Assembly (NCBI GenBank): GCA_029856155.1
Contig: JAHQWL010000072.1
Span: forward strand, 58,683-122,682
DNA: 64,000 bases
Reading direction: 5' to 3'
Source: Promethearchaeia archaeon
Lineage (GTDB): Archaea; Asgardarchaeota; Lokiarchaeia; Sigyniarchaeales; SOKP01
The translations under genes and the position numbers were made by a program. This document shows, in pieces, positions 1 to 64,000 of this stretch (the stretch's first letter is position 1; the number at the start of each line of letters is the position of its first letter). Under the pieces are notes generated by a model. It worked only from the letters and a program-made list of their open reading frames with translations. It had not been told where the DNA came from and made no database searches.

Positions 1-2643
1 ATAGAAGGGTTATCTCCCGCAATCGCAATTGAGCAAAAACCACTTTCAAAGAACCCAAGAAGTACGGTTGGTACTGTAACTGAAATATACGATTACTACA
101 GATTATTATATGCTAATATTGGTATCCCTCATTGTCCTAATTGTAGGAAAGAAATAAGACCACAGACACCACAGCAAATCATTCAACAAGTATTAAATTC
201 AATTGAAGAGAATAAAAAATTTATGATTAAAGCTCCTGTTATACGAGATAGAAAAGGAGAATACAAAGAGCTTTTACAAGATTTAAAGAAGCAAGGATAC
301 GTAAGAGTAGAAGTCGATGGGATTCAATATACATTAGATGAGGATATCTCTATGGAAAAAAACGTGAAGCACAATATCAATGTCATAATTGACAGATTAG
401 TTATGCGCAAGGATATTAAGACACGACTAGCTGATTCTATAGAAAATGCATTAGAGTTAACAGATGGTTTAGTTATTGTTGATGTTATTGAAGATGAGCA
501 GCATATTTTCTCCGAACATCTCGCATGTATTGATTGTGGAATATCTTTTCCTCCCTTAGATCATAAAATGTTTTCATTTAACATTCCGCATGGAAGTTGT
601 AAATATTGTAGTGGTTTAGGAAATGTTATGGAATTTGATTATGAATTACTTTTAGGAAATGATCTAGACATTCCACTTGAGGAGACCTCTATTAGAGATA
701 TTCCTGGTTTTGGATCTTCAAACGGCTATTCTTGGCAAACAATAGTGCAAGTTGCCAAACACTATGGATTTGACACGGATAAAACACCAATTAAAAATAT
801 CGACTCAACAAAACTTCATAAAATATTATATGGTACTGAAAATGAATCAATTGATTTTCATTTTGAGAGTGAAAATAATGACTATAAAAACCATAATGGA
901 GATTTCAAATCTTCTTGGCAAGTTGTAAGACCTTTCGAGGGAATAATTCCAATATTGCAAAGACGATACATGGAAACTCGTTCAGAGTGGGCTCGTGAAG
1001 TTTATGAAAGTTTTATGAATAGGATAAATTGCCCACAGTGTGATGGACAAAGATTAAAACCAGAAAGTTTAGCAGTGACAATTAATAACCTCAATATTGC
1101 TGAATTATCTGCTTTATCTGTAAAAGATTCTTTAAAATTTTGTAAAGAATTAAATTTAACAGAAACTGAAAAGATAATCGTTAAAGAAGTGTTAAAAGAA
1201 ATATTAGATAGATTATCTTTCCTTGAAAATGTAGGATTAGATTATATTTCATTAAACCGTCGATCTGATACATTATCCATTGGAGAAGCAGAAAGAATTC
1301 GACTAGCTACACAATTAGGGTCTAGCTTAGTAGGTGTATTATATGTTTTAGATGAACCTAGTATAGGACTTCATCAAAGAGATATTAATCGTCTTATCAA
1401 TATGTTAAAAAAATTAAGAGATCTAGGGAATACTGTTATTGTAGTTGAACACGATGAGGCAATAATGCGTAGTGCAGATCATATTATTGATTTAGGGCCA
1501 TTAGCAGGTGAGAAGGGGGGTGAAATAGTTGCTGAAGGACCAATTGATTTTATAATCAATTCCAGGACTTTAACTGGAGATTATCTATCAGGAAAAAAGA
1601 AAATAATAATTCCCAAAAATAGACGGGAAATACACAAAGATTTTATTGAAATAAAAGGAGCAAACGAGAATAATTTAAAACATATCGATGTAAAAATTCC
1701 TTTAGGAGTATTTACTTGTATAACAGGAGTTTCTGGAGCAGGAAAAACTAGTCTAATTATTGATTGTTTATATAAAGGACTCCATAATCTAATAAATACA
1801 CGGAGTTCAAAAATTAGTGAAGGAAAGTATGATAAGATTATAGGTTATGAAAAAATTGATAAAATTATTAATATAGACCAATCCCCAATAGGAAGAACTC
1901 CCAGATCGGTTCCAGCAACATATACAAAAGCGTTAGACTATATTAGAGAAATCTTTGCTGGATTACCCGAAGCAAGAGAAAGAGGTTATAAAAAGGGGCG
2001 ATTTAGTTTTAATACTAAAGATGGACATTGCAAAAAGTGTAAAGGAACGGGATATATACTTAAAGAAATGTATTTCTTACCTGATGTGTATATAAAATGT
2101 GATTTATGTAAAGGAAAAAGATATAATACTGAAACATTGGAGGTTAAATATCGAGGGAAATCAATCTATGAGATTTTGAGGATGACTTTTCATCAAGCAT
2201 TAGAATTTTTTGATAGTTATCCTAATTTAAAAAGAACTCTAAAGACAGTAGTAGATGTTGGATTGGGTTATTTAGAATTAGGGCAGTCGTCTACAACTTT
2301 AAGTGGAGGAGAATCTCAACGCTTAAAGATTGCGAGGGAATTGAGAAAAACAAGCACGGGAAACACCCTTTATATCTTAGATGAACCAACTACGGGTTTA
2401 TCTTCTTATGACATAAATTTCTTGCTTAAAGTACTTCAAAAACTTGTAAATAAAGGAAATACTGCTATTATTATTGAACATAACATGGATATTATAAAGT
2501 CAGTTGATTATATTATTGATCTTGGACCTGAAGGAGGAGAGAAAGGAGGAAATGTTATAGTAAAAGGAACTCCAGAAGAAATAATAAGCAATAATTCATC
2601 TTTCACAGCTAAATATTTAAAAAAATATCTTAATAATAATTAA
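1..2643 (+). CDS. uvrA: Excinuclease ABC subunit A (5' end lies outside the window)
   Basis: Frame is open from base 1 (IEGLSPAIAIEQK...NPRSTVGTVTEIYDY); Zn-finger CxxC pairs; two ABC cassettes (LSIGEAERI..LDEPSIGLH; GVSGAGKT, LSGGE..LDEPTTGL). Confidence 0.97.
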   Translation: MEGLSPAIAIEQKPLSKNPRSTVGTVTEIYDYYRLLYANIGIPHCPNCRKEIRPQTPQQIIQQVLNSIEENKKFMIKAPVIRDRKGEYKELLQDLKKQGYVRVEVDGIQYTLDEDISMEKNVKHNINVIIDRLVMRKDIKTRLADSIENALELTDGLVIVDVIEDEQHIFSEHLACIDCGISFPPLDHKMFSFNIPHGSCKYCSGLGNVMEFDYELLLGNDLDIPLEETSIRDIPGFGSSNGYSWQTIVQVAKHYGFDTDKTPIKNIDSTKLHKILYGTENESIDFHFESENNDYKNHNGDFKSSWQVVRPFEGIIPILQRRYMETRSEWAREVYESFMNRINCPQCDGQRLKPESLAVTINNLNIAELSALSVKDSLKFCKELNLTETEKIIVKEVLKEILDRLSFLENVGLDYISLNRRSDTLSIGEAERIRLATQLGSSLVGVLYVLDEPSIGLHQRDINRLINMLKKLRDLGNTVIVVEHDEAIMRSADHIIDLGPLAGEKGGEIVAEGPIDFIINSRTLTGDYLSGKKKIIIPKNRREIHKDFIEIKGANENNLKHIDVKIPLGVFTCITGVSGAGKTSLIIDCLYKGLHNLINTRSSKISEGKYDKIIGYEKIDKIINIDQSPIGRTPRSVPATYTKALDYIREIFAGLPEARERGYKKGRFSFNTKDGHCKKCKGTGYILKEMYFLPDVYIKCDLCKGKRYNTETLEVKYRGKSIYEILRMTFHQALEFFDSYPNLKRTLKTVVDVGLGYLELGQSSTTLSGGESQRLKIARELRKTSTGNTLYILDEPTTGLSSYDINFLLKVLQKLVNKGNTAIIIEHNMDIIKSVDYIIDLGPEGGEKGGNVIVKGTPEEIISNNSSFTAKYLKKYLNNN

Positions 2644-2768
2644 TTCCTCTTTTGAATTCAAATATTACTATAATTTTAAAATAAAATTCTAAACCAAAGG
2701 AATATAATTTTATATTAATAGTAATTATCAGATGGATTTAAATTTCTAAGTGAAATTCGTGATATAAA

Positions 2769-4574
2769 ATGACTGAAGTTGATAGTAAGATTATTCGAGC
2801 TCCAATTGTTTGTATTCTTGGTCATATAGACCACGGAAAAACCACTATACTAGATTATATAAGAGGTACAGTTGTACAACAAAGAGAAGCAGCAGGAATT
2901 ACTCAACATATAGGTGCTTCTTATTTTCCAACTAAAGACATTAGAGAATTTTTAAGAAAATCTAGACAAGAATTCGCTGAAAAAGAAATTAAACTTCCAG
3001 GGATATTAGTTATAGATACACCAGGTCATGCTGCTTTCTTGAACCTCCGAAGAAGAGGTGGTGCTGTTGCTGATATCGCAATTTTAGTAATAGATGTCAC
3101 TGCTGGTACTATGCCTATAACGTGGGAATCTGTGCGTATTTTAAAAGAGAGAAAAACACCCTTCGTGATTGCAGCCAATAAAATAGATAGAATTTCTGGA
3201 TGGAAATCGACTAAAGATGCTGATTTTTTAGATTCTTATAATTCTCAAAAGCCTCATGTTAAAGATTTCTTGGATGAGAAGATATTGCAAATAATAGGAA
3301 ATTTCTTAGAAGAAGGGTTCAAAGGAATCGATCGCTATGATAAAATAAAAGATTTTACTAAGAAAATTGCAATTATACCGACAAGTGGTAAAACAGGAGA
3401 GGGTATTTCAACACTATTAATGATCTTGATGGGATTAGTTCAGCAATATTTAACCACAAATCTTCGATTCTCTGAGGGGGCTGCTAAAGGTGTTGTGCTT
3501 GAAGTTAAAAAGGAAAAAGGGCAAGGAAAGACCATGGATGTTCTTATATATGATGGCATAATTCATAAAGGAGATGAATTTATAGTAGGAGGGTTAGAAA
3601 AACCTATTAAATCGAAAGCAAGAGCTTTATTAATTCCAAAACCCTTAGATGAAATACGAGACCCTAGACAAAAATTTGATTCTGTTGATGTGATTAGTGC
3701 TGCAGCTGGTATTAAAATCCTTGCTCCAAATATTGAGGATGTGGTAGCAGGGTCTCCATTCAGAGGTATTACAGATACTTCAGAAGTAGAATCAGTATTT
3801 AAGGAAATTGAATCTGAAGTAGAAAGTATTAGGATAAAAACTGATAAAGCGGGGGTAGTCTTAAAAGCAGATACTTTAGGTTCTCTTGAAGCCCTCGAAA
3901 ACCACTTTACAAAAAGTGGTGTAAAAATCAGTATTGCAGATGTTGGACCAATAAAAAAAGAAGATATAATTAATGCTAACATCGTCAAACAATTGGACCC
4001 ATATTCCGCCGCAGTCTTAGGTTTTAATGTTCCAATATTACCTGAAGCTAATGAACAAGCAATTAATGATAATATAAGAATTTTTACAAATAATGTTATA
4101 TATCGTTTACTAGAAGAATATATTGAGTATGCAGAAACAAGAAAAGCAGAAGATACTGCTAAAGGGTTAAGTGAACTAATTTTGCCGGCTAAGATGAAAA
4201 TGTTTCCGGAATTTATATTTCGAAATTCAGATCCCGCAGTATTTGGAGTACGTATTGAGGCAGGAACATTATATCCTAAAGTCCCACTAATTACAGACAA
4301 AGGCAAAAGAATCAGAAGGGTACATCAAATTCAAGATAAAGGTCAAACAATTGAGAAAGCCCCTAAAGATTCAGAAGTCGCAATTTCTATCCGTGGCATT
4401 GAGATAGGACGAGATTTAGAAAAAGATGAAACTCTTCATGTCAATATTCCAGAATCTCATGTTAGGCAATTAATGGGAAGATTTATTGATGAATTAACTT
4501 TAGATCAAAAACAAGCCTTAAAAGATTTTATTGATTTGATGCGAAAAATAAACCATCCCTGGTGGGGAATGTAG
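2769..4574 (+). CDS. infB: Translation initiation factor aIF5B (IF-2)
   Basis: RAPIVCILGHIDHGKTT, GITQHIGA, DTPGH, NKID, KADTLGSLEAL; about 600 aa, the archaeal size. Confidence 0.96.
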   Translation: MTEVDSKIIRAPIVCILGHIDHGKTTILDYIRGTVVQQREAAGITQHIGASYFPTKDIREFLRKSRQEFAEKEIKLPGILVIDTPGHAAFLNLRRRGGAVADIAILVIDVTAGTMPITWESVRILKERKTPFVIAANKIDRISGWKSTKDADFLDSYNSQKPHVKDFLDEKILQIIGNFLEEGFKGIDRYDKIKDFTKKIAIIPTSGKTGEGISTLLMILMGLVQQYLTTNLRFSEGAAKGVVLEVKKEKGQGKTMDVLIYDGIIHKGDEFIVGGLEKPIKSKARALLIPKPLDEIRDPRQKFDSVDVISAAAGIKILAPNIEDVVAGSPFRGITDTSEVESVFKEIESEVESIRIKTDKAGVVLKADTLGSLEALENHFTKSGVKISIADVGPIKKEDIINANIVKQLDPYSAAVLGFNVPILPEANEQAINDNIRIFTNNVIYRLLEEYIEYAETRKAEDTAKGLSELILPAKMKMFPEFIFRNSDPAVFGVRIEAGTLYPKVPLITDKGKRIRRVHQIQDKGQTIEKAPKDSEVAISIRGIEIGRDLEKDETLHVNIPESHVRQLMGRFIDELTLDQKQALKDFIDLMRKINHPWWGM

Positions 4575-4582
4575 ACAATTTT

Positions 4583-6040
4583 ATGTCCTCAATTAATGAA
4601 ATCTTTTTCGAAGTGTTAAAGGAAATTATTCCAACTCAAAAAGAAATAGCTTTAATTAATGGTATAACTGAAAAATTAAAAAATCTATTAACTAATAAAG
4701 CAAATGAATTACAAATTAAATATACAACAATAGAACCTCAAGGTTCAACTGGAATCAAACAAACACAATTAAAAGATGATTTCGATATTGATCTTTTCAT
4801 AGGTTTAGATTACAACCAATATAAACCAAATTATAAAGGTCTAAGCAAAAATAAATTAAAAAAGGAATCCAAAAAAGATTTTTTAAAGTTGTGTAATAAT
4901 TGGATTCTTCCAAGTTTAACCTTACACGAATTTTATAAACCACGTCTTTTATATGCTGAACATCCATATATTACTGTAAATTATCTTTTAGATGATATAA
5001 AAGTCAAGATCGATATTGTTATGTATTTTGAGTTAGATTTGGAATACATTAATAAGAATGGTCCTATTACTGCGGTTGATAGATCTCCATTACATGGCTG
5101 TTTTGTTAGAGATGAGTTAAATTCTACCCAGAAAAATGAAGTAAGGCTTTTAAAGCAGTTCTTTAAATCTTGTTATTGTTATGGTGATAAGAGCCCAGTA
5201 GGAAAGGTAGGATTCATAGGTTATAGCGCAGAACTATTAATTTATTATTTTAAAAACCTAATCAATCTCTTTAAAAATTTTAATAAATTAAATTCAAATC
5301 CACTTGATTATTTTAAAAGAACTGAGGAAGAATTAAGTAATGTTACCCACTTTCAGAATGAATATCTTATTATCATAGATCCCATCGATAGAAATCGAAA
5401 TGTTGCTTCGGCGATATCTGAAAGAGCATATAAATATTGTAATTATAAAATTGGTGAATTTCTAAAAAAGCCAAATTTAGAATTTTTTAAAATTAAACCA
5501 ATTCCAAAAGCAGATTTATCTAATAAACGAGATCCTCTACTCTTACTTATATATATCGTTGAATTACAAAATATTAACAAAGAAATTCATTATACAATTA
5601 ATAGAGATAAATTATACTCTCTAAGCGAAAGTCTTAAAGCAAATGGAGAGAAAGAATTTTCACATGTTGAACGCTTTGGAAAGATAATTTATGAAGTCTA
5701 TTTCGAAGAAGAGAATGATCAATACAATGTGGCTATCTATTGCGAAAAACCTAAAATCTCCGAAACTTATATTCGTAAAGGACCACCCATTACAGAAGAA
5801 AAACACGTTGTTAATTTTAAGAAAAAAAATCCAGAATATTTTGAAAAAGAAGGTTATTTATGGGTAGAAACTACTAGAGAATTTATCGAATTTTCTGTTT
5901 TTCTAAAGAATTTTGTTAAAAATAAAATTCCTGATAATTTTAAGATATCTAATATCTCATCTGCATTTCACACGTTAAGTTCTTCAGGAAAAAAAGCAAT
6001 ATATATATTAAAAAATATGATTTTACCTTTGTATTTATAA
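4583..6040 (+). CDS. cca: Class I CCA-adding tRNA nucleotidyltransferase
   Basis: QGSTG..T.L..DFDIDLF nucleotidyltransferase motif, YAEHPY, TAVDRS, EVRLLKQF, GFIGYSAELL, DPIDRNRNVA. ATG 4583 preferred over the overlapping GTG 4562. Confidence 0.9.
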   Translation: MSSINEIFFEVLKEIIPTQKEIALINGITEKLKNLLTNKANELQIKYTTIEPQGSTGIKQTQLKDDFDIDLFIGLDYNQYKPNYKGLSKNKLKKESKKDFLKLCNNWILPSLTLHEFYKPRLLYAEHPYITVNYLLDDIKVKIDIVMYFELDLEYINKNGPITAVDRSPLHGCFVRDELNSTQKNEVRLLKQFFKSCYCYGDKSPVGKVGFIGYSAELLIYYFKNLINLFKNFNKLNSNPLDYFKRTEEELSNVTHFQNEYLIIIDPIDRNRNVASAISERAYKYCNYKIGEFLKKPNLEFFKIKPIPKADLSNKRDPLLLLIYIVELQNINKEIHYTINRDKLYSLSESLKANGEKEFSHVERFGKIIYEVYFEEENDQYNVAIYCEKPKISETYIRKGPPITEEKHVVNFKKKNPEYFEKEGYLWVETTREFIEFSVFLKNFVKNKIPDNFKISNISSAFHTLSSSGKKAIYILKNMILPLYL

Positions 6041-6122
6041 TTTTAAAAATTAATTTATAGATGCAGATTCTTAATTTAATTAGTATAATTTTAAGATCTA
6101 ATTGAAAATTGGTGTAAAGTAA

Positions 6123-6461
6123 ATGGTCTCTGTTATAGATCCTGAAAATTTAAGTGTTTTAAAAGAAATTGCTGGTTTCTTGAAAGTTACAGCCGACAAA
6201 ATGCATAACTTTGGAAAATCCTTAACTAAAGCTATAGAAAAAATAGAAAAATTTGAGACTCAAAAATCAGAAGAAAAAGATTTAACAATTAATAAAAAAT
6301 TAATCCCGAAAATTGGACCTCCTAAAAAAATAGAGTTGAAAGAACCCTTGCCCCCTAAACCTAAAGAAATCTCCTCATTAAAACCTCTGAATGAACAACT
6401 ATTAAATCCACCTCAAAAAGAAGAAAAGTTTTTCTATTTTTGGAACTTTAGATCCGGATGA
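6123..6461 (+). CDS. Hypothetical protein (helical N-terminus, Pro/Lys-rich tail)
   Basis: ATG preceded by GGTG; 112-aa ORF co-oriented with its neighbours. Confidence 0.6.
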   Translation: MVSVIDPENLSVLKEIAGFLKVTADKMHNFGKSLTKAIEKIEKFETQKSEEKDLTINKKLIPKIGPPKKIELKEPLPPKPKEISSLKPLNEQLLNPPQKEEKFFYFWNFRSG

Positions 6462-6670
6462 ATTGTAAATCTGAATCATTAACTGATGTTACTCACTTCT
6501 AGAAATTGATATACTAAAAGCGCAAGATATTATAAATTTTGCAGCAATAGTGAAAAATTATAGAACTGTTGTTTTATTGCTGAAATTCATAAAATTTTTA
6601 TGATTTCTCGTATTCATTTCTTTAACTATAACATAAGAATTAATTATAATTAGTAAGATGTGAACAATTA

Positions 6671-8923
6671 ATGGTTAAAGTGAAAAACCCAGACGAAATC
6701 GCTAAACTGGTTACTTCTGGCTCTTATGAAAAGAAAAGGATATTCAGTATCACAGCTCACATTGATCACGGTAAAACCACTGCTACAGACTACCTGCTTC
6801 GTAGAGCTGGACTTATGAGGCCTGAAGATGCAGGTCAACTTCAGATGACCGATTCAGACGATGAAGAACAAGAAAGAGGAATTACCATTTTTACCTCTGT
6901 AGTATTACTTGCGTTCCAAGATCCGAGAAAAACAGATGATGATGAACCATATATTATTCAGCTCAATGATACTCCAGGTCATATCTCTTTTACAGGAGAG
7001 GTCTCAAGAGCATTGAGAGGAAGTGATGGAGCAATAATATTAGTAGATGCTCTTGAGGGAGTTATGACTCAAACTGAAACGAATATTAGGTTATCCGTTG
7101 GTGAAGAATACTGTAAACCTGTTCTTTTTATCAATAAAGTTGATAGATTAATCAGCGAATTAAAATTAAGTCCCCAAGATACTTTTGCAAAAATCGATAA
7201 AATTACACGAGAAGTCAATGAGTTAATTAGAAGGGTCAGACCCGAGGGATCAGACTGGACAATTGATTTTGCAAAGAACTCCGTAGCGATAGGTTCCGCA
7301 AAGCATGGTTGGGGGTTTACGTATGAGATTTTATTGGAGAAGGGGCTAAAACCTCAAGATGTTTTTGCTAAATATAATGAGGGAGATATACAATGGTTAA
7401 GGGATAACTTACCCTTAGATGAGCCAATGTTAAGAATGATAGTTGATCATCTTCCGGATCCTATTACCGCTTCTAATTATAGAATCCCTCATATATGGGG
7501 AGGGGATTTAAAATCAGAGCTAGGACAAGCACTTCAAAAAAGCGATCCAAATGGTCCCCTATATGGAATGATTACTAAAATTTTCCTTGATCCTAAAAGA
7601 AATTATCAACCTACCCTTATAGGTCGTGTTTTTTCGGGTACATTTGATCAAACTGATTCAATTTACCTAATAAATAGTGATTCAAGCAATCGAGTGAAAA
7701 GGTTAGGTGTTATGGAAATCACCGACATTTTAGATATTCCTAAAATTCCAGCAGGAAATCTATTTGCATTATTTGGTTTTATTTGTCCTTCTGGCGAGAC
7801 TTTTATGTTATCCAATGATGTCCCTAAAGATAAAGAAGAAAAGAAGAGATTACCCTCTTTTGAAAAAATTCATTATGCTTGTGAAGCTGTTGTCTCAAGA
7901 AGTATAAAACCGAAGGATCCACATGAAATTGATAAATTGGATGATATTGTAAGCAAATGGTTAAAAGCTGATCCTACTGCAGAATATAGGAGGGATCAAG
8001 AGTCGGGTGAATTTATCCTTTCAGGGATAGATCCCCTCCAAATCGAGATCCTTGTCAAGAGAATTAATAATCAAGTTCAAATTAATATTGGAGAACCAAT
8101 TATCGTTTATCGAGAAAAAATAACACAAAAGAGTCCAGATTATTATACTAAATCTGCAAACACTCACAATCGGATATTATTGTATATTGAACCACTGGAT
8201 GAAACAACTGAAAGATTAATTGAAACTGGTAAAGTAAATGATTTACAAAATGATAAAGATAGAGCAACAATACTTAGGGAAGAAGCGGGATGGGATGCAA
8301 AAGAAGCAAGACGTATCGTCGATGTATATCATGGAAGTGCTCTTGTAAACGGTACTAGTGGATTACAGAGATTTGACCGTGTTAAATCCTATTTGAGTGC
8401 TGCTTTTAGGGATTGGCTTGGAGATTGTATTATTGCAAAAGAACCTGCTACTGGAATTAAAGTAGTATTTACAGATATGACAATCCATGAAGATCCGAGA
8501 CATACGTCCTATGGACAGATTGCAGGAATGGCGTTTTCAGCGATGTCCTTAGCTATGTTAGACGCAAAACCTCATCTCTTTGAACCGATTCAGAAGATCG
8601 ACATAAAAACACCCCAAGGAAGTGAAGGAGGTGTAACAGCAGTCATAACTAAGCGAAGAGGTCGAATTACTAATGTCATCCCTGAAGGAGAATATGTAAG
8701 AATTCAAGGGCAAATTCCTGCTGCTGAAACAATTGGAATTGCAGACGATATTAGAGGTTCAACTCAAGGAAGGGCATTTTTCGGATATGAATTCAAGGGA
8801 TTTGAAAAGGTTCCTCCCTCTTTAGAAGAAGATCTTATTATGGAAATTCGTAGAAGAAAGGGAATGCCTGAAGAAATGCCTTCCAGAAAGAGTTGGGAGC
8901 GATTTATTTACAAAAGAACCTAA
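6671..8923 (+). CDS. fusA: Elongation factor EF-2 family, probably the Asgard paralog aEF-2p
   Basis: AHIDHGKTT, ERGITI, DTPGH, NKVD, IRGSTQGR; diphthamide loop reads HEDPRHTS instead of H..A.HRG; not next to rpsL/rpsG. Confidence 0.9.
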   Translation: MVKVKNPDEIAKLVTSGSYEKKRIFSITAHIDHGKTTATDYLLRRAGLMRPEDAGQLQMTDSDDEEQERGITIFTSVVLLAFQDPRKTDDDEPYIIQLNDTPGHISFTGEVSRALRGSDGAIILVDALEGVMTQTETNIRLSVGEEYCKPVLFINKVDRLISELKLSPQDTFAKIDKITREVNELIRRVRPEGSDWTIDFAKNSVAIGSAKHGWGFTYEILLEKGLKPQDVFAKYNEGDIQWLRDNLPLDEPMLRMIVDHLPDPITASNYRIPHIWGGDLKSELGQALQKSDPNGPLYGMITKIFLDPKRNYQPTLIGRVFSGTFDQTDSIYLINSDSSNRVKRLGVMEITDILDIPKIPAGNLFALFGFICPSGETFMLSNDVPKDKEEKKRLPSFEKIHYACEAVVSRSIKPKDPHEIDKLDDIVSKWLKADPTAEYRRDQESGEFILSGIDPLQIEILVKRINNQVQINIGEPIIVYREKITQKSPDYYTKSANTHNRILLYIEPLDETTERLIETGKVNDLQNDKDRATILREEAGWDAKEARRIVDVYHGSALVNGTSGLQRFDRVKSYLSAAFRDWLGDCIIAKEPATGIKVVFTDMTIHEDPRHTSYGQIAGMAFSAMSLAMLDAKPHLFEPIQKIDIKTPQGSEGGVTAVITKRRGRITNVIPEGEYVRIQGQIPAAETIGIADDIRGSTQGRAFFGYEFKGFEKVPPSLEEDLIMEIRRRKGMPEEMPSRKSWERFIYKRT

Positions 8924-8924
8924 A

Positions 8925-8950
8925 TTCTTTTTTCTATTGTTATTTTTTTA
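8925..8950 (+). terminator. T-rich archaeal terminator-like tract after EF-2
   Basis: T-runs begin within a few bases of the stop at 8923. Confidence 0.4.
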
Positions 8951-8998
8951 TTAAATTATAAATAAGTTCTATTAATTGTTTATAATCAGATTCAAAAT

Positions 8999-9270
8999 TC
9001 AAACTTTATCCTCTATAATGACCACTATTCCACTGTAAAATTGAAATTCACCTATAAATGCAAATCGAGCACCAGTGATAGTATTAGGCCCTAACTTTCA
9101 TACAATTTTCTTCAATTTATTTGGAATATAAAAGGCTCATTATGCATGTTTTTGAAAACCGGATGGAGCATCATGTTCGATTTTTACCCTCCCTATTTTT
9201 TTGATAATCCTCTTTCCTAGAATATTGTCAGTATCACTAATTAAAAGATCATCCACCTTTTTTTTTCCAT
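8999..9270 (-). pseudogene. YbjQ/UPF0145-like pseudogene
   Basis: Manual translation: VDDLLISDTDNILGKRIIKKIGRV...HA**AFYIPNKLKKIV*KLGPNTITGARF...SGIVVIIEDKV*; start ATG is out of frame across an A9 run. Confidence 0.55.
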
Positions 9271-9379
9271 CTTAATATAAATAGCTTAATGTCAAAGAGA
9301 GTGTTTCAAAGAAAAAGTATAATAAAAAATCATGCGAAAAAAACCGACAACAAGAGTGATAGAGCGGTTTAAGTTAAGA

Positions 9380-9952
9380 TTAAGAAAAGTCTGAAATTTT
9401 AGCAATTGTATATAACTTCTTGACAAGTACCTTAAAGGCATCAGTCACTCCTTGCCCTGTCAATGCACTCGTTTTATAATACCCAACAAATCTATTATCC
9501 TTCGTATATTGTTCCACATTTACATCAGAAGTAGATAAACCCGGATTTGAGCTTAAAGCTGCCGCAGCAACTAAATCTACTTTATTTCCAAATAAAACCA
9601 TTGGAATATTTCCACAATGCTTTTTTAGATCATCAAGCCATCGAGCAACATGGTCATAACTCTGAACTTGTTCTGGAGCGTGAGAAAAGACAATTATGGC
9701 CCCACTACTCCCTGTATAGAACCTTTGACGTAATGCTTGAAACTGATCTTGACCTGCAATGTCCCAAAGATACAATTCAACTTTTTCTCCATCAACATTT
9801 TCTTCATATTTAGAGAATTGTGTACCTAAAGTTGCTATATACTCCTTTTGAAAAGACCCTTGAGTATATCTTTTAATTAATGAGGTTTTACCAACTGCTC
9901 CATCCCCTACAACTGTGATTTTAAATCCATATCCTTTCTCGTCAGCACTCAT
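9380..9952 (-). CDS. Rab-like small GTPase
   Basis: GDGAVGKT, YIATLG, WDIAGQ, GNKVD, TSA; no C-terminal Cys motif. Confidence 0.93.
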   Translation of the reverse strand: MSADEKGYGFKITVVGDGAVGKTSLIKRYTQGSFQKEYIATLGTQFSKYEENVDGEKVELYLWDIAGQDQFQALRQRFYTGSSGAIIVFSHAPEQVQSYDHVARWLDDLKKHCGNIPMVLFGNKVDLVAAAALSSNPGLSTSDVNVEQYTKDNRFVGYYKTSALTGQGVTDAFKVLVKKLYTIAKISDFS

Positions 9953-10236
9953 TTGATTAAACCATCCATCTAAATTTAATATCCCTTTTTTATATAGTAA
10001 TGGTCAGATATTTTAAATTTTTACAATAGAATATCCCATTCAAATTATTATCAATCATATCAAGTATCTAAAATTAAAATATTTATGTTATCTCTATATT
10101 TTAAAAGAATTTTTAGTCTGAATCTAGAAATTAATTCGTATAATAGGATATTGATAACATAGTGTATGCAAAAATAAGAATTTGATTATTATTAATTCTT
10201 TATTTTAGTAAATATGATAAAAATATATAGTAATTT

Positions 10237-10791
10237 TCATAGAGTTGCTCGTTGATATAATTTCTTAACTTAACTCTGAAAGGCATCTTTTACCCCTTGA
10301 CGCGTTAAAGCACTTGTTCTGTAGTATTCCATAATGTTATGATCTTGGGCAAATTGCTGAACATGAATATCTGAAGTTTTATAATTTGGACTAGTCTCTA
10401 ATGCATTTTGATCAACTAAATCCGCTTTATTTCCAAGTAATACTATGGGTATTCTCCCACAGGTGTCTTTTATGTTTGATAACCACTTATGAATATTATG
10501 ATAAGTCTCAATTTCTTCGGGAGCAAGAGAAAATACAATAATAGCTCCACTACTTCCTAGATAAAATTTTTCACGTAAGGATATAAATGATTCTTGGCCC
10601 GCTAAATCCCATAAAAATAATTCAACCATTTCGATCTGTATTTTTTCTTCATATCTCGAAAATTGCATACCTAATGTAGAAATATAATCTCTTTCAAATG
10701 TATTTGTTGTATATCTTTTAATTAGCGAAGTTTTCCCGACAGCACCATCACCAACAACGGTTATTTTAAAACCAAAAGCTTTATCGCTCAT
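10237..10791 (-). CDS. Rab-like small GTPase, tandem paralog with a premature TAA at 10270-10272
   Basis: GDGAVGKT, WDLAGQ, GNKAD, TSA; after the TAA the same frame continues VKKLYQRATL* and matches the paralog's VKKLY. Confidence 0.85.
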
Positions 10792-10947
10792 TATTTACCA
10801 TTATTTTTTTTTCTTTTTTTCTTAATAGTATAAATATGATTTTTTAAGCCTTGCTAAAACGTCAATTATTAGGTAATATAATAAAACGATTACTACTTTA
10901 AAAAAGCTTAAAATGAATAAAGGCTTCAAATCATCTAAGTTTCTTAA

Positions 10948-11658
10948 TTAGATGTTAAAGAGTTTAATCAACTGTTCGGTATTCTCTACTAAGATATCGG
11001 GGTTATGCTTTTTCAAAGTTTCTTTTTGAGCTAGTCCACTTGCGACACAAATAATTGAAACTTTTGCTGCCTTACCTGCTTCGATATCAGTTGTCATATC
11101 ACCAATAAAAATTGCTTCTGAAGGTTTTAGATTCCATTTATTAAGAATTTTTATTATTCCTTCAGGACTAGGTTTAACTTCTGTAACATCGTTAAAACCG
11201 ATAATAGTTTTAAAATATTCCGAAAGGTTAAATTTTTCTAGAACCTCTTCGGCATATTGACTTTTATTATTTGTCAAAATTGCTAATTTCACATGTTTAG
11301 CCAATTTCGAAATTAATGCATCAATACCTTTGAAAATTGTAGATTCTGCTTCTTTATATTTATTAAATTGGTTAAACATAAAGATTGCGATTCGAAGTTT
11401 CTTAAAGAAACTAAGTCCTTCTAAAAATTTCACTTTTAATAAATCGTATGAATTTAGAAGGATTTTAGGTACGGGATAATTTTGGATTTCTTCAATTAGT
11501 AGGGCTATTTCTTCCATGACATCATCTGGGTTGACGTTCATATCATACTTTTCTACTGAATCATTAACTGCCTTTTTAATTGCTTCAGAAATATCATAAA
11601 TAACACCATCCATATCAAAGATAATCCCTTTATATTTTCCCAAATTAATTTTTTCCAT
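10948..11658 (-). CDS. HAD-superfamily hydrolase (phosphoglycolate phosphatase-like)
   Basis: FDMDGV, LTN, KPSPE, IGDMTTDI motifs. Confidence 0.9.
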   Translation of the reverse strand: MEKINLGKYKGIIFDMDGVIYDISEAIKKAVNDSVEKYDMNVNPDDVMEEIALLIEEIQNYPVPKILLNSYDLLKVKFLEGLSFFKKLRIAIFMFNQFNKYKEAESTIFKGIDALISKLAKHVKLAILTNNKSQYAEEVLEKFNLSEYFKTIIGFNDVTEVKPSPEGIIKILNKWNLKPSEAIFIGDMTTDIEAGKAAKVSIICVASGLAQKETLKKHNPDILVENTEQLIKLFNI

Positions 11659-11762
11659 ACTAAAGTCTATTAATATTTAGAACAATTTATAATTATACGA
11701 ATATCAATAATTTAATTATATAACTATTAAAAATTTTATTTAATATCTCATTTTAGTTAAAA

Positions 11763-12653
11763 ATGAACGAAAACCAAGAAGAAAAAAGCGAAGAATTAGG
11801 AATGGATGAAAATGAAGTGGAAGATGATGATTTAGAAGCGTATCTTAGAGATATGAAAGCGTTGGAAACTGACTTTTCAGATATTGAAGATTTAGACATG
11901 GAAGAACTTCAAGAAATCCAAGATGCAATTGAGAAGGTTAAGGAAGGTGAAGAATTACCTGAAAATGACTTAATTAGTGAAGAAAGCTCGGAAGACGGAG
12001 AAATCTTTGATGAAATTAAAGAAGAACAAGAATTAAAAGAGATAATGGTTTCAGATTTTTCTGATATGGATGAAATTGATTTTGATGAATTAAGAGAAAT
12101 GAAAGAAGCCATAGAAACTGTAAAACATGAGGAAGTTGAAGTTTTAGGTGATAAAGAAGGTGAAATTCAATCAACACCAGCAATTTCAAGTGAATTGCAG
12201 CAACGAATAAAAGAAGAACTCTTAAAAAGAAAAGAAGCAGAAGTAGAGGAAGTTATAACTCCAGAAATGTTTTTAGATTATATTAAAGAAAAACGTGATA
12301 AGATTTGGTATCATGCCCTCTATTATTTAGTGTTTAATGTTGAAGACCATACTGCTTCGAAATCTTTATTATATGATGTTTTAAAAGAAGTAACAAGTAA
12401 AAGTCCCATTGATCCAATACCAGAACATCAATTTTATTTTGGATTAGGGTATATATTAAGATTAAATTATAATGATAAACAAGTAGTACGATTTCTTAGA
12501 AATGGAACGCTTAAAATAAATATAAATATTAGCACTCTGAAAGAACTTTTAGAGGAATCGGGAGAACCTATAAGTACAAGACCAGTTATTAAACCCGAAG
12601 AGAAAAAAAGAATGTTTAAGGATTTTCTTAATGAGGATTTTCTTGATATTTAA
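11763..12653 (+). CDS. Hypothetical protein: acidic repeated N-terminus and globular C-terminal domain
   Basis: 296-aa ORF; the D/E-rich half carries a duplicated DFSD motif. Confidence 0.8.
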   Translation: MNENQEEKSEELGMDENEVEDDDLEAYLRDMKALETDFSDIEDLDMEELQEIQDAIEKVKEGEELPENDLISEESSEDGEIFDEIKEEQELKEIMVSDFSDMDEIDFDELREMKEAIETVKHEEVEVLGDKEGEIQSTPAISSELQQRIKEELLKRKEAEVEEVITPEMFLDYIKEKRDKIWYHALYYLVFNVEDHTASKSLLYDVLKEVTSKSPIDPIPEHQFYFGLGYILRLNYNDKQVVRFLRNGTLKININISTLKELLEESGEPISTRPVIKPEEKKRMFKDFLNEDFLDI

Positions 12654-12677
12654 ATTTTGATTTAAATAAGAGATAAA

Positions 12678-13325
12678 ATGAATCAAAAGCCTTTACTTTT
12701 AATTATTGGAAATTCAAATGTAGGAAAAAGCTCAATAACTAGATTACTGATGCCAAATCCTAGAAAATTTAAGGGTAAAATTGGAAAATCTCCGGGTAGT
12801 ACGCTATTGATAAAACCAATTACTCAAAATAGTTTACCCTATAAAATAGTTGATCTTCCAGGATTTGGATATGTAAGTCACTCCAGCCGTAGACGAGGAG
12901 CCCATATTAAAAAACAAATTGTTGTTCATATCGAAAAACACTATGAGGAATATTTTTTCGGGTTAGTAGTAATAAATATTTTAAGAATCGAAGATGAAAT
13001 AGAGAAGTATTACATTCAAAATAAGAGAACTATACCATTAAGTTTTGAATTAATTCAATTTTTAAGCGAGTTTAAAATCCCTTTTCTCATAATTTTTAAT
13101 AAAATTGATAAAATTTCTAATCTGAATAAAAAAGAAAAAATTAACTTGTTTATTGAATCAGCAAAAGAATACGGTTTAGATCTGATTAAATTGAATGATT
13201 ATAGTGTTGAAAAAAATTCAGAAATACCATATTTGGAATTTTCAGCTTTAAAAAAGATAAATATCATAAAATTAAAAAGCATAATTCAAAAATCTTTAAA
13301 TAATTTTATGAAAAAATGTCCCTAG
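12678..13325 (+). CDS. engB: EngB/YihA family GTPase
   Basis: GNSNVGKSS, PGST, DLPGFG, NKID, FSA. Confidence 0.85.
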   Translation: MNQKPLLLIIGNSNVGKSSITRLLMPNPRKFKGKIGKSPGSTLLIKPITQNSLPYKIVDLPGFGYVSHSSRRRGAHIKKQIVVHIEKHYEEYFFGLVVINILRIEDEIEKYYIQNKRTIPLSFELIQFLSEFKIPFLIIFNKIDKISNLNKKEKINLFIESAKEYGLDLIKLNDYSVEKNSEIPYLEFSALKKINIIKLKSIIQKSLNNFMKKCP

Positions 13326-13383
13326 GATTCACATTTGTTCTTGAATTATTATAGATTTCTTCTTCCTTATTAACGTAATATTT

Positions 13384-13911
13384 CTATTTGTGTTTTATAT
13401 ATTTAATTAATCCTAATATTAAATTTAATCTAGGGACTTTTTGTTTATATCTCTTGTAATCTTCACCAAATTTATCAATAAGATTTTTATCCTCTACGAA
13501 TGTCCATTGATATGTTAAAATTATAATAATGATGCTAAGAATTAAGCTCAACCATATTTGAGTCCAGAATGTAATACTTGTACTAAATAATATACCTCCT
13601 AAATATTGTGGATGACGGATAATAGCATATGGACCTCTTTCTACTACCTTTGTCGTATGCATATAGCTTTTACCCTTTTCTACACCCCCTCTTTTCTTAA
13701 AAGTCCAAAAAGAAATCAAACCAAAATATAGACTAAATACCCAAATTACATATCCTATATATACTAAAATGATTATATTTAATTCATTAAAGAATAGGAA
13801 CATTAAGATTATTTGAATTATAAATGACAATGTAAATATTGATGTAAATATTACATCTGTAATTCTAACTTTTTTCTTCTTTTCCTTAATAATATCCTGA
13901 TTTTTCTCCAT
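13384..13911 (-). CDS. Isoprenylcysteine carboxyl methyltransferase / PEMT family membrane protein
   Basis: TM helices plus GPYAIIRHPQY and ED..L...FGEDY..Y...VPR. Confidence 0.85.
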   Translation of the reverse strand: MEKNQDIIKEKKKKVRITDVIFTSIFTLSFIIQIILMFLFFNELNIIILVYIGYVIWVFSLYFGLISFWTFKKRGGVEKGKSYMHTTKVVERGPYAIIRHPQYLGGILFSTSITFWTQIWLSLILSIIIIILTYQWTFVEDKNLIDKFGEDYKRYKQKVPRLNLILGLIKYIKHK

Positions 13912-14050
13912 ATTTCAAGTGACCCCCTAGATTATTCTCTTCAAAATATTAATTACTTAGTAAATTTCTTTTTTTATTAGAAATTAAATCATTCTCTAAC
14001 ATTCCTAAAGTTTCACCTAAAATCTTAAATATTTAAAGTTACTAGATATA

Positions 14051-14076
14051 ATTAAGTTTGAATATTTAAACTTAAT
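14051..14076. promoter_or_regulatory. 26-bp near-perfect palindrome, candidate PadR operator
   Basis: ATTAAGTTT-GAATATTT-AAACTTAAT, located between the divergent ICMT-like and PadR genes. Confidence 0.5.
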
Positions 14077-14144
14077 CATTCAAAGTTAACCATAATATTT
14101 AACATTAAATTTAGTATTTCCTGTCTAAGATATGAATAAAATTC

Positions 14145-14774
14145 ATGCCGAAAAAGAGATATACTCCCCTTAAAACATTTATATTAGGTGTAATGAATAC
14201 AATTCCAAGACCCATGAGCGGTTATGAGTTAATTTCATTAGCAAAAGAATGGCGATATGATCATTATATCAAAGCTACAAAAGCATCATTCTATTATGCA
14301 TTAAAAAATCTAGAAGATGATGATCTTATCAAAGAAGTAGGTTCTAAACAAAAAGGTAATCGACCTGAGCAAATAACCTATAAAATGTTGAATAAAGGCA
14401 AGCATGAATTCCAAGAACAAATTTCTTATTTCCTTAATTATCCCCAGGAAATGTATTTCGATATTGATGCTTCAACACCTTTTATTATTCTATTTGGTAT
14501 GTTTAAGGGAAAACAATTCATATTGGATTCTATTGATAATCAAATTAAAGAAAGACAAAAAATGTTAAAGATCGCCGATGATGGGGAGCAATTTGTTAAA
14601 TCTCATTTTCTTTATGAATTAAGTCCTTTCTATATACTACCTTTGAAACACTGGAGGCTTCATAATGAAGCAGAGATAAAATGGTTAGAACTATTTAAGG
14701 AAATGGTAGAAAGTATTGATGATTTTAAAGAACAATATAATGAAATGATAAAACGCGCAATTACGAAGGGATAA
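14145..14774 (+). CDS. PadR family transcriptional regulator
   Basis: PMSGYEL...SFYYALKNLEDDDLI...RPEQITY....G; C-terminal EAEIKWLE helix. Confidence 0.88.
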   Translation: MPKKRYTPLKTFILGVMNTIPRPMSGYELISLAKEWRYDHYIKATKASFYYALKNLEDDDLIKEVGSKQKGNRPEQITYKMLNKGKHEFQEQISYFLNYPQEMYFDIDASTPFIILFGMFKGKQFILDSIDNQIKERQKMLKIADDGEQFVKSHFLYELSPFYILPLKHWRLHNEAEIKWLELFKEMVESIDDFKEQYNEMIKRAITKG

Positions 14775-14807
14775 TTTAATATAAAGAGAAAATAATATTA
14801 AACGGGA

Positions 14808-16103
14808 CTATTCAGTGGGAGTTATTTTTGGATCCTTATCAGGATCCCAATTTACTGTAAATAAGAAATCTCTGCTTGTTTCATTTTTATAAATTAACGG
14901 AAATCCGCTAACTTTTTCGAATTTTAAGGCAAAATCTTCTAAATAATCATAATCAGGAAAGTAATCTTTAACTTGATTTTTACTTTTCAGTCTTTCGTTT
15001 ATCAATAAAGCTTTTGCTTGTAATGTAAATCCTTTAATTTCAAAAAAATTCGGATTTGTTTTTTCAATTATTTTAGCATATTCAGTTATATACTTATCTT
15101 CTATGTTCAAGTTTTTTACTGCAGTCAACCTGACTAGAGTTCTACAAGATAAAGATTCTACCAAATCTAAACTATTTAATACTTGATTCCAACCATTTCT
15201 AATCATTGGACGACAAGTAGTCTTATAAATTTGTTCGTTTGGAGCAGCTAATGTAATATATAACTGCGTAGGTAAATGTTCCAACTTTTCAATCTTTTCT
15301 GTTAGAGTTCCATTAGTGACAATAAATGTCGTCATATTACGACTTTTAAATTCATGAACAAATTCAGAAATTCTTGGATATAGAAGTGGTTCTCCATCTA
15401 GAGAAATAGCTGCATGATTTGGTGTCATTGCTTCATTATGAGCTTGCATTATTTCATCAGGTGATGTCAATTCTCTATTAATTAAAACTTCTAACTCTTC
15501 TCTGGAGCCAATGCAACAATTAATATCATCATCTAATCTAAACTTATTGAATAGGCGATCAGTTGATTTAATAAATTTTTGATTCTTTAGAAGAGTGACT
15601 GCCCGTTCAATTTTATTTTTCGAAATGTGAATACTATTTGCAATGGAATTTACACTGTGGATTCGTTGACTATTTAAAAGCATATAATAGAGGATGTCAA
15701 TCATTATTTCATAATTATCAAGGTATCGTCTCAGAGGTAAGTGATTCTTAATGATGTCTTTATGATGTCGCAGCATTTCATCGATAAGTAATTTAGGGTT
15801 ATCAGGTTCAACAATAAATTCACTCCCTAGTGATCCAGACTCTATATCCCTCCAACAAAAAACACATTGATGGTTACAAAAGGGTAGTGAAGGGGTATTT
15901 TGCATGCACCTATGGCTTTCTATTCCAAATACACCCTTATAGCAATTACGATTATTTCTTCCAGTTGAAAGTCTTTGCTCAAGCCAATGACAAGGTTTAA
16001 TAGAAGAATGTTTATTTTCTCCAACGATTCTATAAGTAGTTTTAGTGTAGTTTTCTACAAATTCATTTGTGATTTTGTTTTCAACGATAAATCTATTTTT
16101 CAT
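14808..16103 (-). CDS. taw1: 4-demethylwyosine synthase Taw1/TYW1 (radical SAM) with an internal insertion
   Basis: HSSIKPCHW, CYK..FGIESHRC, CNHQCVFCWR, HAAISLDGEP, FIVTNG, PTQLYI. Confidence 0.92.
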   Translation of the reverse strand: MKNRFIVENKITNEFVENYTKTTYRIVGENKHSSIKPCHWLEQRLSTGRNNRNCYKGVFGIESHRCMQNTPSLPFCNHQCVFCWRDIESGSLGSEFIVEPDNPKLLIDEMLRHHKDIIKNHLPLRRYLDNYEIMIDILYYMLLNSQRIHSVNSIANSIHISKNKIERAVTLLKNQKFIKSTDRLFNKFRLDDDINCCIGSREELEVLINRELTSPDEIMQAHNEAMTPNHAAISLDGEPLLYPRISEFVHEFKSRNMTTFIVTNGTLTEKIEKLEHLPTQLYITLAAPNEQIYKTTCRPMIRNGWNQVLNSLDLVESLSCRTLVRLTAVKNLNIEDKYITEYAKIIEKTNPNFFEIKGFTLQAKALLINERLKSKNQVKDYFPDYDYLEDFALKFEKVSGFPLIYKNETSRDFLFTVNWDPDKDPKITPTE

Positions 16104-16280
16104 TAAGGAACCACTTTAACCAAGAAATTCTCACTAGTTTATATAAATAATTGTATCTTATTAAGATATTAAATAATATTCTTTAAAATTATAAGTACTT
16201 AAATAATTATTGCAGTACTTATAGAATATAACTAAAATTATGGTTTTAGTTAATTAAGATAAATTAAAAAATGGTTCAAA

Positions 16281-17156
16281 ATGCTAAATAGAATGAAAAG
16301 CGAGTTGTTAAATTTAGGCTTAAAATTTATTGATGTTGATGAGAAAATCGTTCGAATGATACTAGAAACTAGCCCTTCAAATGTAAATGAAATAGTAATA
16401 CTCCCAGCTATTAAAATTGTAATGAAAAAATTATTGAAGAAATTAGAGAATAAAAGGATTTATGGAAGAGTATATAACGGAGAGCTAAATAATGTTAAAG
16501 TCAGTATTGTTCGTTCTTTAGTTGGATCACCTAATTGTGCAATGGCGGTAGAGTCCTTAAGACGTTGTAAAACTAAGGTTATTATACGAATTGATGTATG
16601 TGGAGGAATTGAAAATGAAAATGTACCAATTAATATTGGAGACATTATAATCCCAAAATTAGCTTTTTGTGATGAAGGAACAAGTCCTCAATATATTAGA
16701 GAACACCCTTCTTTAGTAAATGAATTAGAGTCCATTTCTAATCCAATGGGAAAATTTCAAAACTTATTCACAGGAAATCAAACTATTTTTATATCTAAAC
16801 CTAATGAGAAACTAAGAGAATTGTTTTCAAGCAAAGCTACCGAACTTTTTCCAAATAACTTTAAGGAAACTAATTTATGGACCACTGATGCTCTATTTTG
16901 TGAAAGTTTAGATTTCATAAGGGCTCTAACTTCGATTAATGTACATACTATTGATATGGAATCATCTATATTATTTTTATTAGGGAAGATTTACAATTTA
17001 AAAACAGTATCCATTCTCTCTGTTTCGGATTTACCGGGGCATCCAAAGTATGATTTACTAAATTCGAATGAGATTCATCCGAATATGGAGAATGGAATTG
17101 ATAATGCGATTAAATTATTAATCCAACTCTTATCTAGTGTTAAGAAAGAAATTTAA
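16281..17156 (+). CDS. Purine/uridine nucleoside phosphorylase (PNP_UDP_1) family
   Basis: VGSP, IIRIDVCGG, IGDIII, DEGTS, WTTDA, DMES, VSD. Confidence 0.8.
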   Translation: MLNRMKSELLNLGLKFIDVDEKIVRMILETSPSNVNEIVILPAIKIVMKKLLKKLENKRIYGRVYNGELNNVKVSIVRSLVGSPNCAMAVESLRRCKTKVIIRIDVCGGIENENVPINIGDIIIPKLAFCDEGTSPQYIREHPSLVNELESISNPMGKFQNLFTGNQTIFISKPNEKLRELFSSKATELFPNNFKETNLWTTDALFCESLDFIRALTSINVHTIDMESSILFLLGKIYNLKTVSILSVSDLPGHPKYDLLNSNEIHPNMENGIDNAIKLLIQLLSSVKKEI

Positions 17157-17182
17157 TACCGATAAAAGAAACTAAAATTTAC

Positions 17183-18067
17183 TTAAAGTCCTTTTAGGAG
17201 TGAGCTAAAATCAGGTTCATCAAAAAATTCATTATATAATTTAAGGAGCTCAATATTAACTAAATGAATTTTCTTACCTGACTGGTTTTTAGTAGATTTT
17301 ACAAGATTAAGTTCTTTTAATTTTTTAATGTGATATAAAATTGTTCCTGAATACATATCAAGGATTTCAGCCATTTTTGAGACAGTTACTAATTCATCCT
17401 TAAATATCTGTTCTAATAGTTTAGGAATCAAGGGATTTAAAAAGATAATTTTGTATTTATCATAATCCTCTGGCACATCACGAAGAAAATAATGAAGAGA
17501 TTTCCCAATTTTCTTGGATCTTATTAACTTAAAACGTTCAAGAGTCATCACATGTTTTAAAAATGGGGTTCTAGTAATATCTAATTCTTCTTCGATTTTT
17601 TCATCTCTAGCATGAATCCCTGGATTTTCTTTTATGAAATCAAGTATTTTTACCAGTCTTTCATTAGTAAGTATCTCTAATTTAGTACGTCTTTCATTGG
17701 TTACAATCCAATTTTTCTCTTCTAAACTTCGAATAGCAATAAAAATTTCTTCCTTGCTATAACCTTTTCTGTATGATAATTTTGCGATGCATTTAGCATA
17801 TAATTTTTCGATTATTGGATACTTTTGGATTTGACTTTCTGATTCAATTTCAAATTCACTTTCATATCGCTTTAATTTCAATATATCCGTAGCAATATCT
17901 AATACATCTTTTTCAATTTCGTTAAGTTCATCAACAATTTCTTCTTGTTTTTCTTCTTCTTTCTCCACTTCTTGTAAAGGTCTAAAATCAAGGCGCCTAT
18001 ATGAACTATCCTGTAGATTTTCTTCTTCCTTGCCTCGTTTGGGTTCTCTTCTTCTTTCAAGCGACAT
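17183..18067 (-). CDS. Winged-HTH protein with tandem HTH domains
   Basis: ILDFIKENPGIH...HVMTLERFKLI and TVSKMAEILDMYSGTILYHIKKLKELNLV. Confidence 0.8.
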   Translation of the reverse strand: MSLERRREPKRGKEEENLQDSSYRRLDFRPLQEVEKEEEKQEEIVDELNEIEKDVLDIATDILKLKRYESEFEIESESQIQKYPIIEKLYAKCIAKLSYRKGYSKEEIFIAIRSLEEKNWIVTNERRTKLEILTNERLVKILDFIKENPGIHARDEKIEEELDITRTPFLKHVMTLERFKLIRSKKIGKSLHYFLRDVPEDYDKYKIIFLNPLIPKLLEQIFKDELVTVSKMAEILDMYSGTILYHIKKLKELNLVKSTKNQSGKKIHLVNIELLKLYNEFFDEPDFSSLLKGL

Positions 18068-18069
18068 AT

Positions 18070-19683
18070 TTAGGCGTTTTCCTCTAAAAATTGAACAAAT
18101 TTTATTTGTTCTTCAACATCCATATATTTTAATTGTTCTACAATCTTATCATAATGTTTAGGTTTAACATTTTGAAGTTTTCGAATTCTATTGATTAATT
18201 TTTTAGGTATTTCTCTATAAAGTCTTACAATTGCATCAATATATTTAACTTGTTCCTCTTTTGTTAGGAAAGCAAGTTCTTCTAACAACTCCCTCTTTTC
18301 TTTTTTAGAAACTTTTAAATCTGTTATCTGCTTCCTTAAATCTTTGGATAACAGAACAAAAATTTTAGAGAAATATTCTTTTACCAACTTCTTATCTTTT
18401 TCATCCTTTACTGGTAGAAGGGATTCATGCAATTTTAAATTGTATTCTATTTCTCTTTTTGCCCTTTCTTCTTTATCTATTTTTAACGGGATCTCCTCAA
18501 GCTCCTTTATAGTAATTTCCTCTATTTTTTCTGGTTCACTGCCAATTTTTTCTTCTTCAGGACTAATTGGTGCTTGAGTTTCGATCGGTTTTTCTACGAG
18601 TTTTATTTTAATTTCTTTTTCTTCAAGGGATACCCTCTCTGGATGTTCTATTTTTCTATGCACGAGAATTGGAGGTGTGGGCGGAATTGGAGGAGTTGGG
18701 GCGATATATGCTGGTTTTGTGACTGTTGATTCTATTCGGGATTTTTCTTTTGGTTTTCCAAGAAATAAGAAAAATAACAACACACCTTTCAGTAAGATAA
18801 AGATTCCTGCAGCATAAAATATTATACCAAAAATCCCAAGAAAGAAAAATTTGGCCGAATCTTTAAATTTAAATTGTTGTTTTTCTTTAATTTCATTTTT
18901 TGTTCTACTATCAATAAGTAGAACTGATAAAGCAATTAATAGAAAACCGAAATAAAATAATAGTATTGACGGAATTTCGATATTAAACGGTAAAATTATT
19001 CTCCAATCACTCATCCTGGGGATATAAATTCCATCTGAATATATTCTAAATATTCCAAATAGAATTATTAAAAAACCCGCTTTTGCAGAAAAATAATTCA
19101 AAGAATTTTTTGCAAGTAAACCAAGATCATATTTTTTAAGGTCCTTATTTTTTGAATCTGTAATAACATAGATTATAATAAAGATACCTTTAATAAGGAT
19201 TATAACTCCAAGCCCATATAAGATACAACCTAAAATCCCAAAGACAAATGAGTCTAGAAAAATCTCATTATACTTTTTCTCCTTTACTTTGTGAGAAATA
19301 TATGCTCTATCATAGATTAAGAGAAATAACCCCATCAAACCTTGAGAAATTTGTTCAAATAGAATCCCTGCATCCCAATAAATAGCAATTTGAGATATCA
19401 ATCCAAAAGCAACAAATGTAAAAATAAATAGTGGAATAAAGGATATTTTATTTAAAAATTGTATTAGTTTCTCTAAATTAGATGATTTTTTTTCTGAAAT
19501 TGCTTGATATGGTTTTTTCTTCCTCATATATGGAGTTTGAGCTGGTTTGAATACAACTCCTTCCAAAATAAAGGGAGATCCACATCTTTCACAATAAACT
19601 TGAACGTTACTTTCAATTAAGTGGGATAATTCATCAGGAAACGCATAATTACATTCCCTACATACATACATCTTCTTTGACAT
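18070..19683 (-). CDS. Membrane protein: N-terminal Zn-ribbon, duplicated TM block, Pro-rich linker, helical C-terminus
   Basis: CRECN...CERCG; several TM segments; PTPPIPPTPP. Confidence 0.8.
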   Translation of the reverse strand: MSKKMYVCRECNYAFPDELSHLIESNVQVYCERCGSPFILEGVVFKPAQTPYMRKKKPYQAISEKKSSNLEKLIQFLNKISFIPLFIFTFVAFGLISQIAIYWDAGILFEQISQGLMGLFLLIYDRAYISHKVKEKKYNEIFLDSFVFGILGCILYGLGVIILIKGIFIIIYVITDSKNKDLKKYDLGLLAKNSLNYFSAKAGFLIILFGIFRIYSDGIYIPRMSDWRIILPFNIEIPSILLFYFGFLLIALSVLLIDSRTKNEIKEKQQFKFKDSAKFFFLGIFGIIFYAAGIFILLKGVLLFFLFLGKPKEKSRIESTVTKPAYIAPTPPIPPTPPILVHRKIEHPERVSLEEKEIKIKLVEKPIETQAPISPEEEKIGSEPEKIEEITIKELEEIPLKIDKEERAKREIEYNLKLHESLLPVKDEKDKKLVKEYFSKIFVLLSKDLRKQITDLKVSKKEKRELLEELAFLTKEEQVKYIDAIVRLYREIPKKLINRIRKLQNVKPKHYDKIVEQLKYMDVEEQIKFVQFLEENA

Positions 19684-19762
19684 ATACTTTTACTACACCT
19701 ATATAATTATATTCTTGATCGTTTACTTTAATGTTTTTTGCTTAAAAACGTATAAAAATTAA

Positions 19763-20248
19763 TTAAGGAGAGACAGATAGAGCCCTAAGGGCGTTACTTA
19801 GAGTAAGAAGCTTTCCACAATTCTCACAAAAAGCCATTCCATTCTTTTCAAAATGTATTTTCATTTTTTCAGAGATCTTTCTCCCACATTCACTACAATA
19901 TTCTAAAATGTAAATATTATCATTTGTCATATTATTCTGAATATCTACATCTTCAACCTTTTGTTTGGAGGGCTTTTTTTTACCAGAAACTAGGAAGTAG
20001 AATCCTTCAAATAGTTTATAGAAACCAAATCCGACACCTTTAAGAAGATAGTATATTCCTTTTAAAACATAATATACTAAATATGCTATTCCTTTAATGG
20101 TGTAATATACAAGAGTTATAGCTAATACCAGCACAGTAATTAGTCCAATTATTGTTAAAACTTGCCCATAAATAGGCTGTACTAAATACCATTCGACAAA
20201 TACATTATACCAGAAACCAATAGTATCAAAAAAATTCTCCCAATCCAA
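19763..20248 (-). CDS. Membrane-anchored protein with a C-terminal Zn-ribbon
   Basis: TTG start after GGTGA; TM helix; CSECG...CENCG. Confidence 0.75.
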   Translation of the reverse strand: MDWENFFDTIGFWYNVFVEWYLVQPIYGQVLTIIGLITVLVLAITLVYYTIKGIAYLVYYVLKGIYYLLKGVGFGFYKLFEGFYFLVSGKKKPSKQKVEDVDIQNNMTNDNIYILEYCSECGRKISEKMKIHFEKNGMAFCENCGKLLTLSNALRALSVSP

Positions 20249-20353
20249 TTTTAATTCACCAATTTTATCTATTTTTATTCCTACTAAAAAGAAGTTTAAA
20301 GTTGATTTTAAAAAAAATGGAGTCCAATTTTTAAAATAATGGAAAATGAAATA

Positions 20354-20854
20354 TTAATAAATTATTTTTTTCCACTCTAAAGCTTGAACTGTTTTTTGAA
20401 GGGAATGATCATCATCTACTATATTATACACAAGATTTGTGAATAATTTTTCAGCACGAACCCGAGATAGATTAATTGGAACGACTCTATCCTGGTTACC
20501 ATGAAAAACTATAACCGGGACGTCTACAGGGGTATACTTATTAGGATCTAGTTCCTGGCATGACAAATAAGGTGCGAGTAGAATTAATTTAGATACTTTT
20601 GATGGATTTTTTAGAGTGAAAAGGGTTCCTAATAGCGCTCCAAAACTACTAGCTATAATACTCCAATTTGCTTTATCCTTCATAATGGGAATTAATTGCG
20701 CCATACGTTCTTTTAATAAATTTATAATTGGAATTTTTGGAGTATATGGAGTAAAATTTGGAGTCAAACAACCAGGTAATGCTTTCCTTAATAATTGTCC
20801 CTTAAATCCTTCACCAGAACTCTCAAGTCCATGAATAAAAATTATGTTTGACAT
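20354..20854 (-). CDS. Alpha/beta hydrolase (YqiA-like esterase)
   Basis: FIHGLES, ASSFG nucleophile elbow, HGNQDRVV, DDH. Confidence 0.85.
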   Translation of the reverse strand: MSNIIFIHGLESSGEGFKGQLLRKALPGCLTPNFTPYTPKIPIINLLKERMAQLIPIMKDKANWSIIASSFGALLGTLFTLKNPSKVSKLILLAPYLSCQELDPNKYTPVDVPVIVFHGNQDRVVPINLSRVRAEKLFTNLVYNIVDDDHSLQKTVQALEWKKIIY

Positions 20855-20871
20855 ATTTTTATAATTCTTTT

Positions 20872-22005
20872 TTACTTTTCTACTGTTGATGGAAAATTCT
20901 CATTTTCCTCTTTCCATAATCTCATTTCCTTCTTATGCCCAAAAAATACAAGAACAAAAAAAATTGAAAAATAAATTGTTAAAATTAATAATGTAAAAAA
21001 ATAATATTTGTATGTAAAACTCATAAAATGTAAAGCCAACCCTATTATAAAACCAGTAAATAACCTCGATCCTGTAGTACTTTTTCTTAATAAAAGCCTT
21101 TGGGTCCCCCAATCTATAAGCCCTGGTATTGGCAGGATTATACACATAAGTAATGCTATTTCTGCACTAAATTCCACTTGGAAGATTTTAGCAGTTAAAT
21201 ATGTCGTGAACATTGCAGACAATCCCCCAAGTATTACACCCGAACATCTTGTGCAAAAATATATTTTAGTTCTTCCAAATTGGAGATAAAAAGTATGATC
21301 ACTCGCTGAAAGAGGATGATGTGTTAAGATCATATAATACAAATGTTTTTCCTCTTTAGCAAGAATTCTATCATAGATGAGGAGAAATACTGGTATTACA
21401 AATATTACTGAAATAATTGCTTGAAGAAAGAATTTAAAACCATAATTTATCACGATAACTTCGATTGTGTTTTGATTAGGATAAATGAAAAATTGAAAAA
21501 CAATAATGAGACTAAAGACTATAAAGGATGCAATGATAAGAGCAATAAACGTATAATATACTTTAATCCCATCATGATATTTTAAAGGGTGATATTTATA
21601 GATTCCATATAAAAACCCTAATGCGCCTATAATAATACACCATTCAATATAAAAAGTATGATAAAAAGCTAATTGATATAGCAATTCTCCTAGAAAACCT
21701 GATATTAATCCTTGAATTGGACCTGCTAATATTGAAAAAAATGTAAAAATCAGAAGAGTTATGCCAAATTGTATTGAAAATTCCTGATTCGTTATATAAA
21801 TTGTAGAAATGGAGCCAAAGGGTTCAGAAATATACACATAAGAAATTATAATAAAAGCTATAATTAAAAGATTTAAAAAAATGACCCGTACAATATTATT
21901 TTGCTCCTTTTTCTGAGCAGGTTCAGTCAAGGTAAACCCATACTTTTTATTTATGTGTCTTTCAAATATTAAATGTGAAGAGATCTTAATTAAAAATCTC
22001 GTCAA
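20872..22005 (-). CDS. ECF S-component-like domain fused to a DUF2085-like membrane domain (true start probably TTG near 21930)
   Basis: LAGPIQGLISGFLGELL in the N-half; CTRCSG...DWGTQ...RLFTGF in the C-half. Confidence 0.7.
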   Translation of the reverse strand: MTRFLIKISSHLIFERHINKKYGFTLTEPAQKKEQNNIVRVIFLNLLIIAFIIISYVYISEPFGSISTIYITNQEFSIQFGITLLIFTFFSILAGPIQGLISGFLGELLYQLAFYHTFYIEWCIIIGALGFLYGIYKYHPLKYHDGIKVYYTFIALIIASFIVFSLIIVFQFFIYPNQNTIEVIVINYGFKFFLQAIISVIFVIPVFLLIYDRILAKEEKHLYYMILTHHPLSASDHTFYLQFGRTKIYFCTRCSGVILGGLSAMFTTYLTAKIFQVEFSAEIALLMCIILPIPGLIDWGTQRLLLRKSTTGSRLFTGFIIGLALHFMSFTYKYYFFTLLILTIYFSIFFVLVFFGHKKEMRLWKEENENFPSTVEK

Positions 22006-22645
22006 GGTCTTCGATTAACTTCTTCTTTGTCATTTCAAAACCCAATCGCAGTACTTTCAGGATAATATTCCTTCCTAGGAACACCTTTAAAATAGTATCA
22101 TCCTTTTCCACAACTGCAATTCCTTCATCATTATAATCAAGCTGACGTTTTAAAGCTTCATATGCTTTTTCTTTTGTTTTAAAAGTTGCTCTAGATAACT
22201 CACTGTATCCTTTAACATCATCAGTTACTTTTAGAAAAAGGATACTTTCTTCTATTTGCGTTATAAAGCATTTCTTAGTTACTTCCTTTAATTTTCTATA
22301 GTTTTGGTGAGTATTTTTACACTGACGATCTGTCTGATCGTTTTCTAAATATATAGGAAAATTCTTATTGACAATATGATCAAATTTCTCTTTTGAGATC
22401 TCTCCATTTTGAACTAATTCTTTCGCGGAATCAAGTGTAACTCGAATTTGTTCTAATGTACCAATTGTTGCTTCCTTGTCGCTCCAGTATTTATAAAATG
22501 CTTTAATTATTGGTTTAACTACAAAATTTAAAGTGCCAGCATCTAATTCAGTATCAATGAGATTTTTTCCATAATTAAGGCTTGTCTCCATTTGCTCAAT
22601 CATCCTTTTCTCTAAGATCTTATAGTTTCTTTCTATGTAATCCAT
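21986..22645 (-). CDS. Hypothetical helical protein, paralog of 22756-23418
   Basis: MDYIERNY...DQTDRQC...H.NY..LK shared with the neighbour; ATG 22645 preferred. Confidence 0.8.
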   Translation of the reverse strand: MDYIERNYKILEKRMIEQMETSLNYGKNLIDTELDAGTLNFVVKPIIKAFYKYWSDKEATIGTLEQIRVTLDSAKELVQNGEISKEKFDHIVNKNFPIYLENDQTDRQCKNTHQNYRKLKEVTKKCFITQIEESILFLKVTDDVKGYSELSRATFKTKEKAYEALKRQLDYNDEGIAVVEKDDTILKVFLGRNIILKVLRLGFEMTKKKLIEDLDEIFN

Positions 22646-22755
22646 TATTAAGCCCAAATCTCATTAATATTATAATAATTTTAAATTTCTAAAATTTAAT
22701 CAAAAACAACCTACAAACTTTATTTGTAAAATCTATCATTAAATTAATATTTTAA

Positions 22756-23418
22756 TTATTTATTGTTATATGTCTCATTGAGTGCTTTAATAAACTCTTC
22801 CCTAGTCTGATCAAAACCTTTCCTTAATGCTTTTACAATTATCTTTCTCCCAACGGGGAGTTTAAGAATGGATGGATCGTTTTCAACTATTTTAACACCT
22901 TGATCAGTAAAATCTAATTGTTTCATTAAATTTTTTTTAGCTATTTCTTTTGAAGGAAATGCTATTCGACATAAATCTCCATAATTATCTACTTCATCCG
23001 TTATCCCTAATAGTTTTACTACTTCTTTTAAATAATTGATAAATGTTTCTTTACTAACATGCTTTAATTTTTCATAATTTTTATGTTGTCTCGAGCATTG
23101 GCGTGTTGTTTGATCGGCCTCCAGGTATTTAGGAAAAGATTCATTAAGAATTTTATTGAAAACATCATTAGAATTACCCTTTAATAATAATTTCTTACCT
23201 GCATCTAATGTGAGGTTAATCTGTTTAAGTGTGCCATCTCGAGCATCATGTTGAGCCCAATAATCGTAGAAGGATTTTACGATTGGTTTGATAATGAAGT
23301 TTAAAAGACCTGTATCTAATTCTGTTTCCACGAGATTTCTTCCTCTAATAAGGGAATTTTCCATTTGTTCCATCATTCGTTGTTTTATAAGTTGATAATT
23401 CCTTTCAATGTAATCCAA
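22756..23418 (-). CDS. Hypothetical helical protein, paralog of 21986-22645
   Basis: TTG start after AGGAG; colinear similarity to the neighbour. Confidence 0.8.
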   Translation of the reverse strand: MDYIERNYQLIKQRMMEQMENSLIRGRNLVETELDTGLLNFIIKPIVKSFYDYWAQHDARDGTLKQINLTLDAGKKLLLKGNSNDVFNKILNESFPKYLEADQTTRQCSRQHKNYEKLKHVSKETFINYLKEVVKLLGITDEVDNYGDLCRIAFPSKEIAKKNLMKQLDFTDQGVKIVENDPSILKLPVGRKIIVKALRKGFDQTREEFIKALNETYNNK

Positions 23419-23613
23419 TGTTTATACTCCTTTTAAGTCTGAAAAAAAATTTATATTAGCACACTCAATTAATTATAATTAAAAGAGTTTATTTCTTTTA
23501 AAAGAATTTCATAAGTTTTATACTATTATTTTTATGTGTTTATATGAATAATTTAAGTTTTATAATGAAAAAGAAAAAATATTAAACAATTAAAAATCAT
23601 AAAAGTTAATTAA

Positions 23614-26600
23614 ATGACAACCTATTATTTTAAAATCTTAATTCTGGGTGAAACTGACACAATCCATTTTTATGTCTCAAGAGCTTTTGGTGAGCCCGGG
23701 GAAGACCAAGAAACACATTTCAAATGGTATAAAGAAACTAAAGTTTTTGATGATATATGCGATTTAGAAATTGATGCAATTACAAGTATCTCTGCAGATT
23801 TAGATGAAATAATTCCCATGGTAGACGGGATTATATATTTTTTGAATCCTGTAAACGAGGAAGAATCTGAGCTATTTGAAATGATACTTCCTGATATCTT
23901 TTCAGTAAAACGCGATATCCCTACAGTTGTTATGTTTTATGATCAGAACGGAATCCTCCCTGTTTCTGTGAATGATTTATTACAACATATATGGGTGAAT
24001 TTTCCAAGTTTGGAGGCATTTGCGAACCTCGCTCCCAATAATTTTCATCAAGCACTCCAATCTTTATGTTTGGCAATGATTAACGGCGATACACCATTAA
24101 ATATTGAAAATGCATGGATGAGATTTCCAATATTTATACAAATGGCCAATATCTATTTTAATAACCAAAATTATTATTATGCTGCTCAAGCTATTAGAAA
24201 AGCAGCACTCATAGCAGAAATATACAATAAAGAAGAGTTTTTTATAATTAGTGAACAAGCTGCTTATCTATATTCTAAAATGAATCTATATTTAGAAGCG
24301 AGTAAAATTTTAGAAAAAATAGATAAAAGAAAAGCGATAAATTTTAAAAAATTATATGCGGATGCGATAATACGAGAAGGTAATTTATTCTTTAATAAGA
24401 ATGAGTTTGAACAAGCTGCAAGAAACTACGAGAGAGCAGCTCAATGGTCGAGCATCGAATTATTAGATAAAACATTTATTTATGAGGCTTTTAGATTAGC
24501 AATTAATTCTTGGATTTCAGCTTGTAGAATTGATGATGCATTAAGGATCTTAGATAGTTTACCACATCAAGGTGTTATTCTTTTATTAAAAGAAATCTCA
24601 GATAAAATTGGTGCTGCTGCTGATTATTTAGTAAATATTAATAATTTTGAATCAGCAAGAGAACAGCTTTACCTTGCAATCAATAAATATCAACGTGAAG
24701 CTCTTTCCGATGAATTAAAAGAATTAACTAATAAACTTACAGAAGTATTAATTACATTTTTTAAACAACAGGTAAATGAGGAAAAAAAGCACGCTGCTAA
24801 AAATACATATGATGAGCTTGAAAATATGTGGAGCTCCTATAAAGTGAAAAAAGCAAATTTAGATTCAACTTTAGAAGAATTAATTAACCAGTTTTTTGAG
24901 GCTAATAATTTTGGAACAGCAACTATTTTGATTGACAAATTAAATTCAAGAAAATTAAAACAACAGTTAGCAAAAAATAGAGATGAATTTGAAGATAAAT
25001 ATGAAGCATTAAAAAAGAAAGAAGTAGAAGATTATATTAATAGGGGTGTGGCAATAATAAGAAGTTTTGTCGAAACTGAAATAGATCTCATAGCAGAAAT
25101 GAATACAAAGAAAATAACAGAAGCAAATGAATACGTTCAGCAAAACAATTATATTAGAGCAGCAAACATCTTAAAAAAACAGGCAGAATACCTTAAAAAA
25201 ATTGGTAAAGAAGATATAAAGGATCAAATCCTCACAAAATCATTAGATGTATTATTAGAAGGTATGGAATTTGAAAGTTTTTTTGTTTTTTTTAATGAAA
25301 TCTCAGCGGATATAAAAAAAAAATATTTAACTAGAATCTTTCCGAGATATTTTCAGAAATTACAAGATCTTCGAAATGTAGAAGATTTTGCAAGTAATGA
25401 AAAAATATTTGAAAAATCGATTAGAATTTATCGAAATCAAATGCTTTATGATCAATCTAAGGAAATTAGTTTAATTTTTATTAAAGTAATTAAAAGTGAA
25501 GCCTTAAGAATATTAGAAAGCGAGGGAGATCTTTCAGCAATTAATAAAGCAGAAATGTCTGTTAAAAAAGTTTTAAATATAGCATCAGCATATTTAGAGA
25601 AAGAAGAGAGCATAAATATCACATTTAACAAGATCTACAAGAAAGTATCTGAAATTTACATTGAACTGAATGACTTACATTTAGCTCAAGTTTATAATGA
25701 TAAAATTGAAAATAAAGAATACAAAATTGAAATACATAAGAAAATCGAGTCATTGGAAGCTGAACAAAGTGCTATTAGAGCTAAAAAAGCTATTGAAACT
25801 CGAAAAGGAGAGGTATTAAAAGAAAAAGGTTCTATTATTGAAAAAAGAGCACAAGAAGCGAAGTTAGATAAAGAAAATCAAATGAGGGAAAGAAGAGGGT
25901 TAAAAAGAGGTTACTTTAATAATGGGTTAACTCATTTGAGAAATCAACAATATGATAAAGCTTTTGAAGTATATAAAAGCACAATTAATCGATTAAGTTT
26001 AATAAAGAAATATAATCTAGCAGGAGTATCCTTAGTTGTTGCAATTCTAATATTTATGAAACAAAATAAATTTGGAGATATCAATGAGTTACTGAATGAG
26101 ACAAAAACAATATTATCTGGCTTAGGAAAATCTTTTTCTGAGACATTTCCAGTAACTCTCATAGAATATATAAATGATTTAAAAAATCTTCAAGAAGAGC
26201 AAAAATTCAAAGAATCCTTAAAGTTCTTAGAAAGTATTCCATTATTTGATGAGGAGTTGGAGTTATTAGAAGATTATTTAGGTGCAGATTATCAAAAAGA
26301 AGAAAAAGTAGAAAAAGTTAAAGATGAAGAACCTTCAAAAGAACCAGTAAAAGAAATATTATCACGAGCAGAAGTTGGGGAATTATCTAAAAAACAAGTG
26401 GAAATGGATCAGAGGTTTGGAAAAATCCACTCTAAAAAAGGAGATGCTAGAAGAGATAAAGAAAGAATCTTTATGAAAAGAAAACCAATGAGAAAAAGAT
26501 ACTATTCACCTATATTAGATATGCTAGAATCACAAAAATATGAAAAAGCAGCAATTAAATACTTAGAATTAGCAAATATACTTTTAAAAAGAAAAGACCT

Positions 26601-26874
26601 CGAAACCAGTTCTTTAATGGTCAATTTGCATTGTTTAGCTCTATTAAAGGTAGGAGATTCAATAAGTGAAATTAAAAATAATATTAATGATTATTTAAAT
26701 AGCTTAGGAGTTAATAAAAAAGTAGTTGAAGAAACATTCTATATAATGCTTATCTTGTTTCTAATTGACAGTAAACTATATAATTTTAAGAATTATCTCC
26801 ATAAAATTAAAGAAATGTTGGAAATCCTTCCCTTATTTGAAGAAGAGAAATTTTTGATAGATATTGAAGAATAA
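23614..26874 (+). CDS. Large alpha-solenoid (TPR/SNAP-like) protein with a degenerate GTPase-like N-terminal domain
   Basis: FKILILG...VDGIIYF...DIPTVV strand pattern without GKT/DxxG/NKxD; TPR-like helices (EGNLFFNKNEFEQAARNYERAA). Confidence 0.75.
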   Translation: MTTYYFKILILGETDTIHFYVSRAFGEPGEDQETHFKWYKETKVFDDICDLEIDAITSISADLDEIIPMVDGIIYFLNPVNEEESELFEMILPDIFSVKRDIPTVVMFYDQNGILPVSVNDLLQHIWVNFPSLEAFANLAPNNFHQALQSLCLAMINGDTPLNIENAWMRFPIFIQMANIYFNNQNYYYAAQAIRKAALIAEIYNKEEFFIISEQAAYLYSKMNLYLEASKILEKIDKRKAINFKKLYADAIIREGNLFFNKNEFEQAARNYERAAQWSSIELLDKTFIYEAFRLAINSWISACRIDDALRILDSLPHQGVILLLKEISDKIGAAADYLVNINNFESAREQLYLAINKYQREALSDELKELTNKLTEVLITFFKQQVNEEKKHAAKNTYDELENMWSSYKVKKANLDSTLEELINQFFEANNFGTATILIDKLNSRKLKQQLAKNRDEFEDKYEALKKKEVEDYINRGVAIIRSFVETEIDLIAEMNTKKITEANEYVQQNNYIRAANILKKQAEYLKKIGKEDIKDQILTKSLDVLLEGMEFESFFVFFNEISADIKKKYLTRIFPRYFQKLQDLRNVEDFASNEKIFEKSIRIYRNQMLYDQSKEISLIFIKVIKSEALRILESEGDLSAINKAEMSVKKVLNIASAYLEKEESINITFNKIYKKVSEIYIELNDLHLAQVYNDKIENKEYKIEIHKKIESLEAEQSAIRAKKAIETRKGEVLKEKGSIIEKRAQEAKLDKENQMRERRGLKRGYFNNGLTHLRNQQYDKAFEVYKSTINRLSLIKKYNLAGVSLVVAILIFMKQNKFGDINELLNETKTILSGLGKSFSETFPVTLIEYINDLKNLQEEQKFKESLKFLESIPLFDEELELLEDYLGADYQKEEKVEKVKDEEPSKEPVKEILSRAEVGELSKKQVEMDQRFGKIHSKKGDARRDKERIFMKRKPMRKRYYSPILDMLESQKYEKAAIKYLELANILLKRKDLETSSLMVNLHCLALLKVGDSISEIKNNINDYLNSLGVNKKVVEETFYIMLILFLIDSKLYNFKNYLHKIKEMLEILPLFEEEKFLIDIEE

Positions 26875-26953
26875 ATTCATATTTCCCATAAAATTTACAA
26901 TGAGAGAAATCTTAAGAATCACTTTGAACTCTAAATAAAATTAACAAATCCTT

Positions 26954-27877
26954 TTAATCAACCATATTTACATACTTCTGCAAATCCTTTACTCGCATAC
27001 GAAGGGTCACTTCAGTAACTCGGGCTAGCTTACTTATTTCCTTCTGCGTTCTGTTTTCATTACATATTTTTGAACCAATATAAATAGCAGCAGCTGCAAT
27101 TCCCTTAGGGTCCTTTCCAGCTGAATTAAATCCACTTTCTTTTGCTTTCTCGATTATTTTGACAGCAATATTCCGACATTTCATAGAAAGTTTTAACTCT
27201 TCATTGAATTTATCTACATAGCGATCAGCTGAGAAATGCTGAACTTTAAGGTTTAATTTAGGTAATACTTCCATTAAAATTAGTCTATAACTTTTTATAA
27301 CTTTCTTTTTAGGTATTTGTGCAACTTTAGTAATTTCTTCGGCGGTTCTAGGTATTCCATGAACTCTTAAAGCCGCAAAAATCGAAGCTGATAATAACGT
27401 ATCAATGCTACGACCCATAGTTAGCTTTTTTTTTACTGTTTGAGTATAAATTCGTAAAGCATCCTCCGCAACCGCATCAGGAATTCCTAACCTTTTTTGT
27501 AAACGTTGTAAATTTGGTAAAGCAATCCATAAATTTCTTTCATAGCTAGTAGTTAGTGATCTATGAATTTTAGCTAGTCTATTGAATTTTGATTTATACT
27601 TTGGGCTTAATAACGTGCCTCTGGCATCTCTGGATCCTCTGATAATGGTTCTAGGACCAATTGGGCTGTATACCCTTTCGTTACTCTTTCTTTTTTGTAT
27701 TTCTTCTTGAGTAAAGGCTCTACGAGGACTATCATCAAGAATCCGGGAATAAACAAATCCACAATTTAAACAAACATAAAAACCATCCTCCTCGCTGATT
27801 TTTGGATTATCACAGCAGGAAGGCCCCTCCTCTGCATTATCCTCAAAAAAATCATTATCTTCAAAATGAGCTGGCAT
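26954..27877 (-). CDS. tfb: Transcription initiation factor IIB
   Basis: Zn-ribbon CC..VCLNCG; cyclin repeats GRSID...PRT and GKDPKGIAAAAIY...RTQKEIS..VTEVTLR. Confidence 0.95.
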   Translation of the reverse strand: MPAHFEDNDFFEDNAEEGPSCCDNPKISEEDGFYVCLNCGFVYSRILDDSPRRAFTQEEIQKRKSNERVYSPIGPRTIIRGSRDARGTLLSPKYKSKFNRLAKIHRSLTTSYERNLWIALPNLQRLQKRLGIPDAVAEDALRIYTQTVKKKLTMGRSIDTLLSASIFAALRVHGIPRTAEEITKVAQIPKKKVIKSYRLILMEVLPKLNLKVQHFSADRYVDKFNEELKLSMKCRNIAVKIIEKAKESGFNSAGKDPKGIAAAAIYIGSKICNENRTQKEISKLARVTEVTLRMRVKDLQKYVNMVD

Positions 27878-28073
27878 TATTAAAAAAAAGTAAAAGGATG
27901 ATTATTGAATTTTAATATTTTTCCTTAGCTTAGATTTACATAAATTAATAAATATATAAGTTTGATCTATTTGTAAGGTAGACTTGTGAAAATTTAAATC
28001 TTAATCTTTTTAACTAGTATCTTAAAAGTTTAATAAATAACAATAAAAATTAAATCAACCTATTAATAATAGT

Positions 28074-29312
28074 ATGTCTTCAGAAGCTTCTAGTTTTATA
28101 AAAGTCTTTTCGAAATTCTTGGATCCAGAATCCGTGAAAATTGATAAATTACATAAGGTTGATGATATTATAAAATTACCAATTCTATCATACAAATTTA
28201 TAGATAAAGAAGAATCGACCATAATGAAGCAGCTACTAGAAATTTCTACAATTGGAGATGCTTCTAAGTTAAATAAAGATGATCCATTTGAAAGCTTAAC
28301 TGAAATTGAAGAAACAGATGATTCAATTGAATTAACAGCAAGTCTACAACAAAAACTTGAGGAATTAAAGGTCAAATACCCCACTCTTGAAGAAAAATTA
28401 AAGAAAACTATCACCATCAGCTCACTTATTGTGAGTGTTAAAGAAGAAAAAGAAGGAATTGACGAAACAGCACAAAAAGTACTTGTTGCGGGACTTGATA
28501 ATGCTGGAAAAACAGCAACACTATCAAAATTTGGCGGACGATTAGGAATAAGTGATATGATCTCAACACATCCCACGAAAGGAGTTGTTCGAATGAAATT
28601 TGGAAGCAGTCATTTAAACTTATTTATCTGGGATTTAGGTGGGCAAGAAGAATATAGGGAGAGGTATTTAAAGAATCCAGAGCAATATTTTATGATGCTT
28701 GATTTGCTAATTTATGTAATAGATGTACAAGATCCAGATAGATTTGATGATGCTCTTGAATATTTTGAGAAAATTATAAACTCAATAATTTTATTGGAAG
28801 AAAATCCGTATATATTACTTTTTATCCATAAATATGACCCAGACTTGAAGAATAACCCTAAAATTCTCTTAAATATAGAACTTCTAAAGGATAATATTAA
28901 TGAACTATTTAAAACCAAGAATTATGATCTTCATTTGGAGATTTATTTAACATCAATATACTCATTGATCTCACGCGAACCACAATTCGCAAAATACATA
29001 AAGAATCTTATGAGTGCTAGTTATTCTTTGAGTGATCCTACAGTTAGGAAAGTTGAAGGTCTTGGAAAAACATTAGAAGAAACATTAAATGCGGTTATTC
29101 GACTATCAGAAAGTATTTCCACACAACTCAATGAACTTGACAATCGTCTTAGAGCTATAGAATCAGGAGCATTTCAAATTGCTCAAAGTGGGTTCCCTAT
29201 TGAAATTGCCAACCCAAATCAACCTTCAGCAAGGCCTCAAGAAAGTGCAAGGCTACAAGTATTAAATGAACTAAAGGATTTATTTGGTAAGAGACGTAGA
29301 TTGGATCTTTAA
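28074..29312 (+). CDS. Arf/Rag(Gtr)-like small GTPase with N-terminal extension and C-terminal coiled coil
   Basis: GLDNAGKT, PTKG, WDLGGQ, IHKYD, YLTSIY. Confidence 0.88.
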   Translation: MSSEASSFIKVFSKFLDPESVKIDKLHKVDDIIKLPILSYKFIDKEESTIMKQLLEISTIGDASKLNKDDPFESLTEIEETDDSIELTASLQQKLEELKVKYPTLEEKLKKTITISSLIVSVKEEKEGIDETAQKVLVAGLDNAGKTATLSKFGGRLGISDMISTHPTKGVVRMKFGSSHLNLFIWDLGGQEEYRERYLKNPEQYFMMLDLLIYVIDVQDPDRFDDALEYFEKIINSIILLEENPYILLFIHKYDPDLKNNPKILLNIELLKDNINELFKTKNYDLHLEIYLTSIYSLISREPQFAKYIKNLMSASYSLSDPTVRKVEGLGKTLEETLNAVIRLSESISTQLNELDNRLRAIESGAFQIAQSGFPIEIANPNQPSARPQESARLQVLNELKDLFGKRRRLDL

Positions 29313-30040
29313 ACCTTTACTCTCTTCTTTTTTAATAAGGCTTGAATTGTTTTATTAATAGCCAGTAAAAATATAATAAGGAATATACATAAAGAAAGCA
29401 TTAAATAACCAATATTATTCAATAACATTGGATTGATTTGTCGATACTGAATTTCAAATTCAATAAACTGTTCAAAGTAAATTAAAGTGTGTAAAATAAG
29501 TGGACCGGTTAGAAACACTGTTATTAAAAAGCCTATAATCCCAATGATGCAACCAAATATGACATCTGAAGGGTAATGTACACCAAGCTGAATTCTTGAA
29601 AAAGAGACTAAAGCAGCGAAAAAAAACGCCAAAATACTTATAATTGGTGATTTTAAAAAGAATAATCCAAATATTAAACCATATGCCATAACATTATAAG
29701 AGTGCCAAGATGGAAAACTTCTTGAGGTTGGTGTTCGCTCAAAAACAGTAATTTTATCTTTTTCAAATCTTTCAAACGGTCTTTTTCTTTTTACAATTTG
29801 TTTTATTAGTAAAATTAGAATTAACCCTGTAAGAAATATAGCAGAGATATAGGATAATAAAAAAGGATCATACCAAATAAATAAATAGAAGGCGATTAAA
29901 AAAAGCCATAGAGTTTCTCTTCCAAAAAAAGAAAAAACTCTTAAAATGAAGGTTATTGGTTTACCACCTAAACCATTATATTTTAAAATAATTTTTTGAT
30001 CCCATTGATCGATTCTATTTGAAAATTCTTTAAATTCCAT
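29309..30040 (-). CDS. PAP2 family phosphatase
   Basis: KQIVKRKRP, SFPSWH, SRIQLGVHYPSD. Confidence 0.92.
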   Translation of the reverse strand: MEFKEFSNRIDQWDQKIILKYNGLGGKPITFILRVFSFFGRETLWLFLIAFYLFIWYDPFLLSYISAIFLTGLILILLIKQIVKRKRPFERFEKDKITVFERTPTSRSFPSWHSYNVMAYGLIFGLFFLKSPIISILAFFFAALVSFSRIQLGVHYPSDVIFGCIIGIIGFLITVFLTGPLILHTLIYFEQFIEFEIQYRQINPMLLNNIGYLMLSLCIFLIIFLLAINKTIQALLKKKRVKV

Positions 30041-30063
30041 AATAAATTAAATATTATATTTTT

Positions 30064-30858
30064 TTAAATTTGGTTCAATAACTTATAGGCATCTATTAAT
30101 TTGGGGATTTTATCTTTAAAATAGTCTAAAGAATGTGAATCGGATCCAACGAAAAATCCTGCTCCTTCTTTCTTTAACTGCTTCATAACATCCATAGATG
30201 GAAACGTTCTCTTTATTGGAAATCGCAATCCAGAAAGATTTAATTCTATTTTTATTCTATTTTTTATACATAAACGACCTAAATCTATTACGCGATCATG
30301 AGAGATATCACAATCATCTGTAGGTATGAATTCATTATTATTAATATAGCGAAAGATAGTATCAATATGACAGATATTTTTGAATATTTGTGAATTTATC
30401 ATTTTAGTACTTAGTTCAAAATAATCATCTATAATTTGTCTCATCGGTAATTTTTCTAATAATTTAGTCAATCCAGCTTTTGTTGTAATGGGATAACCAA
30501 TTATCCACTCATGAATAGATCCTCCAATGAAATCTAATTCCTCCCCATAATCATCCATAAATTCCATTAGTTTAATTTCCTTATCCTTATAATAGTCAAC
30601 TTCAAGTCCGCTTAAGATAAAATCATACGTTTCTTTATATATATCAATCTCCTCAAGATAGTCATCTATTTTGCCATTATAGAAGGGATTAGTCTTATCA
30701 TTTTCAACATAATGAAGTTCATAATGATCAAGAAAACAGACATTAATTTGTTGTTCTTCAGCAACTCTTATATAATCTTCAAAAGTGGGTCCTTCTTCTG
30801 CTACATCTACACTCCAAGGTTTGGTATGAACATGATAATCTGTAAACTTAAACCGCAT
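30064..30858 (-). CDS. PHP-domain phosphatase (HisJ-like)
   Basis: DYHVHT, FLDH, GLEVD, GSIH, CHID, GSDSH. Confidence 0.9.
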   Translation of the reverse strand: MRFKFTDYHVHTKPWSVDVAEEGPTFEDYIRVAEEQQINVCFLDHYELHYVENDKTNPFYNGKIDDYLEEIDIYKETYDFILSGLEVDYYKDKEIKLMEFMDDYGEELDFIGGSIHEWIIGYPITTKAGLTKLLEKLPMRQIIDDYFELSTKMINSQIFKNICHIDTIFRYINNNEFIPTDDCDISHDRVIDLGRLCIKNRIKIELNLSGLRFPIKRTFPSMDVMKQLKKEGAGFFVGSDSHSLDYFKDKIPKLIDAYKLLNQI

Positions 30859-30907
30859 AAATCATCATATTTGATAATTAAAGAAGAAAGATAAAAATTT
30901 TGGATAT

Positions 30908-32797
30908 TTATTCCATAGAATCTTCTTTATCAAAAAAAACTTCATAAAACAATTCTTTTTCTCCAGCTTCGGGAGGAGTTATTTTTGTATATCCACCTGT
31001 TTGAATAATACGAACAGCTCTTTTATTTTGAATATGAATGTTTCCATATAATCCTTTTAATCCTTTCTCTTTTGCAATGATAATTATCTCTTGATATAGA
31101 AAAGCTCCAATTCCTTTTCCTCTATAATCTTCTCTCACAATGAAACTATATTCTCCCATATTTAATTTAGAGTTTAAATAGTAGGTTGCATTTCCAATCA
31201 TTTTTTGATGTCCAATTTCACCTATAAAGGCACCAATCGAAAAAATGTTGTTATAATCAATATTAACTTCAAATTGAGTTTTGGAGTGAGTGAACTCTTT
31301 TTTTAGTTCAAAGAATCTTAAATATCTATCTCTCTCGCTCAAGGAGTAATATAAGTCTTTTAATAAGGGCTCATCAGTAGTTTTCACAGGACGGATTCTT
31401 ACTTTTTCCTTTTCAATTGTAGTATAAACAGTCTCATATTCTGAAGGATAAATACAAATACGACCTTTCTCATCACAGGGTAATAATTGATCAGAATAAA
31501 TATACTTCAAGTTTTTAGCAGCACTTAACAATAATTGCCTAAACTTCGGATGGGCTATACAAATTAGTTCGATTACTCTTTCGCGAATACTTTTTCCATG
31601 CAGATAAGCAACACCCCATTCAGTCACTACATAATGTACATCTCCACGTGGAAACATTATCCCTGCTCCTTCATCTAAATGAGGTACGATACGTGATTTT
31701 TTCCCATCTCGTGAAGTAGATGGGATAATTATGATTGGTTTACCTCCCTTAGAAAAAGCAGCTCCTCTCATAAAATCAATTGTTTCACCAAGTCCGGAAT
31801 AGAAACGATAACCCTCTGTTGAGGCATTTACTTGCCCTGTTAAATCAATCTGCCGAGCAGAATTTATAGAAACCATATTGTTATTCATTCCAATATTTCG
31901 AGGGTTGCATACATAATCGGATGGATGAAACTCAATGAAAGGATTGTTATCTACAAATTTATATAATTTTCTTGTACCCAAAGCAAAACTAGTAATAATT
32001 TTTTCAATGTGGAAATTCTTTTTTCGGCAAGTCAAAACACCTTCTTCTATAAGTGGTATTATATTATCTGTGATATAGTGAGAATGCATTCCTAAATGTT
32101 TTTTATCTCCTAGACACCTTAGTGCAGCATTTGGAAGATCTCCAAAACCTACATGAATTGTTGATTTGTTTTCTATTAGATTTGCTAAATTTTTACATAT
32201 TCTAACAGCGATTTCGTCGGGTTCATCAAAGTGAAACTCTAGCAATGGAGTATCATTATATACAAAATAATCTATTTCTTTCATATGAATAAAACTATTT
32301 CCTAAAGTACGAGGCATCTGGGGATTAATTTCAGCAATAGTCATATAAGATGATTGTGCTATTGGTTTAGCAATGTCTACATTAATTCCTAAAGAACAAA
32401 AACCGTACGGATCAGGAGGAGAAACTTGAATGAGAGCGACATCAATATGCTTCCGACCAGTTAAAAATAATGGAGGAATTTCACTAGCATATATTGGTGT
32501 ATAATCTGCCTGTCCCTTATTAATTTCCTCACGAAGAGTCTTCCCTATAAAAAATGCATTATGTCTAAAAAGATCCTCTGCTTTATCTTTAAAATATTTT
32601 TCAGGACCTATAGTTAAAAAATGGAGAATTTCAGTATCTATTAGTTTTTCTGAATTTTTTATTAATTCCGAGGTTAAGAGCTGAGGTTCAGAGCATCCTG
32701 AGTCTATAAAAACCCTATTCCCTGAAATAATTTTTCCTATTGCTTGTTGGGCAGTAATTTCCTTATTCTTCCACTTTTCTTTCCAAGTAAAATCCAT
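30908..32797 (-). CDS. Acetyl-CoA hydrolase/CoA-transferase-like domain fused to a GNAT acetyltransferase
   Basis: DVALIQVSPPD..GFCSLG, QIDLTGQVNA, DFMRGA, VVTEWG.A.L.GKSIRER; GNAT part IRPV...RYLRFF...YRGKGIG. Confidence 0.9.
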   Translation of the reverse strand: MDFTWKEKWKNKEITAQQAIGKIISGNRVFIDSGCSEPQLLTSELIKNSEKLIDTEILHFLTIGPEKYFKDKAEDLFRHNAFFIGKTLREEINKGQADYTPIYASEIPPLFLTGRKHIDVALIQVSPPDPYGFCSLGINVDIAKPIAQSSYMTIAEINPQMPRTLGNSFIHMKEIDYFVYNDTPLLEFHFDEPDEIAVRICKNLANLIENKSTIHVGFGDLPNAALRCLGDKKHLGMHSHYITDNIIPLIEEGVLTCRKKNFHIEKIITSFALGTRKLYKFVDNNPFIEFHPSDYVCNPRNIGMNNNMVSINSARQIDLTGQVNASTEGYRFYSGLGETIDFMRGAAFSKGGKPIIIIPSTSRDGKKSRIVPHLDEGAGIMFPRGDVHYVVTEWGVAYLHGKSIRERVIELICIAHPKFRQLLLSAAKNLKYIYSDQLLPCDEKGRICIYPSEYETVYTTIEKEKVRIRPVKTTDEPLLKDLYYSLSERDRYLRFFELKKEFTHSKTQFEVNIDYNNIFSIGAFIGEIGHQKMIGNATYYLNSKLNMGEYSFIVREDYRGKGIGAFLYQEIIIIAKEKGLKGLYGNIHIQNKRAVRIIQTGGYTKITPPEAGEKELFYEVFFDKEDSME

Positions 32798-33063
32798 TGC
32801 ATTTATTCACTCCATTGAGAATGCTCACACTCAAATATAAATTTATTTTTCATTAATTTTATATCTAATTAAACTGATATTTCTATTTTCACTCATTTAT
32901 AATTTTTGAAATTATAAATAAAATGTTTAAATTTCATTCATCTCTTTTTTGAATTAGAACATTTCTTTTGAAATGATATATTTTAAATGGTATCATTAAA
33001 TAAAAATTAAAAGTATACTAAATGAACTTCTAATTTAATGAAATTCAAAAATGTGAAGAAAAA

Positions 33064-35043
33064 ATGTCTAAAGAAGAAAGAATGGAAAGTATTCTAACGG
33101 AAAATCGAATTTTTAATCCCATTGATCTAAATCCTAAATTTGCAAAAACTGGGATGACAATGGATGAATATAAAAAACTTTATACACAATCAATAGAAGA
33201 TATGGAAGGCTTCTGGGATGAACAAGCAAAATCTATAGATTGGTTCAAACCCTACGATAAAGTTTGGGAAAAAACTGATCTATTTCCTGGTAAATGGTTT
33301 GTTGGTGGAAAACTTAATGTAAGTTATAACGCTTTAGATAGGCATGTTAAAGCTGGAAAAGGAGATAAAATTGCGCTAATCTGGGAAGCAGACGAACCTG
33401 GAAATGTAAGAAAATTTACTTATAAAGCCCTTTTGAAAGAAGTTAGTAAAGTTGCTAATAGAATGAAAAAGTTAGGATTGAAAAAAGGAGATCGAGTGAC
33501 TATATGGTTACCTATGATTCCTGAGCTTGCGATCATCATGCTAGCTTGCGCTCGAATAGGTGTGATTCATTCAATTGTATTTGGTGGATTCTCGAAAGAA
33601 GCTGTTAAAGGTAGAATTGAAGATTCTAATTCTCGAATACTATTCACGAGTGATGAAACCTTAAGAGCTGGGAAATTTTACCCAAAAATGGAAGATGTCG
33701 TTCAAATTATCAATGATGTTCCTACTATAGAACACGTTGTTGTTGTACAACGTTCTGGAAGAGAGATATCCCATACTGAAAAGGATATTTGGTATCATGA
33801 CTTTATTGATGGTATGAGCGAAGAATGTGAACCCGAAGCTATGGATTCTGAAGATACATTATTTATTTTATATACAAGCGGAACAACTGGAAAACCCAAA
33901 GGAGTAAAACATACTACTGCAGGATATACACTATATACTTCATTTACTCACAGAGTTGTTTTTAATTATCATGAAAAAGATATCTGGTATTGTACTGCTG
34001 ATATTGGATGGATAACGGGGCATTCTTACATAGTTTATGGGCCATTAGTAAATGGTGCTACATCATTAATGTTCGAAGGTGTTCCAACGTATCCAGATGT
34101 TGATCGATTTTGGGATATTGTCGAACGTCATAAAGTAACTCATTTTTATACAGCACCCACTGCAATACGTGCTTTAATGAGATATGGTGATGAACCAGTA
34201 AAAAAACATAACTTAAGTTCATTAAAAGTGCTTGGAACTGTTGGTGAACCAATAAATCCAGAAGCTTGGACTTGGTATCATCGAGTAATAGGTAAAGAAC
34301 GCTGTCCAATTGTTGATACCTACTGGCAAACTGAAACTGGAGGATTTATTATGACTCCAATAGCTACTGCAACTCCTACAAAACCGGGATCTTGCTGTGT
34401 ACCATTTTTGGGGATTAAACCGGTGATCTTTGATTTAGAGGGTGAAGTGATTACAGAACCAAACGAAGGTGGATACTTAGCAATTGCTCAAAGTTGGCCG
34501 GGTATGTTACGCGATGTTTGGGGTGATACTGAGAGATTTAAATCAACTTATCTCGAAAAATATCCTGGGCATTATTACACAGGTGATGGAGCTCGACGAG
34601 ATGAAGATGGATATTACTGGATTTTAGGTAGACTTGATGATGTTATTAAAGTGTCAGGACATAGAATAGGTACTATGGAAGTCGAGTCTGCTCTTGTAAG
34701 CCACCCTAATGTTGCAGAAGCTGCTGTTGCTCCTTTTCCTCACAAAATCAAAGGTCAAGCAATTTGGGCATTTGTGACTTTAATTCAGGGAGTCCAAAAA
34801 TCAGCTAAATTAGCTAATGAAATCAGGATGCATGTAAGAACAGAAATAGGACCTGTTTTCCAACCAGATGTAATTCAATTTGCTGATGACTTACCAAAAA
34901 CTCGAAGTGGTAAGATAATGAGGCGAATTTTAAAAGCAATTGCTGCAGGCACTGATATTGGAAATGTGACTACTTTAGCTGATCCTTCCGTTGTAGAATC
35001 TTTATTAGAGGAACGTAAAAAGATGGATGTAGAAATAGGTTAA
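33064..35043 (+). CDS. acs: AMP-forming acetyl-CoA synthetase
   Basis: YTSGTTGKPKG, ADIGWITGHSY, VGEPIN, DTYWQTETG, GHRIGT, LPKTRSGKIMRR. Confidence 0.97.
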   Translation: MSKEERMESILTENRIFNPIDLNPKFAKTGMTMDEYKKLYTQSIEDMEGFWDEQAKSIDWFKPYDKVWEKTDLFPGKWFVGGKLNVSYNALDRHVKAGKGDKIALIWEADEPGNVRKFTYKALLKEVSKVANRMKKLGLKKGDRVTIWLPMIPELAIIMLACARIGVIHSIVFGGFSKEAVKGRIEDSNSRILFTSDETLRAGKFYPKMEDVVQIINDVPTIEHVVVVQRSGREISHTEKDIWYHDFIDGMSEECEPEAMDSEDTLFILYTSGTTGKPKGVKHTTAGYTLYTSFTHRVVFNYHEKDIWYCTADIGWITGHSYIVYGPLVNGATSLMFEGVPTYPDVDRFWDIVERHKVTHFYTAPTAIRALMRYGDEPVKKHNLSSLKVLGTVGEPINPEAWTWYHRVIGKERCPIVDTYWQTETGGFIMTPIATATPTKPGSCCVPFLGIKPVIFDLEGEVITEPNEGGYLAIAQSWPGMLRDVWGDTERFKSTYLEKYPGHYYTGDGARRDEDGYYWILGRLDDVIKVSGHRIGTMEVESALVSHPNVAEAAVAPFPHKIKGQAIWAFVTLIQGVQKSAKLANEIRMHVRTEIGPVFQPDVIQFADDLPKTRSGKIMRRILKAIAAGTDIGNVTTLADPSVVESLLEERKKMDVEIG

Positions 35044-35294
35044 ATTTCTAATTTTTTATAATTTTTTTTTATTTTAATATCTATTTGTAACTTAGATATC
35101 GATAAATCTAATCATAAATATAAACATGATAATTGAATTAGAAATTGATTCAACTAAAAAAAAGAATAAAAACGTTTTGAAAAGTAGTTAAAAATCAATT
35201 TAAAAATTATAAAGTAAATTCCATTTCTTTATTATAACCTATGAGATAACATAATATTTTTAAATTAAAGGATTGAACTAATATTATATTGATT

Positions 35295-35930
35295 ATGAAA
35301 GAAGAAGAATTGTTAGATAAATTAAAAAACGCAATTTTGAAAGGAGATCCACATGAAACAATTAATTTAGTTAATAATTCTATTAAAATGGGAATACAAG
35401 CCAAAGAGATTTTGAATAAAGCAATTCTTAAAGGTGCTGAAGAAGCTGGGAATTTATATGAAGAGGGTGAATATTTTCTTCCTGATTTGCTAATGACCGG
35501 TGATTCCATTACCGCCGCTACTGAAATATTAAAGAATTCATTAAATGAAAAATCTGAAATAGAATCTAAAGGTACTATTTTAATTGGAACAGTAGAAGGT
35601 GATATCCATGATATCGGCAAAAGTTTGGTAGTCTCACTATTAAAAGGGCAAGGTTTTGATGTTGTTGATTTAGGATCTGATGTTCCACCAGAAAAGTTTC
35701 TTCGAAAAGCAAAAGAAATAAATCCCAAACTGATAGGATTGAGTGGATTAATGACAATGAGCATCTCTAAAATGGTGGAAACAGTTAATTTACTTAAGAA
35801 TGAAAATATACAGTCTCGAATAATCATTGGTGGTGGGATATTATCAAAAGAATCATGTGAAATGATAGGAGCAGATGACTTTGCCAAAGATGGTTGGGAA
35901 GGAGTTAAAAAAATAAATAATTTAATTTGA
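35295..35930 (+). CDS. Corrinoid (B12-binding) methyltransferase cognate protein
   Basis: GEYFLPDL cap domain; GTVEGDIHDIGK; DLG.DVP; GLSGLMT; IIGG; IGAD. Confidence 0.93.
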   Translation: MKEEELLDKLKNAILKGDPHETINLVNNSIKMGIQAKEILNKAILKGAEEAGNLYEEGEYFLPDLLMTGDSITAATEILKNSLNEKSEIESKGTILIGTVEGDIHDIGKSLVVSLLKGQGFDVVDLGSDVPPEKFLRKAKEINPKLIGLSGLMTMSISKMVETVNLLKNENIQSRIIIGGGILSKESCEMIGADDFAKDGWEGVKKINNLI

Positions 35931-35952
35931 ATCTAAGAGGTGTAAGAATAAA

Positions 35953-37032
35953 TTGACTAAAGATTGGGCTGCTTCTGTAAATAGAATATTTAGGACAATA
36001 TCTGGATCAAAAAGAGTTGATAAAGTTCCTTTTCTTGCATTCGCCGGGGAACAAATGATTTGTCGAGTAACTGGTAAAACGGTGAAAGAATTATATAGTT
36101 CCCCAAAGGTTTATGCTAATGCTATTATAACCACTTTTGAGTTTTTAAATACCGATTCTATAAATGTTCCAAGTGCCTACGCAGGACCAAGCGAAGCTTT
36201 AGCATTTGCGGAAGCGAACAACAAATTAGATACAATTAAATGGTTTGATTATCAACCTCCAATGTGTAATCAAGGAGCGATTTGTAAATCGGAAGAAGAT
36301 ATTGAAAAACTGGAAATTCCAGATCATAGTAAGAATAATCTATGGAAAAACTCCTTACTAGCTGCAAAAATGATTAATGAAAAAATTAAATTTCCCCAGG
36401 TAATAAGCTTAAGTATTTGGTCTGTTGTCCAGGAGTTGCGTGGCATAGAAGCCTATAAGGATATGCGCCGAAATCCGGATTTGTTATTAAAACTGTGCGA
36501 AAAAATTTATGAATCTCAAATGGATATTTATGAGAATTGGCTTGAAATTGTGGGTATGCCTCCTAATGTTTTTATTGCAGGATATGCATTTAACCGTCAT
36601 ATGATGAGTTTTCAAGATTCTATGCGCTATGAAGGTCAGTTCATTAAAAGGATGATGAATAAAATAAATGTTCCTTTCATGCTTCATAATTGTGGAACTT
36701 CACCATATTTCACAGAAGTTGTTAAAGAAATTAATTTTATTGCCGTTAATGGTAGTCATCCGTTAGATATTGAATATTGGATTGATTTTAAAAAGAAATA
36801 TCCAAAAATTGTAATTATAGGTGCTAATATTGACGTAAGTCGAGAAATGCTCACAGGAACTCCTTCTGATGTTGAAAAAAAGGTAAAAGAAAACATCTTA
36901 AACTTAGCTCCTGGGGGTAGATATATTTGTTGCCCTGTTTGTAGCTTACCATGGGGAGTACCTATTCCAAATATCTTAGCAATTCCAAAAGCAATTGAGA
37001 AATATGGACATTATCCCATAAAAATAAATTAA
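35953..37032 (+). CDS. MtaA/CmuA-like methyltransferase (URO-D family)
   Basis: EALAF, LHNCG Zn motif, GANID, GTP..V, CPVCSL; adjacent to the corrinoid protein. Confidence 0.85.
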   Translation: MTKDWAASVNRIFRTISGSKRVDKVPFLAFAGEQMICRVTGKTVKELYSSPKVYANAIITTFEFLNTDSINVPSAYAGPSEALAFAEANNKLDTIKWFDYQPPMCNQGAICKSEEDIEKLEIPDHSKNNLWKNSLLAAKMINEKIKFPQVISLSIWSVVQELRGIEAYKDMRRNPDLLLKLCEKIYESQMDIYENWLEIVGMPPNVFIAGYAFNRHMMSFQDSMRYEGQFIKRMMNKINVPFMLHNCGTSPYFTEVVKEINFIAVNGSHPLDIEYWIDFKKKYPKIVIIGANIDVSREMLTGTPSDVEKKVKENILNLAPGGRYICCPVCSLPWGVPIPNILAIPKAIEKYGHYPIKIN

Positions 37033-37093
37033 AATTTAAAATTCATCTAAAAATAATTCTCTTCCATTATTTTTTTTTCCTTAGATCCAATAT

Positions 37094-37228
37094 GGTAAGA
37101 TAATGTGAAGAATATTAAAAGCTATTACCGCTACCACTGATTTTGGAAATATAAAAAAACTAGCAGATCCGTTTGTTGTAGATGCTCTATTAGAACAACG
37201 TAAGAAAATGGATATAGAGATGGGTTAA
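37094..37228 (+). repeat. Degenerate direct copy of the last 135 nt of acs (34909-35043)
   Basis: GKIM*RILKAITATTDFGNIKKLADPFVVDALLEQRKKMDIEMG* vs GKIMRRILKAIAAGTDIGNVTTLADPSVVESLLEERKKMDVEIG*; 103/135 nt identical by hand count, no gaps. Confidence 0.92.
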
Positions 37229-37267
37229 TTTTTTTTTAATTTTATTTTTAAAAAATTTGCTTTTTCC

Positions 37268-38110
37268 TCAACCTTTTGCAAAAGTACCTATTGCGTATAG
37301 TAAATCTAATTTTTCTTTAATTTCTTTTCCCAATATCATCTTTACACAGGTCATATCTTCTAGTTCAGTTAAATTGAACAATTTAAAAATCCTTTTCGGA
37401 AAATATCGATGATTAGCTATAATCATATGATCAGCTCCTAATTCGATACCCCTAGTAATAATCTGTGATGCTACATTCGAATTCGTGGCTATTAATGGTC
37501 CTAGGCGTTTATTCGCTAATAATCCATATCCTTCATTTTCAATAGTTAAAATTTTCGCACCTAATTTAATTCTCAAGTTTAAATAATTAGTTCTATCAAA
37601 TCCCATTGATTCTTTATCTAGAGTTAACACCCACTCTGGAATTCTATTTAAAATACTAACTTCATTATCTGCAATTCCTAATTGTTGAGATTGTATTGGT
37701 AACTGATACATCTCACCATAAAATCTTCTTTTAAACCCAAACTTTTTATAAATGGGCTCTCCTAACTTGGAAGCATAAAGAATCTTGGCTTCACAATTCA
37801 TTTTATTAGCAATTTCTAATAAATTCCTAAAAATTTCTGTTCCTATTCCTTTTCCTCTGTATTCTTGCAATACGGCCATGTATCCAAAACTACTAACTTT
37901 TTCAAATATAAAAACCCCCCCCACGCCAATAATTTTTCCTTTCACTTCAGAAATAAGGAATTTTCCAATTTCCCCTTCTATTAAAGCTTTCCATATTTTT
38001 TCTTCTGCTTTAATATCCTCAGGAGGGGTCCTATTAAAAGCAGTATACATCAAGTTTATACTTTTGGAAATTTCTTTATCAGCTGGTTCTCTAATATTAT
38101 ATTTTATCAT
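37268..38110 (-). CDS. GNAT family N-acetyltransferase (two-domain)
   Basis: MAVLQEYRGKGIG, LYASKLGEPIYKKFGF; second domain GFDR...RLGPLIA. Confidence 0.88.
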   Translation of the reverse strand: MIKYNIREPADKEISKSINLMYTAFNRTPPEDIKAEEKIWKALIEGEIGKFLISEVKGKIIGVGGVFIFEKVSSFGYMAVLQEYRGKGIGTEIFRNLLEIANKMNCEAKILYASKLGEPIYKKFGFKRRFYGEMYQLPIQSQQLGIADNEVSILNRIPEWVLTLDKESMGFDRTNYLNLRIKLGAKILTIENEGYGLLANKRLGPLIATNSNVASQIITRGIELGADHMIIANHRYFPKRIFKLFNLTELEDMTCVKMILGKEIKEKLDLLYAIGTFAKG

Positions 38111-38236
38111 AAAAATCCTTACTAATGATATTTCTTAAAAGAATAAAAATAAATAAATCAATTTTTTATTAATATTTCAAAGATTTTTTGGTTTTCTATA
38201 CTTTACATTAAATTCTAATATCCAAAGGTTTTAAAA

Positions 38237-39907
38237 TTGAGTTTTGACAGTGAACTATTAACAGAAAAGATAAAAACAATGGAAGAAAATGAAGCTGTTG
38301 AAATGCTTCTTTCAATATTGTCTGCATCCAAAAATATGGAAAATAAATTAAAAGCAATTGATCTTCTAACCTCTTATGCTGATATTGAAAAAATTCGTTT
38401 TCAAAATATAAAAACTATTTTTCTAAACGATCAGCATCCTCAATTGAGACTAAAATTAATTGATTTATTGACATTCTGTTATAAGATAGATGGAATTGAA
38501 TTCTTAAAAGAACAATATAAAAATTGTAAAGATGGATCAGTCAGAAAGAAAATAATTGAAAAGGTTGGACAAGGAGATTTAAATGATTCAATACCTTTTT
38601 TCATTGACGCGTTAAGCGATCCTGATATTGAAGCAAAAAATAAAGCGATAATGCTATTAGGAAAAACGGATGTGAGTGATGTGATATCGCCATTAATGGA
38701 TGTTCTTCATTTTAGAAATAACGAGATTTATAATTCTTTAATAGATGCTATTGTAAAAATTGGAAAAAAAGGAAATCTCCAAGCTATTAATGATTATATC
38801 AATACAGAAGATTTTTACATCAAAAGAGAAATTCCAATAATTCTTGGAAAAATAAAAAACAAAGAAAGTGAAGGAATTTTAATTGACTTTTTAAAAGATG
38901 AAAATTCAATAATTAGGAAGAATTCAGTAAAAGCTTTAGATGGAATAATTGGATTAAGGAATGTAAAATATATTATAAATCTCTTAAAAGATCAAGACAT
39001 TGATGTAAGGAAAGAAGTTATTCGAATCTTAGGTAATATTGGGAGTAAGAAGGCTATAAAACCTCTAATTGAATTACTAAAAGAAAAAGATGCAACCATC
39101 AGAAATTTTGCTAAAAATGCTCTTTATAAAATTCTTGAAAAAACTAAATCATATGAACCACTTTATGAGATTGTAAAAGGAAGAAACAATAATGCTAGAA
39201 GAGAAACAATAAAATTATTAGGGATGCTAAAAGATGTTGGTGCTATTGATTTATTGATATCTATCTTCAATAGTAGAGTAGCAAGTTTAAGAGGTTCTGC
39301 TTATCGGGCTCTCTTAAGGATTTTAGATAATAAGATTGAAAATAAGATTATTAATTCACTATCAGATAAGTCTTGGCAAATAAGAATGTTTTGTGCTAAA
39401 ATTGTAGGTGAAATTGCAGATCCGAATACTATTAATCATATATTTAACTTAATTGAGGATGAAAATGGAAGTGTAAGGAGAGTAGCTGTGGATTCATTAA
39501 TTAAATTTGAGAATAAAAAAGTTATAGATTTTGCGATAGAATCATTGAAGAGTGCAAATTGGAAGACTCGTAGATCGTCAGTCAAAATATTGTTAAGAAC
39601 TGGAAGTAAAGAATCATTCAATTCTCTCATTTCTTGTTTAGATGATGAGGATGTATATATAAAAAGTTGGGCTGCTATGGCCTTAGGCAAACTTAAAGAT
39701 ATCGATTCTATTGAACCGTTTATTCAGTTATTAAAAGAAAATGACGATAAAATAAGAATATCAGCGATTAAAGCTTTAGGTGAAATTGGAAATAAAGATG
39801 CGATTAAATATTTAATTGAAGCTTTAGGAGATGATAACTGGGACGTAAGAAAAGAAATCGAGAATGCTTTGAATCAAATTGATCGAGATTGGATGAGCTA
39901 CTTATGA
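38237..39907 (+). CDS. HEAT-repeat (PBS lyase-like) protein
   Basis: Many L.D.D..VR..A..ALG.IG units. Confidence 0.92.
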   Translation: MSFDSELLTEKIKTMEENEAVEMLLSILSASKNMENKLKAIDLLTSYADIEKIRFQNIKTIFLNDQHPQLRLKLIDLLTFCYKIDGIEFLKEQYKNCKDGSVRKKIIEKVGQGDLNDSIPFFIDALSDPDIEAKNKAIMLLGKTDVSDVISPLMDVLHFRNNEIYNSLIDAIVKIGKKGNLQAINDYINTEDFYIKREIPIILGKIKNKESEGILIDFLKDENSIIRKNSVKALDGIIGLRNVKYIINLLKDQDIDVRKEVIRILGNIGSKKAIKPLIELLKEKDATIRNFAKNALYKILEKTKSYEPLYEIVKGRNNNARRETIKLLGMLKDVGAIDLLISIFNSRVASLRGSAYRALLRILDNKIENKIINSLSDKSWQIRMFCAKIVGEIADPNTINHIFNLIEDENGSVRRVAVDSLIKFENKKVIDFAIESLKSANWKTRRSSVKILLRTGSKESFNSLISCLDDEDVYIKSWAAMALGKLKDIDSIEPFIQLLKENDDKIRISAIKALGEIGNKDAIKYLIEALGDDNWDVRKEIENALNQIDRDWMSYL

Positions 39908-39957
39908 AATGTGAATCTCAAATTAAATCGAATCTTTGAAAAATATACATTTAAAAA

Positions 39958-40341
39958 TTACACGTTAATAATTTTTGGGATTATTTCCTCTAATTTGCTT
40001 ATAATATAAGAGATATTAGATTCTCTATTAATAATTAATATAAAAAAAGTGGTATTATCACATTCAAAAATTAGTATTGTTTTTTCTTCTAATTCAGCAA
40101 TAACTTTTTTGAATTTTTGATTACCTATTGTTTCTCCAATACCTATTGCACTTTCTAAAACAGTAGCACACATAGAAGCAAATTTTCTGCAATTGAATTC
40201 ATCTCCTATATTTTCACTAATGGGTTCTCCATCTCTGTAGGCAAAAATTATCCCATCTAGATTTCCTTTATCCTTAATTTCATTTAGGAGTTGAAATACT
40301 TCATTAAATTTATGCGAATTAGAATGATTCATATAATTCAT
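39958..40341 (-). CDS. Roadblock/LC7 domain protein
   Basis: LDGIIFAYRDGEPI...FASMCATVLESA...VIAE; typical size. Confidence 0.82.
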   Translation of the reverse strand: MNYMNHSNSHKFNEVFQLLNEIKDKGNLDGIIFAYRDGEPISENIGDEFNCRKFASMCATVLESAIGIGETIGNQKFKKVIAELEEKTILIFECDNTTFFILIINRESNISYIISKLEEIIPKIINV

Positions 40342-40409
40342 TAAATTATATATTTCAGTTTCTATAAATATGGATAATTAAATAAAACTATTGAATTATT
40401 ATAATATAT

Positions 40410-41855
40410 ATGGAAAAAGCGAATTCTGAAACAAAATTAGTTGATTTTATAAGAAATACGAATGAGGACTTTATTGAAAATGAATTACGCCCCTTTTTAA
40501 AAATTCCAAGTAATACTCTTAACCATGAAGGGATTACAAGAGCAAAAAATTATCTCCTCTCTTATATCTCTGATTTTTCTGAAGAAATAAATGAATATGA
40601 TGGCGAAATAAATCCTCTAATCATTGCTAATGTAAAAGGAAATCTCGAGGAATCGCTATTAATATATATGATGTATGATACCCAACCTATTAGTAAAGAA
40701 AATGAGTGGATTAGCAACCCATTTAGAGCTGAAATGAAAATACTTCCTTATCCACTCGATAATTTAGGAAATTGTATCATAGCAAGGGGGGCTTATAATT
40801 CAAAAACTCCCTTATTATGTTTTTTAAATATAGTGAAAATATTGAAACATAAGGATAATCTACCAATATCTTTGATCCTTTTATTTGATGGTGATGAGGA
40901 AAAAGGTTCAGCTTCACTATTAAAATTCCTTAAAAGCAAAAATTCTAAAACACTATTTAAAAACTGTCTTGACGCTTATTACCCTGCAACTAAACAAGAT
41001 CTTAATAAAAAATCTATTTTAAAATTAGGATATAAAGGGATCTTATCAATAACAATTAAAATTTCATCCAGAAATAAAGAATCCCATTCCGCTTTTAGTG
41101 GAATGATCCCGAATCCCGCTATGGATTTAGTTTCTTTGCTTAATACCATTTATGTAAATAATAGATTTAAGATTAACAGTTTAAAAAGCCCATATAAAAT
41201 TACACCTGAAGAGGAATCTCTCATCGATATTCTTATGAAAGATCTAGATATCGAAAAAATAAAACAAAAGGCAGGTATTGAACAAACAATCGAAAAGGAT
41301 CCTCAAAAAACATTTATTAATTATTTATATAAGCCTACCTTTAATATTTCTACTTTAAAGTCAGGATTTTTAGAAGAAGGGGCAAAAAATTATGTTCCTA
41401 ATCAAGCTATTTGCAATATAGATATTAGATTCGCTCATGATGTCACAACTGAAGAAATTTTTAAAGAAATTAAGGAAAAAGGTGAGAAACTTTCTGAAAG
41501 GACTAAATCTCAAATTGAAATAACTAAAAATATAGGTTATGAAAGTTCTCGAGTAAGAAAAGATTCAGTTCTAGTTAAGAGTCTTATAGAAAGTGCTAAT
41601 GTTTTAAAGGTTTCAACTGAACTATGGCCATTAAGCGCCGCAGCAGCCCCATTAAGTAAGATTCAAAGAGATTTAGGATTGAACTTTATTACTGGAGGTT
41701 TAGGTATTGGTGGATTTGCCCATTCCGCTAATGAGTTTATTCAATATGACTCAATAATTAATACTAGACTGTCATATTATTATTTTCTACGAGAATATTC
41801 TAAGTTGCAATTAGAAAAATTAAGATTTAATCAAATAAACCAGCAAGACCCCTAG
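40410..41855 (+). CDS. M20/M25/M40 metallopeptidase family protein
   Basis: YMMYDTQP, ARGAYNSK, DGDEEKGS, GYKG, PTFNI, DIRF, AHSANE. Confidence 0.85.
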   Translation: MEKANSETKLVDFIRNTNEDFIENELRPFLKIPSNTLNHEGITRAKNYLLSYISDFSEEINEYDGEINPLIIANVKGNLEESLLIYMMYDTQPISKENEWISNPFRAEMKILPYPLDNLGNCIIARGAYNSKTPLLCFLNIVKILKHKDNLPISLILLFDGDEEKGSASLLKFLKSKNSKTLFKNCLDAYYPATKQDLNKKSILKLGYKGILSITIKISSRNKESHSAFSGMIPNPAMDLVSLLNTIYVNNRFKINSLKSPYKITPEEESLIDILMKDLDIEKIKQKAGIEQTIEKDPQKTFINYLYKPTFNISTLKSGFLEEGAKNYVPNQAICNIDIRFAHDVTTEEIFKEIKEKGEKLSERTKSQIEITKNIGYESSRVRKDSVLVKSLIESANVLKVSTELWPLSAAAAPLSKIQRDLGLNFITGGLGIGGFAHSANEFIQYDSIINTRLSYYYFLREYSKLQLEKLRFNQINQQDP

Positions 41856-42981
41856 TTCTTGGTTTAATAGCGCTTTCTGAACATAATTCTGCGCAACAGA
41901 AACAAGAAATGCATTTCTTTCTTAGAAATACTGGAAAACTATTTTCTTTAAATTCTATTGCCTCTGAAGCACAATTTCGAGCACATTCGCCACATTGTAC
42001 GCACTTAGACTTAATTAGATCAGGAATCTTTTTGATTATTTTATATCCTATATGCCCTGACATATAAGCGATAAAACTTGTAAAAGTATTTCCTGGGACA
42101 TTAAACTTAGGAGTTTGCTTTTTAGCCTTTTCAAGAGAAATTCCTACAATATCAATATTTTCTAAATTTCCAATGCCAAGGTTGCGCTCTATTGCATTTC
42201 TAACATGAGGAACGTTTTTAACTTTTAATTTCCCAATTTCTAGAGCTATTAAATCTAACGCTACTTCATCTGTCCCTGCAAGAATTAAATCCCATTTTTT
42301 CATTGTTCCTCCCCCTGGTCCCATCCTACCTTCCATAATCTCTTGTAGATCGTACACTATTAATCTATTTGGTTTATTCTTGACTATCCACGAAAAATTA
42401 TCTGCAAGGACTTTCCCAAATTGGTCAGCTGTTTTTCCAAATAGATGATAATGAGCTTTTAAACCTCCAGGGATGATTCCCCAATAATTTTTTATTGCTC
42501 CAGTCATTGTTGCTTCTAAATGTGATTTTAACCTTGGAAGGTTAATTAGTGTGTCACAATCTTTGACCGCCCTGGCAACATGAATTTGTTTTAGTCTTAA
42601 AGCACCATCTATTTCTTCGATTACAGGAGTTTTACTTTCAAAATCTACAAAATTTATGCCATATTTCTCACAAATTTCATAAACTCCAATATCTTTAGCA
42701 ACATCAGAACCTAATTTTTGAGACTGACCTGGTGAGTCTCCTAAATAAACATTATTCATAGACAATCCCTTTTCTTTTAAATAAGAAACAACACCTTCAA
42801 CGAAAGCTGGTTGAGTACATGCGTCTTTCTTTGAGGTAAGTAAATTAGGTTTCAAAAGTATTTGTTTAGAGCTTGAAAAATCAAATTGTAAAGTATCTTC
42901 AATTAACTTAATAGCTCCAACTACAGCTTTGGGTATAGATTCATAATCATTTACATTTACTATACTAACTCTAGTAGACAT
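41827..42981 (-). CDS. DUF362 domain protein with a C-terminal 2x[4Fe-4S] ferredoxin
   Basis: LLKPNL, GDSPG, INLPRLKSH, TGAIKN; CVQCGEC...C and CISCFCCAELC. Confidence 0.9.
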   Translation of the reverse strand: MSTRVSIVNVNDYESIPKAVVGAIKLIEDTLQFDFSSSKQILLKPNLLTSKKDACTQPAFVEGVVSYLKEKGLSMNNVYLGDSPGQSQKLGSDVAKDIGVYEICEKYGINFVDFESKTPVIEEIDGALRLKQIHVARAVKDCDTLINLPRLKSHLEATMTGAIKNYWGIIPGGLKAHYHLFGKTADQFGKVLADNFSWIVKNKPNRLIVYDLQEIMEGRMGPGGGTMKKWDLILAGTDEVALDLIALEIGKLKVKNVPHVRNAIERNLGIGNLENIDIVGISLEKAKKQTPKFNVPGNTFTSFIAYMSGHIGYKIIKKIPDLIKSKCVQCGECARNCASEAIEFKENSFPVFLRKKCISCFCCAELCSESAIKPRTRGLAGLFD

Positions 42982-43260
42982 AATAAAAATTGAAAAAATT
43001 TTTTTTCTTTATTGATATATTTCTTCTTATAAATTGTAAAAAATATTTTAAAGTTGAGTTTATAAGGTATCTAAAAACATTTATTTTTATAAATCTAATA
43101 TATTATAACTATAAAAATAATATAAAAAGAAATATCAGACTTAGTCAATCAAAAAGTCACTATATAACAATTTAAACTAGGTTTTGATTTTACAATAAGA
43201 TTTATAAATATCGAATATCAATATATTTAATCAACCAAGTAGAAAAAACGGCTGAGAAAA

Positions 43261-43794
43261 ATGGCTGACGCAATGTTTAAGATTGTCTTTTTCGGAGATG
43301 GAGGAGTCGGCAAAACAACGTTAATCAACCGATATCTAACTGGTGTCTTTAAGAGCGACAGCGTAATCACGATAGGAGTAGATTTCCACGTAAAAAAGGA
43401 AGAAATTGCGGGAAAGCGAGTTAGTTTACAAATCTGGGATTTTGCAGGGGAGGATCGATTTAGATTTCTTATGCCTAGTTATGTTGTTGGCGCTTCTGGA
43501 GGAATCTTTATGTTTGATATAACCAGATATACTAGCCTTAGAAATTTTAATGATTGGATTGAAATTTTTAAAAAAGGCTATAAAGGGGACAGCTCCCAAA
43601 TGCCTGTGTTGATGGTAGGAAGTAAATTGGATCTTGAATATAAAAGAGCCGTTTCTAGAGAGGATGCTTTTGAATTGGCTAAGGAACACAATCTCTTTGG
43701 TTATCTCGAATGCTCTGCAAAAGATGGCCAAAATGTAGGAGACATTTTTCAAGAAATCAGCCGTCTGATGATGATTAAAGCAGGATTATTGTAA
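43261..43794 (+). CDS. Rab-like small GTPase
   Basis: GDGGVGKT, TIGVDF, WDFAGEDRF, GSKLD, CSAK. Confidence 0.94.
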   Translation: MADAMFKIVFFGDGGVGKTTLINRYLTGVFKSDSVITIGVDFHVKKEEIAGKRVSLQIWDFAGEDRFRFLMPSYVVGASGGIFMFDITRYTSLRNFNDWIEIFKKGYKGDSSQMPVLMVGSKLDLEYKRAVSREDAFELAKEHNLFGYLECSAKDGQNVGDIFQEISRLMMIKAGLL

Positions 43795-43813
43795 AAACCT
43801 TATAAGTGAGATT

Positions 43814-44662
43814 CTAATTTTTTTTAAATACATCATCTAACTTATTTAATACGATATCAGGGAGTAAATTTCTATCAGATAAATTTGAATTTTTAGAATT
43901 ATTGTTTAATTCCTCAATCATTTCCATGCTTGTAACTCCAGTTAAAATCGCTATAGTTTTAATACCAGCTCGATTACCCGCTAAAATATCAGTATTCAAT
44001 CGATCCCCAAAAATACATGTGCGCTCGGCGGATATTTGTGTATCATTCAATATCATATTAATACCAAATGGTTCGGGTTTGCCAAAAATTCTGACTGGGT
44101 CTTTACCTGTACAAGTCATCAAAGCGTTCACCATTACACCAGCTCCTGGTTCTAATCCTCGAGCAACAGGTAATGTAGAATCTGCATTTGTTGCATAAAA
44201 TTGGGCACCACCTTCCAGAATACACTTTTGAGCAATTGCTAAATTACTATATTTAAAATCTCTATCAAGCCCCACAATTACAAAATCTATAGCTTTATAA
44301 TCTTTTGGTTTAGTTACAATAGTATGACCTAAAGATTGTAGTTCTATTCTCAATCCTTTTTCTCCTATTACAAAGATTTTAGCATTTTTCTTTATTTTTG
44401 TAATTTCAGCAGAAGTTATTGAAGCACTAGTATAAAAATCAGAGATTTCAGTTTTTATATTAAAATTATTCAATCTCTCAACATAAGTTTTTCTTGTTGC
44501 TGTTGAATTATTAGAATTATATACTACTTTAATAGAATGGTTCTTAAACTCTTTTATTATATTATCCGCATTAGGGATTAAGGAATCTCCCCGATAAATT
44601 ACTCCATCTAGATCAAATATCCCTAATTTAATATCTTTTAAATCGTCGATTAACTCATGCAT
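43814..44662 (-). CDS. HAD-IIA hydrolase (NagD-like)
   Basis: FDLDGVIY, SNNS, ATNAD, GKP, GDRLNTDI, LTGV. Confidence 0.92.
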   Translation of the reverse strand: MHELIDDLKDIKLGIFDLDGVIYRGDSLIPNADNIIKEFKNHSIKVVYNSNNSTATRKTYVERLNNFNIKTEISDFYTSASITSAEITKIKKNAKIFVIGEKGLRIELQSLGHTIVTKPKDYKAIDFVIVGLDRDFKYSNLAIAQKCILEGGAQFYATNADSTLPVARGLEPGAGVMVNALMTCTGKDPVRIFGKPEPFGINMILNDTQISAERTCIFGDRLNTDILAGNRAGIKTIAILTGVTSMEMIEELNNNSKNSNLSDRNLLPDIVLNKLDDVFKKN

Positions 44663-44669
44663 AGTATTA

Positions 44670-45818
44670 TTACCAACCGACTGGTAATCCTAATAAAAGT
44701 ATTAATAATTGAATACCTATTGGGATGCAGATTGGGTTTAAAATATTATCAGCTGTGTATACTGGAAAATAATCAGTTAGAAAGAAAATTACCGCTCCAA
44801 TTATTGCATATACTGGTCCTACAAGTATCAATCCAATTATGTATGCTAGAATCGTTCCCGCAAGAAAACCTTCTACTGATTTGGTGTCTCTACTCCTTAC
44901 TGTAACCTTATGTTTTCCATATCTTCTTCCGAATAATGCTGCTGCTGCATCTGAAAGACATGCAATAAGGACTCCTGTAAAAAATGCTAAAATATGGAGA
45001 AATCCTACCATATAGAGCATATAAGAAAAGATAAATCCTGTAATAATGTAAATCTGTGGCCCCATAGCATTTATCTCTTTATTTCTTAGCATTGATCTTG
45101 TTAAAAAATTAAAAATTGAGTATTCTGGACTCCAAATTATCCTAATTAAGTCAGAAATTATAGCAAAAATTAGCGCTCCAATCAAAGCCATCATTGTAAG
45201 ATCAATTACTGCTTGAAACATACCTGGAGTATAATAAAATAAAGAAATTGGACCCCAAATGAATTCATAGGCGGGTTGAATATCGTTGATTAACACAATT
45301 ACACTATCACTTATTATACGAGTAACTGGATAGAGTGCAAAAAACCCAAAATATGCAATAACTAGAAGAAAACCCATTAAATGAAAACCTTTTCTAACTA
45401 ACTCCATTTTAAATGTAATTTCCATTCGATAAGGGTCTTCTTTTGTCATTCTATCAATATATCTTCTTAAAACTGGTTTTTTTCCACTTTTTAATGTTCT
45501 CTCTTCAATTTCTGATTCAGTTCTGCTTACTTCTCTTTTAACTAATGCGAAAAAAGTAAAACTGATTAACAATGTAATCCCAATCCACCACACCATAAAT
45601 CCATTATATGGATAAGGGAAAAATCTCATAATAGAATTATAATATCCAAAAATTAAGAAACAAAAACCACAAATTATTGTTGTAATTCCACCGTACTTGT
45701 TATTTGCTTTAATTCCCTTTCGAGCAACTTGAAACATCAAAACCGTAAGGATAAAAAAGGACAGCGATAACGTTACATTATAAATACTATCAACAACGTT
45801 CCAATAGTCCATAATCAA
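44670..45818 (-). CDS. CTP-dependent polyprenol/diacylglycerol kinase (SEC59/DGK1/VTE5-like) with an extra N-terminal TM region
   Basis: ELVRKGFH, LRNKE, SDAAAALFGRRYG, KSVEG, DN. Confidence 0.85.
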   Translation of the reverse strand: MIMDYWNVVDSIYNVTLSLSFFILTVLMFQVARKGIKANNKYGGITTIICGFCFLIFGYYNSIMRFFPYPYNGFMVWWIGITLLISFTFFALVKREVSRTESEIEERTLKSGKKPVLRRYIDRMTKEDPYRMEITFKMELVRKGFHLMGFLLVIAYFGFFALYPVTRIISDSVIVLINDIQPAYEFIWGPISLFYYTPGMFQAVIDLTMMALIGALIFAIISDLIRIIWSPEYSIFNFLTRSMLRNKEINAMGPQIYIITGFIFSYMLYMVGFLHILAFFTGVLIACLSDAAAALFGRRYGKHKVTVRSRDTKSVEGFLAGTILAYIIGLILVGPVYAIIGAVIFFLTDYFPVYTADNILNPICIPIGIQLLILLLGLPVGW

Positions 45819-45883
45819 TCGCGTAAAGAATTGTATTAATTATTGAAATAATTTATAATTTTATAATTAGTTTAGCTTTAATA

Positions 45884-46933
45884 ATGTATACACATAAAAG
45901 TGATTTTTTTAAAGTATTATCAAAAGAGCCAACAACCCACGTTCCACTATATTGTACTGGATACCCAGAATTAACATTTATCGACAATTATGTTAACCAA
46001 TACAAATTTAAAACTAATAGAAAAGACATGGAATTAAACCAGAAAAATTATAATATTATAGAACAGATGGGATTTGATGCTATATCATTATGGGATTTTC
46101 GCCGAGGAGAAGGAGGTTATAATCTGGATGATCAAAGAAGAATAGACGGATGGGGCCGAATTTATAAAGGAGAATGGTATTTATGGCAGGGACTTTTTAG
46201 AAATGAAAAAATACTACAAGAATGGGAATATTTGACATTTCCATCTAAAAAGAAATTAATGATTTTGAAAGATTTCTTAAGGAGGACAAGCAAACATTTA
46301 GAATATGTAATCTCTTTACCTGGTTTATTTGAAAAAACTTGGCAATCCATGGGTTTTAATTATTTTGCTAAATGTTTAAGAAAGAATATTGAATTTGTGA
46401 AAATTGTTATCTCATATTTTTCAAAATATGTTAAAAAATTAATAAATATCCTTCAAACCGTTGGAGCACAAATATATCTTTTAGCAGATGATATTGGCTA
46501 CAGAAATAGAACATTTATTCCTAAAAATATATGGAAGGAATTATTCTTTAAAGCATATAGTGAGATTATAAATCTTATCCATAGTCGAAATCACAAAATA
46601 ATTATTCATTCTGATGGATATATCTCTGATATGATTGAAACTTTCATTAATTTAGGTTTTGATGGTGTTCAAAGTTTAGAGCCTAATGCGGGAGTCGATA
46701 TATTTCACCTCTTTAAAAAATTTAAAAATAGCATTTGTTTTATAGGCAATTTAGATATGTCTTTACTCACGTTCGGTACTCTAGAACAAGTAAAAGCCTA
46801 TGTTATTAAATTAATTACTAACGCAAGAAAATACAATTGCTCATTGGTAGTATCACCTTCACATCAAATTACTTCAAAATGTAAAGTAGAAAATATTAAT
46901 ACAATGATAAAAACGACTAAAATATTTAAATAA
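45884..46933 (+). CDS. URO-D/methyltransferase family protein
   Basis: DGWG, MGF, ADDIG, HSDG, SLEP.AG.D, FIGNLD, SPSH. Confidence 0.85.
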   Translation: MYTHKSDFFKVLSKEPTTHVPLYCTGYPELTFIDNYVNQYKFKTNRKDMELNQKNYNIIEQMGFDAISLWDFRRGEGGYNLDDQRRIDGWGRIYKGEWYLWQGLFRNEKILQEWEYLTFPSKKKLMILKDFLRRTSKHLEYVISLPGLFEKTWQSMGFNYFAKCLRKNIEFVKIVISYFSKYVKKLINILQTVGAQIYLLADDIGYRNRTFIPKNIWKELFFKAYSEIINLIHSRNHKIIIHSDGYISDMIETFINLGFDGVQSLEPNAGVDIFHLFKKFKNSICFIGNLDMSLLTFGTLEQVKAYVIKLITNARKYNCSLVVSPSHQITSKCKVENINTMIKTTKIFK

Positions 46934-47167
46934 TAATTTTGATAATTACTACAAGGAGATACTTTATAAAAATAATAACAGTGTTTGAGGTAGTTTTTAC
47001 AAAAATTTCTAAAGTTAATTAATAAAGAAATAATAATATAATTTATTAGAAAGTTCGAAATAAAAAAAAATAAATAAAATTAAAATAAGTTAATTATATC
47101 TATTATAGTAAGATTATATTACAAATCATCTCCGCAAAAATTATCTTATATCTAAATTACCAAAAAA

Positions 47168-47575
47168 ATGACTTCTATGGAATCGACTACTGAAAATCTT
47201 GATGATATATTAAAAAAACTCCTTGCAGCTATCCCAGAGGTAAAATCTGCTGCTATTGTTTCCGCTGAAGGGTTGCCCATTGCCTCCGCACTCCCACAGG
47301 GTGTGGATGAAACACGTATAGATGAATAATAAAAGTATTTATCGCGTAAAGCAGCAATGACGGCAGCACTTCTCTCCCTTGCCGAAAGGGCGGTTATCGA
47401 GATGGAGAAAGGCGAGTTCGATCAATTATATATCAAAGGGAATGATGGGTATTTATTAGTTATGCAAGCTGGCCCCAATGCCGTATTAACTGTTTCTACA
47501 ACGAAAGATGTACGGTTGGGACTAATATTTTTAGATTGTAAACGAACGTGCGAGAAAATAGCAAAACTCATATAA
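47168..47575 (+). CDS. Roadblock/LC7 protein split by a 30-nt insertion (exon1 47168-47319, exon2 47350-47575; 125 aa if spliced)
   Basis: Same frame upstream of the listed 72-aa ORF reads MTSMESTTENLDDILKKLLAAIPEVKSAAIVSAEGLPIASALPQGVDETRI[DE**KYLSRK]AAMTAALLSLAERA...GLIFLD. Confidence 0.9.
47320..47349 (+). other. Candidate bulge-helix-bulge/loop mRNA intron
   Basis: Central helix ACGU(47314-17)/GCGU(47344-47), 3-nt bulges AUA and AAA, intron stem GAUGAAUA/UAUUUAUC; the standard cut sites restore the frame. Confidence 0.75.
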
Positions 47576-47737
47576 TTCTCCTTCATAAAATTATAGAATT
47601 TCTAATTTGATAATTAACAAGTATTTTAAAGTAGAGCATTCCCAACATTCAGCTTTTTTAAGAAAAATATTATACTTCATTTTTTCTACCTGAGGTTTTT
47701 ATTTTTTTCTTTTCAAATTTAATTAAACATTATTGGA

Positions 47738-48055
47738 TTGGATTGCCCGATTTTAACCATTTTTGGACAACCTTCAAGGAGAAATCTTGATGCTTCTATA
47801 GATGATGTAGTTAGAATTCAAAAAACCAAAGATTATTTAGCTACCCAAGTCATATTTGCCGGATATCAAAAAAAGTATATCCTGAAAAATTCAAAGATTT
47901 TAGTAGAGAAATTAAAAAATAGGTTGGTGTCTAAAGGAGATATATTTTCCTTTCGTTCTGGAAGTAATAGAGTAGATCTTATAGTGGTAGACCATGCCCC
48001 TCAAGCGCAAATAGTAAAAATTCATAAGAAAACGAGAGTAACTATGCAAGAATAA
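47738..48055 (+). pseudogene. Fragment of a CDC48/VAT N-terminal domain with no AAA module
   Basis: RRNLDASIDDVVRI.K....ATQVIFA...L.NRLVSKGDI....LIVV..P...VKI...TRV pattern; the N-terminal part of the domain is absent. Confidence 0.55.
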
Positions 48056-48502
48056 GGTCCAAAATCTTCTTTTTTTTTATTACTAAAATAAATTTTAAAT
48101 TTATATCGCTTTTTTCTTTAAATAATGAGGAATCATCTATAGTTGTATGATTAAAAATTCCGCATATAGTCAATTTTTTCCTTATTCTTCATTTCATTCA
48201 GAACAATAAGAAATTTTAAAAAATTATTAAATATATTTCTGTCTTGAAATTCAATTTACCAGATTAAAATCCTTGATTATTAAAAGTAAAATTGCTTTAC
48301 TTTGTTTTTCTTTTAAATTGAGATAAGAAAGATAAGAATTATATACATTTTTATCCAATTATATATTGAAGACCAATGAAAGGATTAAAACTACTATATA
48401 AAAACTATCTGATAAATTAATCCTTTTAAGTTTGCAATAACAATTCAATAAGGAAAGTAAAAAATTTTAATGTTAACAATTAAATATAGTGAGGTATTAT
48501 AG

Positions 48503-48976
48503 ATGGCACAATATATTTGGAAATTAATAGGCGCAGGTGGTGTTTTTACACTATTTAGTGTGATTCTTCCTTCAGCTTTTTTCATAGAATCTGGAGTGTG
48601 GAGTTTATTATGGTCTATTGGTATTTTGTGGGGAGGTGACATTTCTGGAGATCAAATTATTGGTTTTTTTGATGATAATAGGTATATGCCAATTGGAGTA
48701 ACTACAACAGTTTTATTAATAATAGCTTTGATATTAATGGCCATAGCAGCTATAAATACAAAAAATGAGAGAAATTTCAAACTAAATGCAGGAATGAGTT
48801 TATTCGGCGGGATATTAACCATTATTGCTCCAATAGTATATTATTTCTATTTGACCGCAGAAATCCCTGCCGTTTTTTGGGTTGAGTTTCATCCATTTAT
48901 AGGAGTATTTCTTCCATTCTTCGCTGGAATCTTAGGAATTATTGGGGCTATTATGGTTGCAAAATCCGGGAAGTAG
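48503..48976 (+). CDS. Hypothetical multi-TM membrane protein
   Basis: GAGGT SD-like motif before the ATG; hydrophobic segments. Confidence 0.75.
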   Translation: MAQYIWKLIGAGGVFTLFSVILPSAFFIESGVWSLLWSIGILWGGDISGDQIIGFFDDNRYMPIGVTTTVLLIIALILMAIAAINTKNERNFKLNAGMSLFGGILTIIAPIVYYFYLTAEIPAVFWVEFHPFIGVFLPFFAGILGIIGAIMVAKSGK

Positions 48977-49103
48977 CTTGTAAATTTCATGAAAATCTAT
49001 ACTATTTTTTTTTATTATTAAATAATTTTTTAGGATAATTTCTAAGGATTTTATTGAATGTATTCTCTGATAAATTTCTTAACCACCTCGTAAAATTAAT
49101 ACC

Positions 49104-49391
49104 TTACCAATCATCAAATATACCATATTGTTCAGCAATTTCAGCTAATTCAAAAAATTCCTTGTATTCCGCGACAATTTTAAGGACTCTAACCAAATTA
49201 GTAATCAAACCCCCGAGTGAAACCATAGTACATAGAATTCCGATAAGCCATCCTATCGAGGGATCTCGGTAATCAAAATTATCCCAAATCAGTAATAACT
49301 CCACAATTCCTATTAGATACCAAAAAAGTAGGAACATAGAATGCCGTAGAATTTTTCTATTACTGTATGTGCTTAATCTTTTAATAAACAT
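49104..49391 (-). CDS. Small 2-TM hypothetical protein (possibly 5'-decayed)
   Basis: Two hydrophobic segments; the frame continues upstream past a TAA. Confidence 0.45.
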   Translation of the reverse strand: MFIKRLSTYSNRKILRHSMFLLFWYLIGIVELLLIWDNFDYRDPSIGWLIGILCTMVSLGGLITNLVRVLKIVAEYKEFFELAEIAEQYGIFDDW

Positions 49392-49674
49392 TAGAGGGAT
49401 AGCTTAGAAATATTGAAGGATTTGTTCGAGCACAGGTAATAGTTGCTCATAATCTTTCTTCTCTAAAAATCGTTTATTATTTACATATATTATAGTTTCA
49501 TTATTAACTAATAAAAGTGTGATATAATCATTTACCTTGAACTCATTCATTCCAAATATAATAATTTTCTTTCGTTTAAATTAATTACAAGATTCAAACA
49601 CGTAAATGTTAGGTATCTAAGATTTTAATATTTTTAGATTGTAAGCGAACGTGTGAAAAAATCGCGAAATTACT

Positions 49675-50394
49675 TTAATCTTCTTCTATTTTGGTATCAT
49701 TTATCAGATCATAATAAAGATAGATGTATGAATGTTTTAACACTTCACATTTCTTAAGCGTTAAAGTTTTGATATTGAATAAATCATCATCAGTTTGGGG
49801 AGGTATTCCATCTATCGATGTAGGGGTATCTTTTCCACCAATTAGACAGGGTGCTATTACAAGTGAAATATGATCTATGAGTTTTTTTCTAAGAAATTGA
49901 GAATTCAATGTCCCTCCTGATTGAATTGATAACTTTTCAATTTGAAAGTCTTGTTTTAGTTTTACAAATAAATCTACAATATTGATCTCATTTGGATAAA
50001 AAATAATATTCATTTCTTTTTCATTTGTTAATTCGAAAGCTGGATGGTTTTTATTGTTTGTAACAATATAAATAGATTTAAATGAATTTATTAGATAAAT
50101 GACACCCTTTTTTGCAAGATGTGGTTTGCGATCAATGATAATTAAGTTGACATCCTTATTATTGTCAGCTTTTTCACGTAAGTTAACACCAATTTTAGCT
50201 AATACCCTTCCACTGATTAAAGCATCTCTATCAGTTTTACGTAAAAGATCATAGTATTGATAATTTCCTTCTTTTATTCCCTTGATTTTAGGAAAATCTA
50301 TTTCTTGATCTCGTACATCGACATCCCCCGTAGAAATTTTTCCATCCAATGACTGCATGAGAAAAAGAGTTGTTTCAGGTCGATTCTTATCCAT
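49675..50394 (-). CDS. RibD C-terminal / DHFR-like reductase
   Basis: MQSLDGKIS, IQSGGTLN, LIDHISLVIAP.LIGG..TPT. Confidence 0.88.
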   Translation of the reverse strand: MDKNRPETTLFLMQSLDGKISTGDVDVRDQEIDFPKIKGIKEGNYQYYDLLRKTDRDALISGRVLAKIGVNLREKADNNKDVNLIIIDRKPHLAKKGVIYLINSFKSIYIVTNNKNHPAFELTNEKEMNIIFYPNEINIVDLFVKLKQDFQIEKLSIQSGGTLNSQFLRKKLIDHISLVIAPCLIGGKDTPTSIDGIPPQTDDDLFNIKTLTLKKCEVLKHSYIYLYYDLINDTKIEED

Positions 50395-50508
50395 TAATTT
50401 CTCACTTTTTATATTCTTTTAATAATTTAATAATTATTAAGTATAGTAATAAAATAATTAATAAAATCATAGTCAGTTGATTTACTAATCTCTTATAATT
50501 AAATTAAG

Positions 50509-50895
50509 ATGGAGTTGGTTAAAATCCAAGATAAAAGAAGTCCATTTTTTATTAATATTGAAGATTCTCCAAAATTCATGCAAATGGAAGGATTAGAAAC
50601 CACAATTCTTACCGGTCTACACGGTGAGAAAATGACAATGGCACTCAATGCCACATTACCAGGTCACACTGTTCCTATGCATTCTCATAAGCATGAGCAA
50701 ATAGGCATAGTATATGGGGGAGAAGCAAATCTTCGAATTGGAGATGAAGAGCGGATTGTAAAAAAAGGAGATTTTTATTGTATACCCTCTAACACACCCC
50801 ACGGAGATAAGTGTATAGGTAATGAACCCTTTATTATGCTTGATATATTTTACCCAATTAGAGATGATTTTCTAAGAAAATTAAAGAACAAATAA
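50509..50895 (+). CDS. Cupin domain protein
   Basis: PMHSHKHEQ...G, GD...IPSNTPH, DIFYP.R. Confidence 0.92.
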   Translation: MELVKIQDKRSPFFINIEDSPKFMQMEGLETTILTGLHGEKMTMALNATLPGHTVPMHSHKHEQIGIVYGGEANLRIGDEERIVKKGDFYCIPSNTPHGDKCIGNEPFIMLDIFYPIRDDFLRKLKNK

Positions 50896-50932
50896 AAGCT
50901 TCTAGAATGAATCATTTTATTATAATAAGCAC

Positions 50933-51718
50933 TTAATTCATCTTATTTAAGGCAACTTTGATTGCTTCTCTAAGTTTACTTTTTTCTATTTCAGGACCTA
51001 CCTCTATCATTTCACCATTCACATAAATTCTTCGCTCAATCCCATATTGTTGTAAAACTTTTTGATCAACTGCTGAAAATTCATTAAGAATAACATAATT
51101 TCCGTATTCTGAGATTACTTCTCGAACTCTTTGCGCTTCAATATCACTAGTTAGACAAAATCTATTCCAAAATAAATCAATAACAACTTTCCCTTTGACA
51201 GGTTTAAAATTATAGTGTTCCTCTCTGAAATGAGGAGGTTCAGCACTTCGATTAAATGATTTCCAAAGGATTGCTTCTTCACCCCGTTTTTCTACGACTT
51301 TAAATCCTAATTTTAGAAAAAAGTCTGCTGGCATAAACCAAAAATCCCAAAAATACCCTATAGTTACAATTCCATTTCGATGTTGGTTTTGAGCTTCTTC
51401 TTCAGCAGCTTTTATTAATTTTTTTCCTATTCCTTTTTTCGAAAATTTAGATTGTGAAACTAAACAAGGGAATACCATCAAATCTCTACCTTGAATATTC
51501 CAAGGATTTATTTCAATTGGCATAATGTATAGAAATCCTGCATGAATACCATCTAAAAGAGCAACTTTGACTCTCAAGCCATGTTTTTCCATATTCCTAA
51601 GCCATGAGATACGTCGTAAACAAGATATTTCGCGTTCGGTATTATCCTCATTTACATGAGTACACGTACCAACATAATATTCATCGTCTTTAGTCATATT
51701 TCGAATACTAATTGACAT
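50933..51718 (-). CDS. GNAT acetyltransferase with a C-terminal thioredoxin-like (YoaP-like) domain
   Basis: HAGFLYIMP, FPCLV....KKGIGKKLI, FFLKLGF; FWNRFC...IYVNG. Confidence 0.75.
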   Translation of the reverse strand: MSISIRNMTKDDEYYVGTCTHVNEDNTEREISCLRRISWLRNMEKHGLRVKVALLDGIHAGFLYIMPIEINPWNIQGRDLMVFPCLVSQSKFSKKGIGKKLIKAAEEEAQNQHRNGIVTIGYFWDFWFMPADFFLKLGFKVVEKRGEEAILWKSFNRSAEPPHFREEHYNFKPVKGKVVIDLFWNRFCLTSDIEAQRVREVISEYGNYVILNEFSAVDQKVLQQYGIERRIYVNGEMIEVGPEIEKSKLREAIKVALNKMN

Positions 51719-51870
51719 TTTTCTTTTTCTCTATCTTAGTCTTAAAATTCATTTTACTCAAGAATAGTGATATTTGAAAAACAAATATACAAGTTAATAT
51801 TTATGTTATTTCCCTTGAAAAGAATATTAGAATTTAATAATAAAAAAAATTTAAATTAAATTTAGTTTAC

Positions 51871-54111
51871 TTAGTGTTTAGTTGGATTCTTCTTAATTTT
51901 AATAAGGATAATCGATATTATGCTTATTAATGCTAGAATGTAGAAAATATTGTACCCTGGGATTCTTGGTCCACTGGGAGAAGGTATTTCAACAGTCACT
52001 TGAATAGAATTTGAAAGTTGATGACCTATCTCATTATAGGCAACGACAACATAATAATAGGTACCGGTACCTAAACCCGAAATTGGGTACTCAAGATCAT
52101 TAATACCTTCATCAATCATAGTCTCAGATCCTGTAAGCGCTGTAATAGGAGTGTTACTTAAAAATATAGAATAATTATCTGCTCCCGCAGAGTCTGTCCA
52201 TAGAAGATCAAAGGCTCCATCTGTGTCCGGGTCATTAGCATTGGAACTTAATATAAAATCACCAGGACGTAGAATTTTAATATATATAGGGAAGTGGTCT
52301 TGGCTTCCAGCAGCACCTGTGATATTATATTCAATATCCCCGATACCATTTTTATCTAAATCCTTACCAGTATAATCATCCCAATAATTACCAATTGAAC
52401 CATTATCCCATTGGTTATTATTTGGATTGCTATCATCTTGAGCATTAATATTATTTCCAACGAAGTAATTTAAATAGAAGAGGTTGTCAGCACAGTTATT
52501 ATCTTCTATAAAAGCTCCTATATTTTTATTATTATAAATGCTATTGTGAGTGAAGGTATTATTATCACAATCATCATTTAAAACTATTCCATTATACTGA
52601 TCAATTGTAGCGTCATTACTTATTTTGTTTTTAATAATGTCATTATCTTTGCATCCTTGCCATAATTCTATACCACATTGAGTGTTATCCTTTATGCTAT
52701 TATTCAAAATTGTATTATTATCACTGTCGTAATAGATTAATAATCCTTTCCTATTATAGCTAAGAGTATTGTTTGAAACAATGTTATTATCACATTCCCA
52801 TTGAAAATAAATCCCATCATTTGAGTTTGTTATTATATTATTCTCTGTAATGTTATTCAAATCACAATTATATAATCGAATTCCATAGCTGTTGCTTTTG
52901 ATAATATTTTTATTAATACTGTTATTAGTACAATAACCATACATCTCTATTCCATAATAGTTATTGTTTATTGTATTATTAGTGAATGAGTTATCATTGC
53001 AGTTATAATACACCTTAATTCCAAACCGAGTGTTATCTTCCATAGTATTGTTCTCAAAAGTATTATCAGAACTATAATATAATCCTAATCCACAGGATCC
53101 ACTTGATAAATTTAAATCAGAGATATAAGAATTGCTACAATTAACTAATAATATTTGCCCTGGATTTGTAAAATTATTCTTATCCAATCCAATTTCGTCA
53201 ACATAATAATAAACAGATTTTCCATTTACTGTATTGTTTGTAGAAATTATATATGAAGAGATACTGGTCAGTCCTCCTTCAATATATACACCACAATTTT
53301 TCATTTCATTTCCAGATAATTTACCATTCGTAGCAAACATTAGATATATCCCATAATAACTACAATCGTTTATTCTATTATTTGTTATAATATTATCATC
53401 ACTATTAACCCAAATTCCATAATAACTAATACCACTAGTTATATTGTTTAATGATATGGTATTTTCATTACTATCCCCAGATAACCTGATTCCGTAAAAA
53501 CATGTCTTAATTTTGTTATAAACAATCGAATTGTTGTTACATTCATCGTACAAAAAGACTCCTGCGTCTGTATTTTGATAGAGTGTATTATTGATTATAG
53601 TATTATTATTGCTGCCTGTCATTAAAAGAATTCCAGCATTTCCATTATCTGAACAGTTATTATTAAAGATCATTCCGTTAGTTACATTAACAAACTTAAT
53701 ACCCCCATCATAATTGTCTGTTCCAGAGTTATAGGCTGTACAGTTAATTATTTTAAAATATTTTTTTGAGTTTCTAATTTCTATGCAATTATCTACTGCG
53801 TTACCATTAATACTAATATTTTTGATTATATAGGGATCATTTTGAAGTCCATTTCCCTCACACCATGGTTCCGATATCGCTTCTGCCCATGTATAATTAC
53901 CACCACCAGTGTCATCAATTATAAATGGTGAAATCTCCCAATATCCTCCCAGTTTCAAGCTTTTTATAGGGTAATCGCCATAATATTCTTGATCCTCAAA
54001 CATTTCAATAGGATTATTAACGTCAATATTTTGAAGAGTATTCAATCCAAAATATAAGGGAATGCATAAAATGAATAAAATTAATAGCTCCTTTTTTTTA
54101 ATTTCTCTCAT
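51871..54111 (-). CDS. Cell-surface parallel beta-helix (NosD-like) protein with an FN3-like domain and Loki-CTERM-like anchor
   Basis: Signal peptide; repeated GI.L..S.NN.I..N; GNYWDDY.G.D; YYYVVVAYN; C-terminal IPGYN + TM + basic tail. Confidence 0.88.
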   Translation of the reverse strand: MREIKKKELLILFILCIPLYFGLNTLQNIDVNNPIEMFEDQEYYGDYPIKSLKLGGYWEISPFIIDDTGGGNYTWAEAISEPWCEGNGLQNDPYIIKNISINGNAVDNCIEIRNSKKYFKIINCTAYNSGTDNYDGGIKFVNVTNGMIFNNNCSDNGNAGILLMTGSNNNTIINNTLYQNTDAGVFLYDECNNNSIVYNKIKTCFYGIRLSGDSNENTISLNNITSGISYYGIWVNSDDNIITNNRINDCSYYGIYLMFATNGKLSGNEMKNCGVYIEGGLTSISSYIISTNNTVNGKSVYYYVDEIGLDKNNFTNPGQILLVNCSNSYISDLNLSSGSCGLGLYYSSDNTFENNTMEDNTRFGIKVYYNCNDNSFTNNTINNNYYGIEMYGYCTNNSINKNIIKSNSYGIRLYNCDLNNITENNIITNSNDGIYFQWECDNNIVSNNTLSYNRKGLLIYYDSDNNTILNNSIKDNTQCGIELWQGCKDNDIIKNKISNDATIDQYNGIVLNDDCDNNTFTHNSIYNNKNIGAFIEDNNCADNLFYLNYFVGNNINAQDDSNPNNNQWDNGSIGNYWDDYTGKDLDKNGIGDIEYNITGAAGSQDHFPIYIKILRPGDFILSSNANDPDTDGAFDLLWTDSAGADNYSIFLSNTPITALTGSETMIDEGINDLEYPISGLGTGTYYYVVVAYNEIGHQLSNSIQVTVEIPSPSGPRIPGYNIFYILALISIISIILIKIKKNPTKH

Positions 54112-54192
54112 AACTCTCTACTTTTTTAAAAAATTTTTAATAATATACATCACAGCATAAATATTAATAAATATGTTTATTTTAGATTAAAA

Positions 54193-54497
54193 ATGAAAAA
54201 AAACAACATTTCTTTAGTGTTATTAGACCATATCGTAATGATTTCATAACTAATCTAAAAGAAGAAGAAAAAATCATGTCTGATCATTTTCTTTACCTAA
54301 AAGCGCTATTGGAACAGAAAAGATTATATTTAGCGGGTCCAACGTTAATATCCGAAGATCCATTTGGACTTATAATTCTTGAAGCAGAAACAGAACTAGA
54401 AGCGAGAAATTTACTTGAAAATGATCTTTCAGTTAAAGCTGGCATTCAGCAAATAGCAGAATTTAGACCTATACGACTCTCTTTAACGAGAAAATAG
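54193..54497 (+). CDS. YciI-like protein with a frameshift in an A8 run right after the start codon
   Basis: Frame from 54204 reads QHFFSVIRPYRNDFITNLKEEEKIMSDHFLYLK...LAGPT...GLIILEAE....A..L..ND; ATG 54193 is one base out of frame. Confidence 0.7.
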
Positions 54498-54635
54498 AGA
54501 TTTTAAAATTAAATAGAAGAATTATTAATCTCATCAGTTTTATGATTATAAAATCACAAACTATTAATTTTTTAGTTCATAATATCAATCACTTAACTTC
54601 ATTAAATTTCATCATTTTTACGAGATGTTCAAACT

Positions 54636-55235
54636 GTGTTTAAACTTTACACCATCGAAGGAAAGATAGAGATACCTCCATTTCTTTTTGGCCAAGAAAA
54701 AGAAATTAGTGCAAGAATCATTCTTTCAGAAGATTATGAGGGTATTATCACACGAGACTATGGGTTTGTTATAGCAGTTGTAGATGTTCTTAATGTGGGA
54801 ATGGGGATAATTATACCTGGCAATGCAAATACCTTCCATGAAGTAGAATTCACAATACTTTCATTCAAACCAACAGTTTCAGAAGTCGTAGAAGGTACCG
54901 TAGTTGAAATTGTTGATTTCGGTTCATTTGTCCGTCTAGGTCCATTGGATGGGTTAGTCCATGTATCTCAGATCTGTGATGATTATATCTCTTACGAACA
55001 AGTTGGAAATCGATTTATTGGCAAAGAAACCGGAAAAATCCTTGAAGTTAATGACCAAGTAAGAGCAAAGATAATTGCAGTTTCTTTAGGTACTGGAAGA
55101 AGCGGGAAACTTGGATTAACAATGAGGCAAAAATTTCTGGGAAAAGATGAGTGGATAGCAGCTGATATTGAAGAAACCTATGCAGAAAAGGAACCAAAAC
55201 AAACAGAGCCAAATAATGAAGATGATATTACATAA
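54636..55235 (+). CDS. rpoE1: RNA polymerase subunit Rpo7 (E')
   Basis: IPP..F, EVVEG.V..IVDFG.FVRLGPLDGLVHVSQI, GLTMRQ..LGK. Confidence 0.96.
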   Translation: MFKLYTIEGKIEIPPFLFGQEKEISARIILSEDYEGIITRDYGFVIAVVDVLNVGMGIIIPGNANTFHEVEFTILSFKPTVSEVVEGTVVEIVDFGSFVRLGPLDGLVHVSQICDDYISYEQVGNRFIGKETGKILEVNDQVRAKIIAVSLGTGRSGKLGLTMRQKFLGKDEWIAADIEETYAEKEPKQTEPNNEDDIT

Positions 55236-55264
55236 TATTAAATTAAAAAGGAGATTGAATAATT

Positions 55265-55453
55265 GTGAAAGAGAAAGCTTGCAAAAATTGTCATTTGATA
55301 ACTAAAAATGAGACAATCTGTCCTAAATGTAAAACACATACTCTAAGCGAAGACTTCACAGGGGAAGTTATAATAATAAATCCTAAAGAATCAAAATTTG
55401 CTGAGTATTTAAAAATCCATTTTCCAGGAAAGTATGCTTTAAGAGTTAGGTAA
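55265..55453 (+). CDS. spt4: Transcription elongation factor Spt4 (RpoE'')
   Basis: KACKNC...CPKC...G.VIIINP..S..A....I..PGKYALRVR. Confidence 0.95.
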   Translation: MKEKACKNCHLITKNETICPKCKTHTLSEDFTGEVIIINPKESKFAEYLKIHFPGKYALRVR

Positions 55454-55522
55454 TTTTTTTTCTATCAATTAAATACTTAGTAAGCCTTTTTAATGTTTAT
55501 TTTATTTAGGATCTTGATATAA

Positions 55523-56110
55523 ATGGATAATAATTTAGGAATTCCTCAAGATAAAAGGCATTTATTTGCAGAACCATTAGATATTTTAATAGCAGGTTCA
55601 AGAGAGGAAACAATAATTCAAGTAGAAAACATTATTAGAGATAATTTAGAGTCTGGAGTTGCAATAAACTTCTATATAGTTGGAGATATTGTTGCGAAAG
55701 ATTTTTTATCTAACCAATTTCTAAGGAATTTTATTAAAATTTGCATAATTGATGAAAAAACACAAAGAAGTCATTTAAAATTAGAATTTGAGGAATTTTT
55801 TGAACATACTATTGAGTTTAAAAATCCAGAGGGAACAATAAATAAAGAATGCTGGAAACTCTTTAGAGAGGTTATCACTTCTGGGAAAAAAACATTAATT
55901 AAAATAATTGAAGGAGAAGAAGATTTATTGATACTCCCCCTTGTACTTGAAATTCCAATATTGAAAGATGTGAAAAATTTTGCTTTCTATGGTCAACCAC
56001 CTATAACTGATTTAAAGTATCAAATTCCTGAAGGAATTGTAATTGTCGATGTTGATATAAATATTCAAGAAAAAGTCAAAAAAGTAATATCAATAATGGA
56101 AGAGTTCTAA
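55523..56110 (+). CDS. GTP-dependent dephospho-CoA kinase (DUF359)
   Basis: VGDIV, IDEKTQR, NPEGTI, GEEDLL, YGQP; conserved position after spt4. Confidence 0.9.
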   Translation: MDNNLGIPQDKRHLFAEPLDILIAGSREETIIQVENIIRDNLESGVAINFYIVGDIVAKDFLSNQFLRNFIKICIIDEKTQRSHLKLEFEEFFEHTIEFKNPEGTINKECWKLFREVITSGKKTLIKIIEGEEDLLILPLVLEIPILKDVKNFAFYGQPPITDLKYQIPEGIVIVDVDINIQEKVKKVISIMEEF

Positions 56111-56219
56111 AGATTTAACTTTCACTTAAAAGAAAAAGCAAAATTTTATTTTTTATCTATTCTTTTGAATGTTATATTTTAGTAAAAATCTTCAATAAAT
56201 AAATACTACTGCTAGAAAG

Positions 56220-56567
56220 ATGTCGTTAAACATTGAAATAACCGAAGAGAAGAAAAATCCTCTTATTGAACGAACAGAATTAACCTTTAGAATTGATAAT
56301 TTTGGAGTAAGTACTCCAAATAGATTAGAAGTAAAGAAGAAAATAGCCGCACTACAAGGAAGCGATGAAAAATTAACAATAATCGTAAATCTTAAAACCC
56401 GTTTTGGAGCATCTTATACTATTGGGAAAGCATATATCTATAGTAACGCTAAAGAGCTTCAATATTACACCCCATTCCATATTCAAGTACGAAATCTTGA
56501 AAAAGATAAAAGAACTGAAATATACCAACTGAAAAAAAGAAAAGAAAGTTATAAACATCTATTTTAA
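56220..56567 (+). CDS. rps24e: 30S ribosomal protein eS24
   Basis: NPLIER.E, TPNR, TRFG...G.A.IY. Confidence 0.93.
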   Translation: MSLNIEITEEKKNPLIERTELTFRIDNFGVSTPNRLEVKKKIAALQGSDEKLTIIVNLKTRFGASYTIGKAYIYSNAKELQYYTPFHIQVRNLEKDKRTEIYQLKKRKESYKHLF

Positions 56568-56597
56568 TATTAATTATAATAAAAATCTAAGATTAAA

Positions 56598-56804
56598 ATG
56601 AATTCCTCAAATTATTATAAACTCGAAGGAGATAAATTAGTAAGAACTCATAGAGCATGTGCTAAGTGCGGGCCTTCTTATTTCCTTGCTGATCACTATG
56701 ATAGATCTTCATGTGGGAAATGTGGTTATACGGTATTCAAAAGAAAAGGAGCTGCTAAAAGTAAAGCTATTCGACGAACTCCCAGAAAACGTCAAAAAGC
56801 ATAA
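56598..56804 (+). CDS. rps27ae: 30S ribosomal protein eS31 (S27ae), no ubiquitin fusion
   Basis: YY...R...CAKCG...FLADHYDR..CGKCGYT. Confidence 0.95.
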   Translation: MNSSNYYKLEGDKLVRTHRACAKCGPSYFLADHYDRSSCGKCGYTVFKRKGAAKSKAIRRTPRKRQKA

Positions 56805-56931
56805 AAATAATATTAGTTAGACTTTAGATACTTTATTTGATTGAAATAATAAATCTATGTTATTTCTTTATATTCAAGTCTCTTTTTCACTTTAAAAGTT
56901 AATCATCTGAATTAAAAATTTGGCGAAATTT

Positions 56932-57936
56932 ATGAAAAAGATGTGTTTAGGCATTGAATCTACTGCACATACATTTTCAGCAGGAATTCTCGATTTTGAT
57001 GGAAATGTTTACAGTTTAATAAATGATATCTTTATACCTGAAGAGGGAGGGCTTCATCCTGCCTTAGTCAGAGAACAACATTTAAATAACTTTATGAGGG
57101 TTATAAATAAAGCCCTTACTGAAGCTAATATTTCTGTAAAAAACATTACTTTAATTTCCTTTAGTCAAAGCCCTGGTTTAGGACCTGTTTTAAAAATTGG
57201 AGCTTGGGTTGCCCGTATCTTAAGCCAAATTTTAGAAATTCCAATAATAGGAGTAAATCATTGTATTGGACATATAGAAATTGGACGTTTAAAATGTAAT
57301 ATTGAAGATCCACTCACTCTATACGTTTCAGGGGGAAATACAATAGTTAGTGCGTTTGAATCAAAAAGATATCAAATATTTGGTGAGACTTTAGATTTAG
57401 CTTTAGGTAATATGATTGATTCTTTTGCGCGAGATGCGGGATTACAACATCCGGGGGGTCCAAAAATTGAAAATATAGCTTTACGTTCAAAAAATTTTAT
57501 TCCATTACCATATATTGTAAAAGGAATGGATTTATCTTTCTCTGGGTTATATACAGCAGCAAAAAATCTGCTCCAATCTGATGAATTCAATAAAAAGTAT
57601 AATTTAAATGATCTAGCCTATTCTTTACAAGAAACTGCTTTTGGAATGCTAAGTGAAGTTACTGAAAGGGCTTTAGCTCATACTGAAAAAAAAGAAGTTC
57701 TTCTTACTGGAGGAGTCGCAGCAAATAAAAGATTACAATCTATGATAGAAGATATCAGTAAAGAGCATGATGCTAGGTTTGAAGTTGTACCCTCAAAATA
57801 TGCAGGTGATAATGGTGCAATGATTGGATGGGCGGGAATATTAAGATATAAAGCAGAAGGAGGATTTAATATTTCTGAAACAATTATTAAACCTAAAGAA
57901 AGAATGGATCAGATAACAATTCCTTGGAGGTCTTAA
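56932..57936 (+). CDS. kae1: KEOPS t6A synthase Kae1
   Basis: LGIESTAHT, GGLHP, SPGLGP, VNHCIGHIE, YVSGGNT, GETLD, GGVAAN, DNGAMI. Confidence 0.97.
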   Translation: MKKMCLGIESTAHTFSAGILDFDGNVYSLINDIFIPEEGGLHPALVREQHLNNFMRVINKALTEANISVKNITLISFSQSPGLGPVLKIGAWVARILSQILEIPIIGVNHCIGHIEIGRLKCNIEDPLTLYVSGGNTIVSAFESKRYQIFGETLDLALGNMIDSFARDAGLQHPGGPKIENIALRSKNFIPLPYIVKGMDLSFSGLYTAAKNLLQSDEFNKKYNLNDLAYSLQETAFGMLSEVTERALAHTEKKEVLLTGGVAANKRLQSMIEDISKEHDARFEVVPSKYAGDNGAMIGWAGILRYKAEGGFNISETIIKPKERMDQITIPWRS

Positions 57937-57942
57937 GAGAAA

Positions 57943-58617
57943 TTGAGCTCGGATGTGAAAAAAGAAAAAATAATTAGAAAAGGTGCTGAGGCTAGTCTTT
58001 ATTATGGACATTGGTTTGGTAAAGAAGTGATATTTAAGTATAGAATTCCAAAGAAATACCGTATAGAGGAATTGGATAAGAGAATTAGAACTGAAAGAAC
58101 CTTAAATGAAGCTCGAGCTTTGATTAAAGTAAAAAATTATGGAATAAATGTTCCACAAGTATTTGAAATTGACTCAACTAATTCCACAATCATTATGAAG
58201 TATATACAAGGGGATAAACTAAAAGATGTCTTGTCTGATTTAGATATTGAACAAAAGAATAAATATTTCAATGAAATAGGTAGAATTATAGCAACTTTAC
58301 ATAAAAATGGGCATATTCATGGAGATATAACTACAAGTAATATTATATTAACTTCAAATAAAGACATTTTTCTCATTGATTTTGGCCTACATGCATATTC
58401 TGATACGATAGAAGATAAAAGTGTTGATCTACATCTTCTTAAAAGGGTTTTGATTTCTTCTCATGGGAAAGATTATGAATGTTGTTTTACTGCGTTTCTT
58501 AACGGGTATAAATCAGAATATGTTAAAGCGGGATTATCCGAATATGATGAGATCATTAAGAATATTGGAGCAATCGAAACCAGAGGGAGATATATAAAAT
58601 CGGATCAAAGAACATAA
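57943..58617 (+). CDS. bud32: KEOPS kinase/ATPase Bud32
   Basis: GAEA, K.RIPKKYR, EAR, HGDITTSN, IDFGL, EDKSVDL, RGRY. Confidence 0.95.
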   Translation: MSSDVKKEKIIRKGAEASLYYGHWFGKEVIFKYRIPKKYRIEELDKRIRTERTLNEARALIKVKNYGINVPQVFEIDSTNSTIIMKYIQGDKLKDVLSDLDIEQKNKYFNEIGRIIATLHKNGHIHGDITTSNIILTSNKDIFLIDFGLHAYSDTIEDKSVDLHLLKRVLISSHGKDYECCFTAFLNGYKSEYVKAGLSEYDEIIKNIGAIETRGRYIKSDQRT

Positions 58618-58913
58618 GAATATTTGATCTAACATCCTAATAGCTTTAAAGGAGATTTTATGAATGTAGTAAAATATTTTCAACCAAACTATTAATATGT
58701 ATTAATTTGTTTCATCTACATAATTAAACAATCAAAATTTTGTATATTGCTTTAAATACCCCACCAACTTTATATAGAGAAATAACTTATAATATTATAT
58801 TGGAAAAGAGTGAATAAAATTTAAGGGCAAAGAATATAACTGCTTTCTATTTCACTTTTATCATCTGAAATAAGAGAATTTTAGAAACAGAAATTTGTTG
58901 AGTTAGTACCGCC

Positions 58914-59123
58914 GTGACAGATACCGATAAAGAGAAAAAAAAGAAGAAAATGGTAAATATAACCATTAATTTACCCGGGATTTATGATGAAAATATTAAG
59001 AAATTAATCGGTATGAAGATTGTGGCCAGTCGTTCTGCAGCAATTCGCACGGCTCTAAGAGATTTTCTTCACAATGAATATAATAACCTTAAATTATTAG
59101 GTTTTTTTGAAGAGGGATCCTAA
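58914..59123 (+). CDS. Ribbon-helix-helix (CopG/Arc) protein
   Basis: ITINLP..Y...I..L.....SRSAAIRTALRDFL. Confidence 0.85.
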   Translation: MTDTDKEKKKKKMVNITINLPGIYDENIKKLIGMKIVASRSAAIRTALRDFLHNEYNNLKLLGFFEEGS

Positions 59124-59214
59124 AAAATATATTAAGATTCATTATAACTCCACGTCAAAATTTAATATAATAATTTACTTACTTTTACTATATTATCCTT
59201 ATTCCTTAAAGACA

Positions 59215-59799
59215 ATGTTAATATATTCAGTAACTGAGAATGGTGCTCTAAGAAAGATAAATAAAGTGGATTTTAATGAAAATAAAGTTTATCTAATCGA
59301 TGATATTAAGATAGTATACATTTGGTTAGGCCAAAAAGCTTCCAAAAAAAAGAAAAATTATGGCATAAATCGAGCAGAAAAGATCAAGAAAGAACGAGAG
59401 AAACCCGTGAAAATTCAAATTATCAATCAAAATCAAGAATATGGCTCATTTTTGGCAATAAAAGATATTTTGAAAAAGGGTTTAACACCAGATAATAATG
59501 AGAGGCGACCGGAATTAAAAATAAAATTCGAGAAAACAATTGAACTTATTGAAGCTGGAATAGATCCTGATTTTGAAGCTGAAATCACTCTAAGCGCTCA
59601 CGAACTTGCTCAAAAAAACCACTCATATGATGATTTAGCACGAACTCTAGCAATATTGCAATTGTCCTTTTTAAAGGGAGAAGCATCAGAAAACGAAATT
59701 AAAGCAAAAACTGAGGAAATAATTAAATCTTCCTCAACATATGAGGAGCTTTGTTGGTTAATCGCTGAATTAAGTAAATTATTAGTAAAAAAATCTTAA
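59215..59799 (+). CDS. Single-domain gelsolin/villin-like protein with a C-terminal helical domain (1DGelX-like)
   Basis: DFNENKVYLID...VYIWLG.KAS...A..I.....KIQIINQNQEYGSF; ATG 59215 avoids the overlap with the RHH gene. Confidence 0.8.
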   Translation: MLIYSVTENGALRKINKVDFNENKVYLIDDIKIVYIWLGQKASKKKKNYGINRAEKIKKEREKPVKIQIINQNQEYGSFLAIKDILKKGLTPDNNERRPELKIKFEKTIELIEAGIDPDFEAEITLSAHELAQKNHSYDDLARTLAILQLSFLKGEASENEIKAKTEEIIKSSSTYEELCWLIAELSKLLVKKS

Positions 59800-59800
59800 A

Positions 59801-60316
59801 TTACACGGTTACACTACATTTTATTGTTAATGGAGTTTTACAATTAATAAATTTAATATATTTATTGAACAATTCGTTTATTGCTTTAATATAGCACCCC
59901 CTTTTCCCTACAGCTATGTGATAATTATTTAAATCCTTTAAGAAATAAATCGAGATTTCATATTTTCCTTTTATATGATTTATTTCGATATCCACATTGT
60001 CAATATATAAATCTGCAAACAAATTAAATATAAAGTTTATCAGAATCTTATCATCTCTAATTATCAGAACTTTTCGGTGTTTAATTTCATTCCTTATTGA
60101 GTTTAAATGTCTTTTTGCTTGGAAGTAGTCATTCTTGTTAATAAAAAAGAAAATAAAATGTTCCTCTTCGATTTCTATGCTGATAATATAGGAGGGGTCA
60201 ATTTGCGTTTTATTATAAAAGTAATTATGGAGTTTAAGCTCGTCATTTGAATATTTTGAAGGTTTAATTGTTAAGCTCTGATAAAGAATTAAATCATCGA
60301 GAATGGTGTAGAACAT
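59801..60316 (-). CDS. Divergent archaeal NusA-like KH-domain protein
   Basis: IRNEIKHRKVLII....FIFNLF; C-terminal KH motif IAVGKRGCYIKAINEL. Confidence 0.6.
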   Translation of the reverse strand: MFYTILDDLILYQSLTIKPSKYSNDELKLHNYFYNKTQIDPSYIISIEIEEEHFIFFFINKNDYFQAKRHLNSIRNEIKHRKVLIIRDDKILINFIFNLFADLYIDNVDIEINHIKGKYEISIYFLKDLNNYHIAVGKRGCYIKAINELFNKYIKFINCKTPLTIKCSVTV

Positions 60317-60419
60317 TAACTAAATATCTTAGAACAAATATATAAAGTAGTATAAAATCCGTAACTACGAGTATTAGAAAGAAGTTTTAATTATAGTTTT
60401 AATATTATAACAAGTTCAA

Positions 60420-60965
60420 CTATTTAATCAAATTATAGAATCTAGCAAGAAAAAAAGCATTTATAGTTGAACTATGTATAATATCACCATTATTAATTAT
60501 TTTATGTATTTCTTCAATGGAAAATTCATATACTGAAATTATTTCATTTGAATCTATTGGTTTCGAATTAATTCTTTTCACAATAGCAAAATAAAGGTAA
60601 TTCCACGCAGTATTAAGAAATGATATTTTTGTTTTTCCTAAAAAAGTAATACTCTCCACCTTATAACCTGTTTCCTCTTCTGTTTCTCTTATTGCAGCTT
60701 CCTTAGGTTTCTCACCTTTGTCGATTAAACCTCCAACCGTAGTTTTTGTTTTTGTTTGCCATGGGTAGGGATATGCATCCACAAGAATAATTTTACCCTC
60801 AATTGTCTGGCAAATAACTGTAACAAAATCTCTCCCTTCAATAACAACATATTCTATTTGTTGACCATCTGGTCTTAATACTAAATCATTTCTCAAACCA
60901 ATAAAACGATTTCGAAATATTATTCTTTCTTCTAATTGCTGCCAAATATAATTATCTTGGTTCAT
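60420..60965 (-). CDS. NUDIX hydrolase (ADP-ribose pyrophosphatase-like)
   Basis: Nudix box GGLIDKGEKPKEAAIRETEEETG. Confidence 0.92.
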   Translation of the reverse strand: MNQDNYIWQQLEERIIFRNRFIGLRNDLVLRPDGQQIEYVVIEGRDFVTVICQTIEGKIILVDAYPYPWQTKTKTTVGGLIDKGEKPKEAAIRETEEETGYKVESITFLGKTKISFLNTAWNYLYFAIVKRINSKPIDSNEIISVYEFSIEEIHKIINNGDIIHSSTINAFFLARFYNLIK

Positions 60966-60996
60966 GTGATATTCAATGATTTAAATCAATATAATT

Positions 60997-61182
60997 CTAT
61001 TTATCAGAAAAAACGCTTTCACTATCTTTTTGATTTTCTAAAGCTATCATTGAAAGCATCTATATAACAAAAAATTGTCATTTCGTGCCTTTTTCTAAAC
61101 CTTCGTTCGCTAATTATAAAACAGTTTTAGCAGATTTTGCTTGGTATAGTCCATTGAACAAAAGAATTCTAAGACAACTCAT
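60997..61182 (-). pseudogene. DsrE/TusD-like sulfur-relay pseudogene remnant
   Basis: MSCLRILLFNGLYQAKSAKTVL*LANEGLEKG/HEMTIFCYIDA with a TAA at 61114-61116 and frameshifts; lies directly downstream of yeeE. Confidence 0.6.
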
Positions 61183-61205
61183 CTTTATCTAATCATCTCT
61201 AAAAT

Positions 61206-62234
61206 TTAACCTTCTCTCCACATAAATATTAGATAAGCTGCTATCCAACATCCTATTATTATGAAAGCACCTGTGACAATACTGTGTATTGAAAGCTGTG
61301 GCACTCCACCTAATATATTGGATATATTACATCCTCCTGCTGTCATAGCCCCAAATCCCATTAAACCTCCACCAAAAAATTGCTTCAATAACGTAAATCC
61401 ATCTGGAGCTCTAAACTTAAATTCTTTAGCGATAATGGAACTAATGAAAGATCCAAGGATAATTCCAATAATAATGAAACCAGACCACCCAACAATAGTT
61501 TCAGCAACAAGCCATTGATTTATTTGTCCCCAACCACAAATAAAACAAACAAACTCATTACTGGCAACATAGCTCGCAGTTAGGATTAAACCTATAAGAG
61601 TTCCAGTAACCCACCAAGGATATGCTTTTTTGAATATCGCTTCTTTAAAGTTTTCGAATTTTATCAGAGGTTCTTTTGTGCTTCTTTTTTTCTTAATTGC
61701 TGGCCATACCCAGAAGTAAAACATGAGAGCAATTCCTATTAAACCAACAATAAGCATAAATATTGGTGTTATCTCTGTATTAAATGGACCAAAAAGTGTA
61801 ATTTGTCCGAGATTTTCTGCTTGTAGGATAATTCTAGCATCGGCTAAAACTCCCCACGATGTCATGACTATGCCCAATGTAAATCCAATAGCTGCAACCA
61901 TATATCCCATCATCCCTTCTCCAATTCGATATGTAAATCCACTCGCACATCCCGCAGTAAGAACCATTCCAACCCCAAATATTAAACCACCTATTATTGC
62001 ACCCCATGGTTGAAAAGATTTTGGAGCTAAATCAATTACTCCTGCAAATGCAAAAATTGAAAACCCAATCATCAAAACAACCAATGAGACTGCGACGGCT
62101 TTTGCTAATCTAAATTCTTTTAAATATAATATATCTCTGAAGGCAGAGTTCATACAAAATCTTCCACGCTGCAATATAAAACCAAAAATGGCTCCAATTA
62201 TAAGCCCCGCAACTAATGCGTACCAAAAATCCAT
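61206..62234 (-). CDS. YeeE/YedE (TsuA-like) sulfur-compound transporter
   Basis: FGFILQRGRFC, FGVGMVLTAGC, GG.LMGFGA..AGGC; GGTGA SD. Confidence 0.92.
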   Translation of the reverse strand: MDFWYALVAGLIIGAIFGFILQRGRFCMNSAFRDILYLKEFRLAKAVAVSLVVLMIGFSIFAFAGVIDLAPKSFQPWGAIIGGLIFGVGMVLTAGCASGFTYRIGEGMMGYMVAAIGFTLGIVMTSWGVLADARIILQAENLGQITLFGPFNTEITPIFMLIVGLIGIALMFYFWVWPAIKKKRSTKEPLIKFENFKEAIFKKAYPWWVTGTLIGLILTASYVASNEFVCFICGWGQINQWLVAETIVGWSGFIIIGIILGSFISSIIAKEFKFRAPDGFTLLKQFFGGGLMGFGAMTAGGCNISNILGGVPQLSIHSIVTGAFIIIGCWIAAYLIFMWREG

Positions 62235-62512
62235 TTTTTTTCACCTTTTTTATTTGGACGAGAATTTTCTAAGAAGACTTTCCGGTTTTTAAAATTTTTA
62301 AAACTATTGAATTTGATTATTTAGCTTTTTTCTGTTAATATTGAATATGTTTTTAAATTAAAATTTTACTTTAGACTTGATCTAATTTAGTTTGAATAAA
62401 AATTATAATTCCTATAAATTAAAATATCTTAAAAAAGACTTTTAAAGTACTAAATAATTTCAAAAGGATGCAGAAAAAAAGATATAAATTATTAGTCATA
62501 GCTTTATTTTTA

Positions 62513-64000
62513 TTATAGAATAATACTCACTCCTATTGCATTTGAAAGCACCGCAGCAAAGAATATTTGAATAATGCTAAAAGAAATTATGATAACGGGA
62601 TAAAACGATTTTACATTTTTTAAGATTTTAGTATTTTGAATTATAACCAATAAGAAAATTATATACATGAATAAAACACTCGGGAAATGAGATATTCTCA
62701 TCGTTAATAACATCAGACTTATCATTATTATAATACTTGTAATTAACAAAACTCGATTTTTAGAACTCTCCGATTTTAAGTGGTTGAGCTTTGGATAAAT
62801 CACTTTTCGAAGTAAAATCTCAATTGATAAGAAAACAGGGAAAGCTAGGTATCCTAAAGTAATATGAACAACAAAATTTGAAGGCCAAATGAAACCAAAC
62901 GGGTAATAGTAAGAAAAGATCATATAAATTCCTATTAAATACACCGTACAAATAATTGTAAACACTATATATTTCAAATTCAATTGAGATTTTATAAATT
63001 CTAATAATTTATGTTTACTTCGCTCACTTTTAGGTTTTTTAAAGCGTAAAAATATTTTGATTAACGTATATAAAAGTATTATGTTTATTGAACCATAAAG
63101 AACTCCTTTTATACCAAAAATTCTCTCAAAGATTACCCAATTCAATAAGAAAGTACCAATATATAGAACTGTCTTAAGCATTTGTTTTCGCTTATTTGAA
63201 GTATTTAACAATGGTTCATAAATTAGTGAATCAGATTCCTCAGATTTTTGCTTTTTTCTAAATATTATTCGACTTGATACTGAAATAAGAGAGATGACAA
63301 TTGTGAATAATAAGATAATGTTTAAAAAAATTAATCCATAGTTCAAATAAAATGTGATAATAATTGGACCATTTATTGTAATAGAATTGAAAAAATGGGT
63401 TTCAAACCAATTAATTGAGTTGATAAGAACTATATCTGAAAATAATTGATGTCCTCCACCTAATAACGAGCCCGTTATTGGAATTACACTACAATTTGTT
63501 AATTCTTGTGCTTTTAATGCATTTTCAGTAAAATCTAAAGCTTCATCATCTAAATGCATAATTATTAATAGGTTATTAGTATTTTCCTCATTCAATAAAT
63601 TAACAGGAATATAATCAATGAGTTGTTCATTATACAAAAATCCATATTTCGGGGGAATAAAATTGACAAGTGGGGCTAGTGCAACAATTACTTGAAACCG
63701 TGGATCTAAAGCTTGATTCATAAGTACAACCATTCCTCCAAGTGAATGACCTATTAATCCAATCTGGGAAATATTTATCTTCGAATAAAAAAGCAAAGTT
63801 TCTAATTTATCTAAAAGCCTTGAACAATCTTGAGCTAGAGCTGGAATCCCTGTAATGGGATCTATATTATTTATATTTCCACCACTTTCACCATGACCTT
63901 GATAATCTAATGCAGCAACGTAAAAACCCCTCTTAGTAAATTCAATTGGTATTCTGAGGTCAAAATCTCGTTTTGAGGCTATACCATGGCAGTATATTAT
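62513..64000 (-). CDS. Alpha/beta hydrolase with a C-terminal multi-TM domain (5' end lies outside the window)
   Basis: Frame is open to the window edge: IIYCHG...GFYVAALDYQGHGESG...GHSLGG...GGGH, then TM helices. Confidence 0.85.
   Translation of the reverse strand: MIYCHGIASKRDFDLRIPIEFTKRGFYVAALDYQGHGESGGNINNIDPITGIPALAQDCSRLLDKLETLLFYSKINISQIGLIGHSLGGMVVLMNQALDPRFQVIVALAPLVNFIPPKYGFLYNEQLIDYIPVNLLNEENTNNLLIIMHLDDEALDFTENALKAQELTNCSVIPITGSLLGGGHQLFSDIVLINSINWFETHFFNSITINGPIIITFYLNYGLIFLNIILLFTIVISLISVSSRIIFRKKQKSEESDSLIYEPLLNTSNKRKQMLKTVLYIGTFLLNWVIFERIFGIKGVLYGSINIILLYTLIKIFLRFKKPKSERSKHKLLEFIKSQLNLKYIVFTIICTVYLIGIYMIFSYYYPFGFIWPSNFVVHITLGYLAFPVFLSIEILLRKVIYPKLNHLKSESSKNRVLLITSIIIMISLMLLTMRISHFPSVLFMYIIFLLVIIQNTKILKNVKSFYPVIIISFSIIQIFFAAVLSNAIGVSIIL

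What the first reader, a model, noticed from the sequence alone, without database searches (positions are those of the whole stretch)
47168..47575. Candidate bulge-helix-bulge mRNA intron in an Asgard Roadblock/LC7 gene
Seen: one reading frame gives the Roadblock N-half (...SAEGLPIASALPQGVDETRI), then 30 extra nt (GATGAATAATAAAAGTATTTATCGCGTAAA) with two in-frame TAA stops (47327-47332), then the C-half (AAMTAALLSLAERA...GLIFLD). Neither half has any other lesion. The RNA folds as a 4-bp central helix ACGU(47314-17)/GCGU(47344-47), a 3-nt bulge AUA(47318-20), an 8-bp intron stem GAUGAAUA(47321-28)/UAUUUAUC(47336-43) with a 7-nt loop, and a second 3-nt bulge AAA(47348-50). The exon-side helix is weak locally (C47313-G47351 only), although CAUUGC 47278-83 could pair with GCAAUG 47354-59, so this is a relaxed BHB/BHL motif. 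Established: archaeal EndA cuts after the second nt of each bulge and RtcB ligates; mRNA introns of this type are known mainly from crenarchaeal cbf5. Cutting at those positions removes 47320-47349 and gives CGU-AUA-GCA, i.e. DETRIAAMTAALL and a continuous 125-aa protein. Inference: the tRNA-splicing machinery splices, and may regulate, the mRNA of a eukaryotic-signature small-GTPase partner, reminiscent of HAC1/XBP1 non-spliceosomal splicing. Standard annotation would report only the 72-aa C-terminal fragment. The insertion partly resembles the preceding exon text (GATGAA...CGTATA vs GATGAA...CGTAAA), which hints at an origin by local duplication.
Basis: partly seen in the sequence, partly recalled or inferred. 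Interest (0 to 1): 0.95.

Follow-up and report, generated by a model that had tools for sequence, protein, structure and literature searches.

The report
tRNA-type mini-intron in Roadblock gene
A 30-base hairpin with two stop codons splits a very conserved Roadblock gene of a Lokiarchaeia-type (Asgard) archaeon, and it is almost certainly an intron cut out of the messenger RNA by the tRNA-splicing enzymes, which the papers I could search document for only one other archaeal protein gene (cbf5).

Summary
A Roadblock/LC7 gene (47168-47575, +) carries 30 extra nt (47320-47349) with two in-frame TAA codons.

About 50 species of the same genus lack exactly these 30 nt. The insert boundary defined by those orthologs coincides with the two canonical bulge-helix-bulge (BHB) cut sites.

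- **Not an artefact.** The same insert stands in two other public assemblies.
- **Not a fresh lesion.** A second lineage (86% exon identity) carries it with three stem-preserving changes. Its exons differ from this genome's by 38 synonymous and 3 nonsynonymous codons.
- **A third lineage.** A distant lineage has a 33-nt intron at the same site.
- **Other genes are split the same way.** Its single uL11 gene and two other genes carry similar inserts. One uL11 intron is kept in 14 species with compensatory stem changes.
- **Exon flanks co-vary.** Intron-bearing alleles share a distinctive synonymous tract that builds a 20-pair exon-exon clamp.

No RNA data could be obtained here, so splicing is inferred. 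This scan has reported such mini-introns before on other Asgard DNA. I found no published case beyond cbf5. The regulatory (HAC1-like) idea and an origin by local duplication are not supported.

The parts
47168..47319 (+). Exon 1 of the Roadblock/LC7 gene (codons 1-50 plus the first two bases of the Ile-51 codon)
   Evidence: It is collinear with orthologs.
47320..47349 (+). 30-nt BHB-type intron with in-frame TAA TAA at 47327-47332
   Evidence: Absent from about 50 congeners. Its boundaries equal the canonical cut sites. It is identical in the JGI and ENA assemblies, and a variant stands in a Logan assembly.
47350..47575 (+). Exon 2 (third base of the Ile-51 codon to the stop); the joined product is 125 aa
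   Evidence: the joined frame is 100% identical in protein to sister species G045.
47314..47317 (+). Central 4-bp helix H, exon strand (ACGU); pairs with 47344-47347 (GCGU)
   Evidence: Seen in the sequence and in the centroid fold. The same H is present in all three intron-bearing lineages.
47318..47320 (+). 5' bulge AUA; predicted cut after 47319
   Evidence: BHB rule of cutting between the 2nd and 3rd bulge residue (PMC2738675). This agrees with the ortholog-defined junction.
47321..47343 (+). Intron hairpin h': 8-bp stem 47321-28 with 47336-43, and 7-nt loop 47329-35
   Evidence: The G-U pair at 47324/47340 makes the structure specific to the sense strand. Three changes in the Logan lineage all keep the pairing.
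47344..47350 (+). H intron strand (47344-47) and 3' bulge AAA (47348-50); predicted cut after 47349
47262..47283 (+). 5' strand of a long exon1-exon2 clamp (20 pairs with 47354-47393); it replaces the weak local outer helix
   Evidence: Pairs kept: 20/20 in G000, 19/20 in the Logan lineage, 18/20 in the distant JGI lineage, and 11-16/20 in 25 intron-less orthologs.
47354..47393 (+). 3' strand of the exon1-exon2 clamp
47285..47307 (+). Exon-1 hairpin (9 bp) inside the three-way junction closed by the clamp
   Evidence: It is only 7/9 paired in the distant lineage by hand count on the alignment, so it is of doubtful importance.

Best explanation
**What it is.** The 30 nt at 47320-47349 are an archaeal bulge-helix-bulge intron of the relaxed HBh'/BHL type, sitting in the pre-mRNA of a Roadblock/LC7 gene.

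**Fold.** In the transcript, exon bases 47314-17 pair with intron bases 47344-47. This is the 4-bp central helix. It is flanked by a 3-nt bulge and an 8-bp intron hairpin on one side. On the other side lie a 3-nt bulge and a junction closed by a distal 20-pair exon-exon clamp.

**Splicing.** The heterotetrameric (alpha-beta)2 splicing endonuclease cuts after the second base of each bulge, that is after 47319 and after 47349. RtcB then joins the exons. This recreates the Ile codon AUA and an open 125-codon frame reading DETRIAAM across the junction. The intron is probably released as a small circle.

**Shown here:**
- the anatomy;
- the exact agreement of the cut sites with the ortholog-defined junction;
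- selection on the gene while it carries the intron;
- preservation of the stem;
- presence of the enzymes;
- the same kind of insert in other genes of this genus, including an essential single-copy one.

**Inferred:** the cleavage and ligation themselves, and how efficient they are.
For: 1. **Boundary.** In 23 aligned same-genus orthologs the gap is exactly these 30 nt. The other full-length orthologs among the 52 genus genomes with a match span 378-381 nt against 408 nt here. The joined frame equals sister G045 in all 125 residues, with 46 synonymous and 0 nonsynonymous codon differences.
2. **Chance.** H in register occurs in 2% of random inserts, and H plus an 8-bp stem in about 1e-5.
3. 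**Real DNA.** The identical insert stands in JGI 3300008517 and ENA ERZ27232714 contigs. Over 43 kb of synteny with G045 it is the only indel above 15 nt and the only one that interrupts a conserved ORF.
4. **Selection with the intron in place.**
   - The Logan SRR26538807 lineage has the intron at the same site.
   - Its three changes are A-U to G-U, G-U to A-U and A-U to G-U, so the stem stays intact.
   - Its exons differ from G000 by 38 synonymous and 3 nonsynonymous codons. All three nonsynonymous changes lie in the variable N-tail.
   - The gene tree joins the two with support 100/98.
5. **Third lineage.** A distant lineage (L263/L264) has a 33-nt intron at the same site. It has the same H and the same first bulge, and a re-registered hairpin.
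6. **Enzymes.**
   - EndA alpha is 198 aa. Its best solved relative is the A. pernix alpha subunit (1e-34). It carries a CSL/L1-like loop and the Tyr/His/Lys residues.
   - A 202-aa paralog lacks the His and looks like the beta subunit.
   - RtcB is present at full length.
   - Asgard EndA is reported as (alpha-beta)2 with the L1 loop (PMC5829648).
7. **The system works in this genus.**
   - The only uL11 gene of G000 is split twice.
   - A 28-nt uL11 intron is kept in 14 species. Its H is paired 14/14 at all four positions. Its stem is paired 12-14/14 at eight positions, with compensatory A-U to G-C and C-G to U-A changes.
8. **Further ortholog-verified cases.**
   - A 30-nt strict BHB interrupts an AIR-synthase-like gene at G000:C44:81452-81481.
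   - A 29-nt frameshifting insert lies at G000:C58:2995-3023.
   - A 32-nt frameshifting insert lies in a DeoC-family aldolase of G045.
Against:
- **Weak local outer helix.** Only C47313-G47351 pairs locally. The motif is relaxed and depends on a broad-specificity enzyme or on the distal clamp.
- **Marginal central helix.** The minimum-free-energy folds do not always choose the 4-bp central helix.
- **Patchy distribution.** About 50 congeners, including the sister species, lack the intron. This needs either many losses or lateral spread.
- **Biased clamp count.** The clamp was derived from G000's own fold, so its pair count leans towards G000 and its sister.
- **Metagenome bin.** The genome is a metagenome bin with 5.7% estimated contamination.
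Confidence: 0.88

Rival explanations
1. A recent disabling insertion. The gene would be a young pseudogene, and the hairpin shape would be incidental, for example a product of replication slippage or template switching.
For: - The sister species and about 50 congeners lack the insert.
- Eleven other Roadblock paralogs exist in the genome.
Against: - Two lineages that share the insert have diverged at 38 synonymous codons, but at only 3 nonsynonymous ones, all outside the fold.
- A third lineage keeps an intron at the same site with an intact frame.
- The changes in the stem keep the pairing.
- The nearest paralog in this genome is only 38% identical.
- The same kind of insert splits the single-copy uL11 gene, which cannot be dead.
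Confidence: 0.03
2. An assembly or binning artefact: a chimeric or mis-joined contig that puts 30 foreign bases inside the gene.
For: The genome is a metagenome bin of 104 contigs. No reads could be inspected.
Against: - The identical sequence stands in separate JGI and ENA assemblies, and a diverged version in a Logan assembly.
- The insert has exact BHB geometry.
- The 43-kb synteny with G045 shows no other disruptive indel.
Confidence: 0.01
3. The insert is tolerated or removed by another route. Candidates are stop-codon readthrough or translational bypassing of the 30 nt, a different RNA-processing enzyme, or two separately made half-proteins that assemble.
For: - The insert is a multiple of three, so readthrough would keep the frame.
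- Both halves are called as ORFs.
Against: - There are two consecutive TAA codons.
- Ten extra residues would fall inside the Roadblock fold, between profile positions 37 and 44.
- Sibling inserts of 28, 29 and 32 nt shift the frame, so they cannot be read through.
- All of them obey the BHB cut rule, which readthrough and bypassing do not predict.
- The 72-aa half begins 7 nt inside exon 2. No exon ends at a natural domain border.
Confidence: 0.05

Closest known systems
BHB intron of the cbf5 (pseudouridine synthase) pre-mRNA in Crenarchaeota (Watanabe 2002; Yoshinari 2006; Yokobori 2009, PMC2738675)
   Same: - A short intron inside a protein-coding sequence.
- A relaxed BHB motif.
- Cut sites between the 2nd and 3rd bulge residue that match the expected junction.
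- Dependence on a heterotetrameric splicing endonuclease.
- Patchy gain and loss among relatives.
   Different: - A different gene and a different phylum (Asgard/Lokiarchaeia).
- Here it is one of many such introns per genome, with several in single genes such as uL11.
- It turns over at species level.
- Intron-bearing alleles share a distinctive synonymous exon tract that forms a distal clamp.
- Splicing of cbf5 was shown by cDNA. Here it is inferred.
Non-canonical archaeal tRNA introns (HBh'/hBH, BHL) cut by (alpha-beta)2 or epsilon2 EndA (PMC5829648), and the heavily interrupted Asgard tRNA genes (bioRxiv 10.64898/2026.10.13.758758)
   Same: - The same motif, size range (about 10-80 nt) and enzymes.
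- The same lineage-specific repeated gains, with no known route of arrival.
   Different: [quoted passage not shown]
- The outer helix is supplied by distant coding sequence, not by a tRNA stem.
HAC1/XBP1 unconventional mRNA splicing (Ire1 plus tRNA ligase/RtcB)
   Same: It is non-spliceosomal, with enzymatic cutting of an mRNA at a folded motif and RtcB-type ligation. Removal changes the reading frame or the product.
   Different: - Ire1 cuts in twin 7-nt hairpin loops and is stress-regulated. Here the cuts lie in 3-nt bulges of a BHB.
- No Ire1-type logic or regulation is indicated.
- The resemblance covers only the ligation step.
SOS splicing of DNA transposons from animal mRNAs (PMC12779559)
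   Same: Inserted DNA is removed from mRNAs by shape recognition, through paired ends of the insert, with an RtcB-family ligase and without the spliceosome. This protects genes from insertions.
   Different: - It acts in animals, on kilobase-sized transposons with inverted terminal repeats, and with a different nuclease.
- I saw only the abstract.
- Here the insert is a 30-nt hairpin and the likely nuclease is EndA.
BHB motifs in non-tRNA substrates of Haloferax volcanii EndA (rRNA precursors and an mRNA 5' UTR; PMC7714728)
   Same: EndA acts on BHB motifs outside tRNA.
   Different: Those sites lie in rRNA spacers or an untranslated region, not inside a coding frame. Only the abstract was seen here. 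The 5' UTR detail comes from an earlier scan note and from my own knowledge.

Membership tests
Archaeal BHB (EndA/RtcB-spliced) intron | A 4-bp central helix with a 3-nt bulge on each strand, the two bulges on opposite strands | tested here: met
   H is 47314-17 with 47344-47, all four pairs standard. The bulges are 47318-20 and 47348-50. The chance of H in register is 2%.
Archaeal BHB (EndA/RtcB-spliced) intron | Flanking helices on both sides (strict hBHBh') | tested here: not met
   The inner helix h' has 8 bp, but the local outer helix has only 1 bp (C47313-G47351). The motif is therefore the relaxed HBh'/BHL form. A distal 20-pair exon-exon clamp closes the junction instead. Relaxed forms are accepted substrates of (alpha-beta)2 enzymes with the L1 loop (PMC5829648; PMC2738675).
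Archaeal BHB (EndA/RtcB-spliced) intron | Cutting between the 2nd and 3rd bulge residue yields the functional RNA | tested here: met
   Removing 47320-47349 gives the ortholog junction (Arg-Ile-Ala) and a protein identical to G045.
Archaeal BHB (EndA/RtcB-spliced) intron | The host encodes a splicing endonuclease able to take relaxed motifs, and an RtcB ligase | tested here: met
   An alpha subunit with a CSL/L1-like loop and the Tyr/His/Lys residues, a beta-like paralog without the His, and a full-length RtcB.
Archaeal BHB (EndA/RtcB-spliced) intron | The structure is kept across relatives while the sequence changes | tested here: met
   Three stem changes in the Logan lineage all keep the pairing. 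The 33-nt variant in L263/L264 keeps H, the first bulge and an adjacent hairpin. There are only three lineages, so this support is modest. The uL11 intron in 14 species shows compensatory pairs.
Archaeal BHB (EndA/RtcB-spliced) intron | The intron is physically removed from the RNA (spliced junction, free or circular intron) | not testable with these tools
cbf5 pre-mRNA intron family | Located in cbf5 at the catalytic Asp codon, in Crenarchaeota | tested here: not met
   The host gene is Robl_LC7 and the organism is a Promethearchaeota/Lokiarchaeia MAG. The mechanism is the same, but this is not a member of that intron lineage.
Ire1-type (HAC1/XBP1) intron | Cut sites in twin 7-nt stem-loops | tested here: not met
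   The ortholog-defined cut sites lie in 3-nt bulges beside a 4-bp helix. Whether an Ire1 gene is present was not searched.

The most novel reading that the evidence does not exclude
BHB mini-introns in Asgard protein genes may behave as mobile units that spread between lineages together with about 70-100 nt of flanking exon, like the co-conversion tracts of homing introns. The alternative is that each gain is followed by rapid synonymous re-coding of the exons to build the splice motif and a distal clamp.

The evidence here:
- All three intron-bearing Roadblock lineages share a synonymous exon tract around the junction, and none of about 30 intron-less lineages has it.
- G000 and the distant L264 lineage are 94.5% identical in that tract, against 76.6% elsewhere in the gene.
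- L264 otherwise groups with an intron-less species in the gene tree.

Either reading would give the first handle on how tRNA-type introns arrive in genes of the closest archaeal relatives of eukaryotes.
Probability: 0.3. Interest if true: 0.9.

Novelty: new variant of a known kind. Interest (0 to 1): 0.8.

Why it matters
Enzymatic (tRNA-type) splicing of protein-coding messages is textbook-rare. In Archaea it is documented for cbf5 only.

Here an Asgard archaeon, from the group closest to eukaryotes, needs it for a eukaryote-signature Roadblock gene and for its only uL11 gene. Related species gain and lose such introns at species level.

Three consequences follow:

1. Standard annotation of these genomes systematically splits or truncates genes.
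2. Interrupted coding genes, and a cell-wide dependence on RNA splicing, existed on the archaeal side of eukaryogenesis.
3. This Roadblock intron offers a clean natural experiment on how introns arrive and how exons adapt to them. It exists with and without alleles, in three lineages, and with a co-varying exon tract and clamp.

It is directly testable with RT-PCR and with recombinant EndA.

Tried and rejected
- **Genome-wide scan for a BHB plus merging of two ORFs.** It was uninformative. It gave 27,829 real hits against 27,031 decoy hits, because adjacent genes and overlapping frames swamp it. Only compact-hairpin filtering brought out true cases.
- **An 'RCGU...RCGUA' signature.** It is shared by three introns and looked like a target or family mark. 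It is not general. The C58 and uL11 introns use other helices, and a whole-genome RCGU scan gave only two strong hits.
- **Target-site-duplication model.** Rejected. It predicts Arg-Lys-Ala, not Arg-Ile-Ala (reasoned).
- **Origin by local exon duplication.**
  - The 6-nt GAUGAA repeat and the CGUA-A ending are explained by chance and by a palindromic helix.
  - One other intron (C44) repeats 8 of the 10 upstream bases.
  - The others show nothing comparable (hand comparison).
- **Copies of the intron elsewhere in the genome.** None within 6 mismatches.
- **ARAGORN tRNA introns as a local reference set.** It found only 23 tRNAs, and its boundaries are unreliable in this intron-rich genome.
- **Placing the distant L264 lineage by the upstream URO-D gene.** That neighbour is not present there.
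- **Recombination test for the shared exon tract.** Fisher 2.7e-4, but 22 of 300 codon shuffles do as well. This is suggestive only.
- **Group I/II introns, inteins, CRISPR or MITE-like repeats.** Not considered further. The insert is 30 nt, unique in the genome and non-coding.

Full report
**Observation**

One frame runs from ATG 47168 to 47319. It meets 30 extra bases (47320-47349) with TAA TAA at 47327-47332, then continues to the stop at 47573-75.

Read through, the frame is a Roadblock/LC7 domain (Pfam Robl_LC7, E 2.6e-17, profile 2-90 of 91). The N-half covers profile positions 2-37 and the C-half 44-90.

The genome (G000) is a 4.1-Mb metagenome bin with 30% G+C. Named relatives in public records label it Promethearchaeota/Lokiarchaeia. 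It has 12 Roadblock paralogs. This one scores best and is the only one with internal stops.

**Structure**

- The named pairings are all present:
  - a 4-bp helix, 47314-17 with 47344-47;
  - a 3-nt bulge, 47318-20;
  - an 8-bp stem, 47321-28 with 47336-43, with a 7-nt loop;
  - a second 3-nt bulge, 47348-50.
- Two G-U pairs make the fold specific to the sense strand.
- The 66-nt piece alone is not unusually stable (z -0.58).
- The 141-nt context folds far better than shuffles (z -2.98, 0 of 200). Its centroid contains the central helix, the bulge and the stem.
- The local outer helix is a single pair, so the motif is the relaxed HBh'/BHL form.
- A random or shuffled 30-mer placed here gives the central helix in the canonical register in 2% of trials. 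It gives that helix plus an 8-bp adjacent stem in about 1e-5.

**Boundary test**

In 23 aligned same-genus orthologs the gap is exactly these 30 nt. The other full-length orthologs among the 52 genus genomes with a match span 378-381 nt against 408 nt here.

The protein is almost invariant across the genus, while the DNA is 68-81% identical.

The BHB rule places each cut between the second and third bulge residue (PMC2738675). That removes 47320-47349 and recreates Arg-Ile-Ala, as in all orthologs.

The joined frame is identical in all 125 residues to the sister species G045, with 46 synonymous and 0 nonsynonymous codon differences.

**Not an artefact, not a fresh lesion**

- **Clean synteny.** Over 43 kb of synteny with G045, this is the only indel above 15 nt and the only one that interrupts a conserved ORF.
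- **Independent assemblies.** Exact-product look-ups found the 53-aa and 72-aa fragments called as separate genes elsewhere. JGI 3300008517 and ENA ERZ27232714 are identical to the window.
- **A second lineage.**
  - Logan SRR26538807 is a different lineage with 86% exon identity, a different downstream gene and one extra N-terminal codon.
  - Its intron differs at three positions, all in the 5' arm of the stem. All three keep the pairing: A-U to G-U, G-U to A-U, and A-U to G-U.
  - The exons of the two lineages differ by 38 synonymous and only 3 nonsynonymous codons. All three lie in the variable residues 3-10.
  - The gene tree joins the two lineages with support 100/98, beside an intron-less clade of G045, G066 and G067.
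  - So the gene has stayed under strong purifying selection while carrying the insert. This disposes of the pseudogene reading.
- **A third lineage.**
  - A degenerate pattern scan of metagenome contigs found two identical contigs, L263 and L264.
  - They have 80% exon identity to G000. In the gene tree they sit next to the intron-less species G013 (support 93/84).
  - They carry a 33-nt intron at the same site, with the same central helix and first bulge and a re-registered hairpin.
  - A 10-nt block of that intron is shared with the G000 intron.

**Machinery**

- G000 encodes two EndA paralogs.
  - One (198 aa) is most like the catalytic alpha subunit of the Aeropyrum pernix heterotetramer (1e-34). 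It has a loop aligned with the Crenarchaea-specific (L1) loop and the Tyr/His/Lys residues.
  - The other (202 aa) has lost the His and looks like the structural beta subunit.
- RtcB is present at full length.
- This agrees with the published statement that Asgard archaea have (alpha-beta)2 EndA with the L1 insert, the type that accepts relaxed motifs (PMC5829648).

**The same thing elsewhere in this genus**

I ran a motif-free census of 627 kb aligned between G000 and G045. A motif scan added more. Together they gave further ortholog-verified cases:

| Case | Length | Host gene | What was seen |
|---|---|---|---|
| G000:C44:81452-81481 | 30 nt | AIR-synthase-like gene | Strict BHB with an 11-bp outer helix; absent from 11 orthologs; junction His-Val-Thr-Arg restored |
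| G000:C58:2995-3023 | 29 nt, frameshifting | Not identified | Relaxed motif; canonical cuts restore Cys-Gly-Thr-Leu-Cys as in G045 |
| G045 (L146) | 32 nt, frameshifting | DeoC-family aldolase | 9-bp stem; frame restored to match G000 |

The strongest case is uL11.

- The only uL11 gene of G000 is split twice near its N-terminus.
- Across the genus about half the species have uL11 introns, at three positions.
- One 28-nt frameshifting intron is kept in 14 species.
  - Its central helix is paired 14/14 at all four positions.
  - Its stem is paired 12-14/14 at eight positions.
  - It shows compensatory A-U to G-C and C-G to U-A changes.
- An essential single-copy gene cannot be dead in 14 species. 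RNA-level removal at BHB motifs must therefore operate in this genus.

**Exon co-variation (new here)**

- All three intron-bearing Roadblock lineages share synonymous codon choices around the junction.
  - The Arg codon is CGU and the Ile codon is AUA.
  - Particular Gly-Leu-Pro and Ala-Met-Thr-Ala-Ala codons are also shared.
  - No intron-less allele has these choices. This includes nine contigs that encode the identical protein.
- G000 and the distant L264 lineage are 94.5% identical over 73 nt spanning the junction, against 76.6% elsewhere. Fisher gives 2.7e-4, but 22 of 300 codon shuffles reach it, so the result is suggestive only.
- Between G000 and the Logan lineage, the 20 and 24 exon bases next to the intron carry no synonymous change (P about 0.02).
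- These choices build the central helix and the exon-exon clamp. Of its 20 pairs, G000 keeps 20, Logan 19 and L264 18. The 25 intron-less orthologs keep 11-16. This count leans towards G000, because the clamp was taken from its own fold.
- Two readings remain open. Either the exons were re-coded to support splicing, or the intron moved between lineages together with a flanking tract.

**Comparison with what is known**

In the papers I could search, splicing inside an archaeal coding sequence is confirmed only for cbf5 of Crenarchaeota. Introns in other genes were only predicted (PMC2738675; searches).

A 2026 preprint documents repeated gains of BHB introns in Asgard tRNA genes and finds no route of arrival. 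It does not treat mRNAs.

Earlier notes of this scan report the same kind of mini-intron in many Asgard genomes, including other pieces of this genome and Roadblock genes elsewhere. One follow-up claims exact removal in environmental RNA. I treated these notes as leads. I checked two of them myself (the C44 intron and uL11) and recovered a third (the AMP phosphorylase candidate) in my scan only.

The resemblance to HAC1/XBP1 is limited to RtcB-type ligation. The cut sites are BHB bulges, not Ire1 loops, and nothing indicates regulation.

**Verdict**

Direct RNA proof is missing. The intron is a new variant of a known kind: cbf5-type mRNA splicing, but in Asgard archaea, in many genes, with species-level turnover and co-varying exons.

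Noticed in passing
window 47523-49680: About 2.1 kb present in G000 but not in G045 begins at the 3' end of the Roadblock gene. A second copy of the gene's last ~45 nt plus downstream flank lies at 49626-49680. That copy resembles G045's gene end more than G000's current gene end does. This is the signature of an element integrated into the gene's 3' end. The element carries a CDC48_2-like 105-aa ORF and a 157-aa membrane ORF, and no integrase was seen. The Logan lineage has the intron but not the element.
   Followed up: partly
G018:C69:69037-69135; G023:C1:1444217-1444341; G004:C119:887-995; G042:C215:15471-15580; G067:C32:15269-15338: Partial copies of the Roadblock gene's 3' end lie 1-3 kb from the full gene, or on other contigs, in several congeners. 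The gene end may be a recurrent integration site.
   Followed up: no
L043/L079 (G005:C151 contig end) and L250 (Logan SRR26538809 contig start): Two independent assemblies break within 1-7 nt of the intron site. The G005 contig begins 1-2 nt after the junction, and its N-half was not found in the bin. The Logan contig begins 7 nt after the intron. This may reflect with/without or sequence polymorphism of the intron in those populations.
   Followed up: partly
G000:C44:135906-136400 (L195); loci L227-L246: The single-copy uL11 gene carries introns at three positions across the genus: after GGS|A, after GGPPI|G and after GIN|IKD.
- G045 and G005 have all three.
- G000 has the first two.
- About 27 species have none.
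   Followed up: yes
G000:C44:81452-81481 (L158 853-882); G000:C58:2993-3023; G045 L146 about 520-552 (minus strand): Three further species-specific BHB-type inserts of 30, 29 and 32 nt. They lie in an AIR-synthase-like gene, in a gene with an N-terminal CPFCG..LCDD cysteine motif (family not checked), and in a DeoC-family aldolase. Each is absent from the orthologs I compared.
   Followed up: yes
G000:C98:57026-57055 (L160); G000:C89:12242-12272 (L161); G000:C8:2368-2393 minus strand (L162): More compact hairpin inserts that would merge two long open frames if cut by the BHB rule. The first matches an earlier first-reader note (AMP phosphorylase). None was checked against orthologs here.
   Followed up: no
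whole genome G000: ARAGORN finds only 23 tRNA genes, 11 of them with introns, in a genome estimated 97% complete. Many tRNA genes are probably hidden by multiple or non-canonical introns.
   Followed up: no
window about 13300-14820 and about 51812-54228: Two further G000-specific stretches of about 1.5 kb and 2.4 kb interrupt the otherwise collinear 86-90% identical synteny with G045 contig C51.
   Followed up: no
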